Positions 1-26,327 are shown, numbered from the stretch's first letter. The stretch: 26,327 nt of DNA from a bacterium (GCA_037137535.1 JBAXKC010000034.1:1-26327), one strand, 5' to 3'. A program made the numbers and translations. Notes: generated by a model from the letters alone, not told the origin.

Positions 1-181
1 GAAACTCGTGGAGTACTAAGTTCTAATCGTTAGGAAAAACGGGGGCAGGTCAATAGGTGCTTAATTGTATCGTTTTTGATATGATTAAAATTTAATTCAA
101 AATAACAATTTACAAATGTTGAAAAGTTCTTTAACATGATAATTAATACATTGAGAATAGCTTTTCGAGAAAGGATTTGCC

Positions 182-1675
182 ATGTTTGATAAGGGAAGAC
201 GTGAATATTTGGTCAGAACCTGTCCTGCTGATGATCCCGATGTATTGGAAAATCTATTAAATTCTTATGCTATTGCAGACTGGGAGCTTTATATGCTCCA
301 TGAAACAGAAGGGAAAAACGGCACTTTACAATATAATTGTATTTTTAACAGAGAAGCTGTTGAAGAAAAAGAATTAGAAGACAAAGAACTGATTGATGTA
401 AGCAATTTTAAGACGAGAATGGAAAAAAGTCTTCTCCCTTCAAAAGATGCTTATGGGCTTTGTGTTGACATTCAACAACAGATTATTCAACAGCAAAATG
501 AAATTGATAAAATTAAAGAGCGTTTTGACTCAAGTAGTATTACTGATGACGAAAGAGAAGAATTAAACGAGCAAATTTCTTTAAAACTGGAAGATGTAGA
601 AGATTTAAAAGCTGCCTTAACTCAGATAATTGGCCCAGAACCAGCTTATGAAAGAATAAGTCAGGAAAAAATAACTCTAATAGTTAGCGAAGAGCTTACT
701 GATATTGTTGATATTAATAAAGACGGTTCCTTGATTTCTGAAAGTGTAAATCTTAGACAGAAATTAACGGATAAATATGGCTATGTTTTACCTACGATAA
801 GATTTACAAACCTTGAAGCAATTGAGGCTAATGAATTCAGAATTGATATTCGTGGAATTAAAGCCTTTTCAGGGTATGTTTACCCTGGCTTTATAAGGCT
901 TTTTGCAGGACAGGCAAATATCATAAGAAAGCCTAAAAATGCGATAGAAGATATTGATCCTATAACAGGTAAAAAGGTCTTTTGGATAGAAGAATCAAAA
1001 ACAAAAACATTTTGGGAAAAAGGCAAAACAACAACAGACGTCATTATTGAAGCTCTTGAATATTGTCTTTTAAAACATGTTGATCTTGTTCTTGATTATA
1101 GTGACATAAATAGATATATAGAAATAGCTGGAACAGAAAATTTATTTTTAGTTGAAAATATAATTACTGAAGCTCTAACTATTTCTGATTTAAGATCAAT
1201 TTTTGCATCGCTGATAAGAGAAAAAGTTTCAATAAAAGACATAATCTTTGTTTTTGAAAAATTCAATGATGTAATTAATGAAGGAAATACAAAAGAGGAA
1301 TTCCTTGAAAAACTTAGAATTAAATTAAAAAGACAAATTTGTAATTCTATTGCTGACACTAATGGAACAATAAATGCAGTTTTATTAGCAGAAGATTGTG
1401 AAGAGCTTTTATCTGAGATATTAGCCAATGAAACATACGAAGGTTCTTATAAAATGGTAGCTAACAGTAAGGTTGAAAAAATTATAAAATCAGTAATTGA
1501 TATTATCAAATCCGGTAATTATGATTTATCTTCATTTGCTTTTATAGTTCCGGCCGGAATAAGAAAAAGCTTGTTTCTTCTTTTAAATGAAGTGGTACCG
1601 AGTATAAACGTAATTGCTTATGAAGAAATGGATAAAACCTATAATTTTGAAATAGTCGGCAGAATTAAGTGTTAA
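182..1675 (+). CDS. Soluble FlhA/SctV cytoplasmic-domain (FHIPEP-like) protein with N-terminal DUF4177-like domain and coiled coil
   Basis: C-terminal ~330 aa follow the FlhA-C pattern (LRQKLTDKYGYVLPTIRFTN..IEANEFRIDIRG; DPITGKKVFWIEE; IFASLIREKVSIKDIIFVFE; LEKLRIKLKRQIC; IRKSLFLLLNEVVPSINVIAYEEM). No transmembrane segments. N-terminus REYLVRT..LENLLNSYAIADWEL resembles DUF4177. Confidence 0.8.
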   Translation: MFDKGRREYLVRTCPADDPDVLENLLNSYAIADWELYMLHETEGKNGTLQYNCIFNREAVEEKELEDKELIDVSNFKTRMEKSLLPSKDAYGLCVDIQQQIIQQQNEIDKIKERFDSSSITDDEREELNEQISLKLEDVEDLKAALTQIIGPEPAYERISQEKITLIVSEELTDIVDINKDGSLISESVNLRQKLTDKYGYVLPTIRFTNLEAIEANEFRIDIRGIKAFSGYVYPGFIRLFAGQANIIRKPKNAIEDIDPITGKKVFWIEESKTKTFWEKGKTTTDVIIEALEYCLLKHVDLVLDYSDINRYIEIAGTENLFLVENIITEALTISDLRSIFASLIREKVSIKDIIFVFEKFNDVINEGNTKEEFLEKLRIKLKRQICNSIADTNGTINAVLLAEDCEELLSEILANETYEGSYKMVANSKVEKIIKSVIDIIKSGNYDLSSFAFIVPAGIRKSLFLLLNEVVPSINVIAYEEMDKTYNFEIVGRIKC

Positions 1676-1710
1676 TTAATTTATAAAAATACTACGATTT
1701 ATTAATAACC

Positions 1711-1743
1711 GAAAAGCCTTTGTTTAGATAACAAGGGCTTTTC
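1711..1743. terminator. Bidirectional intrinsic terminator
   Basis: GAAAAGCCTTTGTT-TAGAT-AACAAGGGCTTTTC 14-bp stem between convergent genes. Confidence 0.85.
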
Positions 1744-1750
1744 AATGTAA

Positions 1751-2644
1751 TTAAAGATAACAAACCAATGAGTTTTCGGTAATACATTGTTCTCTGATTT
1801 TTCTAATTGCACGAATTTCAGTTTGTCTTATACATTCTTTTGTCACACCGTATAATTTGCCGATTTCATCAAGAGTTTGAATTCTAAAATTACTTAAACC
1901 ATATCTTCTTTTTAAAACTTCTCTTTCTCTATCTTTAAGTTTTATCAACATTTTTTCAAGATCTTTTTTTAAATGTTCAGCCTCAGTTTGCTCATCAGTT
2001 TTAGCGTTATAATCAACTAAAAACTCTGCGTAATTAATTTCACTTCCATCTTTTAATTCAATAGCAGCATCAATTGAAAATGATTTAATTAAGGCATTTC
2101 TGCAATTTTCAAGTTTATTTTTTTCAATATTAACCATTTCTGCAATTTGATCGTCAGAAAAAATAGAACTATGCTCTTTTTGCAAAGTTTCTTTTGCTTT
2201 TGATAATTTAGAGAGAGTTTCATATACATAAACAGGAATTTTTACGCTGTGCGACTGCTCGGAGATAGCTTTATTTATTGATTGTCTAATCCACCATGTT
2301 GCATAAGTGCTAAATTTATAACCATATTTATAATTATATTTTTCAGCTGCCGCAATTAGCCCTAAATTACCTTCTTGAATTAAATCAATAAATGGAAGGT
2401 TATTTTTAATATACTTTTTGGCAATGCTTATTACTAATCTTAAATTTCCTCTTATTAATTTTGTTTTTGCTGATAAATCACCATCAGCAATTTTTTTCCC
2501 TAATTCAATTTCTTCTTTGTGTGTTAATAATTGATATTTAGAAATTTGCTTTAAATAAGCCTTTACAGCGTCGTCCTGAAAAAAATTAGTGTCTTTAACT
2601 TCATTTGAGATAGCAGAATCAATTTTTTCACATTTTTCTAGCAT
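1751..2644 (-). CDS. RpoD/SigA-family sigma-70 factor lacking region 1.1 (group 2-like)
   Basis: Region 1.2 [17 protein letters not shown]; region 2 [34 protein letters not shown]; region 4 [20 protein letters not shown]. Shine-Dalgarno GAAGGAG upstream. Confidence 0.92.
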
Positions 2645-2941
2645 AACAAAATCTCCTTCAATTTTCTAACGGCGGGATAATTGATGGTATTGATTTTTGC
2701 AGGATATATCACATTTTAAAGTATGGTTATGACTCCTATTAATTTCTAATAGAATTTTGTACTTGAATTTTCGCACTATAGTCCGTCCACTAAAGCAACA
2801 TACCAAAGTTAAACGTCATAACGCCTGATATAGATTGATATTAAGTTTTAAAATCTATGCTAATGCTGTCAATATGATAAAAGTATATTTTGACTTTTGT
2901 AAAAGTTATTTATTACTGGCGACTGCTCTCTTATATAATTA

Positions 2942-2970
2942 ATATTAACAGAGGATATACTTTCCGTCAA
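2942..2970 (-). promoter_or_regulatory. Sigma-70 promoter for the sigma factor gene
   Basis: Minus strand TTGACG-17 nt-TAATAT with extended TG. Implies an ~290-nt 5' leader. Confidence 0.6.
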
Positions 2971-3415
2971 TTGACATGTAACCAAATGTAAAGACGAATT
3001 TTTAAAACAATCCAGCTACTTAATATTTCTTAATGATAATTAAGCTGGTGAGTTAGCCTTGTAGTTGAGTAAAAATCAGAAAATTATAGCAACTTAATTC
3101 AATCTATTACACAAAAGTGATTTAAAGAATTTTAAAGATTGGCAGAAACGTGGCTATCTAATGACTATTTTGTATATATATGATTATTTTCTTGTCTTCT
3201 TATTACTTTTGTAAACATTAATATTAAAATATAACCATATATATATCCTAATCAAAAATTTGCTTACAAAGCAAAAAGCATTATTAAATAAAACTATTAT
3301 ACAAATCATTTTATTGTTAACTCATAAAAGGATAAATATCCGTTCACAATTAGGCTTTTCAAACATTAAATGATAAACTCTTTAACCAATTCATCTTATT
3401 GCGATTATAGTTAAT

Positions 3416-4210
3416 ATGGTAAATCATAAAGAAGATGAGGCTATTTTAACAAAACATATAATGAAACAATCTAATGTAAAAAATAAATATAAAATATTAT
3501 TAGTAGAAGATAATATTACAAACCAAAAATTAACAGCCAAAGTCTTAAATAATTGTGGTTATATTTGTGATATTGCAAATAATGGACGAGAAGCTATTAA
3601 TGCTTATAATGCTGTTAATTACGATTTAATTCTTATGGATTGTCAAATGCCTGTGATGGATGGGTATGAAGCAACAATGATAATAAGAGAGATGGAACAT
3701 AATGAAAAACATATTCCAATAATCGCAATGACAGCTAATGCTCTTGAAGGTGACGAAGAAAAATGCCTTATTTCTGGAATGGATGGATATATAACTAAAC
3801 CAATTAATCAGAAAACACTTATCTCTGAAATAGAAAAAGTTATAAATGATGAACTAGTTATAAATAAAGTCGAGTCAAATCCTCAAGATAAATATTTAAA
3901 AATATTACAAGTTATAGTAGACGGACATGAGTTCACTAATGAAGAAGCAGAAGAACTTTTAGCAGAATATATAAAGTCTCTGCTTGATATGACAATAACA
4001 ATTACAAATGCTATTAAAGAAAATAATTTTAAAGCAATTGCCGAGAAAGCTCATTCTTTAAAAGGCACTAGCGGAAATTTAAACATTAATGAACTTAGAG
4101 AGTCAGCCATTGAACTAGAAATAGCGGCTAAAGTTACTAATATAGAACTATGCAAAGAAGCTTGCGACAAAATAAGCATGTTTATTAAAAGTATAAATTA
4201 TAACAATTAA
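3416..4210 (+). CDS. Response regulator receiver + Hpt domain protein
   Basis: KILLVEDN, YDLILMDCQMPVMDG, IPIIAMTANA, MDGYITKP (hybrid-kinase-type receiver). Hpt motif KAHSLKGTSGNL. Start may be slightly downstream. Confidence 0.88.
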   Translation: MVNHKEDEAILTKHIMKQSNVKNKYKILLVEDNITNQKLTAKVLNNCGYICDIANNGREAINAYNAVNYDLILMDCQMPVMDGYEATMIIREMEHNEKHIPIIAMTANALEGDEEKCLISGMDGYITKPINQKTLISEIEKVINDELVINKVESNPQDKYLKILQVIVDGHEFTNEEAEELLAEYIKSLLDMTITITNAIKENNFKAIAEKAHSLKGTSGNLNINELRESAIELEIAAKVTNIELCKEACDKISMFIKSINYNN

Positions 4211-4279
4211 TTAACTTGCAGTCATTATTGTTTATATAAATATAAAAAAGACTACAGATCTAAAAAGTGGGCTAAATAA

Positions 4280-4550
4280 GAAAACGCTAAAACTCTTTAA
4301 CAACCAGGGTAATCGTAAATCCTTGTCTCTGTTGTTAAACCTAAATTATGACTCTTTTAAGTGTAAGTATAAATCTTCTGATTTTAGCCCATGAAGTTCA
4401 GATAATCTGCTCTAAAAACTTTCAATTCCACATATGATTTCTAACTTGGCAAACTCCTAGAATGGTTGTTACGTTGGTGTTCATAACCATTAAATACTAA
4501 TCCATCTTATGCTTTAAATTTATCCGTATAAACAGTTGAATTTATTCTTT
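4280..4550 (-). pseudogene. Decayed IS1595-family (ISXO2-like DDE) transposase C-terminal remnant
   Basis: Manual minus-strand translation across stops and frameshifts: STVYTDKFKA*DGLVFNGYEHQRNNHS / EFAK / RNH / GIESF*S RLSELHGLKSEDLYLHLKES*FRFNNRDKDL. Matches the IS1595 motifs vyTD..aYdgL, H.rvnH, HiNgIEsfWs, YLhLkE.efRFN.R. Confidence 0.8.
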
Positions 4551-4569
4551 AGGGATTTACTTATTCGTT

Positions 4570-5631
4570 TTATCTGTTCTTTTCTTTTGATTTTAAGACT
4601 TGAGCTAAAAGTGGCGGTTGTTTTTCTTTTAGGACTTTTTTTAACTCTTTTGATGATTCAGGGTTAAAAGAGGTGGTAAATCCATCTGAAGTTAGAGAAT
4701 AATCCTTATAAGAATTAATAAATCCCTTTATAAATTCAGGTTTCTGTGAATGATTATTAAATATTCGTTTATAAGTTTTATATGCAAATGTTGAGGCTTC
4801 ATCCGTTTTCCAATTTAATGTATTACCATATTGATCATCAAATGATTTTACAGTTAAGGCTGTAATTAAAAAATTATGCAATTCTTCCTGTAAGCTGTCA
4901 TCTTTAATATTATTTATCAAATGTCCTGTTTCATGAGCTAAAAAGGCTTCAAGAGCAAATTTATTGGTTTTATTATCAACTTTGAGCAAATCTTCTCTAA
5001 TTACTATTTCTCCTGTTTCGCATATTGTTTGTATAGGATTAGAACAAGTTGCAAGGTATGCTCCATCTAAATCAACATTAACTGCTTTAATCTTTTTGTT
5101 GTTATTTATAAGAATGTTTACTGAGTCCATTCCGCTTCTTATTTGAAGTGGAGCGCCAATTAGCTTTTCTGCATATTCTATGTCTTTAGCAGTGAATTTT
5201 ACCTTACTTAATTCGACTATTAAATCTATAATTCTTGTATCATTATCTGTTAAGTCTATAATTTTTTGCATTTGTTCGTAGGTAAGTTCAGTTTCTGCTT
5301 TTTCAGTTGGTTGAGATGCTAAAACATCAATATTTTTTATGAAAGGCTGAATTGTTGCCGAAGTATTTGAATTTTTTTCTACTATTGTAGTTGTTGGTTG
5401 TTCAATTTCTGGAGTTATGGATTCATTTTTTTTCATTCCACAACTTCCAAGATTTGTACATAGATAACCTAATGCAACAATACTTGCAACAAAGGCTAAT
5501 TTTGGATTTGAGCCAAACGATGTTATTTTCTGGTGATCTTGTATATTTGCAGTTATATTTTTGCATTCTTTATTTTCATTAATTTTTCTATAATTTTGAT
5601 TAATCCCATGAGTTCTATTTATAGTTAACAT
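4570..5631 (-). CDS. Putative zinc metallopeptidase-like protein (HExxH), membrane-anchored or exported
   Basis: FLAHETGHLIN..DDSLQEE zincin-like motif; hydrophobic segment LAFVASIVALGYLC. Start moved from 5709 to the ATG at 5631, which follows a purine-rich stretch. Confidence 0.6.
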   Translation of the reverse strand: MLTINRTHGINQNYRKINENKECKNITANIQDHQKITSFGSNPKLAFVASIVALGYLCTNLGSCGMKKNESITPEIEQPTTTIVEKNSNTSATIQPFIKNIDVLASQPTEKAETELTYEQMQKIIDLTDNDTRIIDLIVELSKVKFTAKDIEYAEKLIGAPLQIRSGMDSVNILINNNKKIKAVNVDLDGAYLATCSNPIQTICETGEIVIREDLLKVDNKTNKFALEAFLAHETGHLINNIKDDSLQEELHNFLITALTVKSFDDQYGNTLNWKTDEASTFAYKTYKRIFNNHSQKPEFIKGFINSYKDYSLTSDGFTTSFNPESSKELKKVLKEKQPPLLAQVLKSKEKNR

Positions 5632-6025
5632 TAACCCACTCTCTCTAAATAATTCACAAAAAAAACTAACCTTGATATAAATAGCTAGAGGTATTTTTTC
5701 CCTATTCATTAAAAGTTTGCAAATAAAAAAAATTAATAGTATTAAAAAAAAATATTTAAATAATTTATTCGAATTTAAGTTTACAATGATAAGAATTTAT
5801 AAAATTAAACAGATTTGCTTATATTTTTTTTATTAAGATAATCCACTAAAATTACTTTATTTTCTTTTTAAATTAATTGTAGTCAGCTTTTTACTTTCTT
5901 GTATTCTCATATTAAACTATCAATATGTATATGGTTTAGTCTCTAAAATCGAAATAAATAGATCTTTAATTTAAGATACTTTTGATTTCAAGTTTCTATT
6001 TTATAATTAAAATAAGAGGTTTATT

Positions 6026-6922
6026 ATGTTAAATAAAGTAAAAGTATCAATTGTTCAGTCTTCAACTGTATTTTTTGATAAACATAAAACATTAAATAAA
6101 GTTGCGGAGTTTACTAGACAAGCTAAGCAAAATAATACAAATCTTGTTTTATTTCCTGAAACTTTCATAGGAGGCTATCCAAAGGGTGAAGATTTTGGTG
6201 TAAAACTAGGCTATAGGAAATCAGAAGGTAGAGATTTATATAAAAAATATTATGACTCTGCTATAGACACTAGTAGTGATTCAGAGGATATTAAATTTTT
6301 ATCTGAGCTGGCTCTGGAAAATGAAGTATATCTTGTTATAGGGGTATTAGAAAAAGAAGGTGGTACACTTTATTGTTCAGTCGTGTTTTTTGCACCTGAT
6401 GGAACTTATCTTGGTAAGCATCGTAAATTAGTTCCAACTGCTATGGAGAGGATAATTTGGGGGCAAGGTGACAGTTCTACGATACCAGTATTCAACACAA
6501 ATATAGGAAATATTGGAGCTGTTATTTGCTGGGAAAATTATATGCCTTTATTAAGAACACATATGTATCAAGAAAATATCCAGTTATATTGTGCTCCAAC
6601 TGTTGATGATAGGGATAATTGGCTTTCGACAGTTCGGCATATTGCTTTAGAAGGACGTTGTTTTGTCTTATCTGCCTGTCAATTTATGACTAAACAAGAT
6701 TATCCTGAGGGAATTGCATTAAATGAAAAATCTGAAATTTTAATTAGAGGTGGAAGTTGTATTGTTAGTCCTCTTGGAGAATTTTTAGTTGAACCTGTTT
6801 ATAATAAAGAATGTATAATTTCTGCTGAATTGAATTTAGATGATATTATAAAAGCTAAATTTGATCTTGATGTAGTCGGGCATTATGCTAGACCTGATAT
6901 TTTTCAATTAAATATTAAATAA
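6026..6922 (+). CDS. Nitrilase (class 1, carbon-nitrogen hydrolase)
   Basis: Catalytic triad E (FPETF), K (HRKLVPT), C (ICWENYMP); C-terminal DVVGHYARPDIF. SD AAGAGG. Confidence 0.92.
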   Translation: MLNKVKVSIVQSSTVFFDKHKTLNKVAEFTRQAKQNNTNLVLFPETFIGGYPKGEDFGVKLGYRKSEGRDLYKKYYDSAIDTSSDSEDIKFLSELALENEVYLVIGVLEKEGGTLYCSVVFFAPDGTYLGKHRKLVPTAMERIIWGQGDSSTIPVFNTNIGNIGAVICWENYMPLLRTHMYQENIQLYCAPTVDDRDNWLSTVRHIALEGRCFVLSACQFMTKQDYPEGIALNEKSEILIRGGSCIVSPLGEFLVEPVYNKECIISAELNLDDIIKAKFDLDVVGHYARPDIFQLNIK

Positions 6923-6945
6923 TTCGTATTTATTTAACACTACAC

Positions 6946-6979
6946 AAAACGAAGTAAAATTATAATTTTACTTCGTTTT
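6946..6979. terminator. Perfect 34-bp palindrome, bidirectional terminator
   Basis: AAAACGAAGTAAAATTA|TAATTTTACTTCGTTTT between the convergent nitrilase and hisF2. Confidence 0.8.
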
Positions 6980-6984
6980 TAACT

Positions 6985-7758
6985 TTAATAATTGAAAAAA
7001 CTAAATAAATTTCCCAATAGTTCTCTATCTGGATAATTTACTAAAACTGCTTTTCTAGCTCCATGAAAAACAAAGATACTTCCCGCTGCAACGGCACTTG
7101 CGTTGCCTAGCTTAACAGCGTCAGTTAAGTCTTCGTATTTTCCACATCCTCCACAGGCTATAACAGGAATATCAACGCTATTGCATATTTGATTAATAAT
7201 ATCTATGTCATAACCGCTTAATGTTCCATCTTTTTCTATAGAGTTAATCATTATTTCGCCTGCTCCAAGTTTTTCCATGTTTTGAGCATGTTTAATAGGT
7301 GCAAGATTGGTGGATTTTGTTCCGTTTTTTGTGTAAACCTTATATTTTCCAAAAATATTTTTCTTTACATCTATTGAGACTATTACACTTTGACTGCCAA
7401 AAAGATTTGCTGCTTCGGTTATAAGCTCAGGAGTTTCTACTGCTGCTGTATTTATGATTACTTTTTCAGCGCCTGCATTTATAATCTGCTTAATATCGTC
7501 AATTGTTCTGATGCCACCACCGACAGAAAAAGGCATAAAAGCTTCATCTCCAATGTTTTGAATCACTTGGAGAGAGCTTATTCTGTTTTCTTTTGTTGCT
7601 TGAATATCAAGAAAAATAAGTTCATCCGCTTTTAAATTATTAAAAATTCTTACGGCATTTATAGGATCGCCAACATACTTGCCGTCTTTGAATTTGACTG
7701 TTTTGACAAGTCCTTTGTCCTTTAATAATAAAACTGGTATTACTCTTGGTCTGAACAT
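6985..7758 (-). CDS. hisF: HisF2/WbuZ/AglZ-type cyclase-like subunit (glycan amidation-associated)
   Basis: N-terminus RPRVIPVLLLKDKGLVKTVKF..YVGDPINAVRIFN and C-terminus AAGSIFVFHGARKAVLVNYP are typical of the polysaccharide-locus paralogue rather than histidine HisF (IIPCLDV). Confidence 0.85.
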   Translation of the reverse strand: MFRPRVIPVLLLKDKGLVKTVKFKDGKYVGDPINAVRIFNNLKADELIFLDIQATKENRISSLQVIQNIGDEAFMPFSVGGGIRTIDDIKQIINAGAEKVIINTAAVETPELITEAANLFGSQSVIVSIDVKKNIFGKYKVYTKNGTKSTNLAPIKHAQNMEKLGAGEIMINSIEKDGTLSGYDIDIINQICNSVDIPVIACGGCGKYEDLTDAVKLGNASAVAAGSIFVFHGARKAVLVNYPDRELLGNLFSFFNY

Positions 7759-8376
7759 TTAAAAGTCCTTTGCAAAGTTATTTATTATTTGTAATCCTTC
7801 ATCATGGCTTTTTTCAGGATGAAACTGCATTCCTGTTATATTATTTTTTTCTACAGCTGATGTGTATTCTATTCCATAATTTGTTTTACATAAAATATCA
7901 TTTTTATCGTTGCAATTAACGTAATAGGAGTGAACAAAGTAAAAAGAACTTGAATTATTTAAGCCTGACATAATCCGACTTTCTTTTTGAATGTTAATAG
8001 AATTCCAGCCCATGTGTGGAATTTTAAGTTTGTTGTTTAAGTCATTGAAGTTAAATTTAATCGTTTCGGCATTAATCCAGCCTAATCCTCTAACATCACC
8101 TTCTTGACTATGATTTGTGAATAATTGCATACCTAGGCATATTCCTAAAATTGGAGTTTTTTCTTCAATTACTTTAGTGTGTAATAACTCAATAAGCCCT
8201 AGTTTGTTTAAGTTTTCCATTCCGTTTTTAAAATGTCCTACACCAGGAAGAATCAATTTTTGAGCATTTTTTATGTCATTAGTAGCCGATGAAACGGTAG
8301 CTTCTATATTTAATCGTTTAAAGGCTTTATATACTGATCTTAAGTTGCCCATTCCATAATCAATTATTACAATCAT
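7759..8376 (-). CDS. hisH: HisH-type glutamine amidotransferase subunit (HisH2/WbuY-like)
   Basis: IIDYGMGNLRSV, LPGVG, GICLGMQL, PHMGWN, FYFVHSY, QFHPEKS. Stop abuts the hisF2 start. Confidence 0.9.
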   Translation of the reverse strand: MIVIIDYGMGNLRSVYKAFKRLNIEATVSSATNDIKNAQKLILPGVGHFKNGMENLNKLGLIELLHTKVIEEKTPILGICLGMQLFTNHSQEGDVRGLGWINAETIKFNFNDLNNKLKIPHMGWNSINIQKESRIMSGLNNSSSFYFVHSYYVNCNDKNDILCKTNYGIEYTSAVEKNNITGMQFHPEKSHDEGLQIINNFAKDF

Positions 8377-8736
8377 ATTAAATTCCAGATGTTTTTATTT
8401 ATAATTTTCATGACAATTTTAACATAAATAAATTTTGCCCTGTAAGTCTGTGCTTGTTTGGATATAAAAGATTAATCGTGAAATTAGTTTAATCTTCTTT
8501 ACTGAATTTCACTACATGTTCCAACATATTATTAAATCTCTATTTCTTAACTTTTTTCAAAATTCAGTAGTTAGTTTTCCTAAACGAGCTGATTTAGAAA
8601 GAATTTTAAAATAATTGTATAAATTCATCTTTGATTTTATTTTTGTTGATAATTAGGCATGTTTACAAGTATTTAGGTTTTTTTATGCTGCGGAATAATA
8701 AATTTTAAGAATTGTAAAATACTTTAAATAAAGTAC

Positions 8737-8763
8737 TAAAGTTTTTAATAAAGTTGCCGATAT
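8737..8763 (+). promoter_or_regulatory. Sigma-28 (FliA/SigD) promoter
   Basis: TAAAGTTT-N11-GCCGATAT, 15/16 match to the extended consensus TAAAGTTT-N11-GCCGATAA with exact spacing. Confidence 0.8.
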
Positions 8764-8769
8764 ATAAAT

Positions 8770-8848
8770 TATAAGACCAAACAAATGGTCATACCCCAAC
8801 CTCCTCCCCAAAGTCTGGTAGCCGCCCAAAAGGTGGCTTTTATTTTTT
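8770..8848 (+). ncRNA. Candidate small RNA (or terminated leader) with C-rich anti-SD loop
   Basis: 5' hairpin GACCA/TGGTC, then ATACCCCAACCTCCTCCCCAAAGTCTGGTA, then terminator. A GC-rich island in very AT-rich DNA directly after the sigma-28 promoter. Confidence 0.6.
8820..8848 (+). terminator. Intrinsic terminator
   Basis: AGCCGCC-CAAAA-GGTGGCT followed by TTTATTTTTT. Confidence 0.8.
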
Positions 8849-8902
8849 ATAGTATTGTATTATTGTAGTATTAATCTGTTTAGTGTTAGGTGTGTAGTTT
8901 AA

Positions 8903-9994
8903 TTGAATAATCTGATAGCTTTTGAAAAATTAAATTCAATTGTTGAGATTGAGATAAATAAGTACAATGAGCAAAATATACCATTTTGTTTCGTTGTGAT
9001 TGAGTTTTTAGAACATTGCGACAAATTATTTTCTAAAGATGAAATTATCAGTTTATTTGTTAATGATCTTGATAGTTCACTTCGACCAAATCTTGATTTT
9101 TATACAGTTGATAAATCGGGTAGAGTAATAATAATGTTTTCTGAAATTGATTTTATCGAGGTTCAGGAACATTTAGAAAAAATATATATTCTTATCAATG
9201 AAATTTTTGGTTCAGCAATTAATTTTTGTTTATCTTTGTTAAGTTATCCTGAAGATGCTTTTTCTTATAAAGATTTAATGTTAAAAGCAAATGTTCAACT
9301 ATTGCGGGAAAAAGAGAAAAAAATTACATTTTGTCAGGATATCAAGTCGCTAAATGAAATAAAAATTAAGAGTTTATTAAAAAGAGAAAATGTTGATGTT
9401 AATACATTAATATTTGAAAAAACTCAAAAACTGGTATGTTCTTTAAAGGAATATGACAATTACTTTTATGAACACTCTTCAATTGTTGCTAGAGGTTCTG
9501 TGCTGCTTGCAAAAGAGGCCGGCTTGCCATGGGCAGAAGTGGAAAACGTTGCAGTTGCTTCTTTATTGCATGATATTGGCTATTTAATGATACCTAAGAC
9601 TGTTTTTCAAAAACAAGGTGAATTATCTCAAGATGATTGGATTCAAGTAAAATTGCATCCGTTAATTGCGGTTAAAAAAATACTTGAACCAATGGAAATA
9701 TTTGGCGATTATTTACAGATAATATTAGGGCACCATGAATTTATTGATGGAACAGGTTATCCGTATGGTTTAAAGGGAGATAAAATAAAAGCAGGCTCTC
9801 AAATTATTTCCATATTAGATTCGTTCCATGCAATGAGTGTAGATCGACCATATAGAAAAGCCTTGCCAATTGATCAGATTTTAGATGTTTATATTAAAAA
9901 AGCAGGTATAAAGTGGAATAGTGAATTAATTACCACTTTTTGCGCAATGATTTGCGATGAAGATACCAGATTTAATATTTTAAACACATATTAA
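8903..9994 (+). CDS. HD-GYP phosphodiesterase with degenerate N-terminal GGDEF-like domain
   Basis: EHSSIVA, LLHDIG, KLHP, GHHEFIDGTGYPYGL, DSFHAMSVDRPYR. N-terminal half ends SYPEDAFSYKDLMLKA like a GGDEF fold but has no GGDEF motif. TTG start. Confidence 0.88.
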   Translation: MNNLIAFEKLNSIVEIEINKYNEQNIPFCFVVIEFLEHCDKLFSKDEIISLFVNDLDSSLRPNLDFYTVDKSGRVIIMFSEIDFIEVQEHLEKIYILINEIFGSAINFCLSLLSYPEDAFSYKDLMLKANVQLLREKEKKITFCQDIKSLNEIKIKSLLKRENVDVNTLIFEKTQKLVCSLKEYDNYFYEHSSIVARGSVLLAKEAGLPWAEVENVAVASLLHDIGYLMIPKTVFQKQGELSQDDWIQVKLHPLIAVKKILEPMEIFGDYLQIILGHHEFIDGTGYPYGLKGDKIKAGSQIISILDSFHAMSVDRPYRKALPIDQILDVYIKKAGIKWNSELITTFCAMICDEDTRFNILNTY

Positions 9995-10017
9995 AATTTT
10001 TCATTATTTTATTTATT

Positions 10018-10052
10018 AAACACACAGTATTAGTCCTTTCTGCGTGTTTTTT
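10018..10052 (+). terminator. Probable intrinsic terminator
   Basis: AAACACACAG...CTGCGTGTTT followed by a T-run, downstream of the HD-GYP gene. Confidence 0.5.
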
Positions 10053-10190
10053 GGTTTGTTTTTTTAATCCACGGAAATGTAAACTTTTATTAAGAATAGT
10101 GCTTTCTTTTTAAAATATACGCAATATATACACCGTAAATGTTTTTTTAATAATAAGGGATAAAAATATTTTACTTGGGGGATAGTTTAT

Positions 10191-12104
10191 ATGAATTTTT
10201 ATGGAGCATCCAGTTATCAAGATCCGACTCTAGCCGCATTGAATGCAAAAACTAATGCAATGATGAATAACATTAATGGTTATAGTAATGCAGCACCATT
10301 AAATCCTGCATTATTTACTCCTCAAAATGCTGCTAATATGCAAGTTCCACAATTTGGTTCTTTTGGTTCTTACGGACAAAATCCTTTAATGCCTGGAACA
10401 TCTTTATTAAATCAAAATCAAACATTATCTTTTGGCGCTCAACCAAACATGTACGGTCAGCCAGGCATGCTTTCAGAAGAAAGATCTTGTGATATTGGTA
10501 AGGCTACTAGAGGTTTTACAAAAGGTGTAATTTTAAATCCTCTTAAAAATATGTTTGGAACACCAACTAAAGCTGCCATGACTTTGGGTACTATGGGTGT
10601 AGCAGCTGCGGCTTGTGCTTGTCCTTTAACTGCACCTGTTGCAATTCCTGTTTGTGCAGGTTTAGCTCTATGGAGTGGTATTCAAGGTGCAATTAAATTT
10701 GTTACCGGTGCAGGAAAAGCTGTAGAAGCAGCAGGTAAAGGTGATGGTCAAGAATTTGAAAAAGCGTTTGAAGATGTTGGTGAAGGTACATTTAATCTAG
10801 TCGGTGCTTATATGGCCAAAAAAGGTTTCGAAAAAACAACCGGCAAGGGACCTTTAGACATTTTAAAAGGTACTTGGGATGATGGAGTTAATGCTGTTAA
10901 AGGCATTAAAATGCCTAAGCCTGAAGTTAGCTGGAATCCTAAAAACTGGTTTAAATCTAATGCAGAGCCTGCTCCCGTGCAAACTAATACAACTCCAACT
11001 CCTAATGCAGCCTCTGTTGCATCAGAAACACCTGCTCCAGTAAATACTAATACAGCTTCTGTTGTATCAGAAACTCCAGCTCCAGTAAATACAAATACAG
11101 CCTCTGTCGCATCAGAAACAGCTACTCCAGTAAATACTAATACAGCTTCTGTCGCTTCAGAAACACCTACTCCAACTAATACCGCAGCAACCGCTAAGTC
11201 TACAACATCTGTAGAAACACCTGCAACACCAGAAGCGACACCTCCAGCCACACCAAAAGTTGAAGCTCCTGCTGCAAAAGCTGTAAATGCAAATCCTGCT
11301 GCGAAACAACAATTAGGTGAAATTAAAGCTGAAATGGCTGAGATTAGAACAACTAGATCTAATCTTTTACAAGAGATTAAAAATAATAAAAACTTAACTA
11401 AAGATCAGATTGTAAGCTATAGAAATCAATTAAATGCTTATAAAAACAGATATGAAAATTTAGCTGCAAAGCAAAATGAGGTTCTTCAGCAGATTCCACA
11501 AGAATTAGCTCCTCCATCTGGAACATTGCAAAATATTATAAGTAAAGCTCCAAATCCAGTTAAAAATACAATTAATAGAGCTATAGAGTTTGTTAATGCT
11601 AAAAAACAACAATTTAATGCACCAAAGAGTGAAGCTCCTGTTAATAATAATGCAGAGATTGCAAATCAGTTCAATGACCCTAAATATGCACCTCAAGAGC
11701 CTGTTAATCAAAACGGAGCTATTATGAACAAAAATGGTGAAGTTTTGGCAGGTGGTAATAATTCAGTTAATACAACTTCTGAACTACCAGTTAATCAAGG
11801 CGGTCAACAAAACGCAGTAATTATGGACAAAAATGGTGAAGTTTTGGCAGGTGGTCCAAGAACAAATGATAAAACTTTATTAACAGGTAATTTCAATAAA
11901 GACTTTGGTACTTACTTTAATATCAACAAAAATAACCAAATCGGTATGTACACTGATCCTTCCGCCGCTCATAAACAAATGCTCGAAGAAGTTAAAGCAC
12001 AAGTTGCAGCAGGTGCTATAAGCCCAGCGCAGTTACCGCCTGAACTTCAACAACAAATAGGCGCACTTTATGGACAACAGGAACAATTTAAACAATTAAG
12101 TTAA
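10191..12104 (+). CDS. Hypothetical low-complexity protein with hydrophobic hairpin, Pro/Thr repeats and coiled coil
   Basis: 637-aa ORF with SD GGGGGA. N/Q/P/G-rich N-terminus; hydrophobic MGVAAAACACPLTAPVAIPVCAGLALWSGI; repeat stalk; coiled coil QQLGEIKAEMAEIR..YENLAAKQNEVLQQ. Confidence 0.75.
   Translation: MNFYGASSYQDPTLAALNAKTNAMMNNINGYSNAAPLNPALFTPQNAANMQVPQFGSFGSYGQNPLMPGTSLLNQNQTLSFGAQPNMYGQPGMLSEERSCDIGKATRGFTKGVILNPLKNMFGTPTKAAMTLGTMGVAAAACACPLTAPVAIPVCAGLALWSGIQGAIKFVTGAGKAVEAAGKGDGQEFEKAFEDVGEGTFNLVGAYMAKKGFEKTTGKGPLDILKGTWDDGVNAVKGIKMPKPEVSWNPKNWFKSNAEPAPVQTNTTPTPNAASVASETPAPVNTNTASVVSETPAPVNTNTASVASETATPVNTNTASVASETPTPTNTAATAKSTTSVETPATPEATPPATPKVEAPAAKAVNANPAAKQQLGEIKAEMAEIRTTRSNLLQEIKNNKNLTKDQIVSYRNQLNAYKNRYENLAAKQNEVLQQIPQELAPPSGTLQNIISKAPNPVKNTINRAIEFVNAKKQQFNAPKSEAPVNNNAEIANQFNDPKYAPQEPVNQNGAIMNKNGEVLAGGNNSVNTTSELPVNQGGQQNAVIMDKNGEVLAGGPRTNDKTLLTGNFNKDFGTYFNINKNNQIGMYTDPSAAHKQMLEEVKAQVAAGAISPAQLPPELQQQIGALYGQQEQFKQLS
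11010..11183 (+). repeat. Coding tandem repeat, 45-bp unit (ASVASETPAPVNTNT), ~4 copies
   Basis: Units start at 11010, 11055, 11100 and 11145, differing by synonymous and few amino-acid changes. Confidence 0.9.
11721..11855 (+). repeat. Coding direct repeat IM(N/D)KNGEVLAGG x2
   Basis: 36-bp copies at 11721-11756 and 11820-11855 with one mismatch. Confidence 0.85.
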
Positions 12105-12128
12105 GCAAATGATCTAAGTAGTAAAATT

Positions 12129-12154
12129 AATCCCCCTTATCGCTAAGGGGGATT
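12129..12154. terminator. Bidirectional terminator hairpin
   Basis: AATCCCCCTTA-TCGC-TAAGGGGGATT perfect 11-bp stem between convergent genes. Confidence 0.85.
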
Positions 12155-12162
12155 GTGCGTTT

Positions 12163-12741
12163 TTATGCAAGTATAGGTTTAGGGCGACTTCCAGGTTTAT
12201 TAATTTTTATATTTTGTTGGCACATTGGGCAGTTTTTTTGGTTAAATAATTCAGGGGCAATTTTTACTATGGATTTTATTTCCAGTCCACTTTCTCCGTT
12301 TGAACGGTCAACTATGCAACCATATCCGATAACATTGCCGCCTAGAGATTTAACTAAGTTTGCAGTTTCAATTGCTGATTTAGCAGTTGTGATTACGTCT
12401 TCAATAATTAAGACTTTTTCGTTTTCTTTAATTTCAAAGCCTCTTCTTATTAATAATTCGCTGTCTTTTCTTTCTGCAAAAATGGCTCTTTTTTTCAAAG
12501 CTCTACCGACTTCATAGGCTATAACAACACCGCCAAGTGCTGGCCCTACGACAATATCAATTTCTTCCGCATTAAATTGTTCTGCTATTTTTTTTGCGAC
12601 AATTTCAGCTTTATCAGGATATTGTAAAAGTTTTGCACATTGAAAATATTGATTACTATGAAAACCCGAACTTAGTTCAAAGTGTCCTTCAAGCATTGCT
12701 TCTGTTTCCGTTAATAATTTTATGAAATCAAAGTTTGTCAT
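12163..12741 (-). CDS. pyrE: Orotate phosphoribosyltransferase
   Basis: GHFELSSGFHSNQYFQC, VVGPALGG, FAERK, PRPP loop VLIIEDVITT. Confidence 0.95.
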   Translation of the reverse strand: MTNFDFIKLLTETEAMLEGHFELSSGFHSNQYFQCAKLLQYPDKAEIVAKKIAEQFNAEEIDIVVGPALGGVVIAYEVGRALKKRAIFAERKDSELLIRRGFEIKENEKVLIIEDVITTAKSAIETANLVKSLGGNVIGYGCIVDRSNGESGLEIKSIVKIAPELFNQKNCPMCQQNIKINKPGSRPKPILA

Positions 12742-12745
12742 TGTA

Positions 12746-13663
12746 TTATTCCTTTATTAAATCTACAAAACTATTTATATTATTTTCTTTGAGATATTTA
12801 TCAAGCTGATTAATTAATGTTTCCGCTATATTTGGATGTGTAAAATTTGCAGTCCCTATTTGTATTGCTGAACAACCTACTGCTAAAAACTCTAAAACGT
12901 CCTCTAAACAGCTTATTCCACCCATGCCTATTATTGGAATATTAACAACCTGTTTAATTTCATAAATATAGCTTAAAGCCACAGGTTTTATGCAATTCCC
13001 TGAAAGACCGCCTTTCACAAAGCTAAAGTCAAGTTTTCCATCACTTATTATTGGTTTTACGCTCATTCCTTTTAATGTATTTATGGCGGATATTGCATCA
13101 CTTCCTGATTTTTCGCAAATAACCGCTATTTCTTGAGGTGAAGAAACATTAGGGCTTAATTTCGTAATAATACAGCCGTCAAACGAACTTCTTACTCGTT
13201 CTATTAGTTTTGATAAAGCTATTGGATCTTTTCCGAATTCCAGACATCCTTCTTTTACATTTGGGCATGATACGTTTAATTCAATGGCTTTTACACCGTT
13301 GTCATTACAGATTTTTGCAACTTCTGAATATTCTTCAAGGCTTGTCCCTGCAATATTTACAATAAAATTAATATTTTTATCGTTTAAAATTGGCAACTTG
13401 GATTCTATAAATTCATAAATTCCTACATTTTCCAACCCAATGCTATTTATCATTCCATTAGTAACTTCTTTTATTCTCGGGTGAGGATTCCCCTTTTTAG
13501 GTGTTAATGTTATTGCTTTTGTTAGAATTGCACCTATTTCTGATACATCAAGAAAGTCTTCATATTCATTATTATATCCATATGTCCCTGAAGCCATCAT
13601 TATGGGGTTTTTAAGTTTAAATCCGCCAATATTAAGACTTAAATCAGTTTTTGTTAATTCCAT
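12746..13663 (-). CDS. pyrD: Dihydroorotate dehydrogenase 1B catalytic subunit
   Basis: LKNPIMMASGT, GNPHPRI, NSIGLEN, ELNVSCPN, KLSPN, INT, GGLSG, IIGMGGI. Confidence 0.95.
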   Translation of the reverse strand: MELTKTDLSLNIGGFKLKNPIMMASGTYGYNNEYEDFLDVSEIGAILTKAITLTPKKGNPHPRIKEVTNGMINSIGLENVGIYEFIESKLPILNDKNINFIVNIAGTSLEEYSEVAKICNDNGVKAIELNVSCPNVKEGCLEFGKDPIALSKLIERVRSSFDGCIITKLSPNVSSPQEIAVICEKSGSDAISAINTLKGMSVKPIISDGKLDFSFVKGGLSGNCIKPVALSYIYEIKQVVNIPIIGMGGISCLEDVLEFLAVGCSAIQIGTANFTHPNIAETLINQLDKYLKENNINSFVDLIKE

Positions 13664-14415
13664 ATAACTTTCCTCCCGTCAAATACAGGCCCGTCTTTGC
13701 AAATTCTTTTATTTACAAGTCCGTCTTCCTCAATAATCTCAACAATACAGCCCATACAAGCCCCGACTCCACAAGCAAAATCACGTTCTAAAGCTGTTTC
13801 TATTTGCAGATTATATTTTTTAGCTAATTTTACAGCTGTTTCCATTACTATTTTAGGTCCGCATGTGTATATAATTTTAGGATTGTATTCTATTATTTCT
13901 TGTTCAAGATTATCTAAAACAGAACCTTTTAACCCTGAGCTTCCATCATTTGTGTAGAGTGTTGAGTTTTTGGGCAGTAAATCAGTTATATTAGTCTGTA
14001 ATCCTGCAATTATTTTGTTATCTATACCTTTTTCGCTAAGTTTTTCAGATAAAAATTTAATAGGAGCAACGCCAACGCCTGCTCCTATTAATAAAGATTT
14101 ATGGTTATTTATGCTAAAACTGTTTCCTAATGCGCCTATGAAGTCAACCTTATCATTAGGGCGAAGTTCTGACATATAAATTGTTCCATCGCCTTTAACT
14201 TTATATAGGATTTCTAGTTTATTGTATTTGAATCCTGCAATGCTAAACGGTCGTCTTAAAGTTTTCCCTTCGCATAAAATTGATATAAAATTACCGGGAT
14301 TTACTTCTTCCAGGTCTGCAACCAGCTCTAATCTATAAATATCATCGGATAATTTAGTATTTTGTATAACCTTAGCTTTGTGAATTTTGGTTGGTTTTAC
14401 TTTTAATAACTGCAT
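13654..14415 (-). CDS. pyrK: Dihydroorotate dehydrogenase electron transfer subunit
   Basis: LRRPFSI, GAGVGVAP, CGP, [2Fe-2S] motif CGVGACMGC...RICKDGPVF. SD GGAGG. Confidence 0.95.
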   Translation of the reverse strand: MQLLKVKPTKIHKAKVIQNTKLSDDIYRLELVADLEEVNPGNFISILCEGKTLRRPFSIAGFKYNKLEILYKVKGDGTIYMSELRPNDKVDFIGALGNSFSINNHKSLLIGAGVGVAPIKFLSEKLSEKGIDNKIIAGLQTNITDLLPKNSTLYTNDGSSGLKGSVLDNLEQEIIEYNPKIIYTCGPKIVMETAVKLAKKYNLQIETALERDFACGVGACMGCIVEIIEEDGLVNKRICKDGPVFDGRKVIWN

Positions 14416-14424
14416 TTTTCCTCC

Positions 14425-14453
14425 AAAAAAAATCCCCGATAAATTCAGGGATT
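14425..14453 (-). terminator. Leader (attenuator) terminator upstream of pyrK
   Basis: Minus strand AATCCCTGA-ATTTA-TCGGGGATT-TTTTTT, immediately followed by the pyrK SD GGAGG. Confidence 0.8.
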
Positions 14454-14535
14454 AAATATTAATTGAATAATTGAAATATAAATGAAAACTTTTGCTTAAG
14501 CTCAGTATTAAATATTGCTTCAAAGGAGTTTTCAT
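14452..14535 (-). CDS. Putative pyr leader peptide, 27 aa (MKTPLKQYLILSLSKSFHLYFNYSINI)
   Basis: ATG at 14535; TAA at 14454-14452 overlaps the 5' arm of the terminator. U-rich codons; weak SD. Confidence 0.45.
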   Translation of the reverse strand: MKTPLKQYLILSLSKSFHLYFNYSINI

Positions 14536-14575
14536 TATAAAAAATTTCTTTCGTTTGTTTAATCAAATTGTATAA

Positions 14576-14604
14576 AATTTACCTTACTTAGAGCTTTATG
14601 TCAA
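14576..14604 (-). promoter_or_regulatory. Sigma-70 promoter of the pyrKDE operon
   Basis: Minus strand TTGACA-17 nt-TAAATT. Confidence 0.7.
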
Positions 14605-14738
14605 GACTAATTGGTTGGTTATAGAAACTTATGATGTATAAAAATATTAATTTTTCCTTTAGAAAATTCATATTTTGCTATTTTGCTGATATACATATAG
14701 TAGATAGAAAAATTTTTTATATTTACGAGGAGAAAACT

Positions 14739-16565
14739 ATGGCTAAGACAATTGGTATAGATTTGGGGACAACAAACTCAGTTGTAGCAGTAATGGAAGG
14801 TGGAAAACCAACCGTAATCGCTAACGCTGAAGGCAGTCGTACAACCCCTTCTATCGTTGCTTTCACAAAAACAGGCGAAAGACTTGTTGGACAACTTGCT
14901 AAAAGACAAGCAATTTTAAACCACGAAAGAACAATCAGCAGTATCAAAAGACACATGGGTACTGATTACAAAAAAGATATTGATGGGAAAAATCTTACTG
15001 CACAAGAAATCAGTTCTATGATTCTTAGAAAATTAGCTGATGATGCTTCAAAATATCTTGGCGAAAAAGTAACATCTGCAGTAATTACTGTTCCTGCTTA
15101 CTTTAATGACAGTCAAAGACAAGCAACAAAAGATGCAGGTAAAATCGCTGGTCTTGATGTTTTAAGAATCGTAAACGAACCAACCGCAGCTGCTTTAGCT
15201 TATGGTCTTGATAAAAAATCAAACGAAAAAGTTCTCGTATTCGATTTAGGTGGCGGTACTTTTGACGTAAGTATTCTTGAAGTTGGTGACGGTGTTTTTG
15301 AAGTTCTTTCAACAAACGGCGACACACACCTTGGTGGTGATGACTTTGATGAAAAAGTTATGGACTGGTTAGTTGATGAGTTCAAAAAACAAGAAGGTAT
15401 CGATCTTAGAAACGATAAACAAGCTATGCAACGTTTGAAAGAAGCTGCTGAAAAAGCAAAATGTGAACTTTCTACCGTTCTTGAAACACATATAAGCTTA
15501 CCGTTCATTACAGCTGATGCTAATGGACCTAAGCACTTAGAAATGACTCTTACAAGAGCAAAATTTGAAGATTTATCACATGATTTACTTCAAAGAAGCA
15601 GAAAACCTGTTGAAAATGCTTTAACTGATGCTAAACTTTCAGCTTCTGAAATTGATGAAGTTGTATTAGTCGGTGGTTCAACTAGAATTCCTGCTGTTCA
15701 AAGAATTGTAAAAGAAGTAACAGGAAAAGATCCTAATCAAGGTGTAAACCCTGATGAAGTAGTTGCTGTTGGTGCTGCTATTCAAGCTAGTATCCTTGCA
15801 GGTGAAATTAAAGACGTAGTTCTTCTTGACGTTACTCCTTTAACTCTTGGTATTGAAACACTTGGTGGTGTTATGACGGCTTTAGTTCCTAGAAATACAA
15901 CTATTCCTGTAAGCAAGAGCCAAGTTTTCTCAACTGCTGATGATAACCAGACAGCTGTTGATATTCAAGTTCTTCAAGGTGAAAGACCAATGGGAAGAGA
16001 CAACAAGTCTTTAGGTATGTTCAGACTTGATGGTATTCCACCAGCTCCTAGAGGACTTCCTCAAGTTGAAGTAACTTTTGATATTGATGCTAACGGTATT
16101 GTAAACGTAAGCGCAAAAGACAAAGCTACCAACAAAGTTCAGCATATTACCATTACAGGTACATCTAATCTTGATAAAGGTGAAATTGACAAGATGGTTC
16201 ACGAAGCTGAAGCTCATGCTGAAGAAGATAAAAAGAAAAAAGAAGAAGCTGAAATTAAAAATAATGCTACAAGTCTTGTTAACTCAGCAGAAAGAATTGT
16301 TAAAGATTTAGAAGGCAAAATTTCTGAAGATGACAAGAAAAAACTTGAAGAGCAGAAAACAGAACTTGAAAAAGCTGTAAAAGATGAAGCTTCACTTGAT
16401 CAAATTAAATCTCTTTCAGAAAAACTTCAAGAAACTATGTATGCTATTTCTTCAGCTGCATATCAGCAAGCTTCTGAGCAGCAAGCTGCTGAAGGTTCAG
16501 AAGGAGCACATTCAGAAGAGAAATCATCTGATGATGATGTTATTGATGCTGAATATTCAAAGTAG
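14739..16565 (+). CDS. dnaK: Chaperone DnaK (Hsp70)
   Basis: [42 protein letters not shown]. True start ATG 14739 after SD GAGGAG (the ORF-track start at 14631 is an extension). Confidence 0.98.
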
Positions 16566-16592
16566 AAACTTAATATTTATATAAGTAAAATT

Positions 16593-16626
16593 GAGCCTGT
16601 TATTTATTTAGCAGGTTCTTTTTTTT
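16593..16626 (+). terminator. Intrinsic terminator of dnaK
   Basis: GAGCCTGTTA...TAGCAGGTTC followed by T8. Confidence 0.75.
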
Positions 16627-16640
16627 GTTATAATTTTATT

Positions 16641-17672
16641 ATGATGAAATTAGATTTAACCAATTTAAGTTTGTTTGAATTATTTCCTGATGCTGTTCTT
16701 CTTGTGGACAGTAATTTCAGAATTATTTATATAAATTCTTTAATGGATAATATTTTAGGTGATGATTTATGCCTTAATGGTTTAAAATTAAATGACTTAA
16801 TGCCTGAATTGGATTTATCAAATGATAAAAACGAATTATTAACAAAGCTCGTTCGTGAAAATTCTGAAAATATGCTTATTAGAGTTAAATATTCAAAATT
16901 AGATGGCGGTTATTGTCTTTTTTCGATAATACCTTTGCAGGAACTTTCTTCTTTAAGTCAGGCTCATTCTGATTTTGTCAGTACAGTCAGTCATGAGCTG
17001 AGGACACCTTTAACAAGTTTAAAAGGTTTTGTTGATACTCTGATTAATTCGGGAAACCGATTATCTGAAGAACAAAAGTCACGATTTTTATATATTATTA
17101 AATCTCAGATTGAACGACTAAATAGGTTAGTTGAGAATTTGCTTACAGTTTCTCGCTTGGAGTCAAGTGTAGATAAGCCAATTCTAAAATCGGTTAATTT
17201 TGATAAATTTATAGATAATATTATTCAAACCATTAAAATTAATGCAAATGAACATATTTTTATAAAAAAGATTAATAAAAATTTACCTGATTTGTTTGTC
17301 GATTCAGATAAGCTTGAGCAAATTTTTGTTAATTTAATCGATAATGCTGTTAAATATTCTTATCCAAAATCAGAAATAATTATTAATGCTGATTTATATG
17401 ATAATGAATTTATCCGCATAGATATTGAGGATAATGGTGTAGGCATTCCTTTAGATAAAATAAAAACAATATTTACTAAATTTTCAAGGATTGATAATCC
17501 TATGACAAGACAAGTTCAAGGTACGGGATTGGGATTGTATATTACAAAAACATTAGTCGAAAGTTTAGGTGGAAAGATATTTGCATCTAATAAAGAAAAT
17601 GGTACAGTATTTAGTGTTCTTTTACCTATGGCAAGCTCGGAAAATATACTTAAAAGGGATAGGGTATGTTAA
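16641..17672 (+). CDS. Cytoplasmic PAS-HisKA-HATPase sensor histidine kinase
   Basis: H-box VSHELRTPLT, N-box NLIDNAVKY, G1 DNGVGI, F IFTKFSR, G2 GTGLGL. N-terminal PAS-like FPDAVLLVD..IIYIN; no TM segment. Confidence 0.93.
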   Translation: MMKLDLTNLSLFELFPDAVLLVDSNFRIIYINSLMDNILGDDLCLNGLKLNDLMPELDLSNDKNELLTKLVRENSENMLIRVKYSKLDGGYCLFSIIPLQELSSLSQAHSDFVSTVSHELRTPLTSLKGFVDTLINSGNRLSEEQKSRFLYIIKSQIERLNRLVENLLTVSRLESSVDKPILKSVNFDKFIDNIIQTIKINANEHIFIKKINKNLPDLFVDSDKLEQIFVNLIDNAVKYSYPKSEIIINADLYDNEFIRIDIEDNGVGIPLDKIKTIFTKFSRIDNPMTRQVQGTGLGLYITKTLVESLGGKIFASNKENGTVFSVLLPMASSENILKRDRVC

Positions 17673-18964
17673 AGCAAGCTATTTTAATAGCTGACTCAAG
17701 AAAAGATATTTCAAAAAAATATAAAAGAATTATTCAATCTAATGCTAATGTGCAAGCACTTACAACTAATACTTTAAGCGATTTTTTTGAATTTATAGAA
17801 AAATTTGAACCAGAGCTTATTATTATTTCTGATAATTTTGAATTAAATGTATCTGATATTTGCTTAAAAATCAGAAAAAACTCCAGAACATTCAGACCAA
17901 TTATTGTTGTATTATCTAAATCCAGCTACAAACAGGATAAATTAGATGCTTTGAGTTCAGGTGCGGATGATTTTTTAAGCGAGCCGATAGATTCTGAAGA
18001 ATTATCTTTTAGAATTTCCGCACACTTGAGAAGACGTGTAGAAGAGCTTTCTGACTATATTACAGGTGTACCTTTAGCTACTTTTAGTAATAAGGTCATA
18101 AAAAGAGCTGTTAATTCTTATGATAACTGGGCTCTTTTGTATATAGATATAGAGAATTTTATTTATTATAATGAAATATACGGTCAAATTGCTTCAGAAA
18201 AGCTTTTAAAAACTTTTGTCGCTATTATAAAAACAGTTTTAGACCCTGATGATTATTTTGGCTATATTAAAGATAATGATTTTGTTCTTATAACCTCACC
18301 AATAAAGGCTGAAAAATTAGGTGAGTTTTTAACTTTTGCTTTTGACAAGGTTGCTCCAAGATTTTATAGTGAAGATGATATAAAAAGAGGTTATTTAATT
18401 GTCAGCGGAATTAATAAAGCTGGACGAAGAATTTCTTTTGTTAATCTTAAAATAGGTATAATTTCATCTGTTAATAAAAAATATAGTTATCTTGAAGCAA
18501 TTAATGCGGTGAAAGATATGTGCAAACTTGCAAAACAAAAACAAGGTTCTTATTCTGTCAGCGAAAAGCCTAAAATTTCCACAGAAGATATTTCTTATAG
18601 AGATAATCTGACCAAAGTTTTAGTAATTGAGCATGATGCTTCATTAGCATATCTTTTGACAACTACGCTTGAAATGCAAGGTTATGTTGCTATTGCGGAA
18701 ACTTTATCCGTTGAAACTATCGAGACTATAAAGTTACAGCGTCCTAATATTATTATTTTAGATGTATCTGATCAGAACTTTGACAATGCAATAGCACTTT
18801 GTCGCATTATCAAAAATGATAATGAATTAAGGCATATTAAAATTATCACAACACCAACAGTTTATAATAAAGAAGAAATTTTAAACTGCGGAGCTGATGT
18901 ATATTTGCCTAAACCTTTTGATCTTTTAGCACTTTATAAATGGATTAATCAATTAACTTATTAG
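17666..18964 (+). CDS. REC - degenerate GGDEF - REC response regulator
   Basis: First receiver PELIIISD..GADDFLSEP; GGDEF-fold DYITGVP, LYIDIENFIYYNEIYG, GYIKDNDFV; second receiver VLVIEHD, IIILDV, GADVYLPKPF. Overlaps the kinase by 7 nt. Confidence 0.85.
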   Translation: MLKQAILIADSRKDISKKYKRIIQSNANVQALTTNTLSDFFEFIEKFEPELIIISDNFELNVSDICLKIRKNSRTFRPIIVVLSKSSYKQDKLDALSSGADDFLSEPIDSEELSFRISAHLRRRVEELSDYITGVPLATFSNKVIKRAVNSYDNWALLYIDIENFIYYNEIYGQIASEKLLKTFVAIIKTVLDPDDYFGYIKDNDFVLITSPIKAEKLGEFLTFAFDKVAPRFYSEDDIKRGYLIVSGINKAGRRISFVNLKIGIISSVNKKYSYLEAINAVKDMCKLAKQKQGSYSVSEKPKISTEDISYRDNLTKVLVIEHDASLAYLLTTTLEMQGYVAIAETLSVETIETIKLQRPNIIILDVSDQNFDNAIALCRIIKNDNELRHIKIITTPTVYNKEEILNCGADVYLPKPFDLLALYKWINQLTY

Positions 18965-20364
18965 TTTGTATTACATTGATTATTTGTTACAATTCCACCT
19001 ATGTTTTCACATAAAACAGCGTTATTATAGGTTGTCGGTGCTAGGTCCTGATATGTTCCGTTTCTATAAACATCTATTTCTTTTATTTGAGCAGTTGTTA
19101 AAGTGTTTGTTTTTAATTTTATACTTAATGCTTGTTTTTGATAGCTTGTTATTGAAAATATGCCCTGACTTTTAGTTATCATTTCTTGTATTGTTCCGAT
19201 TATTGGATCTGATGGTGCTTGTAATGCTATTTTATTTTTAAGTTCAGTAAGTGTTTTTATATTGTCGTATATATCTTTTTGTGATTTTGCTGCATTTTTT
19301 CCTGAAACATAATTTTGAATATTCGTATTTAATTTTGCTACACATTCCTTTAAATCATTAAAAGTTGGTTTTAATAAGTTAATAGAAGTTATAGGTAAAG
19401 CTGAAATAGTTGTAGGAGTGCTTGCTATTGTATATGTAGGAGTGTTTGCTGTTGCTACATATGTTGTTCCTGTTGGAATAGCTGTATATGCATCATTTGT
19501 TGTTGAGTTTGAATTTAATGAAGTTGTAGGATTTATAGTAGTTGAATTAGCTGTTGTCGCTGTTTTTGTGTTAGTCGTATCTGCAGTACTGATAAATTGA
19601 GCTAATGAACCAGATATTTCAGTAGCTTTATTAGTAATCATTGTAGCGGCATATTGTTTTTGAGATTCATATGATTGAATACCTAAATTTTGCAATTGGC
19701 GACTGTCTACTTTAAAATCTAAACTGCCACCAATATTCAAGATACTATCAGAATATTCACTTAATAATTTTTTTTGTGTTGTATCCGGCATAGAAGTTAA
19801 AATATCAGTAACAGTATCATAAAAATTCTTTGCCGTATCTCCATTTATAGATAAGTTTACCGATACATCAAGAGCTTGTGCGAGTTTTAAATTAGCACTT
19901 GTTGCTTTATTGTTATCAAGAGCCACATAATTGCTTATTTCTGTTTCATATTTTTGTAACGCTGTTTGTAACCTACTTATTTCACTTCCGCTAAGTCCTG
20001 AATTTGGATTATTGATTAATTGTTTAACTTGATTTACATAGTTACTTATCACATCAAGAGTTTCTCTTATTTGACCGGATGAGCCTGATGTCTGTTCAAA
20101 ATTATTTGAATTTATTTTATTGGCAATAACTGACTCTATAGGTGAACTATAACTTTGATTATTGATGTTTAGATTTACACCTGAGATATATTTCGTTGGA
20201 GATTCTTCTTTTTCTGCTCTATTACTTTTGAATACCGCAGCAACAGACGTTGAACTAAAAAAGTTTGATAAATTTTCACTAAATAAAATAAAACTTAATA
20301 CACTTACTCCAACAACGAGTCCGCCAATCATGCCAAATTCTGCGAGATTTTGTCCATTTCTCAT
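18961..20364 (-). CDS. Large Flp/TadE-type prepilin-like protein
   Basis: N-terminus MRNG|QNLAEFGMIGGLVVGVSVLSFILF (G-1, E+5, aromatic +6, hydrophobic helix); Thr-rich linker; C-terminal Cys pair. Confidence 0.65.
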   Translation of the reverse strand: MRNGQNLAEFGMIGGLVVGVSVLSFILFSENLSNFFSSTSVAAVFKSNRAEKEESPTKYISGVNLNINNQSYSSPIESVIANKINSNNFEQTSGSSGQIRETLDVISNYVNQVKQLINNPNSGLSGSEISRLQTALQKYETEISNYVALDNNKATSANLKLAQALDVSVNLSINGDTAKNFYDTVTDILTSMPDTTQKKLLSEYSDSILNIGGSLDFKVDSRQLQNLGIQSYESQKQYAATMITNKATEISGSLAQFISTADTTNTKTATTANSTTINPTTSLNSNSTTNDAYTAIPTGTTYVATANTPTYTIASTPTTISALPITSINLLKPTFNDLKECVAKLNTNIQNYVSGKNAAKSQKDIYDNIKTLTELKNKIALQAPSDPIIGTIQEMITKSQGIFSITSYQKQALSIKLKTNTLTTAQIKEIDVYRNGTYQDLAPTTYNNAVLCENIGGIVTNNQCNTN

Positions 20365-20527
20365 ATATCTATCCAGCTCCGCTATCTTCTTGGTGTTATA
20401 TATAATATACAGCTCATTATTTCTAATATGCCCATTATTTTATTAAAGCAAACCTTAATTATGATTTTATAAAGTTATTGTAAATTAAAATTAATTATAG
20501 CTATTGGAAATGTAGCTTAAAATTATG

Positions 20528-23383
20528 CTATTTCTTAATTGTTACGTCTTTTACTTCGCCAAGTTTTGCAAAGAATTCCTCATTTTGCTTTAATGCATCT
20601 TTAGGAGCAAGAATCCCAAATAAAGAATGTTGATTTTTAAATAACATTATTGCCAATTGTTGTATATATTCGGGAGTTATTTCTTTAATTGCTTTAAGTT
20701 TTTCATTAATTAAGTTTAGTCCTTGCCTGGAATATACTGCATCATTAAGTGCGCCATTCAGGTTTAGTGCTGTTTCATAACTCTGAAATATTCCGCTTAT
20801 CATTGAATCTTTTGCAAGTTTTAATTCTTCATCTGAAACTGGCCAATACATAATTTTATTAATATTGTCTTTAAATCCATTAATTGCCTTTTGAATATTA
20901 GATTTATCTTCTTTTGTATTTGTATTGATTTCTAATGTCATTGAACCTAATTGATCATAATAATCATAAGATGAGCGTACCTCATAAGCTAGACCTTGTT
21001 TTTCCCTTAAATCCTTCATTAATCGAGAGCTACTTGATCCGCCTAAAATATTATTTAAACAAGATAAACCTACTGATAACTTTGGATCATAATGTTTGTT
21101 AGGAGTTATCAGTTTATATGTTTGGCTAATACTTGCAATAAAGTCCGGATTTTGTGGTTGTTCATCTTTTGCTTTTATAAAAACTTTTGAGGTTTTAAGT
21201 GGTGTTATAGCCTCAGGTGTTTCGAATGAGCTGTACTCAAAGGGTTTAAATACTATTGGAATTGAGGATAATTTGTTAATAATACTTTGCTCTTGATTTA
21301 ATAATTCAGCTTTTGGAAGTACTATTGTTGCACAAGCTTTAGAATTACTAAGCAAATCTTTGTATAAATTTTTAACATCATCTAGTGTAATGTTTTCGAA
21401 ATTATTAAATACGTCAGCTGTTGTTGTTTCTAGAATAGTGTTTTTATATATTTCATTATCAACAAAATCACTTGGATATTTTTCCATTATTTTAACAATT
21501 TTTCGATAATCTTTTTTTACTTCATCAAGATTATCTTGAGTAAGAGGAGGTTTTGCTAATTGTTTTAATGCCATTTCTATTGACTTAGTCGCTTGTTCTC
21601 CTCTACAAAACTCGGAAAAACATATATTTCTACATCCGGTACTAGCATCCAAGTCAATAGAATCATGCTTTAACTGTTGTTTGAAAAACTCTTTCTCTAT
21701 TCCATCAACACCGTTTCGAAGCATACTTCTAAGTATATTAGCTGTTCCTACTTTTTGTTTAGGAGTATTTTTATTAATTATGTTAAAGTCTATTTTGGCA
21801 GTAGAAACATTATCAGCACCATGAATTACTAAGTGAATATTATTTTTTAGTGTATATTGCTTTATGTCTTTAGTTTCATAAATAGGGCTTTTTCCTGCAA
21901 ATGAAACTTTTTTTTGTTCAATTTCAGCACTTTTCTCTTGAGGGTGTGTAACTACAATAGATGCTTTATTGAGGTCAAAATACTTATTAGCAAAGTCTAT
22001 TAAAGATTTGCCGCTAATTTTATCAATAGTTTTTAATCTGTCTTCAAATTGTTGGATGTTATTATTAGGTCCGTAATTGCTCCCAATGGAATTACTTAAT
22101 AATTCTGACTCTTCAGAGCAAAGTGAGGAACTTAGCTTTAAATCATTTTTGTAGCTATCAATATCATATTGCGATATAGCTATTTTTTTTGATTCTTCAA
22201 TATATTTATATACGGCTTTAAGAAAGTCTTCTTCCTTTCCTTTATCACACCAACCATCAATAGAAATTATGTTTGGAGCATTTGCTTCTGTGCTTATAAT
22301 ACTATATGTAATATCTAGACTTCCGCTAAATTCTTTAAAACGATTTTTACTTTTTTCACTTAATGTACTAAATAAAACATTGGCATTAGTTCTATCCAAA
22401 TAATTATCTTCATCAAACCCTTTTAAATTAATACTTATTGCAGCTCTGTCAAGCTTTGGATCAGTTCTGACAATATCAGATCTGATAGGTTGATTTGTTA
22501 TTTTATAATTATTTATAGGTGGCTCATATTTTATATTTAAATTTTTTTGTTTACCAAAATATTTATTTACAAGTTCAACTCCTTGTTGAGCTGTAATATC
22601 ACCTACAATAATAGTTGTCATTTTATTAGGGGCATATCTGCTATTATAATAATCTGTTAATTTTTGAGGTGTAATATTTTTTATTGTTTCTTCGGTTCCA
22701 ATTGTATTAAAAAAAACTTTTTCTGTATTAAAAAGCTGTTTAATTGCAAGTTTATCTGCCCTTTTAGAGTCACTGTCAGGGCTTTCTCCTGCCTCGGCTA
22801 ATATTATTGGTCTTTCTTTATCAACTGCTTTTTGTGAAAAATCAGGCTTGATTATTGAATCTGCAAATTCCGCAAAATAGTTTTCCAGTTCATCGGCATG
22901 CTGTAATGGAAGATTAAAATGATAACGAGTTTCTGTAATATTTGTTTCTGCATTTTTACTAATTGATTTCCAATTTTCTTTTTCGACATAACCGGCTAAA
23001 ATATGTTCAATATAATGACTTATTCCTTTTAATTCAGCAGGTTCATCAAATGAACCGTTTTTAACGTGCGTTTGAACGGCGATAGAACCTTTTTTAGGTA
23101 AAATTATAACATTATGACCATTGTTTAGTTGATATATTGTACCTTCTAAAGAAGAAAGAGGCGTTTTAAAAGTTCTAATAAATTTATAACCCAGAGAATC
23201 CTGTATTTTTGTAAAAGAACGAAAGGCTTTTGCTATCTGAGAAGACTTTTCATTATTAGAATAAATTGATGAATTAGTAAATGAATGTTCTGTTATATTG
23301 CTTGGTTGCTTAATATTATCCTGCTTTTCAATAGATTTATTTTGATATTTAAAGTTTATTTTAGTCAAACTTATATTATTCAA
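20528..23383 (-). CDS. M16 family (pitrilysin/insulinase-like) zinc peptidase
   Basis: GSFDEPAELKGISHYIEH (HxxEH), NAET, YYNSRYAPNKM, SSRLMKDLREKQGLAYEV. Start uncertain: TTG 23383 preferred over 23431. Confidence 0.88.
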   Translation of the reverse strand: MNNISLTKINFKYQNKSIEKQDNIKQPSNITEHSFTNSSIYSNNEKSSQIAKAFRSFTKIQDSLGYKFIRTFKTPLSSLEGTIYQLNNGHNVIILPKKGSIAVQTHVKNGSFDEPAELKGISHYIEHILAGYVEKENWKSISKNAETNITETRYHFNLPLQHADELENYFAEFADSIIKPDFSQKAVDKERPIILAEAGESPDSDSKRADKLAIKQLFNTEKVFFNTIGTEETIKNITPQKLTDYYNSRYAPNKMTTIIVGDITAQQGVELVNKYFGKQKNLNIKYEPPINNYKITNQPIRSDIVRTDPKLDRAAISINLKGFDEDNYLDRTNANVLFSTLSEKSKNRFKEFSGSLDITYSIISTEANAPNIISIDGWCDKGKEEDFLKAVYKYIEESKKIAISQYDIDSYKNDLKLSSSLCSEESELLSNSIGSNYGPNNNIQQFEDRLKTIDKISGKSLIDFANKYFDLNKASIVVTHPQEKSAEIEQKKVSFAGKSPIYETKDIKQYTLKNNIHLVIHGADNVSTAKIDFNIINKNTPKQKVGTANILRSMLRNGVDGIEKEFFKQQLKHDSIDLDASTGCRNICFSEFCRGEQATKSIEMALKQLAKPPLTQDNLDEVKKDYRKIVKIMEKYPSDFVDNEIYKNTILETTTADVFNNFENITLDDVKNLYKDLLSNSKACATIVLPKAELLNQEQSIINKLSSIPIVFKPFEYSSFETPEAITPLKTSKVFIKAKDEQPQNPDFIASISQTYKLITPNKHYDPKLSVGLSCLNNILGGSSSSRLMKDLREKQGLAYEVRSSYDYYDQLGSMTLEINTNTKEDKSNIQKAINGFKDNINKIMYWPVSDEELKLAKDSMISGIFQSYETALNLNGALNDAVYSRQGLNLINEKLKAIKEITPEYIQQLAIMLFKNQHSLFGILAPKDALKQNEEFFAKLGEVKDVTIKK

Positions 23384-23590
23384 TAATTCATTCTCTTCAT
23401 CATAGAAATATCGCCTTTTACATAAAAACAAAAGCTAAATGTAAATTGCCTATATTTTATTGTCGTTTATATTTTAGGTAATTATTCTTTTTTAGGGGCA
23501 AGATAAGAACATTAATTTGATGAAAATAAGCAGAGTAACAATTAATCGTTATTACAAGCTACTTATTGTGAACATGAAAGTGTTTTATAA

Positions 23591-23631
23591 AAAAACTTCC
23601 GAAAAGTAATTACTTACAAACGGAAGTTTTT
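23591..23631. terminator. Terminator downstream of fliD
   Basis: AAAAACTTCCG...CGGAAGTTTTT 11-bp inverted repeat with internal AAGTAATTACTT palindrome; T-run on the minus strand. Confidence 0.75.
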
Positions 23632-23655
23632 CTTATTATATATTGCCTAATAGAT

Positions 23656-25476
23656 TTATAATCCCATAGCACTCATTGCATTACCTTGAGATTTCATTTG
23701 AGCAATAGCTTGATCCATTGCGTTATATTGAGCTGTTAAAGTTTCTTTCTTTTTTGTCAAACGGTCTTCTTGCTGAGCAATCGTGTCTGTCAATGATTTT
23801 ATCGATGATGACATTGAATCTTTCTTACTTTTAAAGTAACCGGCTGTTGGGTCTAATGTATTGGCAACTTTATCTTTTAAAGATTGAAAAAGACCTGTCA
23901 CACCTTTTGAAGAATCACCAAGTAATAAGGCTCTTACTTGATCAGGATTGTTCGCAAGTGCATCTCTTAATTTAGTTTCATCAAGTGAAAAAGTCTTAAC
24001 GTCAGCCTTGACAGAGGTTCCAACACTACCTGTACTTATACCTATTGAAGAAGCACTGTTATATTTGCTTAGTCCTGCTACACTTTTAGAAAATGTAAAT
24101 CTTAAATCACTTTTTATTCTTTGCAAAGCGGATTCATTTGCTAAATCAGCACCTGTTGCAGTTTGCTTATCAATTTCACTATTAATTTCATTATATTTTG
24201 ATAAATAATCATTTACAGCTTTTACAATTTGATCATTATCTCTTGAGATATTGATATTAACAAAATCTGTGCCTTTATCAGTATCTTTTGTTATTTTTAG
24301 TAGATTTATAGTTACACCCGGTATACCTGATACATCTGATGATAGAGTATTTGAGTTTACTTCTACAGGATCAGTTGCATCATTAATATAAACTTTTGCG
24401 TTACTTCCAAGGGTTTGAGAATTATCAACAACGTTACCACTACTATCCAATAGCCCCATAGATTCTAAAAAGCCGCTAGTTCCTTTCTCTAAATTTATAG
24501 TTGTTTTACCCGGTGTTTTAGAAGTCAAAGAAAGTTTATTAGCTCTAGGGTCAAATTGAGCGGTAACGCCTGATGTAGAATCTGAGTTTATTTTATTAAC
24601 TATTGAAGAAATTGTTGAATTTTCATCAACAGTAAACTCAGCCTTACCAATTTTAAATGTTCCTGTTGTAACTGTATTTTTAAGATTAGCTTCATTACTG
24701 ACTAATTTGCCTTGTGTGTTTACAGATGATATAGGATTTGCACTTTCTGCCTTGTCGGGTTTCCAGACAGGAGCATCTGCTGTACCTGTATTTATTTGTG
24801 ATACAGATAATTGTGTTACATTGAAGAAATTACTTGTATCTGAGGAAGAACCTAAGTTAAATGAATTTACTTGTGATTCATCAACATTAATCTGAAACTT
24901 TCCTTCAGGTGTAATATCAGCAACTACAAGACCGTCCGTATAACCATTAGCAGCGGAGTATCTGTCATTTATAAGTGTTTTTGCATCTCCTAATGTTGCG
25001 CCATCAGCTAATGTAAATTCTTCTTTTTTTCCGTTTATATACATGCTGAACTTGCCAACAGTACCGCTACCATTAGCAAGTGAAGTTATTTTAGTAGTTG
25101 CATCCGCATTGTTTGCAACACTTGAAACACTTTGAGCTTTAGTTGATGTAGCTAAATTATCTATTTTTAGTTTAATGGTTTGAGGAACGGCTATATTTGT
25201 GGCAGTTGCAGTTGCCATTGTGTTATTAGTTGTAGAGCTTAACATTTTTTTAAATAAATCCATAGATGAAGTTATATTTCCATCTGTAAATTTTTCAATT
25301 GTACTTCTTAATGAAGAAAACTTTCCTTCTAAAGTATTCAAAGTCAATTTTGAGTTTTGCAACTTAGATTGATTAGCTATAAGCTTATCTGTCGGTTGTC
25401 TTTCTACTGCCATTAACTGTGTTACCCAGTCGCTAACGGGTAATCCTGACCCCACGCCACTAAAAGTTATTGCCAT
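23656..25476 (-). CDS. fliD: Flagellar filament cap protein FliD (HAP2)
   Basis: MAITFSGVGSGLPVSDWVTQLMAVERQP; SNTL..IPGVTINL; LDETKLRDALANNPDQVRAL; LTAQYNAMDQAIAQMKSQ. Confidence 0.92.
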   Translation of the reverse strand: MAITFSGVGSGLPVSDWVTQLMAVERQPTDKLIANQSKLQNSKLTLNTLEGKFSSLRSTIEKFTDGNITSSMDLFKKMLSSTTNNTMATATATNIAVPQTIKLKIDNLATSTKAQSVSSVANNADATTKITSLANGSGTVGKFSMYINGKKEEFTLADGATLGDAKTLINDRYSAANGYTDGLVVADITPEGKFQINVDESQVNSFNLGSSSDTSNFFNVTQLSVSQINTGTADAPVWKPDKAESANPISSVNTQGKLVSNEANLKNTVTTGTFKIGKAEFTVDENSTISSIVNKINSDSTSGVTAQFDPRANKLSLTSKTPGKTTINLEKGTSGFLESMGLLDSSGNVVDNSQTLGSNAKVYINDATDPVEVNSNTLSSDVSGIPGVTINLLKITKDTDKGTDFVNINISRDNDQIVKAVNDYLSKYNEINSEIDKQTATGADLANESALQRIKSDLRFTFSKSVAGLSKYNSASSIGISTGSVGTSVKADVKTFSLDETKLRDALANNPDQVRALLLGDSSKGVTGLFQSLKDKVANTLDPTAGYFKSKKDSMSSSIKSLTDTIAQQEDRLTKKKETLTAQYNAMDQAIAQMKSQGNAMSAMGL

Positions 25477-25698
25477 TTTCGTCTCTCCCTGACTAATGCT
25501 GCATTTTATTATTGTATTTGTTTAGCAATTGATTGTTTATCATTTAAATATATTATTTATTATACCCTATAATCCAGTATTTAAAACTCTTATTAATAAA
25601 AAATTCATTGTATAATCATTATAATACTCTTAATGTATTAGCTTATAGATTCAAAACTGTTTATAATAGATAAGTAATTAAATTTTAAGTAAGATGTT

Positions 25699-26327
25699 AT
25701 GTTTAATAAATTTAAAATAATTATATTTGCTTCCATATTTGTTTTTGGTGGATTTAGTGTTTCTTCGCAAGAAATTAATTCTGAAAAAGTTAATTATAAT
25801 CTTGCGGTGAATAATATTCAAAGTGGAAATTATAAAGAAGCAACTGATTATTTGCTTAAAGTTATAAGATTAAATCCTTCTAATTCACAAGCACATTACA
25901 ATCTTGGTCTTTGCTATAAAAAGCTGGGCAGTTTAAATCTTGCCTTTGAAGAGTTCAATAAGGCATTTGAGCTCATTAATCCTGCAAGCGATTATTCAAA
26001 TCCTATAGATTTGGAAACAAAGCATACTACTGAATCAAATGAAATTATCAAGGTTTCTGAAAAACCAAAAGAGTTTGAGCATGATAAAAAAATGATTACT
26101 ATAAATCCTGCCGCTCAAAATACCGTTAAAGAAAACGAAGTTAAATCATTAACAATTACGAAAAAAACAGAACCTAATATAATAGTTGCAACAAAAGAAG
26201 TTAATGCTCCTGCTAAAACAATACCAGTTGCTGAAAAAACAGAACCTAACGTAAAAATTGCAACAAAAGAAGTTAAAGCTCCTGCTAAAACAATATCAGT
26301 TGCTGAAAAAACAGAACCTAACGTAAA
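25699..26327 (+). CDS. Exported TPR protein, partial (runs off the window)
   Basis: Not in the ORF track. MFNKFKIIIFASIFVFGGFSVSSQE signal-like N-terminus; TPRs YNLAVNNIQSGNYKEATDYLLKVIRLNPSNSQAHYNLGLCYKKLGSLNLAFEEFNKAFEL; open to the end of the window. Confidence 0.85.
   Translation, partial: MFNKFKIIIFASIFVFGGFSVSSQEINSEKVNYNLAVNNIQSGNYKEATDYLLKVIRLNPSNSQAHYNLGLCYKKLGSLNLAFEEFNKAFELINPASDYSNPIDLETKHTTESNEIIKVSEKPKEFEHDKKMITINPAAQNTVKENEVKSLTITKKTEPNIIVATKEVNAPAKTIPVAEKTEPNVKIATKEVKAPAKTISVAEKTEPNV
26164..26327 (+). repeat. Coding tandem repeat, 72-bp unit (KTEPNxxxATKEVxAPAKTIxVAE), at least 2.3 copies
   Basis: Units start at 26164, 26236 and 26308. Confidence 0.9.

Follow-up and report, generated by a model that had tools for sequence, protein, structure and literature searches.

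A predicted multi-copy small RNA family with a sigma-28-type promoter and a single-stranded, anti-Shine-Dalgarno-like core in a sister lineage of cyanobacteria

The window, which is the whole 26,327-nucleotide stretch of bacterial DNA analysed here, contains a compact unit without a credible ORF, whose neighbours are hisH and an HD-GYP gene. The sequence was re-read, and the promoter, the 5' hairpin, the C-rich segment and the terminator of the original prediction were all recovered at their positions. The features of the locus are listed below.

8737..8744, + strand: -35-like element TAAAGTTT of a sigma-28 (FliA)-type promoter, identified by sequence reading
8756..8763, + strand: -10-like element GCCGATAT of the sigma-28-type promoter, separated from the -35 element by an 11-nt spacer
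8771..8848, + strand: predicted sRNA transcript of about 76-78 nt, with the 5' end placed from the usual -10 distance and the 3' end in the T-run
8775..8790, + strand: 5' hairpin with arms GACCA (8775-8779) and TGGTC (8786-8790) and loop AACAAA, supported by the fold and by compensatory changes
8791..8819, + strand: unpaired C-rich core AUACCCCAACCUCCUCCCCAAAGUCUGGU, the presumed seed, from the MFE and centroid folds; near-invariant in homologues
8794-8809, + strand: C-rich stretch CCCCAACCTCCTCCCC, which holds CCCCAACCUCCUCCCC, identified by sequence reading
8800-8808, + strand: anti-Shine-Dalgarno-like motif CCUCCUCCC, inside the C-rich core
8820..8848, + strand: intrinsic terminator with stem AGCCGCC/GGTGGCT (8820-8838) and loop CAAAA, followed by TTTATTTTTT, from the terminator scan and the fold
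8903-9994, + strand: next ORF, the HD-GYP gene (Pfam HD_5; LLHDIG and DGTGYP motifs in the translation)

Two further genes of the window were noted: a sigma-70-family protein is encoded at 1751-2644 (- strand) and a response-regulator protein with an Hpt domain at 3416-4210 (+ strand). The sigma-70-family protein matched the FliA/WhiG model below the cut-off, with 77.5 bits.

The secondary structure of the unit was predicted from an 83-nt RNA. In the predicted fold (MFE -18.9 kcal/mol, z = -2.85), the C-rich part stays unpaired between two hairpins; an equally good fold was obtained in 1 of 200 shuffled sequences. The terminator scan recovered the stem at 8820-8838, at a density of 2 sites per 1.5 kb vs 0.5 expected. 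Our covariance model R1, which was built from 31 seed sequences with 11 pairs on a hand-anchored seed alignment, matched the window at 8768-8846 with 59.2 bits. The sole ATG frame within the RNA is not retained in homologues, whose linkers differ by 1-nt and other indels, and no credible ORF was found in the unit. These results agreed with the proposal that the unit is self-contained and non-coding; it spans about 76-78 nt, has a sigma-28-type promoter and an intrinsic terminator, and lacks a conserved ORF. Within the core, CCUCCUCCC is placed between two further C runs. The C-rich segment had been described as an exposed anti-Shine-Dalgarno-like loop that TACC/GGTA can close. The folds upheld the exposed state of the segment, but they did not uphold the closed loop: the UACC/GGUA helix is possible in the window copy, is not part of the predicted fold and is missing in several homologues, such as those with GGTCAAACAAACC. 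Because the helix is neither predicted nor generally present, the C-rich part is better described, on the folding models, as a single-stranded linker than as a loop.

The genome that contains the window (2.95 Mb in 81 contigs, 31% G+C) carries nine copies of the sRNA unit. Six copies are single, at C34:8730 (the window copy), C9:31669, C4:111060, C1:105685, C22:34962 and C8:7875, and the tandem copies are located at C4:50427, 50594 and 50755, at distances of 161-167 nt. In a search of the own genome, R1 recovered exactly nine copies with 54-60 bits, and the next best match reached 21 bits. The alignment of the nine copies revealed that the transcribed parts are near-identical and the promoter elements are kept, that the spacer is variable, and that the flanks are unrelated. 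This pattern is that of a multi-copy RNA gene in which every copy has a promoter and a terminator of its own.

Structural conservation was evaluated with R1, which was searched against 78 sources and gave 82 matches, of which 81 were distinct; the 11 modelled pairs were counted across them. Standard pairs filled 91.3% of the cells vs 75.8% in shuffles, and none of 500 shuffles came up to that level. Covariation scored 0.488 vs 0.199 in shuffles (reached by 0 of 500), and compensatory changes on both sides were found at 9 of the 11 pairs, comprising all five of the 5' hairpin and four of the six of the terminator, in counts that come from a model-fitted alignment and lean towards structure for that reason. 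The two outer modelled pairs of the terminator never varied. When the partner was slid by 1-3 columns as a control, pairing fell to 27-54%. An independent search on unaligned sequences found a 5' hairpin with 4 bp or more in 129 of the 137 sequences examined, and the stems comprised 44 different sequences; many of the 137 had been collected via the core pattern, so the invariance of the core is circular in that subset. The core was the same in the sets derived from BLAST and from the model, where variants such as AUCUCCUCCCC and CUCUUCCCC were few. The core of the homologues reads ACCUCCUCCCCAAGUC, and the invariant stretch spans 21-25 nt. RNAalifold on a plain MAFFT alignment returned only four terminator pairs with the 5' hairpin misaligned, which was resolved by the hand-anchored seed and the covariance model.

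The distribution of the unit was determined by three kinds of search. With the 77-nt RNA as a BLAST query, 32 of 41 genomes from the order gave homologues, including 23 of the 28 of good quality; at least one genome was matched in each of nine other sampled families. Each matched genome had 1 to 6 hits, and several hits formed tandem pairs. The order of the window is most likely Gastranaerophilales, a non-photosynthetic sister lineage of cyanobacteria. An exact-pattern scan of one genome per species yielded at least 118 stretches with the core, and among the 80 listed records nearly all were labelled Gastranaerophilales, Melainabacteria, Vampirovibrio or 'Cyanobacteria bacterium'; a few of the labels are evidently wrong. 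The class-wide and phylum-wide searches with R1 were run under strict filters, and 'no match' in them means not found in the genomes searched. In the class-wide sample, R1 matched 31 of the 32 genomes in family f3 and, in family f18 of a different order, 4 of 14 genomes; families f11-f17, f19 and f20 gave no match. In the phylum-wide sample, 49 of 50 f3 genomes were matched, and none of the 99 genomes from other classes. The f18 homologues keep the 5' hairpin, the terminator, a sigma-28-type promoter and CCCCAACCUCCUCCCCAAGUC, the part of the C-rich core that is conserved even in this second order. Homologues and paralogues with a conserved promoter and C-rich core, for which the original prediction had proposed a search, were thus recovered, with nine copies in the own genome by the covariance model and matches in 32 of 41 genomes by BLAST. 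The comparison confirmed the window unit as one of nine copies of a predicted sRNA gene family conserved across the order. Collectively, two covarying hairpins, a conserved promoter, nine copies and order-wide conservation indicate, at the level of sequence, a real RNA gene family.

The promoter of the unit follows the pattern TAAA-N15-GCCGATAA/T, which we take to be the FliA/SigD consensus. Among the nine own copies, CTAAAGTTT was kept in all nine -35 elements and GCCGATAA/T in seven of the -10 elements. The motif xAAAG (or close variants)-N13-17-CGWWW was present upstream of 67 of 82 homologue loci vs 1.8 in shuffles (maximum 5 in 200), and the strict form TAAAG-N13-17-CGAWA upstream of 41 of 82 vs 0.13 expected. 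TAAAGTTT was the commonest -35 form, at 27 of the 67 motif-bearing loci, and the 15 loci without the motif had mostly near variants. The end of the -10 element lay most often 5 nt ahead of the R1 match, and the 5' hairpin is therefore expected almost at the 5' end of the RNA. In the 2.95-Mb genome, the strict sigma-28 pattern occurred at 21 sites vs 1-3 in five shuffles, and 7 of the 21 sites were sRNA copies. The strict motif was also found upstream of 7 of 30 flagellin genes of relatives vs 0.3 expected (maximum 3). These results suggested that the sRNA promoter is likely of the sigma-28/FliA type.

The original prediction had presupposed fliA in the genome, and the gene (contig C23:27701-28375) was indeed found above the curated cut-off of TIGR02479, with 247 bits; it was above the cut-off in 37 of the 41 genomes of the order. 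Co-occurrence with fliA was rejected as support, being non-discriminating: fliA is near-universal in the class and the sRNA is not. A search with the Pfam model gave no match for FlgM. The genes behind the other 14 strict sigma-28 sites of the own genome are mostly non-flagellar, and the same holds for the genes behind relaxed motifs. Of seven own flagellin genes, one is preceded by the strict motif, and the other six have no strict motif within 260 nt. In families f13, f14 and f16, fliA is present and R1 gave no match under strict filters. All five f3 genomes tested (G002, G010, G034, G100 and G117; 99%-complete) possess the sRNA and a FliA-family sigma factor above the cut-off, and the same genomes gave no Flagellin_N match at E up to 0.001. 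FlgN was found in none of five f3 genomes searched, three of which are among those named. The unit had been called a flagellar-regulon sRNA; the sigma-28-type promoter in this description stands, and the flagellar label is too narrow, because the genes with the motif are mostly non-flagellar, because several fliA-bearing families have no R1 match, and because f3 genomes keep the sRNA without flagellin.

Several observations were made on sequences outside the transcribed unit. A motif TTAAG-N3-TGTAAA(A), at 8705-8719 in the window and about 20-30 nt upstream of the -35 element, is common to the nine copies and could be a regulator site or an UP-like element. TGTAAA or TTTACA occurred between -140 and -40 at 25 of 77 homologue loci, as a raw count without a control, and GTTTACA was also seen upstream of f18 homologues. 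At C8:58450-58900 of the own genome (G000), a series of at least three degenerate repeats, spaced about 85-90 nt, has CAAACAAATGGTCATACCCC in common with the sRNA, followed by different C-rich text. The repeats had no sigma-28 motif, no terminator and no R1 match; they may represent copies that have decayed, or another family of C-rich RNAs. A sigma-28-type motif was also present at a CpaB/RcpC-like gene (L169). In L219:1067-2754 (G000:C27:7113-8800), a 61-aa ORF lies behind the sigma-28-type motif TAAAGAAATTTAAGTTTTAACCGATAT; it has a G-x4-EY motif, which is typical of Flp-type pilins, and we read it, presumably, as such a pilin.

Public sequencing runs were searched with the 83-nt RNA by means of 5 sampled words; 2 of the 7 listed runs were positive, and 4 runs were inspected. 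X1, an RNA library from a freshwater metatranscriptome, and X2, a lake-water library that is probably DNA, contained only 8774-8831, with 58 nt identical. The respective contigs of 728 and 263 nt run past the RNA on both sides and are therefore uninformative on a short RNA. The promoter region (..GTCGATAAG..) and the terminator differ from those of the window unit, which makes this a relative's copy. No sRNA sequence was found in runs X3 and X6. The identical 58 nt in X1 and X2 suggested that close relatives of the sRNA also occur outside guts.

From the analysis as a whole, we consider it probable that the unit encodes a stand-alone, FliA-driven, trans-acting sRNA that pairs with G-rich ribosome binding sites. 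All nine copies are individually equipped with a sigma-28 (FliA)-type promoter and an intrinsic terminator, and they would be transcribed together when a FliA-family sigma factor is active. In the resulting RNA of about 76 nt, the 5' hairpin and the terminator hairpin would hold the C-rich segment of 25-30 nt single-stranded. The segment, which contains CCCCAACCUCCUCCCC, is complementary to G-rich, extended Shine-Dalgarno sequences (GGGGAGGAGG). The RNA would then pair in trans with a set of mRNAs at their G-rich ribosome binding sites and lower their translation, in the manner of cuckoo/CcsR, RsaE/RoxS and Yfr1.

Target prediction in the own genome performed no better than chance when controlled with reversed and shuffled seeds. 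In the genome-wide duplex scan, the best sites were the start sites of a 417-aa protein (C27) and a 189-aa protein (C1), both of no known family. We do not claim these two as targets: the best duplexes of the true seed had -36.2 and -35.3 kcal/mol, whereas the reversed seed reached -34.4 and two shuffled seeds reached -33.8 and -32.0. GGGGAGG at a ribosome binding site is rare in the genome and was found at 6 genes, which share no common theme: they encode an RTX-repeat protein, a LuxR-type regulator, a YbaB-family protein and three proteins of no known family. The 417-aa protein, one of the six, is rich in Pro, Gln and Asn and is encoded downstream of the pilin-like 61-aa ORF. Its homologues were found in 11 of 40 relatives, several of them with GGGGAGG- or GGGAGGG-type sites, as counted without a control; these G-rich sites are suggestive of targeting. 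The ribosome binding site of flgN (GGAGGTTGGGATG, a 10-nt complement) was rejected as a conserved target, since the match was not kept in 19 relatives. The 3' end of 16S rRNA was not found in the own assembly.

That no mRNA target rose above the controls would also suit a different reading, which we hold to be rather unlikely, namely that the invariant single-stranded segment has a protein or one particular RNA as its partner, such as a G-rich sRNA that it sponges, as has been proposed for Yfr1 and Yfr2, and not a range of ribosome binding sites. The invariant 21-25 nt (ACCUCCUCCCCAAGUC..) exceed a typical seed and are kept across two orders, multiple copies are suited to titration, and the conserved motifs of Yfr1 and Yfr2 show near-complementarity to one another in the available text of PMC6778093. 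However, no candidate partner emerged; the genome contains no long complementary stretch except the antisense strands of the sRNA genes themselves. In addition, the C-rich unpaired motifs of described families act on ribosome binding sites, according to the accessible part of PMC4615179.

The original prediction had further suggested that the unit doubles as a leader or attenuator of the downstream HD-GYP gene, so that sigma-28 read-through would couple motility to c-di-GMP breakdown. At the window copy, the terminator ends about 55-57 nt before the co-oriented HD_5 ORF with its HD and GYP motifs, and no strong sigma-70-like promoter was found between the unit and this gene. The other loci told against this idea. 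A convergent gene follows 8-64 nt away at 4 of 7 own loci, and a co-oriented downstream gene is present at only 2 of the 7, which are the window copy and the tandem array (238-aa ORF, 182 nt). At 93 homologue loci with enough flank, the next gene was convergent at 56, co-oriented at 23 and not in range at 14; none of the 19 complete co-oriented downstream ORFs had an HD or HD_5 domain. The neighbour in the gut family was prs (7 of 9 loci), the genes beside the other copies were varied, and the promoter and the terminator were conserved whatever the context. The HD-GYP neighbour is thus peculiar to the window copy, and the attenuating leader as a function of the family is very unlikely. Read-through into the HD-GYP gene may occur at the window copy, yet the family is not conserved for that role.

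The f3 loci (L199-L208, L215 and L217) have a single copy beside prs, the gene for ribose-phosphate pyrophosphokinase (7 of 9), either convergent to it or behind it. A small histidine-kinase gene was often observed on the other side of the sRNA at these loci.

The nine dispersed, near-identical and partly tandem copies in one genome, and the extra upstream motif TTAAG-N3-TGTAAA that they share, might instead suggest repetitive DNA that is not an RNA gene, for instance a miniature mobile element or a repeat bound by a protein. This reading is extremely improbable. The aligned flanks showed neither terminal inverted repeats nor target duplications, and conservation covers exactly the promoter together with the hairpin, the linker and the terminator. 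Two RNA helices are maintained by compensatory changes across 81 distinct sequences, and most gut-family genomes have one copy only, at a syntenic place.

Melainabacteria/Vampirovibrionia are largely uncultured, non-photosynthetic sisters of cyanobacteria that are common in animal guts and in water. In the titles and abstract openings of the literature outside subscription-only sources, no regulatory RNA was found described for these bacteria, and no paper containing the 13-letter core was found outside the subscription-only literature. The trans-acting sRNA family proposed here is kept throughout an order and beyond, has good covariation support and comes with a recognisable promoter; it may therefore serve as an entry point to post-transcriptional control in this group, and also to the role of the FliA-family sigma factor in lineages without flagellin. 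The model R1 can be used at once for annotating metagenome-assembled genomes and for finding the sRNA in metatranscriptomes.

The unit was compared with known RNA families. The whole window had no match in Rfam 15 at the gathering score. When the region 8400-9100 was searched at E up to 10, the only overlap was with BjrC1505, an alphaproteobacterial sRNA, at the chance level (18.2 bits vs a gathering score of 50, E = 0.62). A set of nine homologue loci was also searched at E up to 1, and no family overlapped the sRNA in any of them. The expectation that the RNA belongs to no described Rfam family was borne out in these searches.

The layout of the RNA resembles that of Yfr1, for which the available text of PMC2190773 describes two stem-loops around an unpaired, ultraconserved ACUCCUCACAC in an RNA of 54-69 nt. 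Both RNAs have a 5' stem-loop, an unpaired C/U-rich centre and a GC-rich 3' terminator hairpin, which are supported here by the fold and by covariation. They are similar in size, both motifs contain CUCCUC, and the hosts here form the sister class of those that carry Yfr1. However, several differences were found with respect to the account in PMC2190773. The undecanucleotide of Yfr1 is ACUCCUCACAC, whereas the sRNA has ACCUCCUCCCC; the unpaired part measures 16-20 nt in Yfr1 vs about 25-34 nt here; and Yfr1 sits between guaB and trxA, neither of which was seen at the annotated sRNA loci. Yfr1 is found throughout the photosynthetic cyanobacteria, whereas R1 had matches in 0 of 99 genomes of other classes under strict filters, and the sRNA is multi-copy. 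The exact Yfr1 undecamer is absent from the own genome, where the 10 one-mismatch matches are all in other contexts.

A shared origin would make the family the melainabacterial counterpart of Yfr1. Such an RNA would go back to the common ancestor of Cyanobacteria and Vampirovibrionia, would have been rewired to a FliA-family sigma factor and multiplied to as many as nine copies, and would act as a global anti-Shine-Dalgarno mimic that damps strong G-rich sites, also in gut lineages without flagellin. We regard this scenario as distinctly unlikely; the sRNA family nevertheless makes a deep link to Yfr1 testable.

The motif itself points to the cuckoo RNA family (CcsR/RSs0680 and the SmelC397/alpha-r14 group). 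These RNAs are alphaproteobacterial and have CCUCCUCCC in the loops of 2-4 hairpins, with up to 9 copies, in the part of PMC4615179 that is available. On the same account, the likeness is considerable. The exact motif CCUCCUCCC is unpaired in both and is present in nearly all homologues here, the stems vary by compensatory changes while the motif is fixed, the copies are multiple and partly clustered, with up to 9 in both, and the presumed action in both is occlusion of the ribosome binding site (PMC4615179). The architecture differs: cuckoo RNAs are described with 2-4 adjacent hairpins and the motif in each loop (PMC4615179), whereas the sRNA has one motif, between two hairpins, and the loops of its two covarying hairpins are without it. 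The hosts also differ, being alphaproteobacterial in one case and, among the genomes searched, one class of the window's phylum in the other, where the sRNA has a sigma-28-type promoter. The family would thus provide an independent case of a recurring design, in which an anti-Shine-Dalgarno-like C-rich motif is kept single-stranded in an RNA of several copies.

With regard to the promoter, the nearest described RNAs are FliA-dependent sRNAs. Campylobacter jejuni has FlmR (CJnc170/CjNC4) and its paralogue CJnc10 (CjNC1), as given in the accessible text of PMC4626219 and PMC11187230. E. coli has UhpU, MotR, FliX and FlgO, four sigma-28-dependent sRNAs that are derived from UTRs, as given in that of PMC10578931. 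The FliA-type promoter would place the sRNA at the bottom of the flagellar cascade, as with these RNAs (PMC4626219, PMC11187230, PMC10578931). The Campylobacter sRNAs also occur as paralogous copies and are thought to feed back by base pairing (PMC4626219, PMC11187230). FlmR, which was compared with the sRNA by description only, is 47 nt long in the available text of PMC11187230. A further difference is that the family described here persists in genomes without flagellin, its dependence on FliA being deduced from the promoter motif.

Taken together, since a defining feature of Yfr1 and one of the cuckoo RNAs are missing from it, the sRNA is best regarded as a new family that would act like either of them. 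Judged by the available text of the sources, its closest counterpart by design is Yfr1, by motif and copy number it is the cuckoo family, and by promoter it is FlmR/CJnc170 and the E. coli sRNAs.
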